The translations under genes were made by a program, and so were the position numbers. From positions 38,910-102,909 of the forward strand of contig JAIYAX010000023.1 of assembly GCA_027488815.1 (NCBI GenBank): a stretch of 64,000 nucleotides of DNA, written 5' to 3'. The DNA is from Cytophagaceae bacterium (GTDB lineage Bacteria; Bacteroidota; Bacteroidia; Cytophagales; JAIYAX01). Below are positions 1-64,000 of this stretch, in pieces. The stretch's first letter is position 1, and each line of letters starts with the position of its first letter. The notes under the pieces are model-generated. The model did not search any database and was not told where the DNA came from. It saw only the letters and a program-made list of their open reading frames with translations.

Positions 1-1348
1 TCTTTCCACTCATAGAGACTTTGCCTACAAATTGTTCCCGATCGGTCCATTTTCCAAAATCAAACAGGGTAGTAGTCAATGATCCTGAGTAGCGGGTTTC
101 TTCCACTCCTTTCAACTTCAAATTGACATCCGATACCAAATGGCCGAGTTGAGTAGTTAATTCTCCTTTGGCAACAAAGTCATTGATGAAACCAGTAAAA
201 CTAGCCTGACCCTGAATTTGACCTAGTTTTGTCATCATCTGACCATCATTATAGCCAACGTAGGGGAGCAAGTCATCAGATTTCACACTTAAGCTTTTGG
301 CATTCAAGCTTAGAAAGGTCTCTTCGATGGCAGGCAATCCGATGAATTCAAAGTCACCTTTCAACTGACTCCCTTTTCCAAAGCCCAACTTCGCTTCTTT
401 TAATTTCATTCGATCTACGGTACCCTTGAGCTCCCCTGAAAGCCGGTAGATGTCATCATAATCAGCGAAAAATGAATTGAAAACAGCCAGGTCTTTGCTG
501 TGAAGAATGGCACCATCCAGATGGCCTTCCAGTTGTACTTCACTATTAAACTCCTTAAAAGAGCGAATGCTGTCAAAAGTAAAGGCAAGCGAGTCTGACA
601 GGTACGATTGCCCCACCCGAAAGTCGATAGCCTCAAAGAGCATCTTATGGTCGGAGTAGGTATATCGTGTACTTAAGTGATGAGCCTTTAAACCGGATTC
701 ACGATGCCTGCACTCCAGGTGTTTTATGGGAAAAATAAGGGAGTCACTCCAAATTTGAACCTTCTTCATCACCGTTTCAATCGTGTCAATAGAAAAATGG
801 TTTTCATCAAAGGCCTCTCCTGAAGGCCCATTTTGCTCATCATCTAGTTTGAACGTACCTGTTTCAATAAATAAATTGCCAATGCTGATCAGCGACGATG
901 GTTCAGGTCCACTGGAGGGTTTTTCTGAAGCAAACAGATCCAGAAATCCATCCAGATTTAAGGCACCCCGGGTGGAGTCATACTTGAGGTGCAGCCAGGG
1001 TTTTGTAAGCCTGATCTGGTCAAAATTAAGTCCCATACCACTTGCCAGGGCAAACAAAGAAATATCTACCGAGCCTTCTTCAAGATAGATCATTTGTTGT
1101 CCATCGGGCTCATAGATATACACGTTTTCGATACTGAACTTATCGACCCAATCGACCGAAATATGACCAATCATCAGGCGGTAACCTGAATTTGTTGTTA
1201 CTTTTGCGCTTAGGTAGTTCACCAGCCTTGACTGAATGAAAGGCAACTGAATGGCACCGGCCAGCAGAACTGACAAGGCAAGTACCACCGCCATAGCAGA
1301 AACCACCACCTTGAAGAACAACCAAATTGCAGCCTTGACCCTTTTCAT
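1..1348 (-). CDS. tamB: Translocation/assembly module TamB-like (AsmA superfamily) protein, N-terminal part; runs off the window start
   Basis: Not in the ORF track. ATG at 1348 reads MKRVKAAIWLFFKVVSAMAVVLALSVLLAGAIQLPFIQSRLV, an N-terminal anchor followed by a QLPxxQ motif. Divergent from tsaD, as is common in Bacteroidota. Confidence 0.75.
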   Translation of the reverse strand, partial: MKRVKAAIWLFFKVVVSAMAVVLALSVLLAGAIQLPFIQSRLVNYLSAKVTTNSGYRLMIGHISVDWVDKFSIENVYIYEPDGQQMIYLEEGSVDISLFALASGMGLNFDQIRLTKPWLHLKYDSTRGALNLDGFLDLFASEKPSSGPEPSSLISIGNLFIETGTFKLDDEQNGPSGEAFDENHFSIDTIETVMKKVQIWSDSLIFPIKHLECRHRESGLKAHHLSTRYTYSDHKMLFEAIDFRVGQSYLSDSLAFTFDSIRSFKEFNSEVQLEGHLDGAILHSKDLAVFNSFFADYDDIYRLSGELKGTVDRMKLKEAKLGFGKGSQLKGDFEFIGLPAIEETFLSLNAKSLSVKSDDLLPYVGYNDGQMMTKLGQIQGQASFTGFINDFVAKGELTTQLGHLVSDVNLKLKGVEETRYSGSLTTTLFDFGKWTDREQFVGKVSMSGK

Positions 1349-1360
1349 TGAACAGTTCTG

Positions 1361-2368
1361 ATGGCGACTTTCATCCTTGCAATAGAAACCTCCTGCGACG
1401 AAACGTCCGCAGCGGTCATAGGTGATGGCAAAATTTTATCCAATGTTGTTTCTACACAGGCCGATCATAGCAAATATGGGGGAGTAATACCTGAGCTTGC
1501 CTCTCGGGAACATTTGAAAAATATACTACCTGTGGTCAAACAGGCTTTGGAAGAGGCAAAAATAATAAAAAGCAACCTTTCGGCCATTGCGTATACTCAG
1601 GGCCCCGGATTGATAGGGGCTTTGCTGGTGGGGAGCACCTTTGCTCAGGCACTTTCTTTGGCCCTCGGAATCCCCAGTATTGGTATCGATCACATGAAGG
1701 CGCATGTGCTGGCTCATTTCATACGCCCACCCGTACCTGATTACCCATTTCTTTGCCTTACCGTAAGCGGAGGACATACCCAGTTGTTACGAGTGGACTC
1801 CCCTGAGCAAATGCTAGTGCTGGGCACAACACAGGATGATGCTGTTGGGGAGTCTTTCGATAAAATCGGCAAAATGCTTGGGCTGCCGTACCCAGGAGGC
1901 CCTGTGCTTGATCGACTTGGCAGGGGAGGGGATCCACATCGCTTTAAATTCCCTATGGCCAATATGCCGGGTCTGGATTTCTCGTTTTCAGGGGTCAAAA
2001 CAGCAGTCAAGTACTTCCTGAACAAAGAGATTAAGGCCAATCCATCCTTTGTTTCTGAAAATCTGGCCGATCTTTGTGCTTCGGTTCAATTTTGTTTGGT
2101 AGAGACCCTCATGATCAAATTGCAACAAGCTATTGCCGAAACTGGTATCAGAACGGTAGCCATTGCGGGAGGAGTTTCTGCCAACTCAGGCTTGAGGGCA
2201 GCCTTGAATTCCCTGCAAGAAACCGGCTTTTGCACCTCATACATTCCTGAATTAGAGTACTGTACAGATAATGCAGCCATGGTGGCGATGGCAGCCTGGT
2301 TCAGGTATCAATCAGGCTCGTTCACCTCACTGGAAGAACTGCCCTACGCCCGACAAACCCACCGATGA
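1361..2368 (+). CDS. tsaD: tRNA N6-threonylcarbamoyladenosine transferase TsaD
   Basis: ILAIETSCDET, GGVIPELASREH, HMKAH, VSGGHT, DDAVGESFDK, GGVSAN, CTDNAAM motifs. Confidence 0.97.
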   Translation: MATFILAIETSCDETSAAVIGDGKILSNVVSTQADHSKYGGVIPELASREHLKNILPVVKQALEEAKIIKSNLSAIAYTQGPGLIGALLVGSTFAQALSLALGIPSIGIDHMKAHVLAHFIRPPVPDYPFLCLTVSGGHTQLLRVDSPEQMLVLGTTQDDAVGESFDKIGKMLGLPYPGGPVLDRLGRGGDPHRFKFPMANMPGLDFSFSGVKTAVKYFLNKEIKANPSFVSENLADLCASVQFCLVETLMIKLQQAIAETGIRTVAIAGGVSANSGLRAALNSLQETGFCTSYIPELEYCTDNAAMVAMAAWFRYQSGSFTSLEELPYARQTHR

Positions 2369-2754
2369 TTCTTAAATTTTCAAAAGGAGACACGAAAACT
2401 CATCTTTACCAGGTACGCCCGCAGGACACTGCACGCTTTGAGGCTGGAGAAGTGCATTCTGTTTGTAGTACTTTTGTACTTGCACGTGAAATGGAGTGGG
2501 CAGGCAGATTGTTTGTTTTGGAAATGAAAGAGGCAGAAGAGGAAGGGATAGGTACCCGAATTGAACTGAAACACCGAAGCCCGGCAGCTGTTGGGACTAC
2601 CCTTAGGTTTGAAGCTGAGTATCAGGGTCTTGAAAAAGAAGAAATTCTGGTACAGATTCGGGTGTTTGCAGAAAACCGCCTGGTCGCAGAAGGACTTACC
2701 GGACAGCGCATTATGCCCAAAGAGAAAATAAAGGAGTTGTTCTCAAAAATATGA
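2365..2754 (+). CDS. Hot-dog fold thioesterase, fluoroacetyl-CoA thioesterase (FlK)-like
   Basis: VCSTFVLAREME, GIGTRIELKH (Thr/Glu/His triad pattern); overlaps the tsaD stop. Confidence 0.8.
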   Translation: MILKFSKGDTKTHLYQVRPQDTARFEAGEVHSVCSTFVLAREMEWAGRLFVLEMKEAEEEGIGTRIELKHRSPAAVGTTLRFEAEYQGLEKEEILVQIRVFAENRLVAEGLTGQRIMPKEKIKELFSKI

Positions 2755-2773
2755 GAGCAAAGGAGATTAAACT

Positions 2774-3241
2774 ATGTCCACGAAACTAACATTTGAGCGT
2801 AACATCAGCATTAAAAACAAACGGGCTTCGTTTGAGTACGCTTTGTTGGACCATTGGACAGCTGGAATGGTGCTCACGGGTACTGAAATCAAATCCATCA
2901 GAATGGGCAAGGTCGACTTGAGTGATGCCTTTTGCTTTTATGACGGTACTGAGCTGTTTGTAAAAGATTTGTTCATTTCACCCTATGAAAAAGGGGGGAA
3001 TTGGCTCAATCATGAAGGGAAGCGTACCCGCAAACTCTTGTTGAACAGACAGGAATTGAAAAAATTAAGCTTGAAACTGAAAGATGTAGGCCTTACCATT
3101 ATCCCAACCCGGCTTTTTATCAATGATCGTGGAGTTGCCAAGCTGGACATCGCCCTGGCTAAAGGAAAAAAACTCCATGACAAGCGGGAAAGTCTGAAGG
3201 AGAAAGACCAATTGAGAGAAGTCAGCAGAAATTTCAGATAA
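2774..3241 (+). CDS. smpB: SsrA-binding protein SmpB
   Basis: NKRASFEY, AGMVLTGTEIKSIR, RKLLL, AKGKKLHDKRE. Confidence 0.98.
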   Translation: MSTKLTFERNISIKNKRASFEYALLDHWTAGMVLTGTEIKSIRMGKVDLSDAFCFYDGTELFVKDLFISPYEKGGNWLNHEGKRTRKLLLNRQELKKLSLKLKDVGLTIIPTRLFINDRGVAKLDIALAKGKKLHDKRESLKEKDQLREVSRNFR

Positions 3242-3248
3242 GTGGTTT

Positions 3249-4046
3249 ATGAATTACGGTATTTGCCACCTCTCCATCATTCCTTTACGTGCTGAGCCAT
3301 CTCATCGCTCGGAAATGGTTTCTCAACTGTTATTCGGAGAGAGCTATCGCATCGTGGGTAAAGATGCAAGCTCAGATTGGGCTCATATCTTCGCCAATGT
3401 CGATATGTATGAGGGTTGGATACCCTACAGTCAGGTGATGGAAATCAGTTCTTCACAGTTTCTGGAGGCCTCCGGAACAGGAGCATGTCTGCTTGAAAAC
3501 GCTATGGTTAGTAGCGAGGGAGTTTCTTTTCAGTTGTTCCGGGGCTCATTTCTTCCTTTTCTGAAAGGGGATTACATTACCCTGGGCAAACAGAAAATCA
3601 GGATCCAGTCAGCCCCGATTGGTCCTATCTCTTTTGATCTGGAAAGGCTAAGAGGAGTGGCATTGTCCTTTTTACACAGCCCTTATCTATGGGGAGGCAA
3701 AACCAGTGCGGGGATTGATTGCTCAGGGTTTATCCAGATTCTGTTTCGATTATTTGATGTCTCCTTGCCCAGAGATGCCTGGCAACAGGCTTGCATCGGT
3801 GAAAAAGTAGAAGGAATTCGTGAAACCAGAACCGGTGATTTATTGTTTTTCAAAAATACTGAAGGACGAATTGTACACGTTGGAATGGTATTGGAAAAAG
3901 GCTCGGTAATACATGCCTCCGACCATGTACATGTTGATTTGTTCGATGAATTAGGAATTTTCAGCAAAGAGCGAAATATTTACACGCACCATTTAGCCCA
4001 TATCAGAAGAGTAAGTAGTTATGTCGAGAAAAGTGCTAGTGCTTAA
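3249..4046 (+). CDS. SH3 + NlpC/P60 (C40) cell-wall peptidase
   Basis: N-terminal PLRAEPSHRSEMVSQLLFGE; PYLWGG, GIDCSG, LPRDA, HVG, HAS. Confidence 0.92.
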   Translation: MNYGICHLSIIPLRAEPSHRSEMVSQLLFGESYRIVGKDASSDWAHIFANVDMYEGWIPYSQVMEISSSQFLEASGTGACLLENAMVSSEGVSFQLFRGSFLPFLKGDYITLGKQKIRIQSAPIGPISFDLERLRGVALSFLHSPYLWGGKTSAGIDCSGFIQILFRLFDVSLPRDAWQQACIGEKVEGIRETRTGDLLFFKNTEGRIVHVGMVLEKGSVIHASDHVHVDLFDELGIFSKERNIYTHHLAHIRRVSSYVEKSASA

Positions 4047-4533
4047 TCAGGACTATTCAGCCCTTACTTTGTGCACAGTACCCAAAGCTTTTATCTTACT
4101 ATTTCTTAACAAAGCTGAGCTTGTAAATGAGGTTGAGAATCACTATCTACATACCATTTCCAGCAGGTATCCGATGCCTTCTGTCATTCGACTGTTCAGC
4201 TATATCCATTTGCCATACAAGGGGGTAGTGCTCACCCGGCAGAATATTTTCAAAAGGGATAATTTTCAATGCCAATACTGCACCATAGACCAAGACCTTA
4301 CTTTAGACCATGTGTTGCCACGATCCAGAGGCGGAAAGAGCAGCTGGGATAATTTGGTAACAGCTTGTAAAATGTGCAACTCCAGAAAAGGAGATTATAC
4401 CCCGGAAGAAGCCAGTATGCCATTGCTGAACTCTCCCTTTAAACCCTCTTTTGTCCTTTTTTTAAGAGAGTTCAACGGCGCCTTTGATGAAAATTGGGCC
4501 CCGTACCTGGGCTCCAAAATGAAATATTCCTAG
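4021..4533 (+). CDS. HNH endonuclease (McrA-like)
   Basis: VLVLNQDY, RDNFQCQYC, TLDHVLPRSRGG, NLVTACKMCNSRKG. Confidence 0.92.
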   Translation: MSRKVLVLNQDYSALTLCTVPKAFILLFLNKAELVNEVENHYLHTISSRYPMPSVIRLFSYIHLPYKGVVLTRQNIFKRDNFQCQYCTIDQDLTLDHVLPRSRGGKSSWDNLVTACKMCNSRKGDYTPEEASMPLLNSPFKPSFVLFLREFNGAFDENWAPYLGSKMKYS

Positions 4534-4560
4534 GCAAAAACTCAGATTAGCTTTTTTTAC

Positions 4561-4568
4561 TACCTTTG
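4561..4568 (+). promoter_or_regulatory. Bacteroidota sigma70 -7 box upstream of rpsA
   Basis: TACCTTTG matches TAnnTTTG, about 100 nt before the rpsA ATG. Confidence 0.7.
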
Positions 4569-4667
4569 CGCTCCTTTCCGCTGAGTGGGAGGGAATTTAT
4601 TTATTGTTTCACAAATGAAGCAGATTCGGGCCCGGAGTTCTGCTTTGTAAACCCGGGCAAATTTAAC

Positions 4668-6512
4668 ATGACGGAACCTTTAAAAGATTTTGATTGGGAC
4701 AAATTTGATGTCAAAGGATTTGGCGGAAACTACAACCAGTCAGAGAAAACAGGGCTTTTGGAACTTTACGGAGAAACCGTAAACGAAATCGCCGAGAAAC
4801 AGGTAGTACAAGGCACAATCGTGCAAATCACCGACCGGGATGTAATCCTGAACATCGGGTTTAAGTCAGATGGCCTGGTACCATTGGCTGAATTCAAAGA
4901 AATGGAGAATCTCAAAATCGGAGACATCGTTGATGTTTTCGTTGAGAACCGTGAAGATAAAACAGGTCAGTTGATCCTCTCCCGCAGAAAAGCCAAGATT
5001 TTCAGAGCTTGGGATATGATTCAAGAATCTTTGGAGAAAGACCTGATCATCGAAGGATTTGTAAAACGCAGAACCAAAGGTGGTCTTATTGTAGACATTT
5101 ATGGAGTAGAGGCCTTCCTGCCCGGCTCACAGATCGATGTTAAGCCTATCAGAGACTTTGACATTTTCGTGGGTAAGAAAATGGAAGTGAAAATTGTGAA
5201 GATCAACCACACCAACGATAACGTGGTCGTATCTCACAAAGTACTGATTGAGAAAGATATTGAAGCACAAAAGGCAGGTATCCTGAACAACCTCGAAAAA
5301 GGTCAGGTGCTCGAAGGTGTGATCAAGAACATGACCAATTTCGGTGTATTCATCGATCTTGGAGGTGTGGATGGACTATTGCACATTACAGACATCAGCT
5401 GGGGCCGTATATCTCATCCGGAAGAAGTATTGCAGCTTGACCAGAAAGTCAACATTGTAGTGCTTGATTTTGATGATGAGAAAAAGCGTATCTCACTCGG
5501 CATGAAGCAACTACAGCCTCATCCATGGGACTCTTTGCCGGAAGAGATTCAAGCAGGTTCCAAAGTGAAAGGCAAAATCGTAAACGTTGCCGACTACGGA
5601 GCATTTCTGGAGTTGATGCAAGGTGTAGAAGGGCTTATCCACGTTTCAGAAATGTCATGGTCTCAGCATCTGCGTAACCCACAAGACTTCCTGAAGGTAA
5701 GTGATGAAATCGAAGCAGTCGTGTTAACCATCGATCGTGATGAGCGCAAAATGTCACTGGGCATCAAGCAACTCAGCGAAGATCCTTGGAACAAGCAGGA
5801 TGTGTTGGTGAAGTACGGAGTAGGTACACACCACAAAGGCATCGTTCGTAATCTGACAAGCTTTGGTTTGTTTATCGAATTGGAAGAAGGAATTGATGGA
5901 CTGGTGCACGTTTCAGACTTGTCCTGGACTAAGAAAATCAAGCACCCTTCAGAATTCATCAAAGTAGGAGAGGAGCTTGAAGTGGTTGTTCTGGAACTTG
6001 ATGTTGCCAATAAGAGGCTGGCACTTGGCCATAAGCAGCTTGAGGAAAACCCTTGGGATACGTTTGAGACCATCTTTACCCCTCATAGTGTTCATAAAGC
6101 GACCGTGATCCAAAAGACAGACAAAGGAGCCATTCTCGAACTGCCTTACGGACTTGAAGGATATGTAACCCTAAAGAACATTGTTGCAGAAGATGGTACA
6201 ACTGTTGATGTAGGTGATGCTTCTGACTTCAGGGTACTCGAGTTTAACAAAGATGATCGTAGAATCATCCTGACCCGTAACCGTATTCACCAATCAGCCC
6301 CCGAAGATCAGGGAGCCAAGAAGGGTAAGAAGGAAGGACGTAAATCTGATAAACCACAGAATGTAGAAGCAAAATCTACCTTGGGAGATTTACAAGCACT
6401 GTCTGATTTGAAAGATCAGATGATGGGCGGCGACTTCAAAAAGGCTGAAAAGCCGGCAAAGAAAACCACCAAGAAAAAGGTGGCTGAGGCCGAAGATGAC
6501 GAGGATATGTAG
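4668..6512 (+). CDS. rpsA: 30S ribosomal protein S1
   Basis: Tandem S1 repeats (FGVFIDLGGVDGLLH, YGAFLEL..GVEGLIHVSE). Start placed at ATG 4668 because the track's TTG 4566 lies inside the promoter box. Confidence 0.97.
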   Translation: MTEPLKDFDWDKFDVKGFGGNYNQSEKTGLLELYGETVNEIAEKQVVQGTIVQITDRDVILNIGFKSDGLVPLAEFKEMENLKIGDIVDVFVENREDKTGQLILSRRKAKIFRAWDMIQESLEKDLIIEGFVKRRTKGGLIVDIYGVEAFLPGSQIDVKPIRDFDIFVGKKMEVKIVKINHTNDNVVVSHKVLIEKDIEAQKAGILNNLEKGQVLEGVIKNMTNFGVFIDLGGVDGLLHITDISWGRISHPEEVLQLDQKVNIVVLDFDDEKKRISLGMKQLQPHPWDSLPEEIQAGSKVKGKIVNVADYGAFLELMQGVEGLIHVSEMSWSQHLRNPQDFLKVSDEIEAVVLTIDRDERKMSLGIKQLSEDPWNKQDVLVKYGVGTHHKGIVRNLTSFGLFIELEEGIDGLVHVSDLSWTKKIKHPSEFIKVGEELEVVVLELDVANKRLALGHKQLEENPWDTFETIFTPHSVHKATVIQKTDKGAILELPYGLEGYVTLKNIVAEDGTTVDVGDASDFRVLEFNKDDRRIILTRNRIHQSAPEDQGAKKGKKEGRKSDKPQNVEAKSTLGDLQALSDLKDQMMGGDFKKAEKPAKKTTKKKVAEAEDDEDM

Positions 6513-6540
6513 TTGAACATCTGACCCTTTACGGGTCAAT

Positions 6541-6611
6541 GGTCCTGTGGCCGAGTGGCTAGGCAGAGGTCTGCAAAACCTTTTACAGCGGTTCGAATCC
6601 GCTCGGGACCT
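6541..6611 (+). tRNA. tRNA-Cys (GCA)
   Basis: Acceptor GGTCCTG/CGGGACC, anticodon arm GAGGT-CTGCAAA-ACCTT, T-arm GGTTCGAATCC, U discriminator; CCA not encoded. Confidence 0.96.
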
Positions 6612-6612
6612 C

Positions 6613-6645
6613 AAAAGCCCCCGATCCTTTCGGGGGCTTTTTTTT
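6613..6645 (+). terminator. Rho-independent terminator after rpsA/tRNA-Cys
   Basis: AGCCCCCGA...TCGGGGGCT hairpin followed by a T run. Confidence 0.9.
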
Positions 6646-6711
6646 ACCCTTCAACCTTACATTTGGCCGATAAAATGAACTGTAAAAACAGTTAATTTGT
6701 ACTGATTCTGG

Positions 6712-6744
6712 TTTGGAATTGTGAACATCTCGATACTACATTTG
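6712..6744 (+). promoter_or_regulatory. Promoter of the act/cox operon
   Basis: TTTG (6712-6715), 21-nt spacer, TACATTTG (6737-6744): full Bacteroidota -33/-7 consensus. Confidence 0.75.
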
Positions 6745-6774
6745 TGCCACCTGTAAAAACCCCAACACAGCGCA

Positions 6775-8094
6775 ATGACTGATCATTCGATTAAAAGAAC
6801 CTTAGACCTCAAGTTTGTAAGGTTACTTCCCGCTATTGCACTTCTTTTATTCTCACTCAGTTCCGCTACTGCACAAGATACAGCTCAGGCTGCACCTCCC
6901 GCAGAAGCTACGGCATCGGCAGCAGTTGCCCCTTCAGCCGATGGAATTCCTGCAGATGAAGCGGTCATTACTTCCGGCAGAGCGCTGTATGAGAATAACT
7001 GTACCCAGTGCCATGCATTCAACGAAGTAGTGGTTGGGCCTGCCCTGAAGGATGCCCATACCCGCTGGAAGTTGAATAACATGATCAGCTTCATTCGATA
7101 TCCTCAAAAGTATATCGAGACCTCCAGAGACAAATATGCCCAAGGCTTATATGCTCAGTATAAGCAATACATGCCCAATCATGACTTCCTCTCCGAAGCC
7201 GAGGTATTATCCCTTGTTGCTTATATCAAGGCGGAAAGTGTAAAACCAGCCGCTGCTCCTGATAAAATTGCGGGACCTCCCATCTTTCCTCCACCAACCA
7301 AGGATTCAGGAGTATCAAACGAGCTGGTAAGCCTCATTTTTGCCATCCTCATCTTTGTCCTGTTTGTTTTTCTTGTCATTCTCGTTTTCCTGATCAATAT
7401 CCTCAAGAGGTTTATTGAGAATAAAGAGGGAGTTCCGGATGATGAAAAAGCGTTGGTTGATCAAAAATTCGACCTGGCTGCCTTTTTCAAAAGCTCATTT
7501 TTCAGAACATCCGTTACCGTTATTGCGCTGTTGTTTATCAGCAAGGTAGCGTTTGATAGTATTATCAATATTGGAATTCAGCAGGGGTATTCTCCAAAAC
7601 AGCCAATCGCTTTTTCACATAAATTGCATGCCGGAGAATATCAGATTGATTGTAACTATTGTCATACAGGTGCCAAGAAAGGCAAAGCAGCAGTGATCCC
7701 TTCTGCGAATGTGTGTATGAATTGCCACAATGCCATTAAGCCAGAATCACCTGAGATCAAAAAGATTTACGCTGCCATAGAAAAGGATCAGCCAATTGAG
7801 TGGGTGAGGATCCATAACCTGCCTGACCATGCTTATTTCAATCATGCCCAGCACGTTACCGTTGGGGGCTTAGAGTGTCAGAACTGCCATGGCCAAATTC
7901 AGGAAATGGAAGTAGTACAGCAATACTCTCCGCTCACCATGGGTTGGTGTATAAACTGTCACAGGGAAACAGCGGTAAACGCAGAAAACAATGCTTACTA
8001 TGATAAAATGGTAAGCCTGCACAAAACAGTCTCCAAGCAGCCTATGAAAGTAAAAGACATAGGAGGTCTGGAATGCGCCAAATGTCACTATTGA
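6775..8094 (+). CDS. actA: Alternative complex III subunit ActA (monoheme + pentaheme cytochrome c)
   Basis: Six CxxCH motifs (CTQCH; CNYCH, CMNCH, CQNCH, CINCH, CAKCH); QPIAFSHKLH. Confidence 0.93.
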   Translation: MTDHSIKRTLDLKFVRLLPAIALLLFSLSSATAQDTAQAAPPAEATASAAVAPSADGIPADEAVITSGRALYENNCTQCHAFNEVVVGPALKDAHTRWKLNNMISFIRYPQKYIETSRDKYAQGLYAQYKQYMPNHDFLSEAEVLSLVAYIKAESVKPAAAPDKIAGPPIFPPPTKDSGVSNELVSLIFAILIFVLFVFLVILVFLINILKRFIENKEGVPDDEKALVDQKFDLAAFFKSSFFRTSVTVIALLFISKVAFDSIINIGIQQGYSPKQPIAFSHKLHAGEYQIDCNYCHTGAKKGKAAVIPSANVCMNCHNAIKPESPEIKKIYAAIEKDQPIEWVRIHNLPDHAYFNHAQHVTVGGLECQNCHGQIQEMEVVQQYSPLTMGWCINCHRETAVNAENNAYYDKMVSLHKTVSKQPMKVKDIGGLECAKCHY

Positions 8095-8132
8095 TCCGGT
8101 AAATCAGCCTATTTAAGCACAGCCATCAATCT

Positions 8133-11100
8133 ATGGAGATCACTAAGAATAAAACATACTGGAAAGGACTTGAAGAACTTTCAAACGATACAGAATTTGT
8201 AAAGAACGCTTCAAATGAGTTTCCTGAGTATTTACCCATCAATCAGAACAACAATGGGGAGAGCGAAGACTACCTGACTCATCGCCGTGACTTTTTGAAA
8301 ATGGTGGGCTTCGGAGTTGCTGCTGTTTCTCTTGCAGCTTGCGAAACTCCGGTTAAAAAGGCAATCCCATATCTGAACAAGCCTGAGGATATAGATCCAA
8401 GTATTCCAAATTACTATGCAAGTACCTATGCTGAGGCAGGTGACTATGCAAGTATTTTGGTAAAGACTAAAGATGGTCGCCCCATTAAGATAGAAGGTAA
8501 CAAGCTGTCTTCATTAACTGAAGGAACTTTGGGTGCCAAAGTACAGGCCTCTATCCTCAATTTATACGATACCACTAGACTTGCTTCCCCAACCCGGAAA
8601 GGGAAAGAAGCCAGCTGGTCAGAAATCGATGCTGAAATTGTTTCTCGACTAAAAGCGATGTCAGCAGCAGGGGAGGGGATCAGGATGGTAACCAATTCCA
8701 TTCTTAGTCCTTCTGTAAAACAAGCTATTGCGGAGTTCAAAGCGGCTTATCCGGGTTCAGAACAGGTTTGCTACGATGCCATTTCTATTTCAGGCCTGCT
8801 TGATGCTAATAACTCCAATTTCGGAATCAGGGCTGTACCTCATTACGATTTTTCAAAAGCTGAAGCAGTGGTGACCCTTGATGCCGACTTTTTAGGTACT
8901 TGGATCGCCCCAGAAATGTATTCACGGCAGTTCTCCAAAACAAGGAAGCTGGGTAAGGACAAAAAAACCATGTCGAGACTGTTTGCATTTGAAAGCATCC
9001 TTTCCACGACAGGTGCAAGTGCAGACCATCGTACAGCCATTAAGCCATCACAATTGGGAGGTGCTGCCATTGCGCTTTACAATGAAATCGCAAAAGGCAC
9101 CGGTAATGCTACGTTGAGTGGAGGTGCCGATGTGAAGCTGATCAAAGAAGCAGCACAAGATATGCTCGCAGCCAGAGGGAAATCCATCGTGGTGTGCGGG
9201 TCAAATGACCAGAGAATTCAACTCCTGATCAATCAGATCAATCAAATGCTGGGCAACTATGGCACTACGATCGATCTTACCAGAGCTTCCTATTTCAGAC
9301 AAGGCAATGATCAGTCAGTAAAGCAACTGGTAGCTGACTTGAAATCAGGTGCAGTAAAAGGATTGATTTTCTACAATTGCAATCCGGCATATGACTCTGC
9401 ATTTGCTTCTGAATTTTCTTCAGCTGTATCAAAACTAAAGCTTAGTGTATCCATTTCAGATCGGACTGATGAAACAGCGGGACTTTGCGAGTTTGTTTGC
9501 CCCGATCATCATTACTTAGAGTCTTGGTCTGATGCCGAGCCAGTAAAAGGTTTTCTAAGCCTCGGCCAACCCACCATCAGCCCCATTTTCAAAACCAGAC
9601 AGGCACTGGAATCACTATTAAAGTGGTCAGGAAGCACTGCTGATGCTGATGATTACATCAAATCGGTTTGGCAAAAGAATTACTTCACTCAGCAAAGCGC
9701 CTACCTTACATTCACTGAGTTCTGGAATGCCACTCTTCACGATGGAGTGTTTACTTACTCCACACAAGAAAGTCCAGCCTTTACAGCAGTTGATCTTAAT
9801 TCAGCGGCCTCTGGAATCGCAGCTTCTTATAAAAGCTCAAATCAGCTGGAGTACAGGTTGTATGAAAAAATCGCCATAGGTGATGGCCGATACGCCAATA
9901 ATCCTTGGCTTCAGGAGATGCCTGACCCTATCTCCAAAGCTTGCTGGGACAACTATGCTGCCATTTCAAAAAGCACAGCTCTTGGTCTGGGACTGAAGGA
10001 TGGTGACATGGTCAATGTAAGTGTTTCTGGTAAAGAGGCCCTTGAATTGCCAGTACTTGTTCAGCCAGGTCAGCCTACCGGAGTAGTGGCTATCGCCTTG
10101 GGCTATGGACGTACTGCTGCTGGTAAATGCGGAAACCAGATTGGTAAAAATGCCTACCCTTTGCTTCGGGTAGAGGCTGATGGTGTAGTTGTAAATTACG
10201 GTGTAGTTGCAGAACTTAAAGCCAGCGGAAACAACAGAGCCTTAGCCCAAACACAAACCCATCATACCATCATGGGGAGGGCGATCGTTCAGGAGTCTAC
10301 ATTAAAGGAATACAAGCAAGATCCCAAAGCAGGTCGTTTTTACCCTAAAGTAGCTACGTATGAAGGTGCTAAAAAGCCAGTAGAGATTTCGCTTTGGGAC
10401 GAATACCAGAGGAAAAACCATAACTGGGGCATGGTGATCGACCTTAACAGTTGTACCGGTTGTGGTGCATGCACCATTGCCTGTCAGGTCGAAAATAACG
10501 TTCCGGTGGTGGGTCGTCAGGAAGTGATCAACCGCAGGGAAATGCACTGGATCAGGATTGACCGTTATTACAGTTCAGATGCCAACGAAAATGATCTGAA
10601 AGGTCTGGAAGAAGCGTCAGAAAATCCTGAAGTGGTTTTCCAACCCTTGATGTGTCAGCATTGTAACCATGCTCCTTGTGAGACCGTTTGCCCTGTACTT
10701 GCCACTACACACAGTTCTGAAGGTCTCAACCAGATGACGTATAACCGTTGTATCGGAACTCGCTACTGCGCTAACAACTGTCCTTATAAAGTTAGAAGGT
10801 TTAACTGGTTCAAGTACCATAATAACGTTCAGTTTGCCGATGTAAACACAGCGATGAACAACGATTTGGGTAAGATGGTCCTCAATCCGGATGTTACAGT
10901 GCGTTCAAGAGGGGTGATGGAAAAGTGTACTTTCTGCGTACAGCGTATTCAGGAAGGAAAGTTGACCGCTAAAAAGGAAAAACGCAGACCTGTTGACGGT
11001 GAGATTAACACAGCTTGTGCTTCTTCCTGTCCATCAGAAGCCATCGTGTTCGGAGACCTCAACGATCCTAAGTCCAAAGTCGCCCAGCTACTTTCAATGG

Positions 11101-11219
11101 AGTACTATGAAGATGGCAGCAAAGCAGCTAAAGAAGACAGGGCATACCATGTTTTGGAGGAAATCAATGTTCAGCCAAACGTTTATTATTTGACCAAGAT
11201 CAGAAACAAGAAAGCCTAA
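8133..11219 (+). CDS. actB: Alternative complex III subunit ActB (molybdopterin-oxidoreductase-like + Fe-S)
   Basis: Tat-like RRDFLK, lipobox LAAC, CTGCGACTIAC, CQHCNHAPC, CIGTRYCANNC, EKCTFC. Confidence 0.94.
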   Translation: MEITKNKTYWKGLEELSNDTEFVKNASNEFPEYLPINQNNNGESEDYLTHRRDFLKMVGFGVAAVSLAACETPVKKAIPYLNKPEDIDPSIPNYYASTYAEAGDYASILVKTKDGRPIKIEGNKLSSLTEGTLGAKVQASILNLYDTTRLASPTRKGKEASWSEIDAEIVSRLKAMSAAGEGIRMVTNSILSPSVKQAIAEFKAAYPGSEQVCYDAISISGLLDANNSNFGIRAVPHYDFSKAEAVVTLDADFLGTWIAPEMYSRQFSKTRKLGKDKKTMSRLFAFESILSTTGASADHRTAIKPSQLGGAAIALYNEIAKGTGNATLSGGADVKLIKEAAQDMLAARGKSIVVCGSNDQRIQLLINQINQMLGNYGTTIDLTRASYFRQGNDQSVKQLVADLKSGAVKGLIFYNCNPAYDSAFASEFSSAVSKLKLSVSISDRTDETAGLCEFVCPDHHYLESWSDAEPVKGFLSLGQPTISPIFKTRQALESLLKWSGSTADADDYIKSVWQKNYFTQQSAYLTFTEFWNATLHDGVFTYSTQESPAFTAVDLNSAASGIAASYKSSNQLEYRLYEKIAIGDGRYANNPWLQEMPDPISKACWDNYAAISKSTALGLGLKDGDMVNVSVSGKEALELPVLVQPGQPTGVVAIALGYGRTAAGKCGNQIGKNAYPLLRVEADGVVVNYGVVAELKASGNNRALAQTQTHHTIMGRAIVQESTLKEYKQDPKAGRFYPKVATYEGAKKPVEISLWDEYQRKNHNWGMVIDLNSCTGCGACTIACQVENNVPVVGRQEVINRREMHWIRIDRYYSSDANENDLKGLEEASENPEVVFQPLMCQHCNHAPCETVCPVLATTHSSEGLNQMTYNRCIGTRYCANNCPYKVRRFNWFKYHNNVQFADVNTAMNNDLGKMVLNPDVTVRSRGVMEKCTFCVQRIQEGKLTAKKEKRRPVDGEINTACASSCPSEAIVFGDLNDPKSKVAQLLSMEYYEDGSKAAKEDRAYHVLEEINVQPNVYYLTKIRNKKA

Positions 11220-11231
11220 TCCGGTAAAAAC

Positions 11232-12608
11232 ATGCAAGTAACATCATCTGTACGTCCACCATTGGTAACCGGCGGGAAAACTGCCCACGATGTCACCAAT
11301 GATATCTGTAAGCAGATTGAAGGCAAGCCCACAAAACTTTGGTTTTTTGCGCTCACTATTTCTCTCCTCCTATTGAGTTTTGGTGTTTACACGCTAGCCA
11401 TCACTTGGTGGGAAGGGATTGGGGTCTGGGGTTTGAATAAAACCGTCGGATGGGCCTGGGATATCACCAACTTCGTATGGTGGGTGGGTATCGGACATGC
11501 CGGTACACTGATCTCTGCGATCCTTTTACTATTCCGTCAGAAGTGGAGAACCTCCATTAACCGGGCAGCAGAAGCGATGACCATTTTTGCCGTACTCTGC
11601 GCCGGGTCTTTCATTTTAATGCACATGGGAAGAACATGGCTGGCACATTGGGCTCTTCCACTTCCCAATACGTACGGCTCACTTTGGGTAAACTTCAATT
11701 CTCCCTTGGTTTGGGATGTTTTTGCGATCTCAACTTATTTATCTGTTTCATTGGTGTTTTGGTATATCGGTTTAATCCCGGATCTGGCAACCATACGTGA
11801 GCGTGCTACTAAGCCAATTCCAAGAGCGATCTATGGAGCCTTGAGTTTCGGTTGGGTTGGATCAGCAAAGCATTGGTCTCGTTATGAAACCGTTAGCTTA
11901 ATTCTGGCAGGATTATCAACCCCTCTGGTATTGTCGGTTCACACTATTGTATCGTTTGACTTTGCCACCTCTGTTATCCCCGGCTGGCACACCACCATCT
12001 TCCCCCCTTATTTCGTTGCAGGAGCGATCTTTAGTGGTTTTGCAATGGTGCTGACCCTTATGCTGGTAACTAGGGCTACCTTCAATCTACAAGACTATAT
12101 TACTCTGGAGCACATTGACTCAATGAATAAAGTCATCATGCTTACCGGATCAATTGTAGGTATCGCATACATTACCGAGTTCTTCATTGCCTGGTATTCA
12201 GGTGTAGAGTATGAACAATATGCCTTTATCAACAGAGCTTTTGGACCTTATTCCTGGGCATATTGGACCATGATGACCTGCAATGTGATTTCACCACAGC
12301 TTTTCTGGTTTAGCAAAATCAGAAGGAATATTGCTGCAACATTCATCATATCCATCATTGTAAATATCGGGATGTGGTTCGAGCGCTTTGTCATTATCGT
12401 GACATCTCTGCACAGAGACTACATTCCATCCAGCTGGGCGATGTTTTATCCAACACTGTATGATGTAGGTGATTATATCTTCTCATTTGGATTTTTCTTC
12501 ACCTGTTTCTTCCTATTTGCGAAGTTTTTACCGGTGATCAACATGGCTGAAGTAAAAGCTATCATAAAGTCCTCATCTGAAAACGTAGCTCAAAAAGTAA
12601 AACACTAA
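11232..12608 (+). CDS. actC: Alternative complex III subunit ActC (NrfD/PsrC family)
   Basis: [38 protein letters not shown]. Confidence 0.94.
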
Positions 12609-12610
12609 TC

Positions 12611-13141
12611 ATGGCTAAAATACAAGGAGACTTTCTCGTAGGGGTGTTTGATGACGATGATGTGATCATGCACGCCATCCCTGAAATCAGGGAAAAAGGG
12701 ATAAAAATATTTGAAGTTTATTCTCCATATCCTATCCATGGGGTTGATGATGTATTGGGGATCAAGCGCTCAAGGCTTACGAAAGCTGCCTTTATGTTTG
12801 GTCTTACAGGTACCATTCTGGCATTGACGATGCAGTTTTGGATGCTGGGGTTTGATTGGCCTATGAATATCGGTGGAAAGGCCCATACTCCATTCCCAAC
12901 TTTTGTTCCTGTTACTTTTGAATTGACAGTATTGCTCGCTTCCTTCGGAATGGTAGGCACCTTCCTGGTGGTAAGCGACCTGAAGCCTTATGGCAAACCG
13001 GTTGTTTTTGATCCAAGAAGTACAGATGATAAGTTTATCCTCGTCGTAGAACTTCAAAAAAATAAAATGAGTGCTGATGAGATTTCAGCCGTTTTGAAGC
13101 AACAAGGGGCAATTGAAGTAAACCTGAAAACCATTGCTTAG
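12611..13141 (+). CDS. actD: Alternative complex III subunit ActD (DUF3341)
   Basis: YSPYPIHG, DWPMNIGGK, FELTVL; operon position. Confidence 0.9.
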   Translation: MAKIQGDFLVGVFDDDDVIMHAIPEIREKGIKIFEVYSPYPIHGVDDVLGIKRSRLTKAAFMFGLTGTILALTMQFWMLGFDWPMNIGGKAHTPFPTFVPVTFELTVLLASFGMVGTFLVVSDLKPYGKPVVFDPRSTDDKFILVVELQKNKMSADEISAVLKQQGAIEVNLKTIA

Positions 13142-13143
13142 GT

Positions 13144-13794
13144 ATGATGAAGGCTAAGAATCAAATCGCATTATTTTTTGTAATACTTCTTGCAGGTTGT
13201 AAAGCCGGAGGAGACAATCCGGGTACAGAGTACGCTCCTAATATGTACCATGCTGTATCTTATGAAACTCAGTCTACGATTGTAAACCCAGAAATAGGCA
13301 CGACAGTAAGTACCAGAGTAGATGGTAAAGGTGAGTATTACAGTGTTAACGCTTATAATCCCGCAGGTTCGGCAAGACTACCGGTGAAAGGCACCATCAA
13401 AAGGCGTTATTATCCAGCTAACGTCAAAATGGCTGACTCAGTAAAAAGAGATCTGATGATCTATAATATACATAGAGATAGCATTGATTTGGCAGCTAGA
13501 GTTTTGGCTAATCCTTTAGCACTTAACGACCAGATCCTAGAAGATGGTAAAGTGCTCTACATCTCTTACTGTTCAGCATGCCATGGTGAAAATGGTCAAG
13601 GTGATGGCAAAGTAGGTGCTAAATACAAGGGCGTTCCAGCTTACAACAAAGGAAGAGTTGCTCAGGTTACCGGAGGTCATATCTTCCACACCATTACTCA
13701 CGGAAAAGGTCGCATGTGGCCACATGGCTCACAGATTAACCCAATTGACCGTTGGAAAATTGTACATTACGTTCAAACCCTCCAAAAGCAATAA
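13144..13794 (+). CDS. actE: Alternative complex III subunit ActE (monoheme lipoprotein)
   Basis: Lipobox LLAGC, YAPNMY, CSACH, GRM. Confidence 0.9.
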   Translation: MMKAKNQIALFFVILLAGCKAGGDNPGTEYAPNMYHAVSYETQSTIVNPEIGTTVSTRVDGKGEYYSVNAYNPAGSARLPVKGTIKRRYYPANVKMADSVKRDLMIYNIHRDSIDLAARVLANPLALNDQILEDGKVLYISYCSACHGENGQGDGKVGAKYKGVPAYNKGRVAQVTGGHIFHTITHGKGRMWPHGSQINPIDRWKIVHYVQTLQKQ

Positions 13795-13800
13795 TTATAC

Positions 13801-15141
13801 ATGGCACATCACGTATCTATCAGTACAGACGAGCAATACGTTTTCACTGCAGGACTTAAGCGAAAACTATTTATCGCTTTTGGGGTAGGATTACTTTTTC
13901 TCATCGTTGGGATCTATTTCTTATCCACAGCAGATCATTCAGGCACTCATGACGCACATGCTGTAGTAGCCAGTGCAGAGCATGGAGCAGTTCATGCCGG
14001 GGGAGACCACGGACATCATTACAACTGGATGACACGCATCTGGGCAAACATCTGGTTAAACAATGTTTATTTCACAGGGATCGCCGTTATTGGTGTTTTC
14101 TTTTTTGCAGTACAGTATGTGGCCAATGCAGGCTGGTCAGTGATCATCACAAGGGTCATGGCTACTTTTGGCAATTACCTGCCGATAGGATTATTGGTTG
14201 CTCTAATCGTTTTTTTTCTGGGTGGACACGATTTGTTCCACTGGACTCACGAGTCACTGTATATCGAGAAATTGCCTGACGGCTCAAAGAACCCTGAATA
14301 TGATGCTATCATTGCAGGAAAGCAAGGTTTTCTAAATACCCCATTCTTTGTGGGTAGAATGGTGGTCTATTTTGTTGTTTGGTATCTGTTGTTTAGAGTG
14401 CTTCGCTCCTTGACAGTTAAAGAAGATGCTGAAGGAGGTACCGCTCATTACTACAAGATGATCCGTTTTTCAGCTATTTTCCTTGTGTTCTTTGCAGTTA
14501 CTTCATCAACTTCTGCTTGGGATTGGATTTTATCCATTGATACCCATTGGTTCAGTACCATGTTTGGTTGGTATGTCTTCGCTTCCTGGTTTGTTACCGG
14601 GTTGTCGGCAATCACACTCACCATCGTTTTGTTAAAAGAAAATGGATACCTCAAGGCAGTCAATGAGAGCCATTTGCATGACCTGGGAAAGTTCCTTTTC
14701 GGTTTCTCAATCTTTTGGACTTATGTTTGGTTTTCACAGTTTCTGTTGATCTACTATGCCAACATACCTGAAGAATCGATCTATTTTGTCGATCGTCTGG
14801 ATGGACACGGAGGGTACTACAATCCTATTTTCTTTGTGAACATCATTCTGAATTTCTTTTTCCCATTCCTTGCTTTGATGACCAGAGATGCAAAGAGGAA
14901 ATTGACCTTTCTAAAAATTGTTACTGTAGTTCTTCTGTTTGGTCATTTTCTTGACTTTTACTTAATGATCATGCCAGGAACCGTAAAAGGAAATGCGGGA
15001 TTTGGATTGGTAGAGATCGGAACTTTTCTGGTTTTTGGTTCGTTGTTCGTGTATCTGGCTGCTCTGACGCTTAGCAAGGCAGCGTTGATTCCTAAGAATC
15101 ACCCTATGTTAGAAGAAAGTAAGCACCACGTTGTCTATTAA
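13801..15141 (+). CDS. actF: Alternative complex III subunit ActF
   Basis: Polytopic membrane protein; WFSTMFG, HLHDLGK, YYANIPEE. Confidence 0.9.
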   Translation: MAHHVSISTDEQYVFTAGLKRKLFIAFGVGLLFLIVGIYFLSTADHSGTHDAHAVVASAEHGAVHAGGDHGHHYNWMTRIWANIWLNNVYFTGIAVIGVFFFAVQYVANAGWSVIITRVMATFGNYLPIGLLVALIVFFLGGHDLFHWTHESLYIEKLPDGSKNPEYDAIIAGKQGFLNTPFFVGRMVVYFVVWYLLFRVLRSLTVKEDAEGGTAHYYKMIRFSAIFLVFFAVTSSTSAWDWILSIDTHWFSTMFGWYVFASWFVTGLSAITLTIVLLKENGYLKAVNESHLHDLGKFLFGFSIFWTYVWFSQFLLIYYANIPEESIYFVDRLDGHGGYYNPIFFVNIILNFFFPFLALMTRDAKRKLTFLKIVTVVLLFGHFLDFYLMIMPGTVKGNAGFGLVEIGTFLVFGSLFVYLAALTLSKAALIPKNHPMLEESKHHVVY

Positions 15142-15157
15142 AATCAGCTAAAGAAAC

Positions 15158-16204
15158 ATGACTAATTTTCTGATTGTATCCGCATTAATTCTCCTTCTGG
15201 CGATCCTGTTTCTGGTATTCAGAATACAGACGCTGGTATCTGTATTGAAGGGCAGTTACCATCAAAGGGCAGGGTATTCCAATAAGGTAAATGCTTTCCT
15301 TTTCATGGCGTTTTTGGTATTTGGACTAATCGCACTTTACTGGTCATACACTTCTTCGACCAAAGATTTCCTGCCTGAGAGCGCCTCTGAGCATGGGGTA
15401 ATAACAGACAAACTCTTTTGGATTACGATGGGGATCATCACCATAGCCTTCGTAGTTACACACGTTCTATTGTTCTACTTTGCTTATCGTTACCAGTACA
15501 GCGACAAGCGTAAAGCTGAATTCTTCCCGGACAATACCAAATTAGAGATCATCTGGACGATTATTCCTGCCGTAGTTATGGCCGGCCTGGTTTTTTCCGG
15601 TTTAAAAATTTGGACGGATATCACAGCTCCTGCTCCGGAAAATGCGACTCTCGTTGAAATTAAAGGAAAACAATTTGGATGGCAGGTAAGATATGCCGGT
15701 TCAGATGGCAAAATTGGCGGTTACGACTACCGTTTGATCGATGCCACCAACACTTTTGGGATGGATTTTTCAGACAAATCAAATTTCGATGATTTTGTTC
15801 CAAGAGAAATCAGGTTGCCCAAAGGAAAACCAGTACAATTCAATATCAGAGCGGTTGACGTACTCCATAGTGTGTTTCTTCCCCATTTCAGGCAGAAGAT
15901 GGATGCTGTACCGGGAATGATGACAACATTTCATTTTGTACCCAAATACACAACAGAAGAAATGCGTGCAATTACTGGTAATCCTAAGTTTAATTATGAA
16001 CTCGCTTGTACCGAAATCTGTGGGAGGGGTCATTTTGCCATGCGTATGATTGTGGTGGTAGAAGAGGAAGATGCTTACAACAAATGGTATAAGGAGCAAA
16101 AAAGTTGGCTTTCCTCGAACCCAGACTACATCGCTAGTGTTCCCCATTCAATGAAGAACCTTGCTTTGGAAAAAGCAGGTTTGGAAACAGAGACATCAAA
16201 CTAA
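15158..16204 (+). CDS. coxB: Cytochrome c oxidase subunit II (CuA, no fused cytochrome c)
   Basis: LEIIWTIIP, DVLHS, CTEICGRGHFAM. Confidence 0.95.
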   Translation: MTNFLIVSALILLLAILFLVFRIQTLVSVLKGSYHQRAGYSNKVNAFLFMAFLVFGLIALYWSYTSSTKDFLPESASEHGVITDKLFWITMGIITIAFVVTHVLLFYFAYRYQYSDKRKAEFFPDNTKLEIIWTIIPAVVMAGLVFSGLKIWTDITAPAPENATLVEIKGKQFGWQVRYAGSDGKIGGYDYRLIDATNTFGMDFSDKSNFDDFVPREIRLPKGKPVQFNIRAVDVLHSVFLPHFRQKMDAVPGMMTTFHFVPKYTTEEMRAITGNPKFNYELACTEICGRGHFAMRMIVVVEEEDAYNKWYKEQKSWLSSNPDYIASVPHSMKNLALEKAGLETETSN

Positions 16205-16222
16205 TTTTAAAAAAGTAATCAA

Positions 16223-18079
16223 ATGGCAAGCTCAGCAGTATCTACTTCAACGGCTCACGCTCACGATACACATCATGATGAGCATGAACACCATGAGTTA
16301 AGTTTCATCAGGAAGTATGTTTTCAGTGAAGACCATAAAACCATTGGTAAGCAATTCCTGTTTACCGGGATATTTTGGGCAATCATCGGAGGTCTGCTTT
16401 CTGTATTGTTCAGAATTCAGCTAGGCTTTCCCGGTGCTGATCTTACCTTCTTAAAGCCACTTTTGGGTGGCTGGATTACTGCAGAGGGTACACTTGACCC
16501 CGAGTTTTATTTGGCAATGGTGACCATGCACGGTACCATCATGGTATTCTTTGTTTTAACAGCCGGCTTGAGCGGTACTTTCAGCAATTTCCTGATCCCT
16601 CTACAAGTAGGGGCGAGAGATATGGCAAGTGGCTTCATGAATATGCTTTCCTACTGGTTTTTCTTTGTATCCAGTGTGATCATGTTTATTTCACTCTTTA
16701 TCAAGACAGGCCCTGCGGCTGGTGGATGGGTTATTTACCCACCGCTTAGTGCTCTGCCTCAGGCAATTTCAGGTAGTGGTTTGGGTATGACCCTCTGGCT
16801 TGTTTCGATGGCGCTTTTCATTGTGAGTTCATTGCTTGGAGGTATCAACTACATCACCACTGTAATTAACCTCAGAACACAAGGAATGACCTTCTCCAGA
16901 CTGCCGTTGACCATTTGGGCCTTTTTCCTAACTGCGGTGATTGGTCTGCTTTCATTCCCTGTACTCTTTTCAGCAGCACTGCTATTGATTTTTGACCGTT
17001 CTTTTGGTACAAGTTTCTACTTATCTGAAATCTATATTGGTGGAGAAGCTTTGCCAAACATGGGAGGGTCTCCTATTTTATTCCAGCACTTGTTCTGGTT
17101 CCTGGGCCACCCTGAGGTGTACATTGTACTCCTTCCAGCCTTGGGTATCACCTCTGAAATCATTGCTACCAACTCACGTAAGCCTATTTTTGGTTACAAA
17201 GCCATGGTGCTTTCAATGGTTGCCATTGGATTTTTATCTTTTATCGTTTGGGCTCACCACATGTTCGTGACCGGTATGAACCCTTTCCTTGGCTCAGTAT
17301 TCATGCTCCTTACCTTGATTATTGCAGTTCCTTCAGCAGTAAAGGCTTTCAACTACATCACCACTCTTTGGAAAGGTAACATCGTATTTACTCCTGCAAT
17401 GCTTTTCTCCATTGCACTTGTATCCTTCTTTATCTCTGGAGGTTTAACCGGTATTATTCTTGGAAACTCAGCTCTAGACATACAGTTGCATGATACCTAT
17501 TTTGTAGTGGCTCACTTCCACCTGGTAATGGGTTCTGCATCGTTCTTTGGTCTAATGGCTGGTGTTTACCATTGGTTCCCTAAAATGTTTGGAAGAATGA
17601 TGGATGAGAAGCTAGGATATATTCACTTCTGGTTAACCTTTGTAGGAGTTTATCTGGTGTTCTTCCCGCTACATTATATTGGTATTGCTGGTTTTCCACG
17701 CAGGTATTACTCCTTTACCAGCTATGATGCTTTCAGTTCCTTTACTGATTTGAACATGTTTGTAAGTATATCTGCGATCATCACCTTTTCAGCTCAGTTC
17801 ATCTTCCTGTTCAATTTTATCTACAGCATCTTCAGAGGAAGGTTGGCCCCTGCAAACCCATGGAGATCAAACACTTTGGAATGGACAACACCAAGAATTC
17901 CTGAGCACGGAAACTGGCCTGGTAAAATACCGACCGTTTATCGTTGGCCTTATGATTATTCCAAGCCTGGTGCTCCGGAGGATTTCATTCCTCAAAATGT
18001 TCCCTTGAGTGCTACTCCTGAGTCCAATCTGGAGAACGAAATGGAAGAGGCTCAAAAAGAACAAGTAGCTGCCCATTAA
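16223..18079 (+). CDS. coxA: Cytochrome c oxidase subunit I, type A1
   Basis: DHKTIG, MHGTIM, WFLGHPEVY, WAHHM, LHDTYFVVAHFH, PRRY. Confidence 0.97.
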   Translation: MASSAVSTSTAHAHDTHHDEHEHHELSFIRKYVFSEDHKTIGKQFLFTGIFWAIIGGLLSVLFRIQLGFPGADLTFLKPLLGGWITAEGTLDPEFYLAMVTMHGTIMVFFVLTAGLSGTFSNFLIPLQVGARDMASGFMNMLSYWFFFVSSVIMFISLFIKTGPAAGGWVIYPPLSALPQAISGSGLGMTLWLVSMALFIVSSLLGGINYITTVINLRTQGMTFSRLPLTIWAFFLTAVIGLLSFPVLFSAALLLIFDRSFGTSFYLSEIYIGGEALPNMGGSPILFQHLFWFLGHPEVYIVLLPALGITSEIIATNSRKPIFGYKAMVLSMVAIGFLSFIVWAHHMFVTGMNPFLGSVFMLLTLIIAVPSAVKAFNYITTLWKGNIVFTPAMLFSIALVSFFISGGLTGIILGNSALDIQLHDTYFVVAHFHLVMGSASFFGLMAGVYHWFPKMFGRMMDEKLGYIHFWLTFVGVYLVFFPLHYIGIAGFPRRYYSFTSYDAFSSFTDLNMFVSISAIITFSAQFIFLFNFIYSIFRGRLAPANPWRSNTLEWTTPRIPEHGNWPGKIPTVYRWPYDYSKPGAPEDFIPQNVPLSATPESNLENEMEEAQKEQVAAH

Positions 18080-18085
18080 TTTCCA

Positions 18086-19054
18086 ATGCCTATTGACAGG
18101 AAGGAAAGAGCCTTCATTCAATTCGGGCAGCTTACTGTAATTCTTATCTATCTGGTAATTCTCGCCGGAGGGATCGTTAGGGCAACTGGCAGTGGAATGG
18201 GTTGCCCTGACTGGCCTAAATGTTTTGATCGATGGGTTCCCCCAACAAAAGTGGAAGAACTACCGGCTAATTATCAGATCATTTATGCTGAAAGAGGTTA
18301 TGCAAGTACAGAGTTTAATGCTGTAAAAACCTGGATAGAATATGTTAACCGCTTATTGGGTGTACTTGTCGGATTTTCCATCTTCCTATTCCTGTCTTTT
18401 TCATTCTACTTTTATAAACGTAGCAAACTGACGGTGTTTTTAGCCTTTGTATCGTTTTTGCTGGTAAGCTTTCAGGGTTGGCTAGGGTCAATGGTGGTCT
18501 CTTCGTTGCTTTCCGAATGGATGATCACGTTACATATGCTGGTCGCACTAGTGATTGTTCTTTTGGTTTTGTTTACTGTAGCTTATACCAGACTTAAATT
18601 GAATCTTCAGCCTTCTCGTGGTTTTACACAGGTAAAACCTGAGCTTATGGTTTTTGGATATATTCTGCTTTTGGTGCTTTTGCTACAGGTGTTGATGGGA
18701 ACACAAGTGCGTGAAGAAGTGGATGGACTTGCAAAAGCAGGAGTACTCAGAACAGCCTGGATTGATGAGTTAGGAGCTTTCTTTCAAGTGCATCGGGTGA
18801 TGGGAATGGCCATTTTAGTAATGGTTGTTTTCTGGCTTCGTGCTGTGGATTTAAACCAGAAATCGGGATGGCTGTCCGTATCGGGATTGATCTACATTAG
18901 CTTGTCTATTGAGCTGTTGGCAGGTTTGTTTCTTGCTTACATGGATTTTCCAGCTTTTATGCAACCGATGCATTTGCTTATGGGTACTGTCCTGATTGGT
19001 TTGGCAGGCTTCAAAATGGCCACATTACAACTGAATACTATAATTAATCGATAA
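18086..19054 (+). CDS. ctaA: Heme A synthase (COX15/CtaA)
   Basis: GGIVRATGSGMGCPDWPKC, EYVNR, TLHM, HR, PMHL. Confidence 0.9.
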   Translation: MPIDRKERAFIQFGQLTVILIYLVILAGGIVRATGSGMGCPDWPKCFDRWVPPTKVEELPANYQIIYAERGYASTEFNAVKTWIEYVNRLLGVLVGFSIFLFLSFSFYFYKRSKLTVFLAFVSFLLVSFQGWLGSMVVSSLLSEWMITLHMLVALVIVLLVLFTVAYTRLKLNLQPSRGFTQVKPELMVFGYILLLVLLLQVLMGTQVREEVDGLAKAGVLRTAWIDELGAFFQVHRVMGMAILVMVVFWLRAVDLNQKSGWLSVSGLIYISLSIELLAGLFLAYMDFPAFMQPMHLLMGTVLIGLAGFKMATLQLNTIINR

Positions 19055-19056
19055 AA

Positions 19057-19950
19057 ATGTCATTATCAGCAACTTACCCACTTTCAACAACAGATACCAG
19101 AGCATACCTCTCACTGGCCAAACCTAGACTAAGTTCACTTGTTGTTTTTTCGGCCGTCATAGGTTACATACTTGCTTCTGATATTGAAGCAATTAATGGT
19201 TGGGCACTTCTGGCATTTGGAGTAGGAAGCTTCTTAATCACCGCCTCAGCCAATACCATCAATCAAATTGCAGAGATAGATCTTGATAAGCTGATGACCC
19301 GTACATGCATGAGGCCTTTACCAACGGGTAGGCTAAGTGTTACGCAAGCCGTATTGTTCACTTTGGTTACAGGATTTGCCGGACTGGCTTTGCTGATGTT
19401 TTTCACCAATTTCCTGACGGTTTTATTTGCTTTTCTTTCATTGGTCCTCTATGCTTTTGTGTACACCCCACTCAAGAAGGTTAGCAATCTGGCCGTACCG
19501 GTTGGAGCCATACCTGGGGCATTACCTCCCCTGATTGGCTGGATCGCAGTGACAGGACATTTGGGAGTTGAAGCCTTTATATTATTTGCAATTCAGTTTA
19601 TCTGGCAGTTTCCACATTTTTGGGCAATCGCATGGGTGCTCGATGATGATTATAAAAAAGCAGGATTCAGACTGCTCCCCGGAAACGGTGGGCGTGATGT
19701 GAACACGGCATTACAGATCATGATTTATACCCTTTGGTTGATCCCGTTTGGTTTAATGCCCCTGTTTTTCGGGATCAGTGGACCCATTTCTGCATTGATC
19801 GCAACCCTGGCCGGTAGCTTTTTTTTAGCCCTGACTTTTCATTTGATGAAAGACTGCTCCAGTAAATCTGCCAAACGAATCATGTTTGCTTCATTTATAT
19901 ACTTACCGGTGGTTCAGATTTCATTTTTACTAGATAAGATCGGCTCATGA
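19057..19950 (+). CDS. cyoE: Heme O synthase (protoheme IX farnesyltransferase)
   Basis: KPRL, DKLMTRTCMRPLP, YTPLKK, WQFPHFWAIAW, DYKKAG. Confidence 0.96.
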   Translation: MSLSATYPLSTTDTRAYLSLAKPRLSSLVVFSAVIGYILASDIEAINGWALLAFGVGSFLITASANTINQIAEIDLDKLMTRTCMRPLPTGRLSVTQAVLFTLVTGFAGLALLMFFTNFLTVLFAFLSLVLYAFVYTPLKKVSNLAVPVGAIPGALPPLIGWIAVTGHLGVEAFILFAIQFIWQFPHFWAIAWVLDDDYKKAGFRLLPGNGGRDVNTALQIMIYTLWLIPFGLMPLFFGISGPISALIATLAGSFFLALTFHLMKDCSSKSAKRIMFASFIYLPVVQISFLLDKIGS

Positions 19951-20522
19951 CAACTCAGACCTTGGAGAAAAACTCCACCAGTTTTTCAATGCATCCTAAA
20001 AAGTTTGCATTGTGGCTATTTATTGTTTCGGTCATCATGATTTTTGCATCCCTGACCAGTGCCTATATCGTAAGACAGTCTGAAGGCAATTGGGTACAAT
20101 TTGAGCTTCCGGCCGGATTTTATTTTAGTTCTGTACTCATTGTAGTGAGCTCAGTTTTTATGCATCTTGCTTATTTATCGGCTAAAAAAGACCTTTTTAA
20201 AAGAACACAAGCTCTTCTTTTACTTACTGCATTAAGTGGAGTAGTGTTCATGTTTCTGCAATGGCGTGGGTGGTCTGAGTTGGTGGCTCAGGAGATCTTT
20301 TTTGTTGGAAACCCCTCAGGGTCATTTGTTTATGTGATTTCCGGATTGCATGCCGTGCATATCGTTAGTGCTATCATATTTGTATTGGTAGTTGTATACC
20401 AATCCCGGAAGCAAATGGTTCACAGTAAGTCACTGAATTCCATAGAAATGTGTCTTACTTTCTGGCACTTTTTGGGAGGCCTTTGGTTATATCTCTTTCT
20501 CTTTTTAGTTTTAAACCGTTAA
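19947..20522 (+). CDS. Cytochrome c oxidase subunit III-like, part 1
   Basis: WLFIVS, SGLHAVH, FWHFL. Confidence 0.88.
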   Translation: MTTQTLEKNSTSFSMHPKKFALWLFIVSVIMIFASLTSAYIVRQSEGNWVQFELPAGFYFSSVLIVVSSVFMHLAYLSAKKDLFKRTQALLLLTALSGVVFMFLQWRGWSELVAQEIFFVGNPSGSFVYVISGLHAVHIVSAIIFVLVVVYQSRKQMVHSKSLNSIEMCLTFWHFLGGLWLYLFLFLVLNR

Positions 20523-20541
20523 AAAAAACCATTCACCCGAC

Positions 20542-21321
20542 ATGGCTCATAATACTGTTACCCTAGATCAACCAGGTTCTGAGATTCAGGCAGAAATAGC
20601 AAATAGCCCGCTAAGGGTCAGCTATGGAAAACTGATGATGTGGTTCTTCCTGCTATCTGATGCATTCACGTTTTCAGCACTGCTGGTGACCTATGGTCTC
20701 ATCAGATACAGTCATCCTGCTTATGATCCTGAGATCCATGGAGCAGTTTTTCAGTTCTCAACTACTTACTGGCCTTTGCCTGAATACGTATTTGCAGGGG
20801 TACCTTTCCTACATGGTATTCACCTTCCATTGGTGTTTGTAGGTATTATGACATTTATCCTTATCCTTTCCAGCGTTACGATGGTGTTGGCTGTGGAGGC
20901 CGGTCATCGAATGGATCAGGCAGATGTAGAAAAATGGATGCTTTGGACGATTTTGGGAGGGATTGCTTTCTTAAGCTGTCAGGCATGGGAGTGGACACAC
21001 TTTATTTTAGGAGAAGGTCAGGGGACAGTTGTTAAGGATTTTGTCAATGGCCAATGGGTTGAAAAAAACGTAATAGGGGCAGGCCTAAAGGAAAACCAGT
21101 ATGGGCCTCCTGCTTTCGCTGATTTGTTTTTCTTTATCACCGGATTTCATGGAACCCACGTATTTAGCGGGGTGCTGCTTAACATTTTGATCTTTTACAA
21201 TACAACCGTAGGCGTATATGCCAGAAGAGGGCATTATGAAATGGTTGAAAAGGTTGGTTTGTACTGGCACTTTGTAGACTTAGTATGGGTCTTTGTTTTT
21301 ACCTTCTTTTACCTTATTTGA
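20542..21321 (+). CDS. Cytochrome c oxidase subunit III-like, part 2
   Basis: MWFFLLSD, TGFHGTHV, GLYWHFVDLVW. Confidence 0.9.
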   Translation: MAHNTVTLDQPGSEIQAEIANSPLRVSYGKLMMWFFLLSDAFTFSALLVTYGLIRYSHPAYDPEIHGAVFQFSTTYWPLPEYVFAGVPFLHGIHLPLVFVGIMTFILILSSVTMVLAVEAGHRMDQADVEKWMLWTILGGIAFLSCQAWEWTHFILGEGQGTVVKDFVNGQWVEKNVIGAGLKENQYGPPAFADLFFFITGFHGTHVFSGVLLNILIFYNTTVGVYARRGHYEMVEKVGLYWHFVDLVWVFVFTFFYLI

Positions 21322-21343
21322 TATTTAATAGTTTTCTGAACCT

Positions 21344-21661
21344 ATGGCACATACAGAAGTTAATCACGGCACCGGAGAAGTTGCAAAGCCACAAACCAAG
21401 AGGATTTGGCAGGTATTTATGATACTATCTGCTGTAACGGCACTTGAATTTATCATCGCATTGGGCTTCGATTGGCCACATGGTTTGAAAGCAGCGATTT
21501 TTATAGGAATGACAATAGTAAAGGCTTTCTACATAGTTGCTGACTTCATGCACCTTAAACATGAAGTAAAGGTGCTGATCTGGAGTATCATATTACCGAT
21601 GCTGTTCGTTGCCTGGCTTTTGCTGGCACTGCTGCTCGAAGGAGATTATATGCTTAACTAA
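21344..21661 (+). CDS. Cytochrome c oxidase subunit IV family protein
   Basis: KAFYIVADFMHLKHE, three transmembrane segments. Confidence 0.85.
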   Translation: MAHTEVNHGTGEVAKPQTKRIWQVFMILSAVTALEFIIALGFDWPHGLKAAIFIGMTIVKAFYIVADFMHLKHEVKVLIWSIILPMLFVAWLLLALLLEGDYMLN

Positions 21662-21680
21662 CCTAAGGGTTAGCTCAAGC

Positions 21681-22253
21681 ATGAAAGTAGGTAAGGTTCT
21701 GTTGCTTCTTGTATTACTTGGAGCCCCGGTCCTTACCTATGTTTTTTTAAAGTCATTTGGCAAGAATTACTACGACCTGCCACGCTATAATCCCTCAGCA
21801 ATAACAAATACCGGTGATACAATTTATGCCACTTTGCCTACTGAGCTGGCATCAGTGGTGTTTCAAAAAGGGAAGTCCATTTATGTGTTGAATGCCTCCT
21901 TTGACTCCTGTGAGAACAGTTCCATTTCAAAATCGGTAAGTAGGGTGCTGGATTTTTTTCAAGAAGATAAAGCCGTTGCAATTCAATTCTTCGCAGATAG
22001 CATTCAGCCCAATCGCTTGTTAACTATTCAATCCATAGACCTAGGATATGAAAAGAGCAGGCTACTCTCTGACTTTCTGTTTGGTTTTGAATTACCCCTT
22101 TCAATTCTTAAGAACGAAACTATTCCAAACTGCCAGCGGTTAATATTAATGGATGGCAAAGGATATATCAGGGGGGTTTATGCCATTGAAACTATGGAAG
22201 AAGCAGATCGCCTCATTTTAGAGATTAAAGTATTAAAGTCACAACTGAATTGA
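21681..22253 (+). CDS. Degenerate SCO/SenC-like protein
   Basis: N-terminal TM, FGKNYYDLP, LILMDGKGYIRGVY...LILEIKVL C-terminus typical of SCO; lacks CxxxC. Confidence 0.65.
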   Translation: MKVGKVLLLLVLLGAPVLTYVFLKSFGKNYYDLPRYNPSAITNTGDTIYATLPTELASVVFQKGKSIYVLNASFDSCENSSISKSVSRVLDFFQEDKAVAIQFFADSIQPNRLLTIQSIDLGYEKSRLLSDFLFGFELPLSILKNETIPNCQRLILMDGKGYIRGVYAIETMEEADRLILEIKVLKSQLN

Positions 22254-22255
22254 AC

Positions 22256-22804
22256 ATGTCAGAACCTGTCTTGACACAAAAAGGTCATCATCGATTTAAA
22301 ATGCTTATATGGGTACTTTCACTTGCGATTCCGCTTGTTGTAGGTGTACTTATGATCATGCCAAAACAAGATGGTTTTAAAGCTTTTGATCCAAAGGTAT
22401 TGCCACATCTGAATGCTGTAATCAACTCATTGACTTCGGTTTGTCTTCTGGCAGGGCTATACTTTATTAAACGAAAGGACGAAGACCGTCACCGTATGTC
22501 CATGATGAGTGCATTCGTACTTTCAAGTGTGTTTCTGATTTCCTATGTATTTTACCACACTTTTGTACCTTCTACAGCCTTTGGTGGGGAAGGCTGGATC
22601 AGACCCTTTTATTACTTTGTTTTAATCTCACATATCCTTTTGGCAGTGGTTGTAGTACCGCTAGTATTGCTAGCCTTGTACTATGCATTTACCCGTCAGA
22701 TTGTAAAACATAAAAAGATCGTTAAATTCACCTATCCGGTTTGGTTGTATGTTGCCATCACTGGAGTTGCTGTTTATGTCTTAATCAGCCCTTATTACAC
22801 ATGA
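22256..22804 (+). CDS. DUF420 (CtaM-like) oxidase assembly membrane protein
   Basis: LPHLNAVIN, HR..M, FLISYV, LISHILL, HKKI..FTYPVWLYVAITG. Confidence 0.88.
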   Translation: MSEPVLTQKGHHRFKMLIWVLSLAIPLVVGVLMIMPKQDGFKAFDPKVLPHLNAVINSLTSVCLLAGLYFIKRKDEDRHRMSMMSAFVLSSVFLISYVFYHTFVPSTAFGGEGWIRPFYYFVLISHILLAVVVVPLVLLALYYAFTRQIVKHKKIVKFTYPVWLYVAITGVAVYVLISPYYT

Positions 22805-23091
22805 AAAAAGCTATTGCTGTAATCTTCATTATCATAGTATCTGGTCTTCTCCAACCCACATACATGATGGCGCAGTGTGCTATGTGCAGAGCAAGTGTTG
22901 AAACTCATATCAGCACCGGTGAAGATCGAATAGGACTTGGGCTGAATACCGGGATTTTATACCTGATGGTTACCCCTTATTTGGTCTTGACAGTTATTGG
23001 TTACCTTTGGTATAGGCAATCTAGAAAGGAATATGAGCAAAAACTCAGGGTTAAAAGCATTGTTGAATCAAAAGTGTCCCAGATGCCGTAA
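22801..23091 (+). CDS. Small membrane protein with AQCAMC motif
   Basis: Signal-like N-terminus, AQCAMCRA, GLNTGILYLM..PY; ATG overlaps the DUF420 stop. Confidence 0.8.
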   Translation: MKKAIAVIFIIIVSGLLQPTYMMAQCAMCRASVETHISTGEDRIGLGLNTGILYLMVTPYLVLTVIGYLWYRQSRKEYEQKLRVKSIVESKVSQMP

Positions 23092-23425
23092 GGGCGATAT
23101 TTTCGAATTTCCTGTTTTTCATTACCTGAAGTTCATGCGAATGCACCCTACCTGCCCCTCTTGTGGGCTAAGGTATGAGGTAGAACCGGGGTTCTTTTTT
23201 CTGAGCATGTATGTAAGTTATGCAATTACGGTAGGTGTTTCCCTTTTCATTGGTGCTGTCTTGCTATTTGCAGTTGAAGATGCTTCACTATGGTTGTATA
23301 TCTTCATCCCACCTGCGGTTTTACTGATTTTACTTCCTTTTACTTTTCGTATTTCAAGGCTTTTGATGATCTATGTGTTTTCAGGATATAGATTCGACCC
23401 TGAACAAAATCAAAACCCTACCTGA
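23033..23425 (+). CDS. DUF983-like zinc-ribbon membrane protein
   Basis: KCPRCRKG, CPSCGLRYEVEPGFF..SMYVSYA. Confidence 0.85.
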   Translation: MSKNSGLKALLNQKCPRCRKGDIFEFPVFHYLKFMRMHPTCPSCGLRYEVEPGFFFLSMYVSYAITVGVSLFIGAVLLFAVEDASLWLYIFIPPAVLLILLPFTFRISRLLMIYVFSGYRFDPEQNQNPT

Positions 23426-23443
23426 GTTAGCCCTCTCAGGCCT

Positions 23444-26400
23444 ATGAAATCCAGCATTTATATAAGGATTGCCTTAGTATATCTGCTGGTATACGCCTTC
23501 CTCTATTTTCTGCTGTCCAGCTTTTATGGGAGACAATCAACCAGTCAAGTGGCTGGCATGGTTCAAAAGAAAGTAAATGGACTCATTCAAAATGCTTTTA
23601 CAGGACAAGAGTCATTTCTTGAGCTGCTAAAAACCAGTACCTCCGGCATCGACTACAGCCAATTGCCAAAACAGGAGAATATTGAGCTCCTCATTTATCG
23701 AAACGGCACCCTTGTATTTTGGAATGGGAATAAGATAAGTCCTCCCGATGAACTCATGAGAGGAGGTGAGCCGGTAAGGGTGTATGAAGAGGGTGGGAAT
23801 AAGTTTATTCTGATCTCTAAAGTTTATGTCACACCGTTTAATAGCTACAAAGTCGTACAGGCCATCCACTTGTACAGCCGGTTGCCAATCAGTAACAGGT
23901 ATGTGAGAACCGGGCCAGATGAGGCTGTATTTGGGCCCCTTAAGTTTTACATCGGGTATTCTCAGGCAGAAGATTTCTATCCGGTGAAATACAAGGATAA
24001 GGTCTTGTTTTATGTCTATTCCTTGAACTCCGGCACAGAAGTACTTAGCAATGAACAGCTTTTGTTACAGCTTTTGGTGTTTTGGTTGATTAGTTTCCTC
24101 TTCACAGCGGCCTTGTTTTTTGCTTTCAGAAAAGGGAACGATAAGCCTGTTGTGAAAGCATTGGTGCTTGTTCTTGTGCTTTTGTCCATCAGGATAGGAA
24201 TGCTGGCCAATGGCTTCCCATCGGCATATGTGACGTGGCCTGCATTTGATTCAAGGTTTTTTGCCAGTTCATTCATCAATCCCACTTTTGGGGATCTCCT
24301 GATCAACTTGCTCATCGCTTTGATCCTGCTTCGCTTTTTATTTAACCGGTCAAAGCAGTTTTCTTCTCCCGGGTATTGGTTTGGTGGCTCATTTTGGCCG
24401 AGCATAAGCCTTCAGGTGTTGGCAATGATGATACCTCTGGCTGGAGGTTGGCTGGGTTACGATATTCTCTACAGCATAGCTAAAAATTCAGCAGCAGTCA
24501 ATGATGTAACCATGTCACTAACCATTACTCCTTTGAGGATAATGATGAAGTTGACCTTCCTGCCTGTAGCTTATTTGTTTTTTTTATGTCTGCAGATATC
24601 AGGGCATTTGCAAGATCGTATTAAGCCGATGGCAAGAAAACAATTCTTGTATGGAGCTCTGGTACTCATTATTTGCCTGGTTGGATTGCTTACTCAGCGG
24701 ATGGAATGGATCATTGTTTTAGTGGTCATCTCCGTGGTCATGTTCTTGAGTGCTAACTTCAAGATGCATAGAGAGACTTCAACCCTCAATTTCCGGTCCT
24801 ATGTATATTATACCATGGTGGTGCTTTGCATATCTGCTTTTGGAGGTCTGGCTCATACATTGGCTACTCTTGAAAGGGAACGATTTGATAAAAAGAAATT
24901 TGGTGAAACACTGCTTTCGGAAAACGACATCATCACGGAGTTTTACCTCAACGATGCCCGAAATTCGATCAGAAAAGATGCCTACATCATCAATCGCTTT
25001 TTGTACCCATTGGTGCGTAAAGACCTGATAGAAGGGAAAATCAAAAGGGTGCATTTGCCTTCCTATTTCAGTAAGTATGATTTTCATTTAAGTCTCTTTG
25101 ACCCATCTGGAAATCCCTTTCCTGAAAATGAAATTCAGGAGAATTATTTTCAATACCGTAGCAGGCTGGTGAAAGGTGATAATTCGACAGACTTTGAAGA
25201 TGTGTACTACATCAACTACCTGGGTAGGCAACAGTTGAGGAAATTCTATTGCTGCATTCCCATTTCAACACGGAACTTGTCTTTAGGATACATGATCATG
25301 GAGCTAAGGGTGGGCACATCAGCTGAGTATAGTGTTTACCCTGAACTTCTAATTGATGAACGATTTGGAAGCCTTAGCAAATCATCCAGTTTTTCATTTG
25401 CAGTCTTTCAAAATGAAGGCCTCGCTTGGGTTTCAGGGGAGTTTCAAAAGGCTTCATGGCTTACGAAAGAGCTGCTTTCCAGCCCGGTTTTTTATGAGTT
25501 AGGAATAGTAAAAGACGATCAACACTATCTGGCAGTCAAAGGACCTCAGAACAAAGTGGTGGTCATTACTTCCCGCTATGGACTTTGGAACAGTTTCTAT
25601 TCCAATTTTTCTTTCTATCTGTTTAACGCTGTTCTTATTTTGTTTTTGCTGCTCCTCGTAGGTTGGCTGTATTATTACAGCAGGGGATTGCCGTTTAACT
25701 TTTCTACCCGGATACAGCTTTATTTGAACCTTTACTTCCTGTTGCCATCGATTATTTTAAGCGTGTTTATCATTGGGATCATTGCGAAAGGATACCAGGA
25801 AGAGCTTATTAGTTCCTTCCAGAAACGGGCAGAGGTCATTGCCAGCGACTTTGAAAGCAGTCTCCAGGATTATCTGGATGGGCAAAGCAATGTAGGGAAG
25901 TTGGAGAACGAGTTAACCCAGATCAGCAATTACAATAGTTGCGATATCAACTTGTATAGCACATCAGGACGATTGCTGATCAGTACTGAGCCTTTGCTTA
26001 TCAAATACGGGCTCAACTCCAGCCTGATTAATCCGCTTGCCTATTTTAATATTTTCAGCAACGGGTTACCATCCATCACCATGAAAGAGCGAATTGGACG
26101 GCTGAATTACTATGCTGTATACCTTCCCCTGCGCTCCACACAAAACAATACCATCTTAGGGATCATCAGCATTCCGTTTTTTGAGGCCAGTGATGAATAT
26201 GAACGAGAGCTTATTCGGGTGGTAAACTCTGTTTTGAACCTATTCGCTGGTATCTTTTTGCTTTTTGCTCTTACTTCCTTTTTTATCACAAGCAATCTCC
26301 TTCAACCACTCAGGCTTATTGGCGGCACCTTACGAAAAACATCTCTGGAAGGGAAAAACCTGCCCCTTGACTGGCCTGTAAAAGACGAGATTGGCAAATT

Positions 26401-27136
26401 GGTTGAAGAGTACAACCGAATGATTTCCAATCTGGACGAGAGTAAAAAATTGCTGGCCAGGACAGAAAAGGAATCGGCGTGGCGTGAGATGGCTCAGCAA
26501 GTAGCCCACGAAATTAAAAATCCACTTACCCCGATGAAACTAAAGCTGCAGACCCTGCAAAGGCAAGCAGCGATGGGTGATCCTGCTTTCAACGACCGTG
26601 CAAAAGATACCATCGCTCTGCTGCTGGAGCAAATAGACAATCTGGCCAATATCGCCAGTTCGTTTTATGACTTTGCACGAATGCCTACCCCGGTGCTCGA
26701 ACCCTTTGATCTGGTTCAGGTCGCCCATAATACAGTGAGCTTACACAACAATACCGAGCGGCAGTTCGTTGCATTTAACTCTAACCGTGAGCAATGCATT
26801 GTCAACGGTGACGAAAAACTTATGGGGCAAATCATTTCAAACCTCATCATTAATGCTTTGCAGTCCATCCCAACCGGAAGGGTGCCTAAGATCGCTGTAA
26901 GCATCAATGGAGATAAAGGCAGGCTAGTTCTCACTGTTGAAGACAATGGATCAGGTATACCTGAAAACATTCGTGATAAGGTGTTTTTACCCAACTTTAG
27001 CACCAAGTACTATGGCTCAGGAATTGGGCTGGCTCTCGCAAAACGAGGGGTTGAAAGTGCAGGGGGCAGCATTTACTTTAAAACCCGGGAAGACCTGGGA
27101 ACCACCTTTTTTATAGAATTGCCTTTGGGGCAGTGA
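23444..27136 (+). CDS. Large multi-TM sensor histidine kinase (NtrY-like, HAMP-HisKA-HATPase)
   Basis: DEIGKLV..YN, AWREMAQQVAHEIKNPLTP, NLIINA, DNGSGI, FSTK..GSGIGL. Confidence 0.92.
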   Translation: MKSSIYIRIALVYLLVYAFLYFLLSSFYGRQSTSQVAGMVQKKVNGLIQNAFTGQESFLELLKTSTSGIDYSQLPKQENIELLIYRNGTLVFWNGNKISPPDELMRGGEPVRVYEEGGNKFILISKVYVTPFNSYKVVQAIHLYSRLPISNRYVRTGPDEAVFGPLKFYIGYSQAEDFYPVKYKDKVLFYVYSLNSGTEVLSNEQLLLQLLVFWLISFLFTAALFFAFRKGNDKPVVKALVLVLVLLSIRIGMLANGFPSAYVTWPAFDSRFFASSFINPTFGDLLINLLIALILLRFLFNRSKQFSSPGYWFGGSFWPSISLQVLAMMIPLAGGWLGYDILYSIAKNSAAVNDVTMSLTITPLRIMMKLTFLPVAYLFFLCLQISGHLQDRIKPMARKQFLYGALVLIICLVGLLTQRMEWIIVLVVISVVMFLSANFKMHRETSTLNFRSYVYYTMVVLCISAFGGLAHTLATLERERFDKKKFGETLLSENDIITEFYLNDARNSIRKDAYIINRFLYPLVRKDLIEGKIKRVHLPSYFSKYDFHLSLFDPSGNPFPENEIQENYFQYRSRLVKGDNSTDFEDVYYINYLGRQQLRKFYCCIPISTRNLSLGYMIMELRVGTSAEYSVYPELLIDERFGSLSKSSSFSFAVFQNEGLAWVSGEFQKASWLTKELLSSPVFYELGIVKDDQHYLAVKGPQNKVVVITSRYGLWNSFYSNFSFYLFNAVLILFLLLLVGWLYYYSRGLPFNFSTRIQLYLNLYFLLPSIILSVFIIGIIAKGYQEELISSFQKRAEVIASDFESSLQDYLDGQSNVGKLENELTQISNYNSCDINLYSTSGRLLISTEPLLIKYGLNSSLINPLAYFNIFSNGLPSITMKERIGRLNYYAVYLPLRSTQNNTILGIISIPFFEASDEYERELIRVVNSVLNLFAGIFLLFALTSFFITSNLLQPLRLIGGTLRKTSLEGKNLPLDWPVKDEIGKLVEEYNRMISNLDESKKLLARTEKESAWREMAQQVAHEIKNPLTPMKLKLQTLQRQAAMGDPAFNDRAKDTIALLLEQIDNLANIASSFYDFARMPTPVLEPFDLVQVAHNTVSLHNNTERQFVAFNSNREQCIVNGDEKLMGQIISNLIINALQSIPTGRVPKIAVSINGDKGRLVLTVEDNGSGIPENIRDKVFLPNFSTKYYGSGIGLALAKRGVESAGGSIYFKTREDLGTTFFIELPLGQ

Positions 27137-30100
27137 TGTGCATTTACAAAAAGTGGATTTGGTTTTTAGGCTTAGCACTGGCAACTGCACCTCAGGCTTT
27201 TGCTCAGCAAGCCGGTATCGTCATCAAAAAAGTTCCTGTCATTACTTTCCCGCAGTCATTGGGAGAATATACTCTGGTGCCGGGCAGCTTGAGGCTTATT
27301 TCAGACTGTGACACCCTTCTCAAGTATCGAGTAGATCTGGACCAAAACAGCATTGTATTTACTGATCCTGCTGGTTGTGACAGTGTAACCTTGAGTTACC
27401 GGGTTCTTTCCGTAAATCTCACCAAACCCCAAAGCCTCCGCTCCATAACGGCCTATGACAGCCTGCCGGTCTTTAAGGAGCAAGCCTATGGGTCACAAGA
27501 GTACCTCACAGAAAGGAAAGAGGAGTTGTTTGGCCTCGGGGGACTTCAAAAAACAGGTAACATCACCAGAGGTATTTCATTTGGTAATACGCAGGATGTA
27601 TTCGTCAATTCCTTACTCAACCTGCAATTGGAGGGTCGCATCAGCGATGACCTGACCCTTACGGCTGCCATTTCAGATCAGAATGTTCCTTTCCAGCCGG
27701 AAGGTAATACTCAGCAACTTCAGGAGTTTGACCGTGTGTACATTCAACTTGACCATAACAAAGGGAGGCTCACGGCAGGAGATCTGGTGATGAAAAACAG
27801 GGAGGGTCATTTTCTTCGATATTTCAAAAACGTACAGGGAGGGCAGTTTACTGTAAGGAGCAAACCTTGGTCAGGTCAAAAGGCCGAAACGACCGCAGGA
27901 GCAGCCATCGCAAAGGGAAAATTTTCATCGCAGGTAGTGCCAGTTATTGAGGGGGTGCTGGGTCCTTATCGCCTGAGAGGGCCAAACAACGAACGTTTTA
28001 TCATTGTGATTGCCAACTCCGAGAAAGTATTTCTGGATGGGAAACAGCTCATACGAGGTTTTGACTATGACTATGTGATTGATTACAACCAGGGTGAAAT
28101 CACTTTTTCTAACCGAATATTAATAACCCAATTCTCCAGGGTAAGAGTGGATTTTGAATTTGCAGAACGGAATTACTCCAGAACCATAACTCAGGCTGCT
28201 CACTATCAGCAATCTGAGAAGGTTGACCTTTATTTCAATATCTATCGGGAAGCGGATAATCCGAGAAATCCTTTAACCACAGAACTATCAGAGGAAGATA
28301 AAATCCGGCTGAGGGCATCAGGCGACAATCTTTTGAATGCTTTTGGCTCAGGTATTGACAGCACCGGTTTTATTGAGCGGCAGGTGATGTACCGCAGAGT
28401 GGATAGTCTGGTGGTAGGCCAATTGTATCAGGTTTTTGTTTACGATACAGACCCTGCTTCAGCTGTTTTTCGACTCAGTTTTACTGAAGTAGGAGTAGGC
28501 AAGGGTAATTATGTACTGGCACAAACGCTTGCATCAGGAAGGGTCTATCGCTGGGTTGCACCTGTTGCAGGGATCGCCCAGGGCAACTTCGAACCCTTAA
28601 GGCTTTTACCTACTCCCAAAGAGTTGGGAATGGCTACTCTTGGTGTGGTGTTGAGATCAGGCAAAAACCATCAGTTTTTTGCAGAAGCAGCCGCTTCAAG
28701 AAATGATCTCAATCGCTTCTCAGACCTTGATGCCGGAGACGATCAAGGAACTGCGATCAAAGCAGGTTATCAAAGTCAGGCCCCGGTTTCCATCGGTAGG
28801 GGGTACCAGTTTTCTGGTCTGATCAATGCTGAATTTAACCAAAAGAACTTTCGATTTGTTGATCGCCTAAGATCGATTGAATTTGACAGGGACTGGAGTG
28901 CTGATCCAAAATCAACAGGCTATCTGGCTGATGAGCATATTGGTCAGGCAAGCCTATTGATACAAAAAGACCCTTCCAATCGACTGATGTTTGAAAGCAT
29001 ATTCAGACAAAGGGGCTCCGAAGTAAACGGTATGCAGCAAAAGTTAAATCTAAACAAGTCTTGGTGGAGGTTTCAGCAAGGCACAGAACTGTTTTACATG
29101 TCAAACGATCAGGGGAAGCAATATAGCCGCTGGTTGAGACTTAGTCAGGACCTGCACCTGAGAGGAAAATGGATCGTTCCAGGTTATCAATACCAGATCG
29201 ATCAAAATGTGGTCAGAAACAGAGCGACCGATAGTGTCCTTTTTACCGCAATGAACTTCGAAGAGCATCGGATTTATCTTCGTTCAGCGGACAGCAGCTC
29301 TTTTATGTACCTGGCTGACTATGCGATACGTTACGATCAGGCACCTTTGGAAGGCAGACTCCAGCGTGCAAACCGATCAGAGACTGCCAATTTTCGCTTG
29401 CGCAGTACTAGCCTTAAATCGCAGGAAGTCAATACCACTTTCACCTATCGTAAACTAGAAACCCTAACCCAAAGCAGCAATCAAAGGGCAGAGGAAACGA
29501 TCATGGGCAGGTTTGACTGGCTAGGTTCATTTTTTAAGCAAAGTTTACGAACGGAGTTGACTTATGCCCTAGGGACAGGTCGAGAACTGAGACGTGAATT
29601 TGTTTACCTGGCTGTTCCCATCGGCGAAGGCACCCATTTCTGGAGAGACCTCAATGGAAATAATGTACAGGAGCTTGATGAATTTTTCCCTGCTGTGACA
29701 AGTGATCAGCGCCAGTTTATCAGGCTTTTTGTTCCTACAGATGAGTACATCACTGCTTATACCAACTCATTGATTTACCGTCTCACCTACAATTTGCCAA
29801 GCTCATGGCGAACAAAGGGTTGGTTCAAAAAGCAATTTTCTAAGCTTTCGACAGTGTCATCCATCAGCCTTGAGAACAGAGTAACCAACCCCTTGCCTGA
29901 GTTTAGGTACAATCCTTTTGTAGCTATGAGTACATCACAATCCGGTCTCCTCAGCCGTACTCAAAACACAAGAGCAACAGTGTTTTACAACCGGTCAAAT
30001 CCATCCTATGGTGCTGATCTGGCATGGAGCAGGGTAGAGCAGCGCAATCTGATCACAGGTGGTTTTGAAGGCAGAGCCATAAGCGAGCAGCGCATCGGTC

Positions 30101-30606
30101 TTAGAAGAAACCTGGCCAGTCGTTGGAACAGCCAGACTCATGTGGGTTGGCAACAGCGAAACTCTGAAAGCGATGTGTTGACAGCTCGAAACTTCAGCAT
30201 CGATAACAGAGAGCTTGGAGAGGAACTATCCTATCAACCCGGCAATGTGCTTAGGCTAAGCCTGCTGGGTACACTCGCTGAACGTAAGGGGCAAACGGCC
30301 TCATTCGAAAACTCCAGCGCAACGGTGCAGCGTTTGGGAATTGAGGCAAAGATCAACCAGGTGCTAAAGCGAAGCATTGCACTGGGGATTAATTATGTCA
30401 ACATTCAGTTTCAAGGGCAGTCCAATAATGCTTTAGGAGTAGAACTGTTAGAGGCTTTGCTGCCTGGAAATAACTTCACATGGACAATGAACTGGCAACA
30501 AAAACTAACCAATGGTTTGCAATTGAACATGAACTATGAAGGAAGGAAGTCAGGAGATGCCCCTATCGTTCACATTGGCAGAATGCAGGTTAGCGCACTT
30601 TTTTAA
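27133..30606 (+). CDS. Large hypothetical outer-membrane protein, probably a beta-barrel
   Basis: Signal peptide (AFA-Q), amphipathic strand pattern, C-terminal Phe (GRMQVSALF). Confidence 0.7.
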   Translation: MMCIYKKWIWFLGLALATAPQAFAQQAGIVIKKVPVITFPQSLGEYTLVPGSLRLISDCDTLLKYRVDLDQNSIVFTDPAGCDSVTLSYRVLSVNLTKPQSLRSITAYDSLPVFKEQAYGSQEYLTERKEELFGLGGLQKTGNITRGISFGNTQDVFVNSLLNLQLEGRISDDLTLTAAISDQNVPFQPEGNTQQLQEFDRVYIQLDHNKGRLTAGDLVMKNREGHFLRYFKNVQGGQFTVRSKPWSGQKAETTAGAAIAKGKFSSQVVPVIEGVLGPYRLRGPNNERFIIVIANSEKVFLDGKQLIRGFDYDYVIDYNQGEITFSNRILITQFSRVRVDFEFAERNYSRTITQAAHYQQSEKVDLYFNIYREADNPRNPLTTELSEEDKIRLRASGDNLLNAFGSGIDSTGFIERQVMYRRVDSLVVGQLYQVFVYDTDPASAVFRLSFTEVGVGKGNYVLAQTLASGRVYRWVAPVAGIAQGNFEPLRLLPTPKELGMATLGVVLRSGKNHQFFAEAAASRNDLNRFSDLDAGDDQGTAIKAGYQSQAPVSIGRGYQFSGLINAEFNQKNFRFVDRLRSIEFDRDWSADPKSTGYLADEHIGQASLLIQKDPSNRLMFESIFRQRGSEVNGMQQKLNLNKSWWRFQQGTELFYMSNDQGKQYSRWLRLSQDLHLRGKWIVPGYQYQIDQNVVRNRATDSVLFTAMNFEEHRIYLRSADSSSFMYLADYAIRYDQAPLEGRLQRANRSETANFRLRSTSLKSQEVNTTFTYRKLETLTQSSNQRAEETIMGRFDWLGSFFKQSLRTELTYALGTGRELRREFVYLAVPIGEGTHFWRDLNGNNVQELDEFFPAVTSDQRQFIRLFVPTDEYITAYTNSLIYRLTYNLPSSWRTKGWFKKQFSKLSTVSSISLENRVTNPLPEFRYNPFVAMSTSQSGLLSRTQNTRATVFYNRSNPSYGADLAWSRVEQRNLITGGFEGRAISEQRIGLRRNLASRWNSQTHVGWQQRNSESDVLTARNFSIDNRELGEELSYQPGNVLRLSLLGTLAERKGQTASFENSSATVQRLGIEAKINQVLKRSIALGINYVNIQFQGQSNNALGVELLEALLPGNNFTWTMNWQQKLTNGLQLNMNYEGRKSGDAPIVHIGRMQVSALF

Positions 30607-30749
30607 GCTAAAAAATTTAGAGAATGATTTCAGTTGGGAAGCCAGTGAATTGCATCCCGAATTCTGATCTAATAATTGTGCACAACTAAAGATCCTTTAT
30701 ACCCTGAACTTAGTCTTCACCTTCTAATTTTGAAGCCTTTGAATTTTTT

Positions 30750-32993
30750 ATGGCGCTCGATTTAATTGATAAAGTATCCCGTGAGTTACAACTCCGGCAA
30801 ACACAGGTAAAAGCTGTTGCTCAATTGCTGGCAGAAGGTGGCACTATTCCATTTATCGCCCGATACCGAAAAGAAGCTACAGGAAGTCTTGATGAAGTAG
30901 AGATCGCATCTATCAGGGACAGGTTGCAGCAACTTGAAGAACTGGAAAAGCGAAGAGCGGCTATCTTGAAAAGTCTCGAAGAACAAGGGAATTTAAGCCT
31001 AGAGCTTAAGTCGGCAGTTGAAAAAGCACAAAATATGTCCGAACTGGAAGATGTCTACCTGCCCTATAAACCCAAGCGCCGTACCAAAGCCACCATTGCA
31101 AGGGAGAAAGGTCTTGAACCCCTCGCACGGTTGCTCTATGAACAGGGCAGGCAAGATCCTTTGCAAGAGGCAGCTGCTTATGTTGATCCGGATAAACAAG
31201 TCCTTAATGAAGAAGACGCTTTATCAGGGGCTTGCGATATCATCGCCGAATGGACCAGTGAAGACAGCGAAGTAAGGGCGAAAACCAGAGCCTTGTTTGT
31301 GAAACATGGGGTTTTTCGAACCAAAGTCATCAAGGGTAAAGAAGAGGAAGGGATTAAATTTAAGGATTACTTTGACTGGTCTGAACCGGCAGCAAAGGCT
31401 CCCTCTCATCGGGTATTGGCCATGCGAAGAGGCGAAAAAGAGTTGATTCTCAGCATGGACCTTGCTCCTGCAGATGATGAAGTTATCCCTCAACTGGATC
31501 GGATGATCATCAAAAATCAATCAGCATGTGCAGAATGGGTTAGAAAAGCACTTATCGATGGATATAAACGCCTGCTGAAACCCTCTATGGAAACAGAACT
31601 ACGTCTGGAGACCAAAAAGAAAGCCGATGAAGAAGCGATACGGGTGTTTGCTGAAAACTTACGCCAACTGCTGCTGGCCTCACCGTTAGGAGAGAAAAGT
31701 GTTCTAGCCATCGATCCTGGATTTAGAACCGGCTGCAAAGTAGCTGCGCTTGACCCGCAAGGAAAGCTATTGGAATACACCAACATTTACCCTCATGAAC
31801 CCCAGCGCAAAACTCAGGAGAGCGGAGCCATCATCCGGCAGTTGCTCGAGCGTCACCACAGCGAGGCAATCGCCATTGGCAATGGCACGGCAGGCAGGGA
31901 AACAGAACAGTGGTTGCGTTCACTTAGACTTGAGCAAAGCTTTCCTGTGATCATGGTCAATGAGTCAGGAGCCTCAATCTATTCGGCATCTGAGGCTGCC
32001 AGAGAGGAGTTTCCAGATTTGGATTTAACGGTAAGGGGTGCCATTTCCATTGGCCGCAGACTTAAAGACCCACTGGCAGAATTGGTAAAAATTGATCCAA
32101 AATCGATTGGGGTCGGCCAGTACCAGCATGACGTTGATCAAAACCAATTGAAAAGCAGTCTGGATGAAGTCGTGCTCAGTTGTGTGAACGGAGTAGGAGT
32201 AGAGCTCAATACGGCTTCCAGGCATCTGCTGGCTTATGTTTCCGGCTTGGGTCCCCAACTTGCAGGAAATATTGTGGCTTATAGAGAAGAGAACGGACCT
32301 TTTAAGTCCAGACAGGATTTGCTAAAGGTAAGCAGGCTGGGAGGAAAGGCTTTTGAACAGTGTGCAGGATTTTTAAGAATAAGAGGAGCGGCTAATCCTT
32401 TGGACAGTAGTGCAGTACACCCCGAAAGCTATCCTGTGGTGGAGCAAATGGCTTTAGACCTGGGTTGTACCTTTCACGAACTCATGAGTACTGAAGAGTT
32501 GAGAGCGAAACTCAATTTACAGAAGTATCAGACTGAAAAGGTAGGCATGCCGACCTTGAAAGACATTCTGGCTGAGTTGGCCAAGCCGGGACGTGACCCC
32601 AGGGAGCAGTTTGAAATCATTCAGTTCGCAGAAGGAGTCAATAGTCCGGAAGATCTGAGGCAAGGGATGAAACTGACCGGAATTGTGACCAATGTGACCA
32701 ATTTTGGTGCTTTTGTCGACGTTGGCGTTCATCAGGATGGGCTGGTACACCTGAGCCATTTGGCCGATCGATTTATCAAGCATCCTTCTGAAGTTGTTTC
32801 AGTCGCTCAAAAAGTGGAAGTGACCGTACTGGAAGTCGACCTGCCCCGTAAGCGCATCAGCCTCAGCATGAAGAAAGAGCCTTTTGCGACAGCTTCACAG
32901 GCGCCCAGGAAAGAGAAAAAGCCATTACCGGAAAAACCTGTGGAAGGGGATTTACAGGCACAATTGGCTAAGTTGAAAGGGAAATTTGGATAA
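30750..32993 (+). CDS. tex: Tex family RNA-binding transcription accessory protein
   Basis: TIPFIARYRKEATG, IDPGFRTGCK, NESGASIYS, PKSIGVGQYQHD, S1 domain; TAATTTTG box at 30725-30732. Confidence 0.96.
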   Translation: MALDLIDKVSRELQLRQTQVKAVAQLLAEGGTIPFIARYRKEATGSLDEVEIASIRDRLQQLEELEKRRAAILKSLEEQGNLSLELKSAVEKAQNMSELEDVYLPYKPKRRTKATIAREKGLEPLARLLYEQGRQDPLQEAAAYVDPDKQVLNEEDALSGACDIIAEWTSEDSEVRAKTRALFVKHGVFRTKVIKGKEEEGIKFKDYFDWSEPAAKAPSHRVLAMRRGEKELILSMDLAPADDEVIPQLDRMIIKNQSACAEWVRKALIDGYKRLLKPSMETELRLETKKKADEEAIRVFAENLRQLLLASPLGEKSVLAIDPGFRTGCKVAALDPQGKLLEYTNIYPHEPQRKTQESGAIIRQLLERHHSEAIAIGNGTAGRETEQWLRSLRLEQSFPVIMVNESGASIYSASEAAREEFPDLDLTVRGAISIGRRLKDPLAELVKIDPKSIGVGQYQHDVDQNQLKSSLDEVVLSCVNGVGVELNTASRHLLAYVSGLGPQLAGNIVAYREENGPFKSRQDLLKVSRLGGKAFEQCAGFLRIRGAANPLDSSAVHPESYPVVEQMALDLGCTFHELMSTEELRAKLNLQKYQTEKVGMPTLKDILAELAKPGRDPREQFEIIQFAEGVNSPEDLRQGMKLTGIVTNVTNFGAFVDVGVHQDGLVHLSHLADRFIKHPSEVVSVAQKVEVTVLEVDLPRKRISLSMKKEPFATASQAPRKEKKPLPEKPVEGDLQAQLAKLKGKFG

Positions 32994-33093
32994 GGTTACT
33001 GACCTTATTATGCTAATTTCTCCAAATTCAAAATCACGCATTCAATAATGTTAATTGGCATTGGTTCAAAACACGGATCTGAACTAAAAAAAG

Positions 33094-34629
33094 TCATTTT
33101 TTAGGAATTACTACCTTAAAACGACCTATTTTCTTTTTTGGGATACTACTTTGTTTTGAAATCTCAGAGGCTTGTGTGTTTGTCCTAATTTCTTTTAGTA
33201 AATTAAATTTTCTAAGGTAGGTAACTTCTTTATCATAAGTATCCCTGTCACTGGTATTCATTGCCCAATAAATATCATCAGGAGATAACTCTTTATCGTT
33301 CATGCCTGTGACTAATATTCTTTTTTGAGTTGGACTTAATTGAAAGTCAGAAAAGAGTTGTAAGAATTCCTCTTGTAAAGGTTCGAATTGAGATTTATTA
33401 AACAATGTTACCGTAAACCAAACAGTATTTGAGTACAGTTTCGGCTTTTTAAGTTCACTTTGTTGCATCAAGGTAAAAATGCGTTTCATGCCTTCACCCA
33501 TTTCCCTCATGGTTTCATTTACTTTTAAAGTATAGGCTATTTTGGCATTTCTAGAATCATGGCGGTTATCGAGGGCTTCTAAGTCTTCTATAGTTAGTGT
33601 TGATAGCAGGGCACCCGGACTTTTGATTTCCATTCGATCATTATAGATATGAATTTCTATCCCCCTTCCTTCTGCTGAATAATCTCTATGAGCAATGGCA
33701 TTGATTAATGCTTCTTTACAAGCCTCTTCAGGGTAAATAAACTTTTGTTTGAATTGCGCATTTGAAGTAAACTCAGTTTTGTATGCCAGGTAAGGTCGCA
33801 TTGCCTCCCAAGACTTTAGAATCAATTCATAAATATTCCCTTGCACAAATTCATCGCTGATTACATTATACTTTTCACCTGATAGCAACTCTGTGCCCGC
33901 TATTTTGACAAAACGAACCTGACAACGAGGGTGCCATCTTTGTATTTCCTTGGCGAAAAGCAAGGCCGCAGCTTTTGTCAGACGTAGACCATTGGAAGCA
34001 TAATAAGCTAATCCCAGATGTTGTAGATACCTTTCGACTGAGTATCCTTTTAAATAAACATCAGCTAAAGATTGTAATAAGGAAAGATCTAAATCTCCAA
34101 CTGTAGCACCATCTACAAATTGTCTGTCAAATTCTCTTGATTTGATTTCCTGTTGGTCAAATTGTAGCTTTTTTACATTTGCTGGCACGGTTTGACGCTT
34201 CTCATTTCTACGCATTACCCTACCGTCCCTTAATTGGTATATTTCTGAACTTCCTTTATCTACCTGAAAGAAAAGAATGACCATTCCGTCGATAGAGGTT
34301 TTCAGCTTATAAACCATTGGAAGTTCCTGGCCTTCATAAACATGAGTTTTTGGCGAATTGAGCATTATCTCGATGTCATCGTCTGAATGAGGCACACCCG
34401 TGATTGTGGTATCATCTTCTATTCCGATAATAATTTCTCCCCCATCAGTGTTGGCAAAGGCTACTAATGCTTCGGCAATATCTTCACATATTTTTTTAGC
34501 AAGGCGAGGTTTTTTATTCCCTGGTCGCCCATCTAGCGCAGATTTAAATTCTCTAAAGTCGCTTTCGCCGACAAGAATAGAGTTTTTTATTCTTTCCTGT
34601 AAAATTAATATATCAGTAAAGTTGTCCAA
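33094..34629 (-). CDS. AlbA_2 (Schlafen-like) domain + HATPase_c_4 (RecG-C-like) protein
   Basis: GESDFREFKS, AFANTDGG..IIGIEDD, EALINAIAHRDY, DRMEIKSPG, SRN, REMGEGM; TTG start; AT-rich. Confidence 0.85.
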   Translation of the reverse strand: MDNFTDILILQERIKNSILVGESDFREFKSALDGRPGNKKPRLAKKICEDIAEALVAFANTDGGEIIIGIEDDTTITGVPHSDDDIEIMLNSPKTHVYEGQELPMVYKLKTSIDGMVILFFQVDKGSSEIYQLRDGRVMRRNEKRQTVPANVKKLQFDQQEIKSREFDRQFVDGATVGDLDLSLLQSLADVYLKGYSVERYLQHLGLAYYASNGLRLTKAAALLFAKEIQRWHPRCQVRFVKIAGTELLSGEKYNVISDEFVQGNIYELILKSWEAMRPYLAYKTEFTSNAQFKQKFIYPEEACKEALINAIAHRDYSAEGRGIEIHIYNDRMEIKSPGALLSTLTIEDLEALDNRHDSRNAKIAYTLKVNETMREMGEGMKRIFTLMQQSELKKPKLYSNTVWFTVTLFNKSQFEPLQEEFLQLFSDFQLSPTQKRILVTGMNDKELSPDDIYWAMNTSDRDTYDKEVTYLRKFNLLKEIRTNTQASEISKQSSIPKKKIGRFKVVIPKK

Positions 34630-34648
34630 GTGTTTTTTTCTAAAAATT

Positions 34649-35401
34649 CTAACTTATCGACTTCACCGCTCGCATCAGCTTATTGGCCAAAACGAAATCC
34701 TCCAGTTCCTGACAATCTGTATGCAGGATTTCTTCTGAATTACCCTCCCATAGCTTTCTGCCTTGATGGATAAACAAGATGTTTTCACCTATTTCCATCA
34801 CTGAATTCATGTCATGAGTCACAACGATGGTAGTGGTGTTGAATTCTTTGGTGATTTCGTCGATCAGGTTGTCAATTCTGATAGAAGTTTGTGGGTCAAG
34901 GCCTGAGTTGGGCTCATCGCAGTAGAGGTAGTCGGGGTTCATCACGATGGCTCTTGCAATGCCGACCCTTTTTTTCATCCCACCGCTGATTTCACTGGGC
35001 ATTTTTTTATTGGTGTTTTCCAGACCCACACGTTTCAGGCAAAAATTTACCCGTTCGATTTTCTCCTCCTCCGGCATTTTGGTCAGCATGTCGAGTGGAA
35101 ATTTCACATTTTCCTGAACGTTTTTTGAGTCAAACAACGCTCCTCCCTGAAACAACATTCCTATCTCTCTGCGGATTTCTGTCTTCAGGTCTCGGTCTGC
35201 ATTGGTAAAACTTCTGCCATCATAAAAAACCTCACCCTCATTGGGCTTTATAATCCCCACCATACATTTCATCAACACACTCTTTCCGGTACCCGAGGCT
35301 CCGATGATCAGGTTGGTCTTGCCTTTTTGAAACACCCCGCTGACATCGGTCAGTACCTGTTTGCCTCCAAATTGTTTACTGATATGTTTGACCTCAATCA
35401 T
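34649..35401 (-). CDS. mlaF: ABC transporter ATPase, MlaF/Mkl family
   Basis: GASGTGKS, LFQGGALFDS, ISGGMKKRV, DEPNSGLDP, VTHD. Confidence 0.9.
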   Translation of the reverse strand: MIEVKHISKQFGGKQVLTDVSGVFQKGKTNLIIGASGTGKSVLMKCMVGIIKPNEGEVFYDGRSFTNADRDLKTEIRREIGMLFQGGALFDSKNVQENVKFPLDMLTKMPEEEKIERVNFCLKRVGLENTNKKMPSEISGGMKKRVGIARAIVMNPDYLYCDEPNSGLDPQTSIRIDNLIDEITKEFNTTTIVVTHDMNSVMEIGENILFIHQGRKLWEGNSEEILHTDCQELEDFVLANKLMRAVKSIS

Positions 35402-36126
35402 AGCAGTAACTGGGCTAATAAATAATCAGCTACCAGAATTGCGATACAACTGCTAGTAACGGCATTGGTTGAGCTTTTTCCCACTTCCAAAGCACCACCT
35501 ACGGTGAAGTATCCGGTAAAAGCAGAGATGGATGAAACCAAAAAGGCGAATACCAGCGATTTGATCAAAGCAAAATTGACATTGAAGGGGTTGAAATCGG
35601 CTCTCAATCCAAAAACATATTGGGTCTCAGTGAGATGGCCGCTGAAGACCCCCGCCAGAAATCCTCCCATGATCGACAAAAATGCAGCAAGGATCACAAG
35701 CAATGGATAGGTGATCATCGCTGCTACAATCTTGGGTAATACCAGGTAGGAAGCGGAGTTGATACCCATTACCTCGAGCGCATCGATTTGCTCTGTGATC
35801 CGCATGGTACCCAACTCACCGGCGATGTTAGAGCCAACTTTACCCGCAAAGACGATCCCGATTACCGTAGGAGCCAGTTCTAGCATGGTCATGTCACGAA
35901 CCAAAAGTCCGATCACGTACTTTGGGATAAGCGGAGAGATCAGATTGAAGGCTGTTTGAACGGCAGTCACCGCTCCAATGAAGCTGGAAACGATAACGAC
36001 AATGAAAATACTATCCACCCCAATTTTCATACACTCTTCCAGAGTCTGGGAGGCGTATACTTTAAATTTTTCTCTTCGGGTGAAAAGTGTACTAATAAAG
36101 ATGATGTACTTACCCAGTTTTCGCAT
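35398..36126 (-). CDS. mlaE: ABC permease, MlaE family
   Basis: ELAP, AGKVGS.IAGELGTMRITEQIDALEVMG, GGALEVG; TAGGTTTG box on the minus strand at 36148-36155. Confidence 0.92.
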   Translation of the reverse strand: MRKLGKYIIFISTLFTRREKFKVYASQTLEECMKIGVDSIFIVVIVSSFIGAVTAVQTAFNLISPLIPKYVIGLLVRDMTMLELAPTVIGIVFAGKVGSNIAGELGTMRITEQIDALEVMGINSASYLVLPKIVAAMITYPLLVILAAFLSIMGGFLAGVFSGHLTETQYVFGLRADFNPFNVNFALIKSLVFAFLVSSISAFTGYFTVGGALEVGKSSTNAVTSSCIAILVADYLLAQLLL

Positions 36127-36236
36127 GAGTAAAGGCAGCTATTGGGTCAAACCTACACCAATTCACCCATTCAAACAAGACACAGGCTTAGTACAGCACT
36201 TCCTTTTTTTGCAATTTGGCATCAAAACAAAAGAAG

Positions 36237-36944
36237 ATGTATCAGTCAGTTGTTGTTACCGGAGGTACACGTGGTATTGGTCTTGCTATTGTAAAGCGCT
36301 TTGCTAAAGAGGGATATGATATCATCACCTGTGGCAGGGATACCGAGACTGGCCGTAAGCTCGTTCAGGATTTTAAAAAATGGTTTCCTGAGCGTAACCT
36401 TCACTTTTATGCGAGTGATTTATCCACTCCGTCTGGTTGTATGGACTTTGTGAATTTTGTCCATGCCCTGGCTCATCCCATCCTTGCTCTGGTAAACAAT
36501 ACCGGGTATTTCAAGCCGGGCAGCATCCTTGAAGAGCCTGAGGGTCATCTGGAGGGTATGATCAATACCAATCTGTATTCAGCTTACCATTTATCCAGAG
36601 GGATTGTGCCTCAAATGATTCAGTCCGGCAAAGGGCATGTGTTTAACATCTGCTCCATCGCCAGCATTATGGCCTATGCCAACGGCGGCTCTTACAGCAT
36701 TTCCAAATTTGCCATGTTGGGGATGAGCAAAGTGCTTCGTGAAGAGACGAAAAAGACAGGTGTGAAAGTAACTGCGGTGCTACCCGGCGCTGTTTTGACG
36801 GATAGTTGGGCAGGGGTAGACCTCCCGGAAGAGAGGTTTATTCAACCCCATGATGTGGCTGATGCGATTTGGTCATGCTATTCACTCGGTCCGGGAGCAG
36901 TAGTGGAGGAGCTATTGATCAGGCCGCAGCTTGGGGACATTTGA
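36237..36944 (+). CDS. Classical SDR oxidoreductase
   Basis: TGGTRGIG, NNTG, YSISK. Confidence 0.92.
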   Translation: MYQSVVVTGGTRGIGLAIVKRFAKEGYDIITCGRDTETGRKLVQDFKKWFPERNLHFYASDLSTPSGCMDFVNFVHALAHPILALVNNTGYFKPGSILEEPEGHLEGMINTNLYSAYHLSRGIVPQMIQSGKGHVFNICSIASIMAYANGGSYSISKFAMLGMSKVLREETKKTGVKVTAVLPGAVLTDSWAGVDLPEERFIQPHDVADAIWSCYSLGPGAVVEELLIRPQLGDI

Positions 36945-37101
36945 TAGTTTAGCAGACCCATCTTGCTGAAATCGATTTGGGATTACTGTGGAATACCATT
37001 AATCAGACACTGTAGTGCTCAAATCGCAAGGACTTTATGTGTAAACAGGCATTGAACAAAGCCCGGTTCCAAAGGTTATATTTGCAAAACAAAGCATTCC
37101 T

Positions 37102-39108
37102 ATGTCAGTGACTTCTGATTCCGCATCATTGATTCATCCACTACGATATGCAGAAAGTCTCAGCACATACAAACGTCGAGAGACCATAGAAGTAAACATC
37201 GGTGATGTTCCTTTAGGTGCACATCATCCTATCCGGGTGCAGTCCATGACCACTGTCGATACGATGGATACCTTGGGAAGTGTTGAGCAGACCATTCGAA
37301 TGGTAAATGCAGGCTGTGAATACGTACGGATCACTGCTCCCAGTGTAAACGAAGCCCGAAATCTGGAGAACATCAGAAATGAACTCAGAAAAAGGGGCTA
37401 CCATGTGCCACTAATTGCTGATATTCACTTCACCCCCAATGCCGCTGAGCTGGCTGCCCGCATCGTTGAAAAGGTGAGGATAAACCCAGGCAACTATGCA
37501 GATAAAAAGAAATTTGAGACCATAGACTACTCAGATGCGGCTTACGAAGCTGAACTTCAACGTATCCGTGATAAGTTTCTACCCCTGGTTAAAATTTGTA
37601 AAGAATATGGAACTGCCATGCGAATCGGCACCAATCATGGCTCTCTATCAGATCGTATTTTGAGCAGATATGGCGATACTCCACTCGGCATGGTGGAGTC
37701 GGCACTTGAATTTTTACGCATTTGTGAGGACGAGAAGTACTACAATATTGTTCTGTCTATGAAGGCCAGCAACACCCAGGTTATGGTACAAGCCTATCGC
37801 TTGCTGGTCGATAAACTAAAAAATGAAGGTTTTAAGCCTTACCCTTTGCATTTGGGAGTGACGGAGGCAGGCGATGGAGAAGATGGGCGCATTAAATCTG
37901 CAGTAGGAATAGGCGCATTGCTGGAGGATGGACTGGGTGATACAGTGCGTGTCTCACTTACTGAAGAGCCTGAATTTGAGGCTCCTGTTGCTCGGGCATT
38001 GATCGATCGGTACACCCATCGGTCAGGCCATAAGGCTATCAAGGAGATCAACGGTTTAAGACTAGATCCATACCAATACCATCGAAGAAAAAGTATAGAA
38101 GTTCTCAATTTCGGAGGAGGAAATGTGCCTCGTGTGATTGCCGATTTTAGTCACTCCGCCGCAATAGGCATCGATGACCTTAAATCTGTTGGTCATTTCT
38201 ACTTTTCCTTGACCGATAAGTGGAACATGAATGATCAGGGTGTGGATTTCATCTATTCCGGTGACCATCCAGTGGATTTTATGTTTCCAAATGGTTTGAA
38301 AGAAATCGTCAACTACCAGGTCTGGAAAAAAGTGAACGATAAAAAGCACATTTTTCCTTTATTGACTTCAAAGGAGTATGTGTTAAATGAGGTACCCTCC
38401 GGCGAAACTGTTTTTATCAAACTGGAGCTCGATGAGCTTGAGGATCAAGCATTGCTGATCAAGCTAGAGAAAGAAACTAAAGCAGTATTGCTCATTCATA
38501 CCGAAAACACCCATGCGTATGCTGAGCTCAGAAGGTTGTTTTTTGAGCTGATCGAAAGAGAGATACTACTTCCTGTAGTGGTTTGTCGGCCATTTAATTA
38601 CCTATCTACAGAGTTAAGTACCCTTTATGCTGCCACAGATGTGGGTGGTCTGTTAATTGATGGTTTTGGAGATGGAATCATGCTAAGCAGCCAGAAGGAG
38701 CTATCTCAAGGAGATAAGAGTTTTAAGGCTGACATGTTAAAAACACGGAATTCGGTCTCCTTTGGCATTTTGCAAGCGGCTCGTACCCGCATGTCAAAAA
38801 CGGAATACATCAGTTGTCCTAGTTGTGGCCGCACGCTTTTTGACCTTCAGGAAACGACTGCAATGATCCGCAAACGAACTGACCATCTGAAAGGAGTTAA
38901 GATTGGTATCATGGGTTGCATTGTGAATGGTCCCGGAGAAATGGCAGATGCTGACTATGGCTATGTAGGCTCTGGGGTAGGCAAAATCACTCTTTATAAG
39001 GGTCAGGATGTGGTAAAAAGGAATGTTCCAAGTGAAAATGCTGTTGATGAATTAATCGACATCATCCGGCAGGATGGCAATTGGATTGAACCTGCTCCTG
39101 TCATTTAA
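37102..39108 (+). CDS. ispG: HMBPP synthase IspG, long form with internal insert domain
   Basis: IRVQSMT, ADIHF, RINPGN, RIGTNHGS, HLGVTEAG, SCPSCGRT, MGCIVNGPGE; TATATTTG box at 37077-37084. Confidence 0.97.
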   Translation: MSVTSDSASLIHPLRYAESLSTYKRRETIEVNIGDVPLGAHHPIRVQSMTTVDTMDTLGSVEQTIRMVNAGCEYVRITAPSVNEARNLENIRNELRKRGYHVPLIADIHFTPNAAELAARIVEKVRINPGNYADKKKFETIDYSDAAYEAELQRIRDKFLPLVKICKEYGTAMRIGTNHGSLSDRILSRYGDTPLGMVESALEFLRICEDEKYYNIVLSMKASNTQVMVQAYRLLVDKLKNEGFKPYPLHLGVTEAGDGEDGRIKSAVGIGALLEDGLGDTVRVSLTEEPEFEAPVARALIDRYTHRSGHKAIKEINGLRLDPYQYHRRKSIEVLNFGGGNVPRVIADFSHSAAIGIDDLKSVGHFYFSLTDKWNMNDQGVDFIYSGDHPVDFMFPNGLKEIVNYQVWKKVNDKKHIFPLLTSKEYVLNEVPSGETVFIKLELDELEDQALLIKLEKETKAVLLIHTENTHAYAELRRLFFELIEREILLPVVVCRPFNYLSTELSTLYAATDVGGLLIDGFGDGIMLSSQKELSQGDKSFKADMLKTRNSVSFGILQAARTRMSKTEYISCPSCGRTLFDLQETTAMIRKRTDHLKGVKIGIMGCIVNGPGEMADADYGYVGSGVGKITLYKGQDVVKRNVPSENAVDELIDIIRQDGNWIEPAPVI

Positions 39109-39118
39109 CGAAGTTTAT

Positions 39119-39328
39119 ATGAACAATTCAGCACAAGAGGATTCTAAGAAAACAGGGATCAAGCGGTATTTTGAGCTTGGCGAGGTATTTACCTATTGGT
39201 TCAGAAAGCATGACCCGAATAGACCTACAAATTTGAACCTGAAAATGATGCATGGGATCAATAAGATCTCTATGATTATGTTTCTGGTTGGGATCATCTT
39301 TATCCTGGTGAAAAAGTTTTTGCTTTGA
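39119..39328 (+). CDS. Small membrane protein (DUF6728-like)
   Basis: FRKHDPNRPTNLNLKMMHGINKIS followed by a TM segment. Confidence 0.7.
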   Translation: MNNSAQEDSKKTGIKRYFELGEVFTYWFRKHDPNRPTNLNLKMMHGINKISMIMFLVGIIFILVKKFLL

Positions 39329-39672
39329 ACCTAAGTGAGTACCGGGATTATTGCCTTTCAAAAAAAGGCGTGACTGAAGAAACACCCTTTGGTCCGGATA
39401 CTCTGGTATTCAAAGTTTTGGGTAAAATGTTCTCTGCAACAGATTTGATCCTGTTTGAAAGCATCAACCTGAAGTATCCAACAGAAGTGATAGACGAATT
39501 ACGAGAGGCCTACCCTGGTGTTTTGCCTGGTTATCACATGAACAAGAAGCATTGGAACACCATTCTCATGGACGGATCGATCCCTGACAAGTTAATTTGC
39601 CAATGGATCGATATTTCCTATGATTTGGTTGTAGAAGGTTTACCTCAAAGTCTTAAGTCTAAGCTGATGTAG
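39325..39672 (+). CDS. MmcQ/YjbR family protein
   Basis: ETPFGPDTLVFKV.GKMF, INLK, PGYHMNKKHWN, SYDLV. Confidence 0.93.
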   Translation: MNLSEYRDYCLSKKGVTEETPFGPDTLVFKVLGKMFSATDLILFESINLKYPTEVIDELREAYPGVLPGYHMNKKHWNTILMDGSIPDKLICQWIDISYDLVVEGLPQSLKSKLM

Positions 39673-39676
39673 CGAA

Positions 39677-42600
39677 TTACCTCCCCCTTACCAGCTTAAT
39701 CGTTTTCTCCTTATCACCTTCGCTGATCCTTAGGATGTACATTCCTTCAGCGAGGTCAGAGATTTTCACCACCTGCTCCCTAACTTCTGTTGGTGAAGGA
39801 GCTAAAAGATCATTAAACATGAGTTGACCCTTCACGGTGAAAAGCTGGAGAACAACAGGTTCAATGCCTTCGGTGCTGTAACTGACAGTAAAGCTACTGT
39901 TGAATAGGGTAGGGAACACACCAGCAGAGAAGCCAATTGGTGTCCCACTTCCTGGAAAAACCACTTTAAAGTTGTTCTTGATCACCTCAAAATCGTCAAT
40001 TACTGCCCCGGCTCTGTTCACAAATCCATCACTGATAAAGCTAATCCTGAAAGCAACATACGTATTGCCCTTAAGGAAGCTTACATCTTGCTTCATACGA
40101 ACAAATTCTTTGATCTCCCCACTGAAATAGGATTTATTAATCGGGAACAGACGTCCTGATGCCGTATTGGTGAAATTATACCAGTCTTCCTCTTTTTCGC
40201 CCAGCCAGTTCCATGTTATGCCTTTATCTGTGCTGTATTCCACATACATTCCATCTGTCGCCAAATCGATGTTAAATTTTGTAACAAAAGAAAGTGAATA
40301 GAATGCATCCTCTGTAAAGTTGAATGTTGGCGAATAGATCCAGCTATGCGTGTTATTGCTGTAGTTGGCAGTTAAAGGGGAAGTAACAAAAGCCTTGTTG
40401 CCGCTTGAAGTACCGTTTTTACCTGAGAAAGTTGAACTTGAAAGTTCAAAGCCCGAGCCCTGTAGTGTTTCTACTCCGAAATGTCCAGGATTAATTTCAA
40501 AATTCCCTCCATCTTTTGCCTGATAGGAGGTCGTTAAATCTGGCAGAACCTTAACAAAATCAGTTTTTTGAATAGTGTCTTGGAAGTTATTAATTCCCAA
40601 TTCAATGGAGTAAAAGCCGATCTGAGGAAACTGAATAACAGGCCTTTTACCGGAATAGATTTGATTTCCTGGATTGATTCTCCAGTTCCAAATGTTTGCA
40701 TTTCTGCTCCTGTCAAGTGGTGCATATTCTACATTCGTATAAGCAACCCTTGCTCCAGCAAAATCGGCAACAGGTGTCATAAACAAATCTGAGGAATACA
40801 AGCCTCTTCCATGAGTGGAAGCGATTACGAAATTGTCCGATTTTCTGATTTGAAATTGGGTTACTCTTGTTTTGGGTACCGCATTTCCAATGAAATACCA
40901 GTTGGCAGCATTATGCAATGAATCCGTTGCCCAAACACCTATTTCGGTACCAATGATGGCTTGATTCCTATTTATCGGTGAAATCAGGGCAGTACGAACA
41001 GGTACATCTGGAAGATTGCCTTCTACCACTCTCCATTGAAACCCACCATTAAAGCTTTCCCAAACACTTGCCAGACCATAGTTGGAGTAGGTAGCCAATA
41101 AGTGATTCGGATCATTTGGATCTTCCGTGATGCTTGAAACTGAGCCGAAAGGCATTCCTGAGCTTTGATTTAACCATTCCCCGGGTGTGGAGGTTGCAAA
41201 GGGAGCAGTGAAATTGACCACTCTGACGATTCTTCCATTACTAAGCCCAAAATAAACCCTATTGGCAATACTGTCAGAAACATAAATTGAAGTAACTCTT
41301 CCAGTTCCAAATGCACTACAGTTAACAGCTGTTTGAACACCATTTGACTGTGGGCCAATCCATCGGAAAAATCGGCCTGGAAGATCAGAGCAATACATGA
41401 TACCACCTTTGTTATCATAATCAGTAGGATTAATGAAACTTGCACCAGTATTATCTGTTAGTTCCATTGGTCTGAAGCTGTTGCCCCCGTCATTAGAGAT
41501 ATAATAACTATTAAAAATATATGATGACCATTGGTTAAAGGGGTTCAACTGATCTATATGGCAAAAAGCTCCATCTCCTCCGCTGACTTCAGTAGTGGCA
41601 TTCATGCCGGCATTACTAAAACGCTGAGATCCATTGTCTTGAGCTCCTGCTAACATGTATTCAACTCCCTGACCAGGATGCAAGGCACAATGGTAAAACT
41701 GAGTTACATTATAATTGTCTTTTCTTTTGGAAATTTGTGGCATTGCAGCCCTCGCATTGGTTGTTCGATAAATACCCCCATCATTGCCAAAATAGCACAC
41801 ATCGGCATTACCCGGCTCAAAATAGATGATGTGCTGATCAGCATGCACTTCTTGCAGGCCAAAGCCTCCAAACCATTGGCTTACCATGGTCCAGCTATTG
41901 GCAGCCCCACCCAGATCTGATTTATACAGGTCGATTCCTCCTACATAAATAACCTCACGATCACCGGGTGACACGTCAATGCATAGGTCATACCATGCCT
42001 GACCACGGCTAATGTCTCCGGGCGGCATTCCAAGACCTTCCGGCTCAACCCTGGCTTGCCAGCTACTGCCACGGTTTACGGAGCGTATCACACCAGAAAC
42101 CTGACTGCCCTGAGCTGTTATAGCATATACATAGTTCGAATCACTATCAGCTACAGCCAATTCGATACGGTCTGCATTGATCCCTGAAGGCAGTGGTAAA
42201 GCGCTTGACCATGTTAGGCCATCATTACTACTCCGGTGTATACTTCCATCAAGGGAGGCAAAAATCATTCCTTGTCCGGACATCTCCATATCATAAGCAA
42301 AGGTGAACCCGAATCCGGTTCCTGTTGCATCGCTAAGCACTTTTGTAAAGGAACCACCACCATCTGTAGATCTGAAAACTCCCTGATTAGTTGCCACCAA
42401 TAAGGTGCCTGCGGGAGTAACTAATACACGTTGGGAGAAGAAAAAGCCTAAGGTAGCTGGCAATTGAGTCCAGTTAGCACCGGCATCTGTTGATTTGAAA
42501 ACTCCCGCTCCTCTTGCAGCGTCTCCATTTCCATAGCCTTCACCTGTGGTAGCATAAAAGGTGCTGGTGTTTGTCGGGTCAAACGTGATCCAAGAAACAG

Positions 42601-43111
42601 AGAGGATGCTTAAGAAATCATTTACCGGTGTCCAGATGGGTTGATTTACAGTAATATCATTTGTCTTCCAAATCCCCCCATTAACTCCTCCGGCAAATAC
42701 TGTTTTGCGTGTAGGGTCATTCGGGTCGACCATGATGGCACGGGTACGGCCTGAAACATTGGAGGGGCCACGCTCTTGCCAATTGGAATTCATAAGACTG
42801 GTATTGCTGATCCTCATACCACGGCGTTGCGCCAATTGGGCTTCAATCACTTGCTCGGCGACCAATAGCCTTTCGACAGGCACAGCACCGGTGGAAAGGT
42901 CCATAGTGGCAGCTTTGTCCTGTAGCCAAAAGCCATCAGGCGTAGCTTTATCTTTCTTGGGTATGGAGGACCGAAACTGATAGGGCAGGTTGCCGTATTC
43001 ATATTCCTCTTCACCTACAGGCTCCAGGTGCTTTTCAAAAAGATGAAATGAAAGCAATCCAACAATAAAAAGAGGCAATACAACCCCAAGTGATTTAAGC
43101 AGTGTTCTCAT
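39677..43111 (-). CDS. Secreted BNR/VPS10-like beta-propeller protein with PKD-like domain and T9SS type A C-terminal domain
   Basis: WQERGP..VSGR, repeated S.D.G.(N/S)W Asp-boxes, HADQH, GAQDNG, GGDG, THGRG; C-terminal FPT.F...GMYILRI...KLVR. Confidence 0.85.
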   Translation of the reverse strand: MRTLLKSLGVVLPLFIVGLLSFHLFEKHLEPVGEEEYEYGNLPYQFRSSIPKKDKATPDGFWLQDKAATMDLSTGAVPVERLLVAEQVIEAQLAQRRGMRISNTSLMNSNWQERGPSNVSGRTRAIMVDPNDPTRKTVFAGGVNGGIWKTNDITVNQPIWTPVNDFLSILSVSWITFDPTNTSTFYATTGEGYGNGDAARGAGVFKSTDAGANWTQLPATLGFFFSQRVLVTPAGTLLVATNQGVFRSTDGGGSFTKVLSDATGTGFGFTFAYDMEMSGQGMIFASLDGSIHRSSNDGLTWSSALPLPSGINADRIELAVADSDSNYVYAITAQGSQVSGVIRSVNRGSSWQARVEPEGLGMPPGDISRGQAWYDLCIDVSPGDREVIYVGGIDLYKSDLGGAANSWTMVSQWFGGFGLQEVHADQHIIYFEPGNADVCYFGNDGGIYRTTNARAAMPQISKRKDNYNVTQFYHCALHPGQGVEYMLAGAQDNGSQRFSNAGMNATTEVSGGDGAFCHIDQLNPFNQWSSYIFNSYYISNDGGNSFRPMELTDNTGASFINPTDYDNKGGIMYCSDLPGRFFRWIGPQSNGVQTAVNCSAFGTGRVTSIYVSDSIANRVYFGLSNGRIVRVVNFTAPFATSTPGEWLNQSSGMPFGSVSSITEDPNDPNHLLATYSNYGLASVWESFNGGFQWRVVEGNLPDVPVRTALISPINRNQAIIGTEIGVWATDSLHNAANWYFIGNAVPKTRVTQFQIRKSDNFVIASTHGRGLYSSDLFMTPVADFAGARVAYTNVEYAPLDRSRNANIWNWRINPGNQIYSGKRPVIQFPQIGFYSIELGINNFQDTIQKTDFVKVLPDLTTSYQAKDGGNFEINPGHFGVETLQGSGFELSSSTFSGKNGTSSGNKAFVTSPLTANYSNNTHSWIYSPTFNFTEDAFYSLSFVTKFNIDLATDGMYVEYSTDKGITWNWLGEKEEDWYNFTNTASGRLFPINKSYFSGEIKEFVRMKQDVSFLKGNTYVAFRISFISDGFVNRAGAVIDDFEVIKNNFKVVFPGSGTPIGFSAGVFPTLFNSSFTVSYSTEGIEPVVLQLFTVKGQLMFNDLLAPSPTEVREQVVKISDLAEGMYILRISEGDKEKTIKLVRGR

Positions 43112-43252
43112 GATTCGGTAAATTTAATACCAAGAGTATTACGGTGGTAACAACATTTAGTACGGAATTGTCCCAAATTGTGATGAAAGGCAGCAAAATA
43201 TGCTTCTACAGGTCTGAACAGGTTTCAATTGACATGATTTGCCCTGATTTAA

Positions 43253-43969
43253 TTGATTAGTTTTGTACTTTATCTGAACAATACCCTGAACCCAACACTA
43301 CGATATCAACTGTTGTTTCTGATCAGTTTGCTTATGCTGATGGGTTCTTGCAAAAAGAAAATGGTTTGTCCTGCCTATCAAAGTCAGTTTATTCTGGACA
43401 AACAGACAGCCGATGTACGATTCTCTGGCTTTCAAATCGTGGAGTCTGATACAGTGCCACATGAAGTCAAACCGCATGATAAGTTCAAATACGGTTTGAT
43501 GCCCCGGCTAAGCGAACGTAAAAAGTGGAAGCAGGTTCGTACTGTAGAAATGAAATTGCTTTTTGCTGAAAAAGCAGATACTTCGGCCTCCATAATTGTA
43601 CTTGGCGACAGCACAGGTGAAGTAAGTTCAGATGTAAGCAGGGAGCCATTGACTACTGAGATCAATGTAGATCAGGCGAATTATTTTATCATTTTGGGTC
43701 CGCTTTTACCCAGACCTAAGGAGAAAAAAGAGTCTGAAAAAAAGGAGGAAGGAAAAGAAGAGGAACCCCTTTCCAAAGTGGAGCGGCAATTACGTAAAGA
43801 AAAAGAAAAAGAAGAGCGAAAAAAAATGCGAAAAGGTGAAGCGCCTCCTGTGCGCTATCTTCTGCCTGAAGAACTGCTGAATGAGGACGGAACTGACCCT
43901 AGAGAAAACCGACCCAAGCAGGCAAAACCGGTGGTTGAGGAGGAAGAACCAACCGATCCGGAACGTTAG
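43253..43969 (+). CDS. Hypothetical lipoprotein (start uncertain)
   Basis: Hydrophobic stretch ending MGSC, then CPAYQS; charged low-complexity C-terminus. A TAGTTTTG box at 43258-43265 suggests the true start is downstream of 43253. Confidence 0.65.
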   Translation: MISFVLYLNNTLNPTLRYQLLFLISLLMLMGSCKKKMVCPAYQSQFILDKQTADVRFSGFQIVESDTVPHEVKPHDKFKYGLMPRLSERKKWKQVRTVEMKLLFAEKADTSASIIVLGDSTGEVSSDVSREPLTTEINVDQANYFIILGPLLPRPKEKKESEKKEEGKEEEPLSKVERQLRKEKEKEERKKMRKGEAPPVRYLLPEELLNEDGTDPRENRPKQAKPVVEEEEPTDPER

Positions 43970-46920
43970 ATCACAATATTGATAATCCTGCCGGGTACCA
44001 CCACCACTTTTTTGGCTGGTTTACCTTCCATCCATTTTTGAACCGGCTCTAGCTGAAGCGCTGCTTTTTCTATATCCTGAGGTGTTAGATCCAAGGCAAG
44101 TTCTACGTTTGCACGATGCTTACCATTGATTGAAACCGGATAGTTAAAGGTGTTTTCGATCAGGTATTCCTCATTCCACTGAGGGAATGCAGCAGAGGAG
44201 ATGGACGTGTTGTGCCCTAATTGGCTCCAAAGTTCTTCAGCAATATGTGGGGCAAAAGGGCTTATCAGGACAGCCAATGGCTCCAGAACGCTTCTTTTTT
44301 TGCATTTGAGGGCTGATAAATCGTTTACACAAATCATAAAAGCACTCACAGTGGTATTGAAGGACAATTTCTCCATGTCCTCTTCCACTTTTTTGATGGT
44401 TTTGTGCAAGGCTTTTAACTCTTCTTTGGTCGGGCTTTGCTCGTTGACTTGAAAGTTAAACTGCTCATCATGAAACAGATTCCAGAATTTTTTAAGGAAT
44501 CGATGCACCCCATCTATACCATGTGTGCTCCAGGGTTTACTTTGCTCGATAGGCCCAAGGAACATTTCGTAAAGCCTTAAGGTATCTGCACCATAGCTGT
44601 CACAAATCTCATCCGGGTTCACAACGTTGTACTTGGACTTGGACATTTTTTCGATTTCGATGGGCAGCAAAATTTCCGGCATGTTCGACCCATCAAAACT
44701 GGAAGCCTGAAGTGTTGGAACCATAGCTTCTTCTGAACTTATAGCTAATCGTTTTAGTGCAGCAGCGACATCATTTGCAGAAAAGGTGATGTCTTTCAAA
44801 AAGTCATACTTTTTTCTGTTTTTCTCGTGTGTTTCTGCATCTAAAGCGTAGTACAATTTATCTCCTTCAGATTTAATGGGAACACCATCGATCGGATAAT
44901 TGATGGTTTGCAAAAACTCTTTTGGAATTGATTTCGATAAAGCTGGTGGTATCAGTGTTCTGATTTGCGTAGACTCAGAATGTGCCACATACAAACTTGC
45001 TTTAGCGCTGACTCCCTGTATCATCCCCTGATTGACCAGCTTTTTAAACGGTTCCTCCACAGGAACAAAACCCAAATCATATAAAATCTTGCACCAAAAG
45101 CGGGAGTACAATAAGTGGCCGGTGGCATGCTCGGCTCCGCCCATGTAAAGGTCTACCTGGCCCCAAAAGTCAAGGGCTTCTTTACCGGAAAATACACCAT
45201 TGTTCTGGGCATCCATGTACCTGAACCAGTACCAGCTACTTCCTGCCCAGCCCGGCATAGTGCTTAGCTCCAGTGGATATCCTGCTCCATTTTCAACAAT
45301 CCCTTTTCCTGGCTGGTAGTTCCAGTTATTGGCCCTCCCAAGCGGAGGCTCCCCTGATTCAGTTGGTAGAAACTTATCGATCTCAGGAAGCAGCAAAGGA
45401 AGTTCCTCTTCTTGCAGGGTGTAAGGCATTCCGTCTTTGAAATAAACGGGCAGGGGCTCCCCCCAATACCGCTGACGGGTAAAAATGGCATCTCTTAGCC
45501 TGTAATTGGTTCTGCCTTTGCCGGCCTGACCGGCTTCCAATTGCTGAATACATCGGTCGATGGCTTCCGGTACCTCTAGTCCATCTAAAAACGAAGAGTT
45601 GATCATTGCGCCATGCTTCTCGTCCCAGGCAGCAAGTGAAAAATCGTGGCTTTGAGCAGGTTCAATTACTTGTTTTACAGGTAGCCCGAAATGTTTGGCA
45701 AAGGCAAAGTCTCTGCTGTCGTGAGCAGGTACAGCCATCACCGCCCCGGTGCCATAGCCGGCAAGCACATAGTCGCCTACCCAGATGGGCAAAGGGGCTG
45801 AAGTGAAAGGGTGCAACACATAAGAGCCGGTGAAAACCCCGGATATGGTTTTGACATCCGACATGCGATCTCTTTCGGAGCGGTTTTTTGCCTTGTCGAC
45901 ATAAGCCCGCACTGCTGCCTGCTGTTCCTTCGTGGTTAGGCGCTCTACCCATTCATGCTCAGGGGCGATGGTGACAAAAGTGACCCCAAAAAGAGTATCT
46001 GGGCGAGTGGTGAATACTTCTATGGCACCTTCACCCGCCTGCAACGGGAAAAATACCTGTGCCCCTCTGGACTTGCCGATCCAGTGACGCTGCATTTCCT
46101 TAACAGGATCAGGCCATTCGATCTCTTCTAGCCCTTGCAGCAGTCTGTCGGCGTATGCAGTGATCCGCATCATCCATTGCAGCATGTTTTTACGCTCCAC
46201 AGGATGGCCACCACGCTCTGAAAAGCCATCTTTTACCTCATCGTTGGAGAGTACCGTCCCTAGCGCAGGGCACCAGTTCACAGTTGTCTCAGCGAGGTAA
46301 GCTAGCCGATAATGAAGCAGGATACTTTGTTGCTTTTTTTCCGGGTAGGCGTTCCAATCTTCAGCGCTGAACACATCAGGTTGAACATCAGTGGCAGCCT
46401 TAACTTTTGCATTCCCTTCGGAGCTAAATCGTTCGATCAAGCGTGAGACAGGTTCTGCCTTTTGGGTTTCCATGTTGAACCAACTATGGAATATCTGTAT
46501 AAAGATCCATTGGGTCCAGCGGTAGTATTCAGGGGCGCAGGTTTGCACCTCACGGCTCCAGTCGTAGTTGAAGCCAATGCGCCTCAGTTGTTTTTTATAG
46601 GTGCTGATGTTCTGGGCTGTGGTGATGGCAGGGTGTTGCCCTGTCTGAATAGCATATTGCTCGGCAGGAAGGCCAAAGGCATCAAAACCGGCAGGGTGAA
46701 GCACCTGGAAGCCTTTGTGCTTTTTGTAGCGGGCCACAATATCAGTGGCGATATAACCAAGCGGATGACCCACATGAAGTCCTGCTCCGCTGGGGTAAGG
46801 AAACATGTCTAAGACATAAAATTTGGCTTTCTCATCGGAAGAGGCAGTTTTAAAAGTGTGATGTTGTTCCCAATAGTTCTGCCATTTGGGTTCTATTTCC
46901 TGTGGGCGGTATTCCGGCAT
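43966..46920 (-). CDS. leuS: Leucine--tRNA ligase
   Basis: MFPYPSGAGLHVGH, FTTRPDT editing domain, RQRYWG, GGAEHA, KMSKS. Confidence 0.98.
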   Translation of the reverse strand: MPEYRPQEIEPKWQNYWEQHHTFKTASSDEKAKFYVLDMFPYPSGAGLHVGHPLGYIATDIVARYKKHKGFQVLHPAGFDAFGLPAEQYAIQTGQHPAITTAQNISTYKKQLRRIGFNYDWSREVQTCAPEYYRWTQWIFIQIFHSWFNMETQKAEPVSRLIERFSSEGNAKVKAATDVQPDVFSAEDWNAYPEKKQQSILLHYRLAYLAETTVNWCPALGTVLSNDEVKDGFSERGGHPVERKNMLQWMMRITAYADRLLQGLEEIEWPDPVKEMQRHWIGKSRGAQVFFPLQAGEGAIEVFTTRPDTLFGVTFVTIAPEHEWVERLTTKEQQAAVRAYVDKAKNRSERDRMSDVKTISGVFTGSYVLHPFTSAPLPIWVGDYVLAGYGTGAVMAVPAHDSRDFAFAKHFGLPVKQVIEPAQSHDFSLAAWDEKHGAMINSSFLDGLEVPEAIDRCIQQLEAGQAGKGRTNYRLRDAIFTRQRYWGEPLPVYFKDGMPYTLQEEELPLLLPEIDKFLPTESGEPPLGRANNWNYQPGKGIVENGAGYPLELSTMPGWAGSSWYWFRYMDAQNNGVFSGKEALDFWGQVDLYMGGAEHATGHLLYSRFWCKILYDLGFVPVEEPFKKLVNQGMIQGVSAKASLYVAHSESTQIRTLIPPALSKSIPKEFLQTINYPIDGVPIKSEGDKLYYALDAETHEKNRKKYDFLKDITFSANDVAAALKRLAISSEEAMVPTLQASSFDGSNMPEILLPIEIEKMSKSKYNVVNPDEICDSYGADTLRLYEMFLGPIEQSKPWSTHGIDGVHRFLKKFWNLFHDEQFNFQVNEQSPTKEELKALHKTIKKVEEDMEKLSFNTTVSAFMICVNDLSALKCKKRSVLEPLAVLISPFAPHIAEELWSQLGHNTSISSAAFPQWNEEYLIENTFNYPVSINGKHRANVELALDLTPQDIEKAALQLEPVQKWMEGKPAKKVVVVPGRIINIVI

Positions 46921-47151
46921 TTTAGAAGTTATTCAGACTGCGAAAGTAGGGAAAATGGGGGATTTTGTGGGTTTAGAGGGCTTGTGGAGTTTGGAAAGTT
47001 AGAAACCCTATGGCTATTAGCTACTGCTCTTTCTATTTTAATTGATAGTTGAGGTTGAACTGCAGGGATGACAATTCTTACGATATTGCTTCTGGATAGC
47101 AAATCCTGAAGAGCAGATATTATTTTTATATTTGTTCAAACGAGTTCATGT

Positions 47152-47319
47152 ATGACAGTTGTAATCAATAAGTCAAACCTCAAGGATACCTCGAGTATTT
47201 TAAGTGAAAAACTTAAAAAGTCTTCGAAAAAAGGAAATTTACTTAAACATTTTGGTAAATTAAAGAGAAATATTGATGGCTTAGAATACCAACTTTCGGT
47301 TAGGGATAATGAAGATTGA
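47152..47319 (+). CDS. 55-aa putative VapB-type antitoxin
   Basis: Below the ORF-track cutoff. MTVVINKSNLKDTSSILSEKLKKSSKKGNLLKHFGKLKRNIDGLEYQLSVRDNED*; TATATTTG box at 47127-47134; overlaps the start of a PIN-like gene. Confidence 0.7.
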   Translation: MTVVINKSNLKDTSSILSEKLKKSSKKGNLLKHFGKLKRNIDGLEYQLSVRDNED

Positions 47320-47374
47320 TTTTATTGCTGATACTAACTTTCTGGTTCCCCCCCCCCTCAGTGTCACCCGGTAG
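47309..47374 (+). pseudogene. Truncated PIN/VapC toxin, first ~12 codons only
   Basis: MKIDFIADTNFL (PIN N-terminal hhhDTN motif), then runs into a C-tract and hairpin repeat and stops. Confidence 0.7.
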
Positions 47375-47436
47375 GGGACGCTGAGGACTCCCTCTCCCTT
47401 CACCCCCTCATTATCAAACGATTGTAGGCACTGAGA
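47356..47436 (+). repeat. Two tandem copies (50-bp period) of 31-bp REP-like hairpin family A
   Basis: CCTCAGTGTCACCCGGTAGGGGACGCTGAGG (47356-47386) and a decayed same-length copy (47406-47436), each followed by CCTCTCCCTTCAC. Confidence 0.8.
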
Positions 47437-47475
47437 GTTCCTCTCCCTTCACAGATTTCCATTTGTTTTCCCCCA

Positions 47476-47501
47476 TTGGTTGGTGTTCCGCCACCAACCA
47501 A
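47476..47501. repeat. Perfect 10-bp-stem hairpin (REP-like family C)
   Basis: TTGGTTGGTG-ttccgc-CACCAACCAA. Confidence 0.7.
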
Positions 47502-47502
47502 A

Positions 47503-47748
47503 TTTTCCACCCCTTCCCCATCACCCGATAGGGGATACTGAGGGGGCTCATTTGCTCTCTACCACCCAACCACCAATTACATCCCTTTTGTATCTTGCAA
47601 CATGCGCTCGCTCTGTTCCACCCTCATCTCCAGCTACCCCCAGCGGCACTGGTACTAGGGCGACTACAGCGAGAAAACATTGAAAGGATTAAAATTAAAC
47701 CACTCTTCCTCAGTGTCCTCCAAGGAGTGACACTGAGGGAGTGGAAAA
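47503..47748. mobile_element. ~245 bp MITE/REPIN-like element, copy 1
   Basis: Starts TTTTCCAC and ends GTGGAAAA; family-A hairpins in opposite orientation at 47513-47543 and 47708-47738; direct repeat of 48485-48729. Confidence 0.7.
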
Positions 47749-47777
47749 GCAATCTATCAATCAAAATTTCAATATAC

Positions 47778-48188
47778 ATGGAAATTAAAGTCGGACGATT
47801 TAAGTTTCTTGATATTTTATATTATGGAATATATTCTATGATTTATAAGAATAAGTCATACAGAATAGGCCAAGATCACAATAGAATACTAATTTATTTT
47901 AGTCTTTATATTAGCTTTTTGGTGATTATATCCATGCTTTTTATATTACATTTCACTAACTATGCCAGTAAATATATTTCTATTCTAAAAATCATAATTG
48001 TGCCAATTTATATTTTTTTTTATTTTACTGTGAATAAATATTTTGACGAAAATCATTATTTAGCAATCATTCAAAAGTTTGAAAATGAGATTGGAAGGAA
48101 AAAAGGGAGAGTCATTGGTATTGTAAGTTTTGTTGTTTTTTTGTTTATGGCCTTTGGTGTCCCTTTTATATTGAGCAAATTTAAGTAG
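47778..48188 (+). CDS. AT-rich hypothetical membrane protein (136 aa)
   Basis: ATG 47778 (the track's upstream extension runs through the repeat); about three hydrophobic segments; very low GC. Confidence 0.7.
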   Translation: MEIKVGRFKFLDILYYGIYSMIYKNKSYRIGQDHNRILIYFSLYISFLVIISMLFILHFTNYASKYISILKIIIVPIYIFFYFTVNKYFDENHYLAIIQKFENEIGRKKGRVIGIVSFVVFLFMAFGVPFILSKFK

Positions 48189-48204
48189 AGCTTTTTGAAG
48201 CTTA

Positions 48205-48253
48205 CATTTTCAACTTCCCCCCTGCAGCACTGGTACCAGGGTGACTACAGCGA
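48205..48253 (+). repeat. Third, partial copy of the internal segment of the 245-bp element
   Basis: GCACTGGTACCAGGGTGACTACAGCGA matches the segments near 47646-47672 and 48629-48654. Confidence 0.8.
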
Positions 48254-48291
48254 TCTCGACCCATTTATACAGTTTTGTCGACACCATGTGC

Positions 48292-48487
48292 TCAATAATG
48301 CCCCTTTGCATGGTGGATCACCACAACATCTTCCACCACCTCATAAATCAGGCGATGTTCACTGTTTATTCTACGAGACCAGAAGCCTGATAGCTTATGC
48401 TTTAACGGTTCAGGTTTTCCAGTTCCTGTAAAAGGATGTTCCGTTAATTCGGTAAATAAAACTGCTATTTTAAGCAAAATAGACTTT
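48292..48487 (-). pseudogene. Txe/YoeB toxin lacking its native N-terminus; no antitoxin
   Basis: KSILLKI...HPFTGTGKPEPLKHKLSGFWSRRINSEHRLIYEV...HHAKGHY; upstream codons derive from the repeat element. Confidence 0.82.
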
Positions 48488-48729
48488 TCCACCCCCCTCA
48501 CCGTCACCCGATAGGGGACACTAAGGAGGCTCATTTGCTCTCTACCACCCAACCACCAATTACATCCCTTTTGTATCTTGCACCATTCGCCTGCCCTGTT
48601 CCACCCTCATTTCCAGATACCCTCAGCGGCACTGGTACCAGGGTGACACAGCGAGAAATCTTTGAAAGGATTAAAATTAGACCACTCAATCCTCAGTGTC
48701 CTCCAAGGAGTGACACTGAGGGAGTGGAA
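48485..48729. mobile_element. ~245 bp MITE/REPIN-like element, copy 2
   Basis: Near-identical to 47503-47746; hairpins at 48496-48526 and 48691-48721. Confidence 0.7.
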
Positions 48730-48797
48730 TTTGAGGGCATTAAACAATCATTAGGAGGTAATACAGTAGTTTTGCAAGGCTTTAGAGGCTTTTAGGT

Positions 48798-49472
48798 ATG
48801 GAGCATGAATATACTATAGTTTCAGTTTCCAGAACACTTTACTTCATTAGGGTATTTGGCTCAATTTTTATTGGCACAATGCTACAGTGGCCTTTTTATA
48901 TGCTTTTTTCAATTATTCCTCATGAAATAGTTTTTGTTGTTGTTGGATTACTAACTGCATACATGCTTTCAATCGTTACTAAGAAGCTTTATAGAGGTTG
49001 TTTGATTATTCGGTTTAGTGAAGAATTTGTGGAAATTGAAAACTATATTCCTTTACTTAGAAAGAAAAGTCATTTGACTTTCAAATGGAGTGAGCTAAAG
49101 AAGTTTGGCTTTGTTGATACTCAATATTTTAGAATTCTTGTTGTTAAGGACGGAAATAAAAAGATCCATATTGCTATGGATTATGATGAAGCAGTATATA
49201 ATTTTGAATGCGATTTAAATAGAAAGTTGGATGAATTAAAGGAGTTAGGAATATTAGATATTGTTAAACTGCCTAGTATTTATGAAAGAAAGATTGGGCT
49301 TTTTATAGCCATATTACTTTTAGTATTAATGGTCGTTTGGCCTATTGTTATCTTTATTAATGATGCTCAATTTAACATTGGGTTGATGTTGGTGTTTTAT
49401 TCGGGATCTTTGTTCTACATTTATGTTGTTTTCAAGAAACAGCAAAGTAAGATTCTCGCATATTTCTCTTAG
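48798..49472 (+). CDS. AT-rich hypothetical membrane protein (2 TM, soluble domain, 2 TM)
   Basis: 224-aa ORF with clean ATG, low GC; TAGTTTTG box at 48767-48774. Confidence 0.72.
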   Translation: MEHEYTIVSVSRTLYFIRVFGSIFIGTMLQWPFYMLFSIIPHEIVFVVVGLLTAYMLSIVTKKLYRGCLIIRFSEEFVEIENYIPLLRKKSHLTFKWSELKKFGFVDTQYFRILVVKDGNKKIHIAMDYDEAVYNFECDLNRKLDELKELGILDIVKLPSIYERKIGLFIAILLLVLMVVWPIVIFINDAQFNIGLMLVFYSGSLFYIYVVFKKQQSKILAYFS

Positions 49473-49486
49473 GCCACAGCCCCCAA

Positions 49487-49547
49487 CTGGCTCAAGTCTG
49501 TGACTTGTGCCTCCTTGAATGCTAGACTCTCCCCTTCAGTGTCACCC
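49487..49547 (+). repeat. REP-like family B hairpin followed by the left arm of a family A hairpin
   Basis: CTGGCTCAAGTCTGTGACTTGTGCCT (49487-49512); CTTCAGTGTCACCC (49534-49547). Confidence 0.75.
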
Positions 49548-49617
49548 AATAACAGGTTCCGCCATCGCCTTTACCACACTACTATTTGTTTGATTTATCT
49601 GGCACTTAAATTTATGA

Positions 49618-49842
49618 TCAGTCAGTGTCCTGAAGATCAGTTTTGTCAACCCCCGCTTGCTTCAGAATGGCGTACAAAGTTCCTTTAGGGAGATCTTTTT
49701 TATGCATTGGTACCACTGTTATTTTGCCTGATACTGGATTTTGATAGATGTGATGACTACCTTTTATCCGCTTTAACACAAATCCTTTACTTTCAAGGAG
49801 TTTACATAATTCTAAAGAGGTAAATGCAAGAAGATTACCCAA
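49618..49842 (-). CDS. hicA: HicA family toxin
   Basis: LESKGF...RIKGSHHIY...VVPMHKKDLPKGTL.AILKQAG; TTG start 1 nt after the hicB stop. Confidence 0.9.
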   Translation of the reverse strand: MGNLLAFTSLELCKLLESKGFVLKRIKGSHHIYQNPVSGKITVVPMHKKDLPKGTLYAILKQAGVDKTDLQDTD

Positions 49843-49843
49843 A

Positions 49844-50071
49844 TTAAGAGGCTAGAGTAAGTGAATACTCAAGAGTTTTGCTGTCATCAGGAACGGGCAA
49901 TCCTTGTTCTTTAAGTACTTCTATATAGCCTTCAATTGCTTCTTTTGCCATTGCAAGGGCCTCGGAGATGTTTTCGCCATAAGTAATACATCCAGGCAGC
50001 GAAGGCACTGATACTGTAAACCCCCCTTCTGTTTCTTCCGATAACAGTACTCTATAGGTCATCATGTCCAT
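49844..50071 (-). CDS. hicB: HicB family antitoxin, short form
   Basis: GGFTVSVPSLPGCITYGENISEALAMAKEAI; no C-terminal DNA-binding domain. Confidence 0.92.
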   Translation of the reverse strand: MDMMTYRVLLSEETEGGFTVSVPSLPGCITYGENISEALAMAKEAIEGYIEVLKEQGLPVPDDSKTLEYSLTLAS

Positions 50072-50135
50072 CAAATTTCATAAACAATTTTTAAAAATAA
50101 AAATGGGCATCCTTATACCTCCTTTGTATCACCCT

Positions 50136-50231
50136 TGCTGGCGCAAGTCTTTGACTTGTGCCTCACTGCTGGCGCAAGTCTTTGACTTGTGCCTCCCCCT
50201 CCTCAGTGTCACCCGGTAGGGGACTCTGTGG
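50136..50231 (+). repeat. Two identical tandem family B hairpins followed by a family A hairpin
   Basis: TGCTGGCGCAAGTCTTTGACTTGTGCCTC at 50136-50164 and 50167-50195; CCTCAGTGTCACCCGGTAGGGGACTCTGTGG at 50201-50231. Confidence 0.88.
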
Positions 50232-50359
50232 GGTCTCAATTACTTACTTTCAGCATTAGCATATGAATGACATTGGAATTTAATCTCAAATTTGAATTAA
50301 TACCCGCCTTTACAAATCTGCTGTCTCGGATTATATCTTGCTTCACCTAAATTTGAGAA

Positions 50360-50692
50360 ATGGCAAAATCAAAATCCTGGAGCACCCGGGCCCTTGAAAA
50401 CCTCCACGTGCCTCTTTGGCTAATTAAGGATACCTCATGGATGATGCAATGGAAACTGTTAGGAACTCTGATGGTAATACCCACTTTGACGGTTGCCTTT
50501 TGGATCGTTTGGAAAACCAGAAATCAGTCCATCATGTGGGTGAATGTGGCGGTTTGTTGCTGGATAGCGGCCAACTCTACCTGGATGCTGGGAGAGTTTT
50601 TCAAATGGAATTACCTCCCTTTTTCTCTTGCCTTTTTTATTTCCGGTGCCTTGGCTATGTTTCGTTTCACGGCCAAACAATCACTTAATTGA
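50360..50692 (+). CDS. Small hypothetical membrane protein
   Basis: ENLHVPLWLIKD.SWM, WIAANSTWM.GEF; host-like GC. Confidence 0.75.
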   Translation: MAKSKSWSTRALENLHVPLWLIKDTSWMMQWKLLGTLMVIPTLTVAFWIVWKTRNQSIMWVNVAVCCWIAANSTWMLGEFFKWNYLPFSLAFFISGALAMFRFTAKQSLN

Positions 50693-51314
50693 TCTCTTCA
50701 GGAGCCACACCGGGCTTTGCGTAACTCAGCCTTCCCAGTTTGGTTGTCTTATGGTAGCCATCAAGACCACTACAGGTGATTGTGCCTGCTTTTTCAATAT
50801 CCAAATAGCCATCAGAGGCTATCAAACCTTGTTCAAGAATGACTTCCTGCACCGATCCGATAAGCAAAATAGTGCCATTTATGCTTAGTTTTTGTTGTTC
50901 TTCCAGTTTGAGGCCAATCCTGATGATAGATTGCTCTACATAGGGAGCAGGGTTTAAAGAAGAATACCAGGGAGTTAATCCAACAGCCTCAAACTCCGAC
51001 TGCTGATAACGTGCGCTGGTTTGATGGGCTTGTTTGTAAAATGACTCCAAAACATGATTGAAGGTGAACCAACCCATTTCATTGATGTTTTGAAGGCTAT
51101 GTCTCTCGACACTGTCAGGTCGTACCAACACCCCCATCAGTGCAGGCGATGCTCCTATGTGGAATACCTGACTGAAAACAGCCAGGTTGGTCACTCCGGC
51201 TCGGTTGATACTGCCTATAAGATTGAGACTTTTAAAGCCGCTCAGCCCGTTGATCAGATTTCTCCTGAACAAGGGCTCCATCCGATCAAAATCTTCTCGG
51301 AAAAGGTGTTCCAC
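50685..51314 (-). CDS. Flavin reductase-like (FMN-binding split barrel) protein
   Basis: RNLINGLSGFKS.NLIG, NLAVFS, RHSLQNI, AHQTSARY, SEF. Confidence 0.85.
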   Translation of the reverse strand: MEHLFREDFDRMEPLFRRNLINGLSGFKSLNLIGSINRAGVTNLAVFSQVFHIGASPALMGVLVRPDSVERHSLQNINEMGWFTFNHVLESFYKQAHQTSARYQQSEFEAVGLTPWYSSLNPAPYVEQSIIRIGLKLEEQQKLSINGTILLIGSVQEVILEQGLIASDGYLDIEKAGTITCSGLDGYHKTTKLGRLSYAKPGVAPEEIN

Positions 51315-51320
51315 GCTGGA

Positions 51321-52034
51321 TTATCTTAAACTGCCCAAACCACCATCTACCCCGATGACCTGCCCTGTGATCCATGATGCAGTTGAGTCGAGCAGGAAAC
51401 AGGTAGCCGCAGAAAGGTCTTCAGCAGTACCAATTCTGCCCAAAGGATGTCTTTTGTCTGAAGCTTCTCTTTTTTCAGGCGAGCTCAGCAAAGCCCCGGC
51501 CAAAGGGGTATCTGTCAGCGAAGGCGCCAGCACATTAACCCTGATTTTTGAGGGAGACAGTTCCGCAGCCAAACTTCTTCCCAATCCTTCAACAGCCCCT
51601 TTGGAGGCTGCTACAGAAGCATGGAAACCCATGCCGACGCCAACGGCCACAGTGCTAAACAAAACCACAGAGGCTCCGCCGGCTTGTTTCAAATTTTTAA
51701 GTGCTGCCTGTATTGATCTTACTGCTCCCGATACGTTCACTGCAAAATCCTGCTCAAAATCTTGAACTGTTAACCTTGCAAAGGGCTTTAGGTTAATGGT
51801 TCCGGGGGAATACACCAGCCCATGGAGTTGCTCAGGCAAATGCGCTTGCAATGAGCTGAGGTCTGTTGTGACATCTGCCACTTGGTGTTGCAAGTGAGGG
51901 GATTCTATCGGCAAAGACCTTCTGGACCACACCAGCACATTGGCACCTTCTTCAAGCAGTTGCTTGACAACAGCAAGTCCAATGCCTGAACTACCACCCA
52001 CAACTAGGTAGTTTTTTCCGTTTTTATCAGCCAT
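51321..52034 (-). CDS. Atypical SDR oxidoreductase
   Basis: VGGSSGIG, RVNVLAPS, WITGQVIGVDGG; HASVAASK in place of YxxxK. Confidence 0.88.
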   Translation of the reverse strand: MADKNGKNYLVVGGSSGIGLAVVKQLLEEGANVLVWSRRSLPIESPHLQHQVADVTTDLSSLQAHLPEQLHGLVYSPGTINLKPFARLTVQDFEQDFAVNVSGAVRSIQAALKNLKQAGGASVVLFSTVAVGVGMGFHASVAASKGAVEGLGRSLAAELSPSKIRVNVLAPSLTDTPLAGALLSSPEKREASDKRHPLGRIGTAEDLSAATCFLLDSTASWITGQVIGVDGGLGSLR

Positions 52035-52728
52035 TCAGATTGCCGAGGTATTTCAAAAACTCATTCTTGCAGGCTTCAAGCTGAAACTTGCCCATGTATT
52101 GTGCAGTTACAGTTGAACTGTTGGTATCGTTCACCCCTCTGGAGCTTACACAGAGGTGTTTTGCGTCAATGACAACCGCTATGTCTTCGGTGTTAAGCAC
52201 TTCTTTTAGTTCTTGAGCAATTTGAACAGTAAGTCTTTCCTGTACTTGTGGCCTTTTCGCATAATATTGTACGATGCGGTTGATCTTACTGAGGCCGATC
52301 ACGTGGCCATTTGAAATGTAGGCTACATGTGCCCTGCCGATAATGGGTACAAAATGATGCTCGCAGTTGGAGTAAAACGTAATGTCTTTTTCAACGAGCA
52401 TCTCGTTGTATTTGTACTTGTTCTCGAACAGTTTAATCTTCGGCTTATTGTCTGGATTAAGTCCGCTGAAAATTTCCTTTACAAACATTTTAGCCACCCG
52501 ATGCGGGGTACCTTTCAGGCTGTCATCTGTAAGATCCAGACCTAGTATCTGCATAATCTCAGTGAAATGCTTTTCAATGAGCTCAATTTTTAACTCATCA
52601 TCTTTTTCGAATGCATCAGGTCTCAATGGAGTGTCATATGAGGTTCCGATGTGTTCATCGCCTATTTCGTCTATACTTAATTTGCCGTTAACGGGCGGGA
52701 TAACGGACAAAGTTCCTTTCTGTCTCAT
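52027..52728 (-). CDS. folE: GTP cyclohydrolase I
   Basis: TPHRVAKM, CEHHFVP, GLSK, RPQVQERLT, HLC..SRG. Confidence 0.96.
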   Translation of the reverse strand: MRQKGTLSVIPPVNGKLSIDEIGDEHIGTSYDTPLRPDAFEKDDELKIELIEKHFTEIMQILGLDLTDDSLKGTPHRVAKMFVKEIFSGLNPDNKPKIKLFENKYKYNEMLVEKDITFYSNCEHHFVPIIGRAHVAYISNGHVIGLSKINRIVQYYAKRPQVQERLTVQIAQELKEVLNTEDIAVVIDAKHLCVSSRGVNDTNSSTVTAQYMGKFQLEACKNEFLKYLGNLNG

Positions 52729-53098
52729 AAAGTGTAATGTGGAGTTCTTGCAGTGGATCGATGTGTTTTCTTAAAAGTTGATGAATAACTATAGCAATAT
52801 TTTCAGCTGATGGGATCACCTCTTTGAACTCTTCGGTGTCCAAATTTAGGTTTTTATGATCGAATTTATCGGTTACATGTTCCCTAATCAGGTCACTTAA
52901 CACCTTCATATCTATCACGTAGCCGGTTTCAGGGTTTACTTCACCTGTCACCTCTACAATCAGATCATAGTTGTGACCATGATAATTGTAGTTGTTACAC
53001 TTGCCAAACACCTCCAGATTTTTTTCATCTGACCATGCCGGATTGTGCAAACGATGGGCTGCATTGAAGTGCTCTTTCCTAAAGACCGTTACTTTCAT
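52688..53098 (-). CDS. 6-pyruvoyl-tetrahydropterin synthase, PTPS-II-type motif
   Basis: FNAAHRL, C-x5-HGH (CNNYNYHGH), DHKNLN, AENIA, LYETE. Confidence 0.88.
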   Translation of the reverse strand: MKVTVFRKEHFNAAHRLHNPAWSDEKNLEVFGKCNNYNYHGHNYDLIVEVTGEVNPETGYVIDMKVLSDLIREHVTDKFDHKNLNLDTEEFKEVIPSAENIAIVIHQLLRKHIDPLQELHITLYETERNFVRYPAR

Positions 53099-53127
53099 CT
53101 TAAATTAAAACATTGGGCCTGTGCAAA

Positions 53128-53166
53128 TGTTTTGAGTTTGTTTAAGAAATGTATTGTCAATGTTCA
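53128..53166. promoter_or_regulatory. Putative CarH/LitR-type operator: four direct repeats at 11-bp period
   Basis: TGT at 53128, 53139, 53150 and 53161 (minus strand AAAACA, TAAACA, AATACA, TGAACA). Confidence 0.5.
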
Positions 53167-54653
53167 ACAAACAAAAGTCTTCAGGGAAAAGGGTATTGGT
53201 TATTGGCAGTGGGATGGGCTCATTATCAACCGCCTGCCTTTTGGCCAAAGAAGGATTTGAAGTCGTTGTTTTAGAACAAAATTATTTACCCGGGGGCTGC
53301 ACCTCCTCCTATTGGCGCAAAGGATTTGTGTTTGAAGCCGGTGCCACCACCCTGGTAGGTTTGGATACAGGAATGCCTCTTCATTATTTATGCCAACAAT
53401 TGGGGATCAGTTTGCCCGCTGTTCCTCTGGAGCTTCCCATGAGGGTCAGGTTGCCAAATGGACGTTGGATCAACAAACCGAAATCCCTTGATGCCTGGAT
53501 CAGCGAGGCTGAGGCTTGTTTCGGTAAACAGGGACAAAGGCAATTTTGGACATTTTGTGCCAAAATAGCAGACTTTGTTTGGCAGACTTCTATCCGACAG
53601 CGGCGTTTCCCTCCCGGTCGGCTTTCTGATTTGGCTTGGGCCATACAGCATACGGATCTAAAGCAAATTATTAATTCCAGATGGGCATTGTCTACCATCC
53701 GGGATTTGTTGAAAAAACATGGTTTGCATGGCAATGATTTGTTCAAGGCATATATCAATGAGCAATTGCTCATCACCGCTCAGAATACTGCCGAGGAAGT
53801 CAACGTACTTTTTGGCTCAACAGCACTTTGCTATACCCAATCGACCAATTACTATATGCCCGGCGGCCTCATGGGCATGGTGCAACCTTTTGTTAGTTAT
53901 CTCGAGAGCAATGGAGGTAGCTTACTGCTCCGCCATGAGGTAAAAGAGATTTCGCATGATGGTCACCAATACCACCTACAAACATCCAAACATGGCAGTT
54001 TTGCAGCTAATTTTTTAGTCTCCGGCATACCTCTGAATAACTTTCAGGAACTGGCAGGAAAGGGTTTTAACTTCAGGAAACAAAACTCGATAATGCCCTC
54101 TGAGCGACTTAATTCTGCTTTTCAGATGGGCATAGCTTTCCGATCATCAGAAGGTACTTCCTTGCAAGCAAAAGACTGCCTACACTATCAGCTACATCTT
54201 GACCGTAAAATTTCTGGCCTAAACTCGGGCAGCTTGTTCATCAGCTTGAGCCACCCAGATGATCAATCAAGGAGCGATGCACCCTGCCACACTGTTGCAA
54301 GCGTGAGTACACATGTACATCATCCGGAGCAACACCTTAATTGGGATAAACAAGAGACGGAAGATGCTGTTTTGGATTTTCTGGCAGAGCTGGGCTTTTT
54401 TCAGAGACAAGATGTGGTGTACTACCACAGCTCAACTCCCGCTGCCTGGGAGAAATGGACCGGACGTAAATGGGGTTTTGTTGGCGGCTACCCACAGTTT
54501 AAAAGCATCATGCCCTGGCAAATGGCAGACTCCAGATTAGACGGTCATAAAGCATATTTGGTTGGGGATACTGCTTATCCGGGCCAGGGGATACCCGGAG
54601 TGACCCTGGGTGGTATCATCGCTTTTGAAAAACTCTTGGCAGACTGGTTTTAG
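53160..54653 (+). CDS. Phytoene desaturase family FAD oxidoreductase (CrtD/CrtISO-like)
   Basis: VIGSGMGSL, EQNYLPGGC, FEAGAT, YYMPGG, STP, VGDTAYPGQGIPGV. Confidence 0.85.
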   Translation: MFNKQKSSGKRVLVIGSGMGSLSTACLLAKEGFEVVVLEQNYLPGGCTSSYWRKGFVFEAGATTLVGLDTGMPLHYLCQQLGISLPAVPLELPMRVRLPNGRWINKPKSLDAWISEAEACFGKQGQRQFWTFCAKIADFVWQTSIRQRRFPPGRLSDLAWAIQHTDLKQIINSRWALSTIRDLLKKHGLHGNDLFKAYINEQLLITAQNTAEEVNVLFGSTALCYTQSTNYYMPGGLMGMVQPFVSYLESNGGSLLLRHEVKEISHDGHQYHLQTSKHGSFAANFLVSGIPLNNFQELAGKGFNFRKQNSIMPSERLNSAFQMGIAFRSSEGTSLQAKDCLHYQLHLDRKISGLNSGSLFISLSHPDDQSRSDAPCHTVASVSTHVHHPEQHLNWDKQETEDAVLDFLAELGFFQRQDVVYYHSSTPAAWEKWTGRKWGFVGGYPQFKSIMPWQMADSRLDGHKAYLVGDTAYPGQGIPGVTLGGIIAFEKLLADWF

Positions 54654-54710
54654 TCAGAGTTTGAATCTGCATTATTGTGTTGTATTTTCGTTGAGTAATC
54701 GTCAGTTTAT

Positions 54711-55787
54711 ATGCACAAATTAGGGTATTTTAGTGCCTTTTTGTTGCCTCTAGTGGTACTTCTGGGCCATTTCCTTGGCGGCGCTTTTGAGTTTTTAAAT
54801 GTGGCTTTTGTGTTCATAATCATTCCTTTACTGGATGAATTAGTAGGCAAAGACCGATACAATATCCCAAAAGAGGAAGTACAAGCAGTTTCTGATGATC
54901 AATTTTTCAAATGGGTAACCTACGCCTGGGTCTATGTTCAGTTTGTTTTGGTGATTTGGGGAGCATGGGTGGTTTCAACACAGGCACTCAGTACAGCAGA
55001 ATGGATAGGGTTTACACTAAGCATTGCACTTACCACTGGTGGTATTGGAATCACTGTCGCTCATGAATTAGGGCATAAAAAATCGGCAACTGAGCGCTTT
55101 TATGCCAAAGCCTTGCTAATGACGGTTAGCTACATGCACTTTTACATTGAACATAATCGTGGCCACCATGTCAGAGTGGCTACGCCCGAAGATCCTGCAA
55201 CAGCCAGAAAAGGAGAGTCCTTTTATGCTTTTTGGCTCAGGGCTGTATTTATTGGTTATTCTCATGCCTGGCAGCTGGAGAATGAGCGTATGAAGCGAAA
55301 CGGGAAACATCCCCTTAGTCTTGATAATGAAATGATCAGGTTTACCATCCTACCCATCGCTTTTGCCGGGCTGCTTTGGCTGACTTTGAGCCTATACACC
55401 GGAAGCAATGCCTGGCAGGCTTTGCCTTTCTTTTTTGTGCAGTCATTTTTTGCATTTACCCTATTGGAGTTGGTGGACTATATTGAGCACTATGGCATAG
55501 TGCGTAAACCAACTGCTGACGGCCGTTATGAAAGGGTAAATCCGTTGCATAGCTGGAATGCCAATCATCTGGTATCAAACTTCTTTCTCTTTCAGCTTCA
55601 AAGACACAGCGATCACCATGCTCATGCCATCAAACGATATCAGGTACTAGATCACCTCGATGAAAGCCCTCAGTTGCCTTTTGGTTATCCTACCATGATT
55701 TTGATGGCTTTGATCCCTCCACTTTGGTTCACTCTGATGGATAAAAAGCTAGAGAATTGGAAAACCGCAAGTCTTTCGGCAGGTTGA
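54711..55787 (+). CDS. alkB: Alkane 1-monooxygenase family diiron membrane hydroxylase
   Basis: HELGH, EHNRGHH, DYIEHYG, LQRHSDHHA boxes. Confidence 0.92.
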   Translation: MHKLGYFSAFLLPLVVLLGHFLGGAFEFLNVAFVFIIIPLLDELVGKDRYNIPKEEVQAVSDDQFFKWVTYAWVYVQFVLVIWGAWVVSTQALSTAEWIGFTLSIALTTGGIGITVAHELGHKKSATERFYAKALLMTVSYMHFYIEHNRGHHVRVATPEDPATARKGESFYAFWLRAVFIGYSHAWQLENERMKRNGKHPLSLDNEMIRFTILPIAFAGLLWLTLSLYTGSNAWQALPFFFVQSFFAFTLLELVDYIEHYGIVRKPTADGRYERVNPLHSWNANHLVSNFFLFQLQRHSDHHAHAIKRYQVLDHLDESPQLPFGYPTMILMALIPPLWFTLMDKKLENWKTASLSAG

Positions 55788-57026
55788 TCAGAACTCAATG
55801 GATATTTCCATGAGTTCTTCACTTCTTTTCAATTTCACTTTGACCTGATCCCCTTTCTTAAATTGTGAAAGTGCTTTCATGTAGTCCATGATGTTGGGAG
55901 TAGGAAAGTTTCCGATTTCCAGAATAATATCATCCTTTCTAATTCCGGCTTTTTGAGCAGGTTTACCCTCAGTGACACCATCCAACTTGATCCCTTCGCC
56001 CTGGTAGGCATAGTCAGGAATAACCCCAAGGGTGACTTTGAAACGGGGAGCATTTCCGGTCGTACTGTTCCGGGTAGGGGTGAAGGCCAATTTGGGCAAT
56101 TGAAGAAGACTATCCGTCACGATGATCATGTAGTCAAGCACTTCTTTTTCGCCCTGGTAGTTGATTTTTTCAGCATCGTCACCCGGTTTATGATAATCCG
56201 AATGGATCCCTGTGAAAAAATGAAGCACAGGAATGTCTTTCAGATAAAATGAAGTATGATCCGAAGGCCCCATACCTGAAGAGTCGGGGCGAACCGCAAA
56301 ACTTTTGGGCTGAAGTGCAATCAACAGGCTTTGTAATTGAGGGCTGGTACCTGTGCCACTCACGGTGATCCGGGGATTGGCTGTATCAAGTCGACCGATC
56401 ATGTCCATATTGATCATCAGATGCACCTTTTTGAAGTCAATCCCCGGCCTTTCACAAAAGGCCTTAGATCCTAATAGACCCATTTCCTCTGCACTGAATG
56501 CAATGAAAAGGAAATTATAAGGCTCCTTAGCTTTGTTGGTGGCATAGTATCTGGCCAGTTCGAGTAAGCCTGCCGTTCCGGAAGCATTGTCGTCAGCACC
56601 ATTATGAATTTTTCCTTTGGCCTCGGCACTCAATGAACCAGCTCTTTCTCCCTTACCCAGGTGGTCGTAATGAGCGCCTATGATGACGGAATGTTCAGCA
56701 GAGTTATCCAGATAGGCAACAACATTATGGCTGACCGTTTTTGGAGAAAGTGTATCAAATCCATGTGGATTGGTAGGGTCTGGCTCTCTAAACTCAAATT
56801 TCTGAAGGAAGCTTCCTCCATCACCTTTAGGGCTTAGCTTGTATTTTTTGAACCATTTGACCAGGTATTCAGCAGCCTTTCGTTCGCCTTCGCAAGCTGT
56901 TCCTCTACCTTCCAGATCATCAGAAGCAAGATAAGTAATGTGCTTCTTCAATTGCTCTATATCGGCCTGAGCACTGACTTGCGTAGTACCCAGGGCTATA
57001 ATGAGAAATAGGGTAATGTATTTCAT
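55788..57026 (-). CDS. M28 family peptidase with C-terminal PDZ
   Basis: GAHYDH, GADDNASG, AEEMG, NMDM, SDH, DYH; LGVIPD...PAQKAGI. Confidence 0.92.
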   Translation of the reverse strand: MKYITLFLIIALGTTQVSAQADIEQLKKHITYLASDDLEGRGTACEGERKAAEYLVKWFKKYKLSPKGDGGSFLQKFEFREPDPTNPHGFDTLSPKTVSHNVVAYLDNSAEHSVIIGAHYDHLGKGERAGSLSAEAKGKIHNGADDNASGTAGLLELARYYATNKAKEPYNFLFIAFSAEEMGLLGSKAFCERPGIDFKKVHLMINMDMIGRLDTANPRITVSGTGTSPQLQSLLIALQPKSFAVRPDSSGMGPSDHTSFYLKDIPVLHFFTGIHSDYHKPGDDAEKINYQGEKEVLDYMIIVTDSLLQLPKLAFTPTRNSTTGNAPRFKVTLGVIPDYAYQGEGIKLDGVTEGKPAQKAGIRKDDIILEIGNFPTPNIMDYMKALSQFKKGDQVKVKLKRSEELMEISIEF

Positions 57027-57038
57027 GTAAAAATCCGT

Positions 57039-58091
57039 TTAATCTACCCAATCTGCAATGAACAAGTTGGTATCCCGTGTTCCACCATTGTTTCTGTTGG
57101 ACGAAAAGACCAGTTTTTTCCCATCAAATGAAAACATCGGAAAGGCATTGAAAATACTCTCATTGGTCACTCGTTCCAGTCCGGTACCATCTGCATTGAT
57201 CAGATATAACTGAAAGTCATAACCCCTCTGACTATGGTGATTGGAAGAAAATATGATTTTTTGACCTGAGGGATGAAAAAAGGGAGCCCAGTTGGCTTTA
57301 CCAAGTTGTGTAACTTGTTTTATGCCGGAACCATCCACATTACAAACATAAATTTCCATGTTGGTAGGGGCTACCAGGTCTTCTTTTAGCAGGTCAATGT
57401 ATTCCTTTACTTCTTCAGGGGTCTTGGGTCTGGAAGCTCTGAATACCAACTGTTTGCCATCAGGTGAAAAGAAAGCTCCTCCGTCATAACCAAGAGCACG
57501 GGTAACCCTTTTCACATCAGAGCCATCGGTTTTCATGGTATACAAATCAAGATCACCATCACGGGTTGAAGTGAATACAATCAGATCACCTTTTGGTGAA
57601 ACGGTTGCTTCGGCATCATATCCCGGACTTTGAGTGAGTTGCTTGATGACTTTGCCCTTTGAGTTAGCAATAAAAATGTCGTAGTCAGAATAAATCTGCC
57701 AAAGGTATTTTTTGTCTGCTCTGGGAGGCACCACATGCGGGCAGCTTTTACCTCCTTTATGTGTTGAGGCGTATAGGATATCCTTGCTGTTGGGCATAAA
57801 ATAGCTACAAGTGGTGCGGCCATCACCGGTGCTGATCAAGGGGGGGCTATACAAACTGTCGCCCGCATTTTTTAAATCGTATTTAAAGATCTGGTCACAT
57901 TCCAGACCCCATTTTTTATTGTTTGATTGAAAGCTGAGGTATTCGTTGTTAAAACTGAAATAGGCTTCTGCATTATCCCCGCCAAAGGTAAGCTGACGCA
58001 TATTTTTCAAATGGGGCTCCTGATCGACGGAAGGTGTTTTAATTGACAGAAAGACGTTTACCAATACGGCAAACCATTGGATCATCAGCAT
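57039..58091 (-). CDS. TolB-like PD40-repeat beta-propeller protein
   Basis: GYDAEATVSP, GYDGGAFFSPDG, WAPFFHP, FPMFS repeats. Confidence 0.88.
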   Translation of the reverse strand: MLMIQWFAVLVNVFLSIKTPSVDQEPHLKNMRQLTFGGDNAEAYFSFNNEYLSFQSNNKKWGLECDQIFKYDLKNAGDSLYSPPLISTGDGRTTCSYFMPNSKDILYASTHKGGKSCPHVVPPRADKKYLWQIYSDYDIFIANSKGKVIKQLTQSPGYDAEATVSPKGDLIVFTSTRDGDLDLYTMKTDGSDVKRVTRALGYDGGAFFSPDGKQLVFRASRPKTPEEVKEYIDLLKEDLVAPTNMEIYVCNVDGSGIKQVTQLGKANWAPFFHPSGQKIIFSSNHHSQRGYDFQLYLINADGTGLERVTNESIFNAFPMFSFDGKKLVFSSNRNNGGTRDTNLFIADWVD

Positions 58092-58154
58092 GAAGTAGTC
58101 AAGTTAAATTCATTCAAACCTAGCAAGCGCAGCTTGTTATTTCCAAATTAGAGC

Positions 58155-58182
58155 AAAAAAAGACCCCGGACTAGCCGGGGTC
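58155..58182 (-). terminator. Terminator of the cold-shock gene
   Basis: GACCCCGG-actag-CCGGGGTC with an A7 run on the plus-strand 5' side (U-tract on minus). Confidence 0.88.
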
Positions 58183-58207
58183 AGAAGCAAATGAGGTAAA
58201 AAAAGAT

Positions 58208-58399
58208 CTATATTTTCTTTACGTTGATTGCATTCAAGCCTTTCTTGCCTTCAGTGATCTCGAAAGATACATTGTCAGCTTCACGGATTTTGTCCACTAG
58301 TCCGGTCACGTGAACGAATATTTCCTGACCGTTAGCGTCCGCCTTGATGAAGCCGAAGCCTTTCGCCTCATTGAAGAATTTTACTTTACCTGTGTTCAT
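58208..58399 (-). CDS. Cold-shock protein (CSD)
   Basis: GKVKFFN..KGFGFI, IFVH; TAGCTTTG box on minus at 58426-58433. Confidence 0.96.
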   Translation of the reverse strand: MNTGKVKFFNEAKGFGFIKADANGQEIFVHVTGLVDKIREADNVSFEITEGKKGLNAINVKKI

Positions 58400-58512
58400 T
58401 GAAATGAAAAATTAATTGATTGTAACAAAGCTAAGGCTAATATCTTAAAAGTCAACCATAAGGAGAAATTTTCATTGCAATTACACTCTTTCCCTATGCT
58501 GGTATTTTGGAT

Positions 58513-58543
58513 ATTGATGACATCAGTCATTTTTTTACCTTTG
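58513..58543 (+). promoter_or_regulatory. Promoter of the USP gene with an internal palindrome
   Basis: ATTG, 19-nt spacer, TACCTTTG; ATGAC-atca-GTCAT at 58517-58530. Confidence 0.65.
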
Positions 58544-58620
58544 ATCCCATACTAGTTTCGTTTAGTCAAATCATCTGGACATACCCAAACGACATTCTTA
58601 CACTAAAATTAAGTAACAAC

Positions 58621-59466
58621 ATGAAAATCAAAAAGATATTGGTGCCAACGGACTTTTCGAAAGAGGCCAATAACGCCTTCAATGTAGCAGTCTCATTGAG
58701 TAAACAACTCGATGCTGAAGTCAGCCTGCTACATGTAATTGATGTTCCGCTGCAAGGATCTGTCAGCCCATCCGGTGAGTATCATTCTCCTGACGGTATG
58801 GATAAGCTCTTTGTGATGAAGCTGGTTGAGAAGGTTCGCCATGATATGGACAAGAAGGCCAAAGCTGCCGGAATCAAAGTGCACAAGCTCATTGACTTTG
58901 ATCGTGCCTATTCCAAAATCGTTGATCTGATCAACAAGCATGAGATGGATTTGGTAGTAATGGGATCAAAGGGTTCATCAGGCTTCAGTGAACTGTTAGT
59001 AGGTTCCAACACCGAGAAAGTTGTGCGTTTGGCGCCCTGCCCGGTGCTGACTGTTAAATCCGAGCAAAAAGACTTTCAGGTTAGAAATGTTGTATTTGCA
59101 TCCAGTTTTACTGAACCGGTCGTAGGGGTAGTAGAGCAACTAATTGATGTTCAGACGATGTTCAATGCAAAATTGCATTTGGTGAAAGTGAATACACCGA
59201 ACAATTTCCAGACGAGCAAGTCAAACTTCAAAAAGATGGAAGACTTCGCAGCTAAATTCAAACTGGAGAATTTCACCACAAACATCTATGACGATGTGAG
59301 TGAAGATGAGGGGATACTGAACTTTGCTGACCATATCAATGCAGACCTGATTGTGATCCCTACCCATGGCCGAACAGGGCTCGCCCACTTGCTTAATGGC
59401 AGCATAGCAGAGGATGTAGTCAACCATTCTGCTAAGCCAGTACTTACCATTCGCACTAAAGTGTAA
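58621..59466 (+). CDS. Tandem-domain universal stress protein
   Basis: KKILVPTDFS, DLVVMGSKG...GSNTEKVV, THGRTG..GSIAEDVV; ATG 58621. Confidence 0.94.
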   Translation: MKIKKILVPTDFSKEANNAFNVAVSLSKQLDAEVSLLHVIDVPLQGSVSPSGEYHSPDGMDKLFVMKLVEKVRHDMDKKAKAAGIKVHKLIDFDRAYSKIVDLINKHEMDLVVMGSKGSSGFSELLVGSNTEKVVRLAPCPVLTVKSEQKDFQVRNVVFASSFTEPVVGVVEQLIDVQTMFNAKLHLVKVNTPNNFQTSKSNFKKMEDFAAKFKLENFTTNIYDDVSEDEGILNFADHINADLIVIPTHGRTGLAHLLNGSIAEDVVNHSAKPVLTIRTKV

Positions 59467-59496
59467 TATAAGGCAAGAACAAAAATCACGAACAAC

Positions 59497-59538
59497 AAAA
59501 AAGGGGCGGTTCCATCAACAGGACCGCCCCTCTGTTTT
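59497..59538. terminator. Probable bidirectional terminator between convergent genes
   Basis: A6-GGGGCGGT..ACCGCCCC-TCTGTTTT. Confidence 0.75.
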
Positions 59539-59552
59539 ATAGCTAAACCAGA

Positions 59553-59966
59553 TTATTTAATCTTGATAGGCATGGAGAGCACCACATTGGTACGCACCGG
59601 AATATTGTTCTCCTGACCGGGAGCATACCTGAGGGTTTTGACAAATTCAGCCAATCGATAACCAATCTCATAGCCAACGTCCTGAAGCACGGTCATGTCG
59701 GATATACTGCTGTCAGTCTCCACATAAAAACTAAGCAAAACCACGCTGTCAATCTTGACCCCACGGTCAATCAGTGCTCTGGCGGTGTCGGTGAATATTA
59801 TTTTTCTGTTAAGTAATTCGTAAAGTTTTGCATCACCATCCGGGAAAAAGGCCTCTGAAGTGCGTATGACCTTGAAATTTTTTCCGGGAGGGTTGGTTTG
59901 TGCAGAGCCTAGCAAAGGGAGCAGTCCGGTAAGCAGCAGCGAAAAGATGAATTTAATACTTTGCAT
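59553..59966 (-). CDS. Exported TonB C-terminal-like domain protein
   Basis: Signal peptide, FPDG..L, VLLSFYVE.D, YAPG...PV. Confidence 0.6.
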   Translation of the reverse strand: MQSIKFIFSLLLTGLLPLLGSAQTNPPGKNFKVIRTSEAFFPDGDAKLYELLNRKIIFTDTARALIDRGVKIDSVVLLSFYVETDSSISDMTVLQDVGYEIGYRLAEFVKTLRYAPGQENNIPVRTNVVLSMPIKIK

Positions 59967-59979
59967 AAGAGATAATGTG

Positions 59980-60870
59980 ATGGTCAGGAGTACAAAGCTA
60001 CAAAATACTCATTTGGGAATAGGGATACCATTTGAAGCAAGTCGGTATTTTATCCTGTTCCTGGTACTGCAACTGTCTACAATCATGCCAGTTGCTGCCT
60101 CAGGGGATGAAGCTGCTTTTCCAAAAGGAGCCAGAGCGGCAGCCTTGGCCAATGCAGCCGTTACACTGGCAGATGAGTGGTCTTTTTTCAATAATATCGC
60201 CGGTATCGCTTCCTTAAAGCAATTTTCAGCAGGTATGGGCTACCACAATCGCTTCCTGATGGCAGAATGGAACACCGTTTATGCCATGGCGATTAAGCCC
60301 ATCAAACATGGTGTGCTGGGGCTTGGAGTAGATCACTTCGGCAATTCAACCTTCTCGCAATCCAGGTTATCCTTTGGCTATGCCATTAAAGTTCGTTTTG
60401 TGAGCCTGGGAGTTCAAGCCAGCCTGAATCAGATATCAGTAGCTGAACTTGGTATGAGCCGAAACTTGCTGTTCCAATTTGGAGGGCAGGCTGAGTTAAT
60501 TCCTGAATTGCATTTTGGGGCTCATATCACCAATTTCAATCAAAGTAAGCTTCGTCCTGAATTGGACGAAAGGCTACCAACAGTGCTAAAAGCCGGGCTG
60601 TCTTATCTTCCAAACAAAAGACTGATGGTCAATGCTGAAGTAGCCAAGGACATTGAGTACCCGGCAGCTTTCCGGTTTGGGGTTGAATATGAACCCCTTG
60701 AAGATGTGTTTTTCGTTCGATTGGGCACCATGACTCAGCCTGCCATCAGTACCGCCGGAGTTGGTTTTTGCCACAAACAATGGATCATTGATTTTGGAAC
60801 CCAGTTTCATCAGCGGTTAGGTTTCAGCAATCACTTAAGCATACTCTTCAGGCTTCAGGACCCTAAATGA
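59980..60870 (+). CDS. Hypothetical outer-membrane beta-barrel (PorV/FadL-like); start uncertain
   Basis: GARAAALANA...WSFFNN.AG N-terminal motif, alternating strands, FGVEY; a TACTTTGC box at 59957-59964 supports ATG 59980. Confidence 0.65.
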   Translation: MVRSTKLQNTHLGIGIPFEASRYFILFLVLQLSTIMPVAASGDEAAFPKGARAAALANAAVTLADEWSFFNNIAGIASLKQFSAGMGYHNRFLMAEWNTVYAMAIKPIKHGVLGLGVDHFGNSTFSQSRLSFGYAIKVRFVSLGVQASLNQISVAELGMSRNLLFQFGGQAELIPELHFGAHITNFNQSKLRPELDERLPTVLKAGLSYLPNKRLMVNAEVAKDIEYPAAFRFGVEYEPLEDVFFVRLGTMTQPAISTAGVGFCHKQWIIDFGTQFHQRLGFSNHLSILFRLQDPK

Positions 60871-62966
60871 TGTTAAGGCATTATTTACTGTTTGTTTTGC
60901 TACTCTTCCTGCCATTTTTTGTGCAAGGGCAGAGCCCCAAAAAGCCGGAGGTTGACCTTGATCTCTTTGTTCAGGAATTGTTTCAGGTACAGGATGAAAA
61001 CATCAATTATGAAGACCTGTATGAAATTCTCTTTCAGTTTTATCGTAACCCGCTAGATCTGAATACTGCTTCCAGAGAGGAATTGCAGTCACTTTACCTG
61101 CTCTCTGAGTTGCAGATCAATCAGTTAAGCAAGCACCTTATTCTGAATGGTAAATTGCTTAATCTCTATGAGTTACAGTCAATCCCCGGCTTTGACCAAG
61201 TGACCATTCAGCGCTTATTGCCTTTTGTGACAGTGGAAGAAGCAGCTCAGGTGATCGATAGCAGAGGACTTTGGCAACGAATGAAAGAGGAGCGTAACCA
61301 CTACCTGATTCTAAGAACGGAAAGGATCATGGAAGAAAAAGTGGGCTATTCCCCGGCAGTTCCCAATAGTAGTGGAGAGCTGCCTCAGCGTTATCAAGGT
61401 AGCCAGTGGAAGCAATATGGACGTTACCGCTGGGCGAGAACCAAAGATTTCAGCTTTGGATTTACCTATGAAAAAGATGCAGGGGAACAATTCAGGTGGG
61501 ATCCGGAAAAAAGGAAGTTTGGCTTTGATTTTTGGTCTTTTCATGCTCAGGTTTATCAGAGAGGCCGTTGGAAAGCCATTGCTCTAGGAGATTACAACAT
61601 CAATTTTGGACAGGGATTGGTCTTTTCTCCAGGTTTTGCCCCGGGAAAGGGAGGGGAAGCCATTAATACAGTCAAGCGCAACAGCCTGGGCATCAGACCC
61701 TACACCTCCGTTTTGGAGTTTAACTATTTCAGGGGAGCAGCTGCCACCTATCAACTGTTTCGCAAGGTGGATGTGACCCTTTTCGGAAGCAGAAGAAGGG
61801 CATCAGGTACAGTTTCGACAGAGCTGGATGGTCAGAATGAAGATGCATTTATTGCCTCATTGCTCAATACCGGCTTTCACAGAAGTCCCTCGGAGCTGGC
61901 CCGGAGATCTTCCATTGAACAGATCGATTGGGGCGGAAACGTACAGTCTTTGTTCAACGGAAACCGGACACAGTTGGGAGCTAATTTCCTGCAGACCAAC
62001 TACGAGCGACCAATTAACAGGGATTTACAGGTGTACAATCAGTTTGACTTTAGTGGCCGAAGCAATACGTTGGTTTCGGGATATGGCACTCATGTTTGGC
62101 AGAATTTTCAATGGTTTGGAGAGTTTGCTCACAACATGCAGCGAGGCAGCGCAGGTGTTGTGGGAATGTTGGTCAGCCTGTCATCAAAGGTTGATCTTGC
62201 AGCACTCTATCGAAATTATTCCAGAAACTATTTCTCGATTTATGGAAATGCATTTGGTGAGCGTAACCGAAACAGCAATGAGGAGGGAATATATTTTGGA
62301 CTAAAAATAAAGCCCAATCGTCGTTGGTCACTTAATGCCTACGCAGATCAGTTCCGCTCTCCCTGGCTGGCCTACCTTGTGGATGCCCCGGCCATTGGAC
62401 AAGAATACCTGATGCGACTCAACTGGCAACCGGTTAAAAAGGTGAATTTCTATTTGCAGTTTAGGTCCGAGAGCAAAGGACGAAACCAGATCGGCAACGA
62501 AGGGCCAACTGACCTCGTGGTGCAAACCCGAAGGCGAAACTTATTGATCAATTTGGATTGGGCATTGGACGATCAGTTCAGTTTAAAAAGCCGGGTGCAG
62601 AGCAGCGATTTCGCCCAGCCCGGTCGCCTGACTCGTGGCTTTGCTATCGTACAAGACCTACAGTACGAATTCCAGAAAATTAGCATCGCAGCACGCTATG
62701 CCATTTTTGATACCGATGATTTTGAAAACCGACAGTATGTTTTCGAGAAAGATGTGCTGTATGCCTTTTCATTCCCCGCCTATTTTGGTAGAGGGTCTCG
62801 TTACTACCTCTTGTTACGCTATGGTCTGGGCAAGCAGCTTGATTTTTGGGTAAAATGGAGTCGATCGACTTTCCGTGATCAGGAAGAGATCAGCTCAGGG
62901 CTGGAACAAATCAATAGAAACACTCGCTCTGAACTCAAGCTGCAGTTGAGATATAAATTCAGATAA
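60867..62966 (+). CDS. ComEA-like helix-hairpin-helix domain protein with a probable C-terminal beta-barrel
   Basis: PLDLNTASREEL..L, ELQSIPGF; EKDAGE, GDY..NFGQGL; ends LRYKFR. Confidence 0.82.
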   Translation: MMLRHYLLFVLLLFLPFFVQGQSPKKPEVDLDLFVQELFQVQDENINYEDLYEILFQFYRNPLDLNTASREELQSLYLLSELQINQLSKHLILNGKLLNLYELQSIPGFDQVTIQRLLPFVTVEEAAQVIDSRGLWQRMKEERNHYLILRTERIMEEKVGYSPAVPNSSGELPQRYQGSQWKQYGRYRWARTKDFSFGFTYEKDAGEQFRWDPEKRKFGFDFWSFHAQVYQRGRWKAIALGDYNINFGQGLVFSPGFAPGKGGEAINTVKRNSLGIRPYTSVLEFNYFRGAAATYQLFRKVDVTLFGSRRRASGTVSTELDGQNEDAFIASLLNTGFHRSPSELARRSSIEQIDWGGNVQSLFNGNRTQLGANFLQTNYERPINRDLQVYNQFDFSGRSNTLVSGYGTHVWQNFQWFGEFAHNMQRGSAGVVGMLVSLSSKVDLAALYRNYSRNYFSIYGNAFGERNRNSNEEGIYFGLKIKPNRRWSLNAYADQFRSPWLAYLVDAPAIGQEYLMRLNWQPVKKVNFYLQFRSESKGRNQIGNEGPTDLVVQTRRRNLLINLDWALDDQFSLKSRVQSSDFAQPGRLTRGFAIVQDLQYEFQKISIAARYAIFDTDDFENRQYVFEKDVLYAFSFPAYFGRGSRYYLLLRYGLGKQLDFWVKWSRSTFRDQEEISSGLEQINRNTRSELKLQLRYKFR

Positions 62967-63039
62967 GGCAGGCTGTGGGAATGTATTTCGGCTAATCCTC
63001 ATAATTTTGTGCCTGCTCTCAGCTCCTCTCAGCTAATTC

Positions 63040-63783
63040 ATGAAGAAACCTCCCTACCAGGCCGTCCTGGATAGTATGTACTACGACCGCCTCGCTGATG
63101 GCGGGCCTATTTATTGCGAAACAGACCTCACTCATACAATCGTTGAGCCGCTCAACGCTTTCTCTGCATTTCTCTTTCTGCTGATTGTTTTCTACTGGTT
63201 CAGAAAAGTACGTCATGATCTGAAAGGTTATGCTTTTCTGGCCATTTCACTTTTTGTGTTACTGGTGGGTGGAGTAGGAGGTACATTGTATCATGCCTTC
63301 CGATTTCATCAGATTTTTCTGCTGATGGACTACCTGCCAATCCTGATATTGGCCTTTAGTGCAGGCATTTACTTTTTTGTGAAGATCATGCCCAAAGGAA
63401 GGTGGTGGGCTGTGTTGGGAATATTCTTGCTGTTCTTGCTCGTACAGCGAGGGATATATGAAATTTTCCCGCCAGGGGTAGGCATCAACCTCAGCTATGG
63501 AGTATTGGCAGTATTTGTCTTGCTGCCGATCATCATTTTTTCAGCGAGAACCAGTTTCTTAAAGTTCCGCTACATCTTGTTTGCAGCCATCGCCTTTGGT
63601 ATTGCCTTGTTCTTTAGAGTAGCTGATATGTGGCAGCATAGGGCGATTGATATCTGTACGCATTGGCTTTGGCATGTGTTCGGTAGTATAGCAAGTCACT
63701 TGGTGATTGGATATGTGTATTATTCTTATGCCATTTCAAAGACACGTGTTTATAAGAAATTTGAAGAGGAAAGAGATCAGTGA
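63040..63783 (+). CDS. CREST superfamily (alkaline ceramidase/hemolysin III-like) membrane protein
   Basis: YCE...EPLNAFS, GTLYHA, D..P, THWLWH; TAATTTTG box at 63002-63009. Confidence 0.75.
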   Translation: MKKPPYQAVLDSMYYDRLADGGPIYCETDLTHTIVEPLNAFSAFLFLLIVFYWFRKVRHDLKGYAFLAISLFVLLVGGVGGTLYHAFRFHQIFLLMDYLPILILAFSAGIYFFVKIMPKGRWWAVLGIFLLFLLVQRGIYEIFPPGVGINLSYGVLAVFVLLPIIIFSARTSFLKFRYILFAAIAFGIALFFRVADMWQHRAIDICTHWLWHVFGSIASHLVIGYVYYSYAISKTRVYKKFEEERDQ

Positions 63784-63828
63784 TTTAAGGCTATCCGTTT
63801 TGAGAGCCTTAGCCAAACTTGAAGTCAA

Positions 63829-64000
63829 ATGATGAAAGCTAATTTGCCGGCCGACAGGGTGCTGTTTTTCAGTGATGCAGTGTTTGCCATCGCCATGACC
63901 TTGCTCATTTTGGAGATAGATTTGCCAACGGTTGCGGAGTTAGAGCACTATAGGATGCTGGAAATACTACGCATTCGAATTCCCCAGTTTATTGGCTTTG
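63829..64000 (+). CDS. TMEM175 family K+ channel, partial (runs off the window end)
   Basis: Not in the ORF track. MMKANLPADRVLFFSDAVFAIAMTLLILEI carries the RxxxFSD signature. Confidence 0.85.
   Translation, partial: MMKANLPADRVLFFSDAVFAIAMTLLILEIDLPTVAELEHYRMLEILRIRIPQFIGF

What the first reader, a model, noticed from the sequence alone, without database searches (positions are those of the whole stretch)
47127..50231. Integrase-free, hairpin-delimited cassette array of TA modules and orphan membrane genes
Seen order: antitoxin + truncated vapC, A, A, C, [A-spacer-inverted A], orphan gene, spacer fragment, truncated yoeB, [A-spacer-inverted A], orphan gene, B, half A, hicA, hicB, B, B, A. 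Nearly every gene boundary coincides with a GC-rich hairpin, the cargo is AT-rich, and no recombinase lies in the window. Established: REP/REPIN hairpins are substrates of HUH (RAYT/TnpA-REP) enzymes acting in trans, and integron arrays accumulate TA and orphan cassettes. Inference: a REP-directed gene capture and shuffling hotspot that behaves like an integron array without attC/IntI. This is the best candidate for an undescribed system here.
Basis: partly seen in the sequence, partly recalled or inferred. Interest (0 to 1): 0.78.

Follow-up and report, generated by a model that had tools for sequence, protein, structure and literature searches.

The report
REP hairpin-studded, strain-variable toxin-antitoxin islet
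A 3-kb gap between two housekeeping genes of a freshwater Bacteroidota bacterium holds broken and intact toxin-antitoxin genes and two orphan membrane genes separated by REP-type hairpin repeats, and related strains carry different genes there with the differences starting at the hairpins.

Summary
The hairpins are REP/REPIN-type repeats. Family B flanks RAYT (REP-associated tyrosine transposase) genes elsewhere in this genome. Family A flanks a RAYT-like gene in two other Cytophagales genomes, but no close relative of that gene was found here. vapC keeps 13 of 121 codons and yoeB lacks its first 15 profile positions; both breaks lie exactly at A-family repeat edges. In an independent metagenome, the dominant strain's contigs leave the window sequence at the edge of A1. 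One contig replaces orphan2-to-hicAB (1436 nt) with 723 other letters, joined at the end of an inverted A and the start of a B repeat. Genome-wide, 10 of 14 other toxin-antitoxin marker loci lie within 600 nt of a repeat-family hairpin, against 6-11% of ORFs. No integron integrase or attC-like core was found. Best reading: a flexible toxin-antitoxin islet colonised by resident REPs that act as breakpoints for deletion and replacement. RAYT-driven, integron-like cassette exchange is not excluded but not shown: no module is duplicated, hicA relatives in other species lack these hairpins, and the A copies are decaying.

The parts
47152..47319 (+). 55-aa VapB-like antitoxin candidate (no Pfam or NCBIfam family)
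   Evidence: ORF. It has 105 relatives, nearly all exactly 55 aa and unnamed. In G477 and G120 the homologue overlaps a 121-aa PIN gene.
47309..47347 (+). vapC (PIN toxin) stub: 13 of 121 codons, then read-through into A1
   Evidence: Translation is MKIDFIADTNFLV followed by repeat-derived residues. 12 of 13 residues are identical to the start of the G477 PIN protein, and the rest was not found by tblastn in the assembled genome.
47348..47387 (+). A1, REP family A hairpin with C-rich leader
   Evidence: Folds at -11.8 kcal/mol, z -2.9. Pattern matches.
47403..47437 (+). A2, decayed A copy (tandem with A1, with a shared 18-nt tail)
   Evidence: Repeat families D2 and D20. Does not fold better than shuffles.
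47471..47507 (+). C, REP family C hairpin
   Evidence: Folds at -10 kcal/mol, z -4.8. 32 copies genome-wide, including tandem arrays on C7, C28 and C19.
47503..47746 (+). Long REPIN-like composite, copy 1: A3 (47510-47547), spacer with segment D (47637-47672), inverted A (47707-47746)
   Evidence: 90.65% identical to copy 2 over 246 columns. The ends are inverted repeats, TTCCAC...GTGGAA. A3 and inverted A fold significantly.
47778..48188 (+). orphan1, 136-aa AT-rich predicted membrane protein
   Evidence: ORF. No family above threshold. 2 relatives among 5.8 billion proteins. 2 of 401 genomes of the order match, counting the window's own.
48218..48253 (+). Isolated fragment of the composite's spacer (segment D)
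   Evidence: Repeat family D5. Not a hairpin.
48292..48486 (-). yoeB toxin stub lacking its N-terminus and its antitoxin
   Evidence: Matches Pfam YoeB_toxin positions 16-80 of 80 and TIGR02116. Homology ends at the left end of composite copy 2.
48485..48729 (+). Long REPIN-like composite, copy 2
   Evidence: Its A arm is decayed. Its inverted-A arm is identical to that of copy 1 (family D3).
48798..49472 (+). orphan2, 224-aa AT-rich predicted membrane protein
   Evidence: ORF. No family. One relative, P0001, at 91% identity. 3 of 401 genomes of the order match, the two others weakly.
49485..49513 (+). B1, REP family B hairpin
   Evidence: Folds at -7.7 kcal/mol, z -3.9. Repeat family D6. 12 copies on 7 contigs.
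49531..49547 (+). Half-A: left arm of an A repeat only
   Evidence: Repeat family D2. Does not fold.
49618..49842 (-). hicA toxin, apparently intact
   Evidence: Pfam HicA_toxin, E 7.9e-23.
49844..50074 (-). hicB antitoxin, short form
   Evidence: Pfam HicB_lk_antitox, E 1.4e-12.
50136..50195 (+). B2 and B3, tandem identical B repeats (period 31)
   Evidence: Tandem repeat score 120. Folds at -18.7 kcal/mol, z -7.1.
50195..50231 (+). A4, decayed A copy at the right edge of the islet
   Evidence: Pattern match. Fold not better than shuffles.

Best explanation
This is a flexible islet between leuS and a conserved flavin-reductase gene block. It holds type II toxin-antitoxin (TA) modules in various states of decay: vapB with a vapC stub, a yoeB stub, and an intact hicAB. 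It also holds two AT-rich orphan membrane genes. The islet has been colonised by three resident REP families of this genome (A, B, C), including two copies of a 245-nt REPIN-like doublet of family A.

The REPs act as breakpoints. Insertion of REP units into TA genes, followed by recombination between REP copies, truncates genes and lets whole segments be lost or swapped between strains. That recombination could be homologous or slipped at hairpins, and possibly helped by RAYT nicking. The islet therefore looks like a cassette array without any dedicated capture machinery.

Shown: the anatomy, the REP/RAYT identity of B and A, the truncations at repeat edges, strain differences that start at repeat edges, and genome-wide co-location of REPs with TA genes.

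Inferred: that recombination at REPs is the process, and the order of events.
For: - **Anatomy and repeat families:**
- **B is a REP with cognate RAYTs.** B sits on both sides of the RAYT-like ORF at C6:158803-159282, in inverted orientation, and about 380 nt from the RAYT at C10:34941-35384, which scores 114 bits against the NF047646 cut-off of 80. In other genomes a RAYT homologue lies within 600 nt of a B hairpin in 5 of 80 loci.
- **A is a REP.** In L024, A lies about 55 nt upstream of a 202-aa ORF that matches NF047646 at E 5e-15 (55.5 bits, below the cut-off of 80), and an inverted-A-like hairpin lies at its 3' end. L048 shows the same upstream arrangement. A compact A + 24 nt + inverted-A doublet lies at C8:111172-111265.
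- **Truncations at repeat edges.** vapC homology ends at 47347, one base before A1. yoeB homology ends at the left end of composite copy 2.
- **Strain differences (run X3, another study, depth about 112).** A 926-nt contig matches 46795-47347 with no substitutions, then runs on unlike for 374 letters. A 2324-nt contig matches 48591-48727, then has 723 other letters, then matches 50164-51626. So 1436 nt (orphan2, B1, half-A, hicAB, B2) are replaced, with joints at the end of inverted A and the start of B3.
- **Generality.** 10 of 14 TA marker loci outside this islet (8 Pfam families searched) lie within 600 nt of a repeat-family hairpin. The comparison figures are 3.8% of 5000 random segments, 5.9% of 2890 ORFs and 11.0% of 621 short ORFs. 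5 of the 14 are bracketed on both sides within 1.5 kb, 3 of them by the same family. On C7, two C-hairpin arrays bracket a TacA/GNAT module.
- **Precedent in print.** The folA-apaH site of E. coli holds a decaying ccd TA module, with REPs in about half of isolates (Delihas 2011, PMC3184786, passages read).
Against: - The strain evidence rests on contigs of one independent run for the clean joints. The 723 and 374 unlike letters could not be read.
- The 723 letters could be a diverged orphan2 allele (under 88% identity) combined with a simple B1 x B3 deletion, rather than different cargo.
- Breakpoints at repeats are partly expected, because assemblers break contigs at repeats. The joint in the 2324-nt contig is nevertheless internal to one contig.
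- The B repeats are only 29 nt and the A arms about 40 nt, which is short for RecA-dependent recombination.
- In Pseudomonas, REPs mark old stable DNA, and strain-specific genes lie in REP deserts (PMC3390384, passages read). A passive-accumulation model does not by itself predict the strong REP-TA co-location seen here.
- The TA census used 8 Pfam families only.
- The repeat-family hairpin list came from my own hairpin finder and clustering.
Confidence: 0.55

Rival explanations
1. Active, RAYT-driven cassette exchange. REP-bounded segments are cut and rejoined as single strands by HUH/Y1 RAYT enzymes acting in trans. On this reading, REPs play the part of attC sites and TA or orphan genes are mobile cassettes.
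For: - Joints fall at exact repeat-unit edges at three places (47347, 48727, 50164).
- Modules are bracketed by same-family repeats: B-hicAB-B B here; C array-tacAT-C array on C7; B-restriction/modification-B B on C16; F1-PIN-F1 on C11.
- 10 of 14 other TA loci lie next to family hairpins.
- The genome has two RAYT genes above the NF047646 cut-off, two just under it (one of these with an internal TAG stop), and two weaker Y1-transposase loci that score higher on PF01797.
- In print, RAYT cleaves and rejoins REP DNA in vitro (recalled: Ton-Hoang 2012; PMC3479197 seen in a search listing only).
Against: - No module is present twice in the genome.
- 0 of 80 loci with hicA relatives in other species carry A, B, C or D repeats.
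- The 10 ORFs scanned beside A-type hairpins in 8 other Bacteroidota loci gave no TA or RAYT family; 6 matched no family at all.
- The A family has no close RAYT here (best 31% identity), and 4 of the 7 A units folded are decayed.
- The three B copies are direct repeats, not the unlike left and right ends of IS200/IS605 elements.
- REPIN duplication is reported to be extremely rare (bioRxiv 10.1101/2024.07.17.603846, passages read). That study also saw no circular REP DNA in E. coli.
Confidence: 0.2
2. The hairpins are functional parts of the gene modules, such as insulators, mRNA-stabilising or processing sites, or protein-binding sites. They are kept beside TA operons by selection. On this reading, co-location reflects regulation, not mobility.
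For: - REPs have reported roles in mRNA stability and in protein binding (abstracts of PMC3479197 and PMC3733652 in a search listing).
- The strong REP-TA co-location.
- The two composites each sit 31-68 nt upstream of an orphan gene.
Against: - Terminator-like sites are no more frequent than in shuffles (3 found against 3.0 +/- 1.9).
- No Rfam family reached its gathering score: the single match at E up to 1 scored 20 bits against a threshold of 155.
- Hairpins interrupt coding sequence (vapC, yoeB), which is damage, not regulation.
- Many copies are decayed.
Confidence: 0.1
3. Degenerate integron (a cluster of attC sites lacking an integrase), or an assembly artefact of a metagenome-derived genome.
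For: The look of the array: short cassettes, TA genes, orphan genes. The genome is a 30-contig assembly and the repeats are of the kind that confuse assemblers.
Against: - No integron integrase: 0 of 6 TIGR02249 matches exceed the cut-off (best 84 bits against 265).
- 0 attC-core-like pairs in the region (shuffles 0.62 +/- 1.05).
- The hairpins belong to RAYT-linked families.
- Contigs of run X2 match without any difference across most boundaries: 46795-47500, 47717-48557, 48700-49536 and 49552-50590. Runs X7 and X9, from other studies, cover 49512-49711 and 49805-50711.
Confidence: 0.04

Closest known systems
REP / REPIN - RAYT systems (Nunvar 2010; Bertels & Rainey 2011; seen in search listing and abstracts)
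   Same: Short GC-rich imperfect palindromes in intergenic DNA. Doublets in inverted orientation (C8 compact doublet, the two 245-nt composites). RAYT genes flanked by their own repeat family (B here; A in L024 and L048).
   Different: Very low copy numbers: about 11 A units, 12 B, 32 C, against the hundreds that are typical. At least 10 small families occur in one genome. The doublet spacer is about 160 nt against the 60-70 bp pair spacing reported in Pseudomonas. The repeats are concentrated beside TA and other accessory genes, whereas in Pseudomonas such genes lie in REP deserts (PMC3390384).
Variable folA-apaH intergenic site of E. coli with decaying ccdO157 TA and REPs (Mine 2009, as described in Delihas 2011, PMC3184786; the original paper is not held)
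   Same: A site between housekeeping genes that holds a TA module in some strains, defective or absent in others, with REP sequences present and suspected of causing the plasticity.
   Different: Here several TA modules and orphan genes are interleaved with three REP families. Gene truncations fall exactly at repeat edges. The association holds for most TA loci of the genome.
Integron cassette arrays and clusters of attC sites without integrase
   Same: Short gene units, many of them TA or orphan genes, separated by structured repeats. Content differs between strains.
   Different: No IntI. No attC core motifs. The repeats belong to HUH/RAYT-linked families. Genes lie on both strands with their own spacing.
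IS200/IS605 elements and their transposase-less derivatives (PATEs); ISCR gene capture by HUH enzymes (recalled, not read here)
   Same: HUH/Y1 enzymes act on hairpins in single-stranded DNA. Precedent for HUH-driven mobilisation of passenger genes.
   Different: No unlike left and right ends, no conserved target tetranucleotide shown, and no second copy of any module in the genome.
Integration hotspots / minimal mobile elements between conserved core genes (E. coli defence hotspots, PMC10121019, abstract only; Neisseria minimal mobile elements, listing only)
   Same: Accessory cargo is exchanged between fixed core flanks with no recombinase in the islet.
   Different: Those are explained by homologous recombination in the flanks. 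Here the internal joints coincide with REP units.

Membership tests
REP/REPIN-RAYT system | Short GC-rich imperfect palindrome repeated in intergenic DNA | tested here: met
   A, B and C fold better than shuffles and recur in the genome.
REP/REPIN-RAYT system | High copy number (typically over 100 per genome) | tested here: not met
   blastn-short hits covering at least 70% of the query: A 3 plus inverted A 2, B 12, C 32. The largest de novo family has 21 members.
REP/REPIN-RAYT system | A RAYT gene flanked by the same repeat family | tested here: met
   B: flanks the RAYT-like ORF on C6 on both sides and lies near the RAYT on C10. A: only in other genomes, L024 and L048; the best relative in the window's own genome is 31% identical. 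C: no RAYT was seen beside its copies, and this was not searched systematically.
REP/REPIN-RAYT system | Doublets of two repeats in inverted orientation (REPIN) | tested here: met
   Compact A + 24 nt + inverted-A doublet on C8. Two 245-nt composites with inverted A arms in the window.
REP/REPIN-RAYT system | RAYT binds, cuts and rejoins the repeat as single-stranded DNA | not testable with these tools
   Needs biochemistry.
Integron / attC cluster | Integron integrase IntI | tested here: not met
   TIGR02249: 0 of 6 matches over the cut-off, best 84 bits against 265.
Integron / attC cluster | attC sites with RYYYAAC ... GTTRRRY cores | tested here: not met
   0 core pairs at 40-130 nt spacing in 47100-50300, on both strands; shuffles gave 0.62 +/- 1.05. 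No covariance-model search was available.
IS200/IS605-type mobile element with passenger genes | More than one copy of the same element, with defined unlike ends and a Y1 transposase | tested here: not met
   Only the repeats recur; no gene-bearing segment of the islet has a second copy in the genome. No Y1 transposase on contig C5.
Type II toxin-antitoxin modules | Adjacent small toxin and antitoxin genes of known families | tested here: met
   HicA and HicB matches. YoeB stub. The 55-aa ORF is paired with a PIN gene in G477 and G120. In the window, vapC and yoeB are truncated.
Xer/dif-type modules (as on Acinetobacter plasmids) | 28-bp XerC-spacer-XerD sites in alternating orientation around each module | not tested
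   Considered from memory only. The hairpins here have 10-13-bp stems with 3-6-nt loops and are RAYT-linked. No Xer-site model was available.

The most novel reading that the evidence does not exclude
REP hairpins in this lineage are the recombination sites of a RAYT (HUH) driven cassette-exchange system, a single-strand analogue of the integron. It files TA, restriction-modification and orphan membrane genes into REP-bounded slots and swaps them between strains. That would give RAYT/REP systems a function that has been sought since their discovery.
Probability: 0.17. Interest if true: 0.85.

Novelty: new variant of a known kind. Interest (0 to 1): 0.55.

Why it matters
What REPs and their domesticated RAYT transposases do for the cell is an open question. 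In the best-studied genomes, REPs avoid recently acquired DNA.

Here a freshwater Bacteroidota genome carries many small REP families and four RAYT-type genes. In this genome, REPs sit beside most TA loci, cut two toxin genes exactly at repeat edges, and coincide with the joints where natural strains differ in gene content.

If REPs are the breakpoints, passively or through RAYT action, they would be a general route of accessory-gene turnover that needs no integrase or transposase in the islet. The locus also offers concrete substrates for testing RAYT activity: the B repeats around hicAB, and the RAYT gene on C10.

Tried and rejected
- **Fetching the contig of the 91%-identical orphan2 relative (P0001).** Its flanks stay unseen.
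- **Relatives of orphan1 in genome contigs.** None found.
- **RAYT remnant inside the 245-nt composites.** tblastn of the L024 RAYT against 47100-50300 gave only chance-level hits (best E 0.075). Rejected.
- **The two orphans as paralogues.** No significant similarity.
- **Locus comparison with relatives.** The only congener (G001, about 70% DNA identity, 360 contigs) has leuS and the flavin-reductase block on different short contigs with other neighbours. It is too distant to date events.
- **Parts without cover in run X3.** Orphan1 and the yoeB stub (bins 47887-48320) had depth 0-0.4, but no contig joins across them. This is not used as evidence of absence.
- **Weak joints.** The joints 47390>48503 (X9, side 25) and 49511<>50195 on opposite strands (X3, side 32) can arise from repeat cross-mapping and were set aside. 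The 49530>47526 joints in X7 and X9 (15 letters between, depth 5.75 and 10.7) suggest a further composite copy after B1 in some strains. They are low depth and were used only as a hint.
- **First hairpin finder.** It was too strict: it caught 3 merged units in the locus. It was replaced by a laxer finder with clustering.
- **TA panel against 80 B-hairpin loci of other genomes.** No TA hits at all. The panel finds only close relatives, so this says little.
- **Rfam.** One sub-threshold match to a plant microRNA family (20 bits against 155). Chance.
- **Papers.** Searches found no paper describing REP-bounded TA cassette arrays or RAYT-driven gene capture. Mine 2009 is not held. Supplements were not consulted.

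Full report
**1. What is there**

The window is G000:C5:38910-102909. The finding lies between leuS (43966-46920, minus strand) and a 110-aa membrane ORF (50360-50692). That ORF is followed by a flavin reductase, a short-chain dehydrogenase, folE and a 6-pyruvoyl-tetrahydropterin synthase-like gene.

- a 55-aa ORF, then a vapC start;
- A1, A2, C;
- a 245-nt composite (A3, a spacer with segment D, inverted A);
- orphan1, an isolated D fragment, a yoeB stub;
- a second copy of the composite, 90.65% identical over 246 columns;
- orphan2, B1, a half-A;
- hicA, hicB;
- B2, B3, A4.

The orphan genes have 22-31% GC in 300-nt windows. The genome mean is 43.9%.

**2. Are the hairpins real?**

Twelve units were folded as single-stranded DNA.

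- Six fold better than dinucleotide shuffles: A1 (z -2.9), C (-4.8), A3 (-2.4), inverted A (-3.7), B1 (-3.9) and B2-B3 (-7.1).
- Six do not: A2, both D copies, the A arm of composite copy 2, half-A and A4.

The array is therefore a mix of intact and decayed repeat copies. D is a piece of the composite's spacer, not a hairpin.

**3. The broken genes**

The 55-aa ORF has 105 relatives among 5.8 billion proteins. Nearly all are exactly 55 aa, and none carries an informative name. In two other genomes (G477 at 87% identity, G120 at 57%) it overlaps a 121-aa gene. That gene begins MKIDFIADTNFLI in G477 (MKVDFFADTNFLI in G120) and matches the PIN domain.

In the window the same reading frame gives MKIDFIADTNFLV and then runs into A1. 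tblastn with the G477 protein finds only residues 1-13 here, and finds the rest nowhere in the assembled genome. vapC therefore keeps 13 of 121 codons. Homology ends at 47347, one base before the C-run that opens A1.

The yoeB ORF matches Pfam and TIGR models from position 16 to 80 of 80. The missing N-terminus and the expected upstream antitoxin are replaced by composite copy 2, whose left end is at 48485. hicA and hicB look intact.

**4. What the hairpins are**

The genome has six Y1-transposase-like loci. By the NCBIfam RAYT model, two exceed the cut-off of 80 bits: C10:34941-35384 at 114 bits and C17 at 106.5 bits. Two lie just under it: C6 at 78 bits, with an internal TAG stop, and C4 at 75 bits. 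Each locus is surrounded by its own hairpin family.

*Family B.* B sits on both sides of the C6 gene in inverted orientation, and about 380 nt from the C10 gene. A RAYT homologue 42-48% identical to the C10 protein lies within 600 nt in 5 of the 80 loci held.

*Family A.* A is rare here. Eight units lie in this islet, there is one compact A + 24 nt + inverted-A doublet on C8, and one degenerate match on C20. In the public genome collection, A-type hairpins occur in several Cytophagales and other Bacteroidota genomes.

- In L024 (a Roseivirgaceae genome) the hairpin lies about 55 nt upstream of a 202-aa ORF. That ORF matches the RAYT model at E 5e-15 (55.5 bits, below the cut-off) and is 31% identical to the C4 RAYT-like protein. 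An inverted-A-like hairpin lies at its 3' end.
- L048 shows the same upstream arrangement.

No close relative of this RAYT exists in the window's genome (best 31% identity). The genome is 99.6% complete in 30 contigs, so a copy in a gap cannot be excluded.

*Family C.* C has 32 copies, mostly in tandem arrays near contig ends.

De novo clustering of hairpins gave 45 small families, the largest with 21 members.

**5. Not an integron**

No integron integrase was found: 0 of 6 TIGR02249 matches exceed the cut-off. There are four ordinary tyrosine recombinases, none on C5. No attC-core-like pair occurs in the region. No Rfam family reached its gathering score. Terminator-like sites are not above chance.

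**6. Do strains differ at the hairpins?**

The one congener in the genome collection is too distant, at about 70% DNA identity. There, leuS and the flavin-reductase block lie on different contigs with other neighbours. So the islet sits at a synteny break, but events cannot be dated.

Public sequencing runs were more useful. Contigs of four runs were laid on 45500-52000.

*Run X2* is from the same study as the probable source. Its contigs match without difference and bridge most boundaries.

*Run X3* is from another study and holds the organism at depth about 112-118.

- A 5185-nt contig is identical over leuS.
- A 926-nt contig matches 46795-47347 with no substitution, then continues for 374 letters unlike the window. 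The break is exactly where vapC is cut by A1. The 374 letters are just longer than the 327 nt that an intact vapC would still need; that link is an inference, because the letters could not be read.
- A 2324-nt contig at depth 111.8 matches 48591-48727 (9 differences), then has 723 other letters, then matches 50164-51626 (22 differences). In that strain the 1436 nt from orphan2 to B2 are replaced. The joints lie 2 nt from the end of inverted A and 3 nt before B3.

*Runs X7 and X9*, from two further studies, carry hicAB at 98-99% identity. X7 carries an orphan2 allele with 49 differences in 616 positions. Low-depth joints suggest a further composite copy after B1 in some strains.

Three caveats apply. 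These are contigs, not reads. Only one run gives clean internal joints. The 723 letters might be a strongly diverged orphan2 allele combined with a B1 x B3 deletion.

**7. Is the pattern general in this genome?**

Eight Pfam TA families were searched. They gave 16 marker loci, two of them in this islet, and 4 of the other 14 have internal stops or are split.

- 10 of the 14 other loci lie within 600 nt of a hairpin belonging to a repeat family with three or more members.
- The comparison figures are 3.8% of 5000 random segments (binomial P about 6e-12), 5.9% of 2890 ORFs and 11.0% of 621 short ORFs.
- 5 of the 14 are bracketed on both sides within 1.5 kb, three of them by the same family.

Two examples stand out. 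On C7, two tandem arrays of C hairpins, each preceded by a further repeat, bracket a TacA + GNAT module. On C16, three B copies bracket a low-GC block with a cytosine methyltransferase-like gene.

The reverse test failed. None of 80 loci with hicA relatives in other species (best 71% identity) carries A, B, C or D repeats. The 10 ORFs scanned beside A-type hairpins in 8 other Bacteroidota loci gave no TA or RAYT family: 4 matched other families and 6 matched none. The repeats belong to the host genome, not to the travelling TA genes.

**8. Explanation**

The most economical reading (0.55) is a flexible islet in which TA modules and orphan genes come and go. Resident REPs have colonised it and now provide the breakpoints. 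REP units inserted into vapC and yoeB. Recombination or slippage between repeat copies removed the rest of those genes. The same process deletes or swaps segments between strains.

The E. coli folA-apaH site is a described precedent: it holds a decaying ccd module, with REPs in about half of isolates (PMC3184786, passages).

What this reading does not predict well is the strength of the REP-TA association. In Pseudomonas, strain-specific DNA is REP-poor (PMC3390384, passages).

It explains the precise joints and the bracketing. It has no direct support and several observations against it: no duplicated module, decayed A copies without a cognate enzyme, direct rather than paired-end repeats, and the very low REPIN mobility reported in print. 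I give it 0.2.

A regulatory role for the hairpins gets 0.1. An integron remnant or misassembly gets 0.04.

**9. Comparison and novelty**

The parts are known kinds: REP/REPIN-RAYT elements, type II TA modules, and variable intergenic hotspots. The combination is a new variant:

- many tiny REP families;
- a REPIN-like doublet with a 160-nt spacer;
- gene truncation exactly at repeat edges;
- strain differences joined at repeat edges;
- a genome-wide tie between REPs and TA loci.

Six literature searches found no description of such arrays or of RAYT-driven gene capture. Supplements were not seen, and many journals are not held.

**10. Verdict**

Interest is 0.55. The finding is not an undescribed machine on present evidence. 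It is a clear, testable case for REPs as sites of accessory-gene turnover.

Noticed in passing
G000:C7:22852-24371 (outside the window): Two tandem arrays of C hairpins bracket a TacA (DUF1778) + GNAT toxin-antitoxin module. One array has about 9 copies and the other about 5, both with a period of about 36 nt. Each array is preceded by a further shared repeat.
   Followed up: partly
G000:C16:262954-267081 (outside the window): Three B hairpins in the same orientation bracket a low-GC block (0.36-0.40). The block holds a cytosine-methyltransferase-like gene (348 aa) and a 326-aa neighbour, probably a restriction-modification system.
   Followed up: partly
window 47629-47672 (segment D): In runs X3 and X9 this 44-nt segment occurs at much higher depth than its surroundings, with different flanks on both sides (tables 3 and 7). 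So it is a repeat in its own right in those communities. In this genome it occurs only in the islet.
   Followed up: no
window 48740-49355 (orphan2): The orphan2 allele in run X7 differs at 49 of 616 positions (92% identity). The adjacent hicAB pieces from the same run are 98-99% identical. The only database relative, P0001, is 91% identical. This suggests allele exchange or fast divergence of the orphan gene.
   Followed up: no
window 47152-47319; L195:1498-1665; L196:1495-1662: The 55-aa partner of the PIN toxin belongs to a tightly conserved family with no name. It has 105 relatives, nearly all exactly 55 aa, many in Flavobacterium. It looks like an unrecognised VapB-type antitoxin family.
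   Followed up: partly
L198-L277 (genome-contig hits of the B pattern): The B-type hairpin is found in at least 118 loci across Bacteroidota and Chloroflexota. Some genomes hold many copies (Paludibacter sp. 221), and L277 holds an array with an 81-nt period. A RAYT homologue is adjacent in 5 of the 80 loci held. This range across phyla is unusual for a REP type.
   Followed up: partly
L013 (G001:C129) and L034 (G001:C172): In the only congener, leuS is next to a lipoprotein-like gene. The flavin-reductase block is next to a 226-aa outer-membrane-like gene, on another contig. The islet therefore lies at a synteny break.
   Followed up: partly
window 49547-49565: The half-A is followed by GGTTCCGCCATC, which resembles the loop and right arm of the C hairpin (TGTTCCGCCACC). 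This may be a chimeric A/C repeat junction.
   Followed up: no
window 50360-50692: A 110-aa predicted membrane ORF at the right edge of the islet has no Pfam or NCBIfam family. It is present in the X3 strain's right-flank contig, which is 98.5% identical over 50164-51626. It is not beside the flavin reductase in the congener.
   Followed up: no
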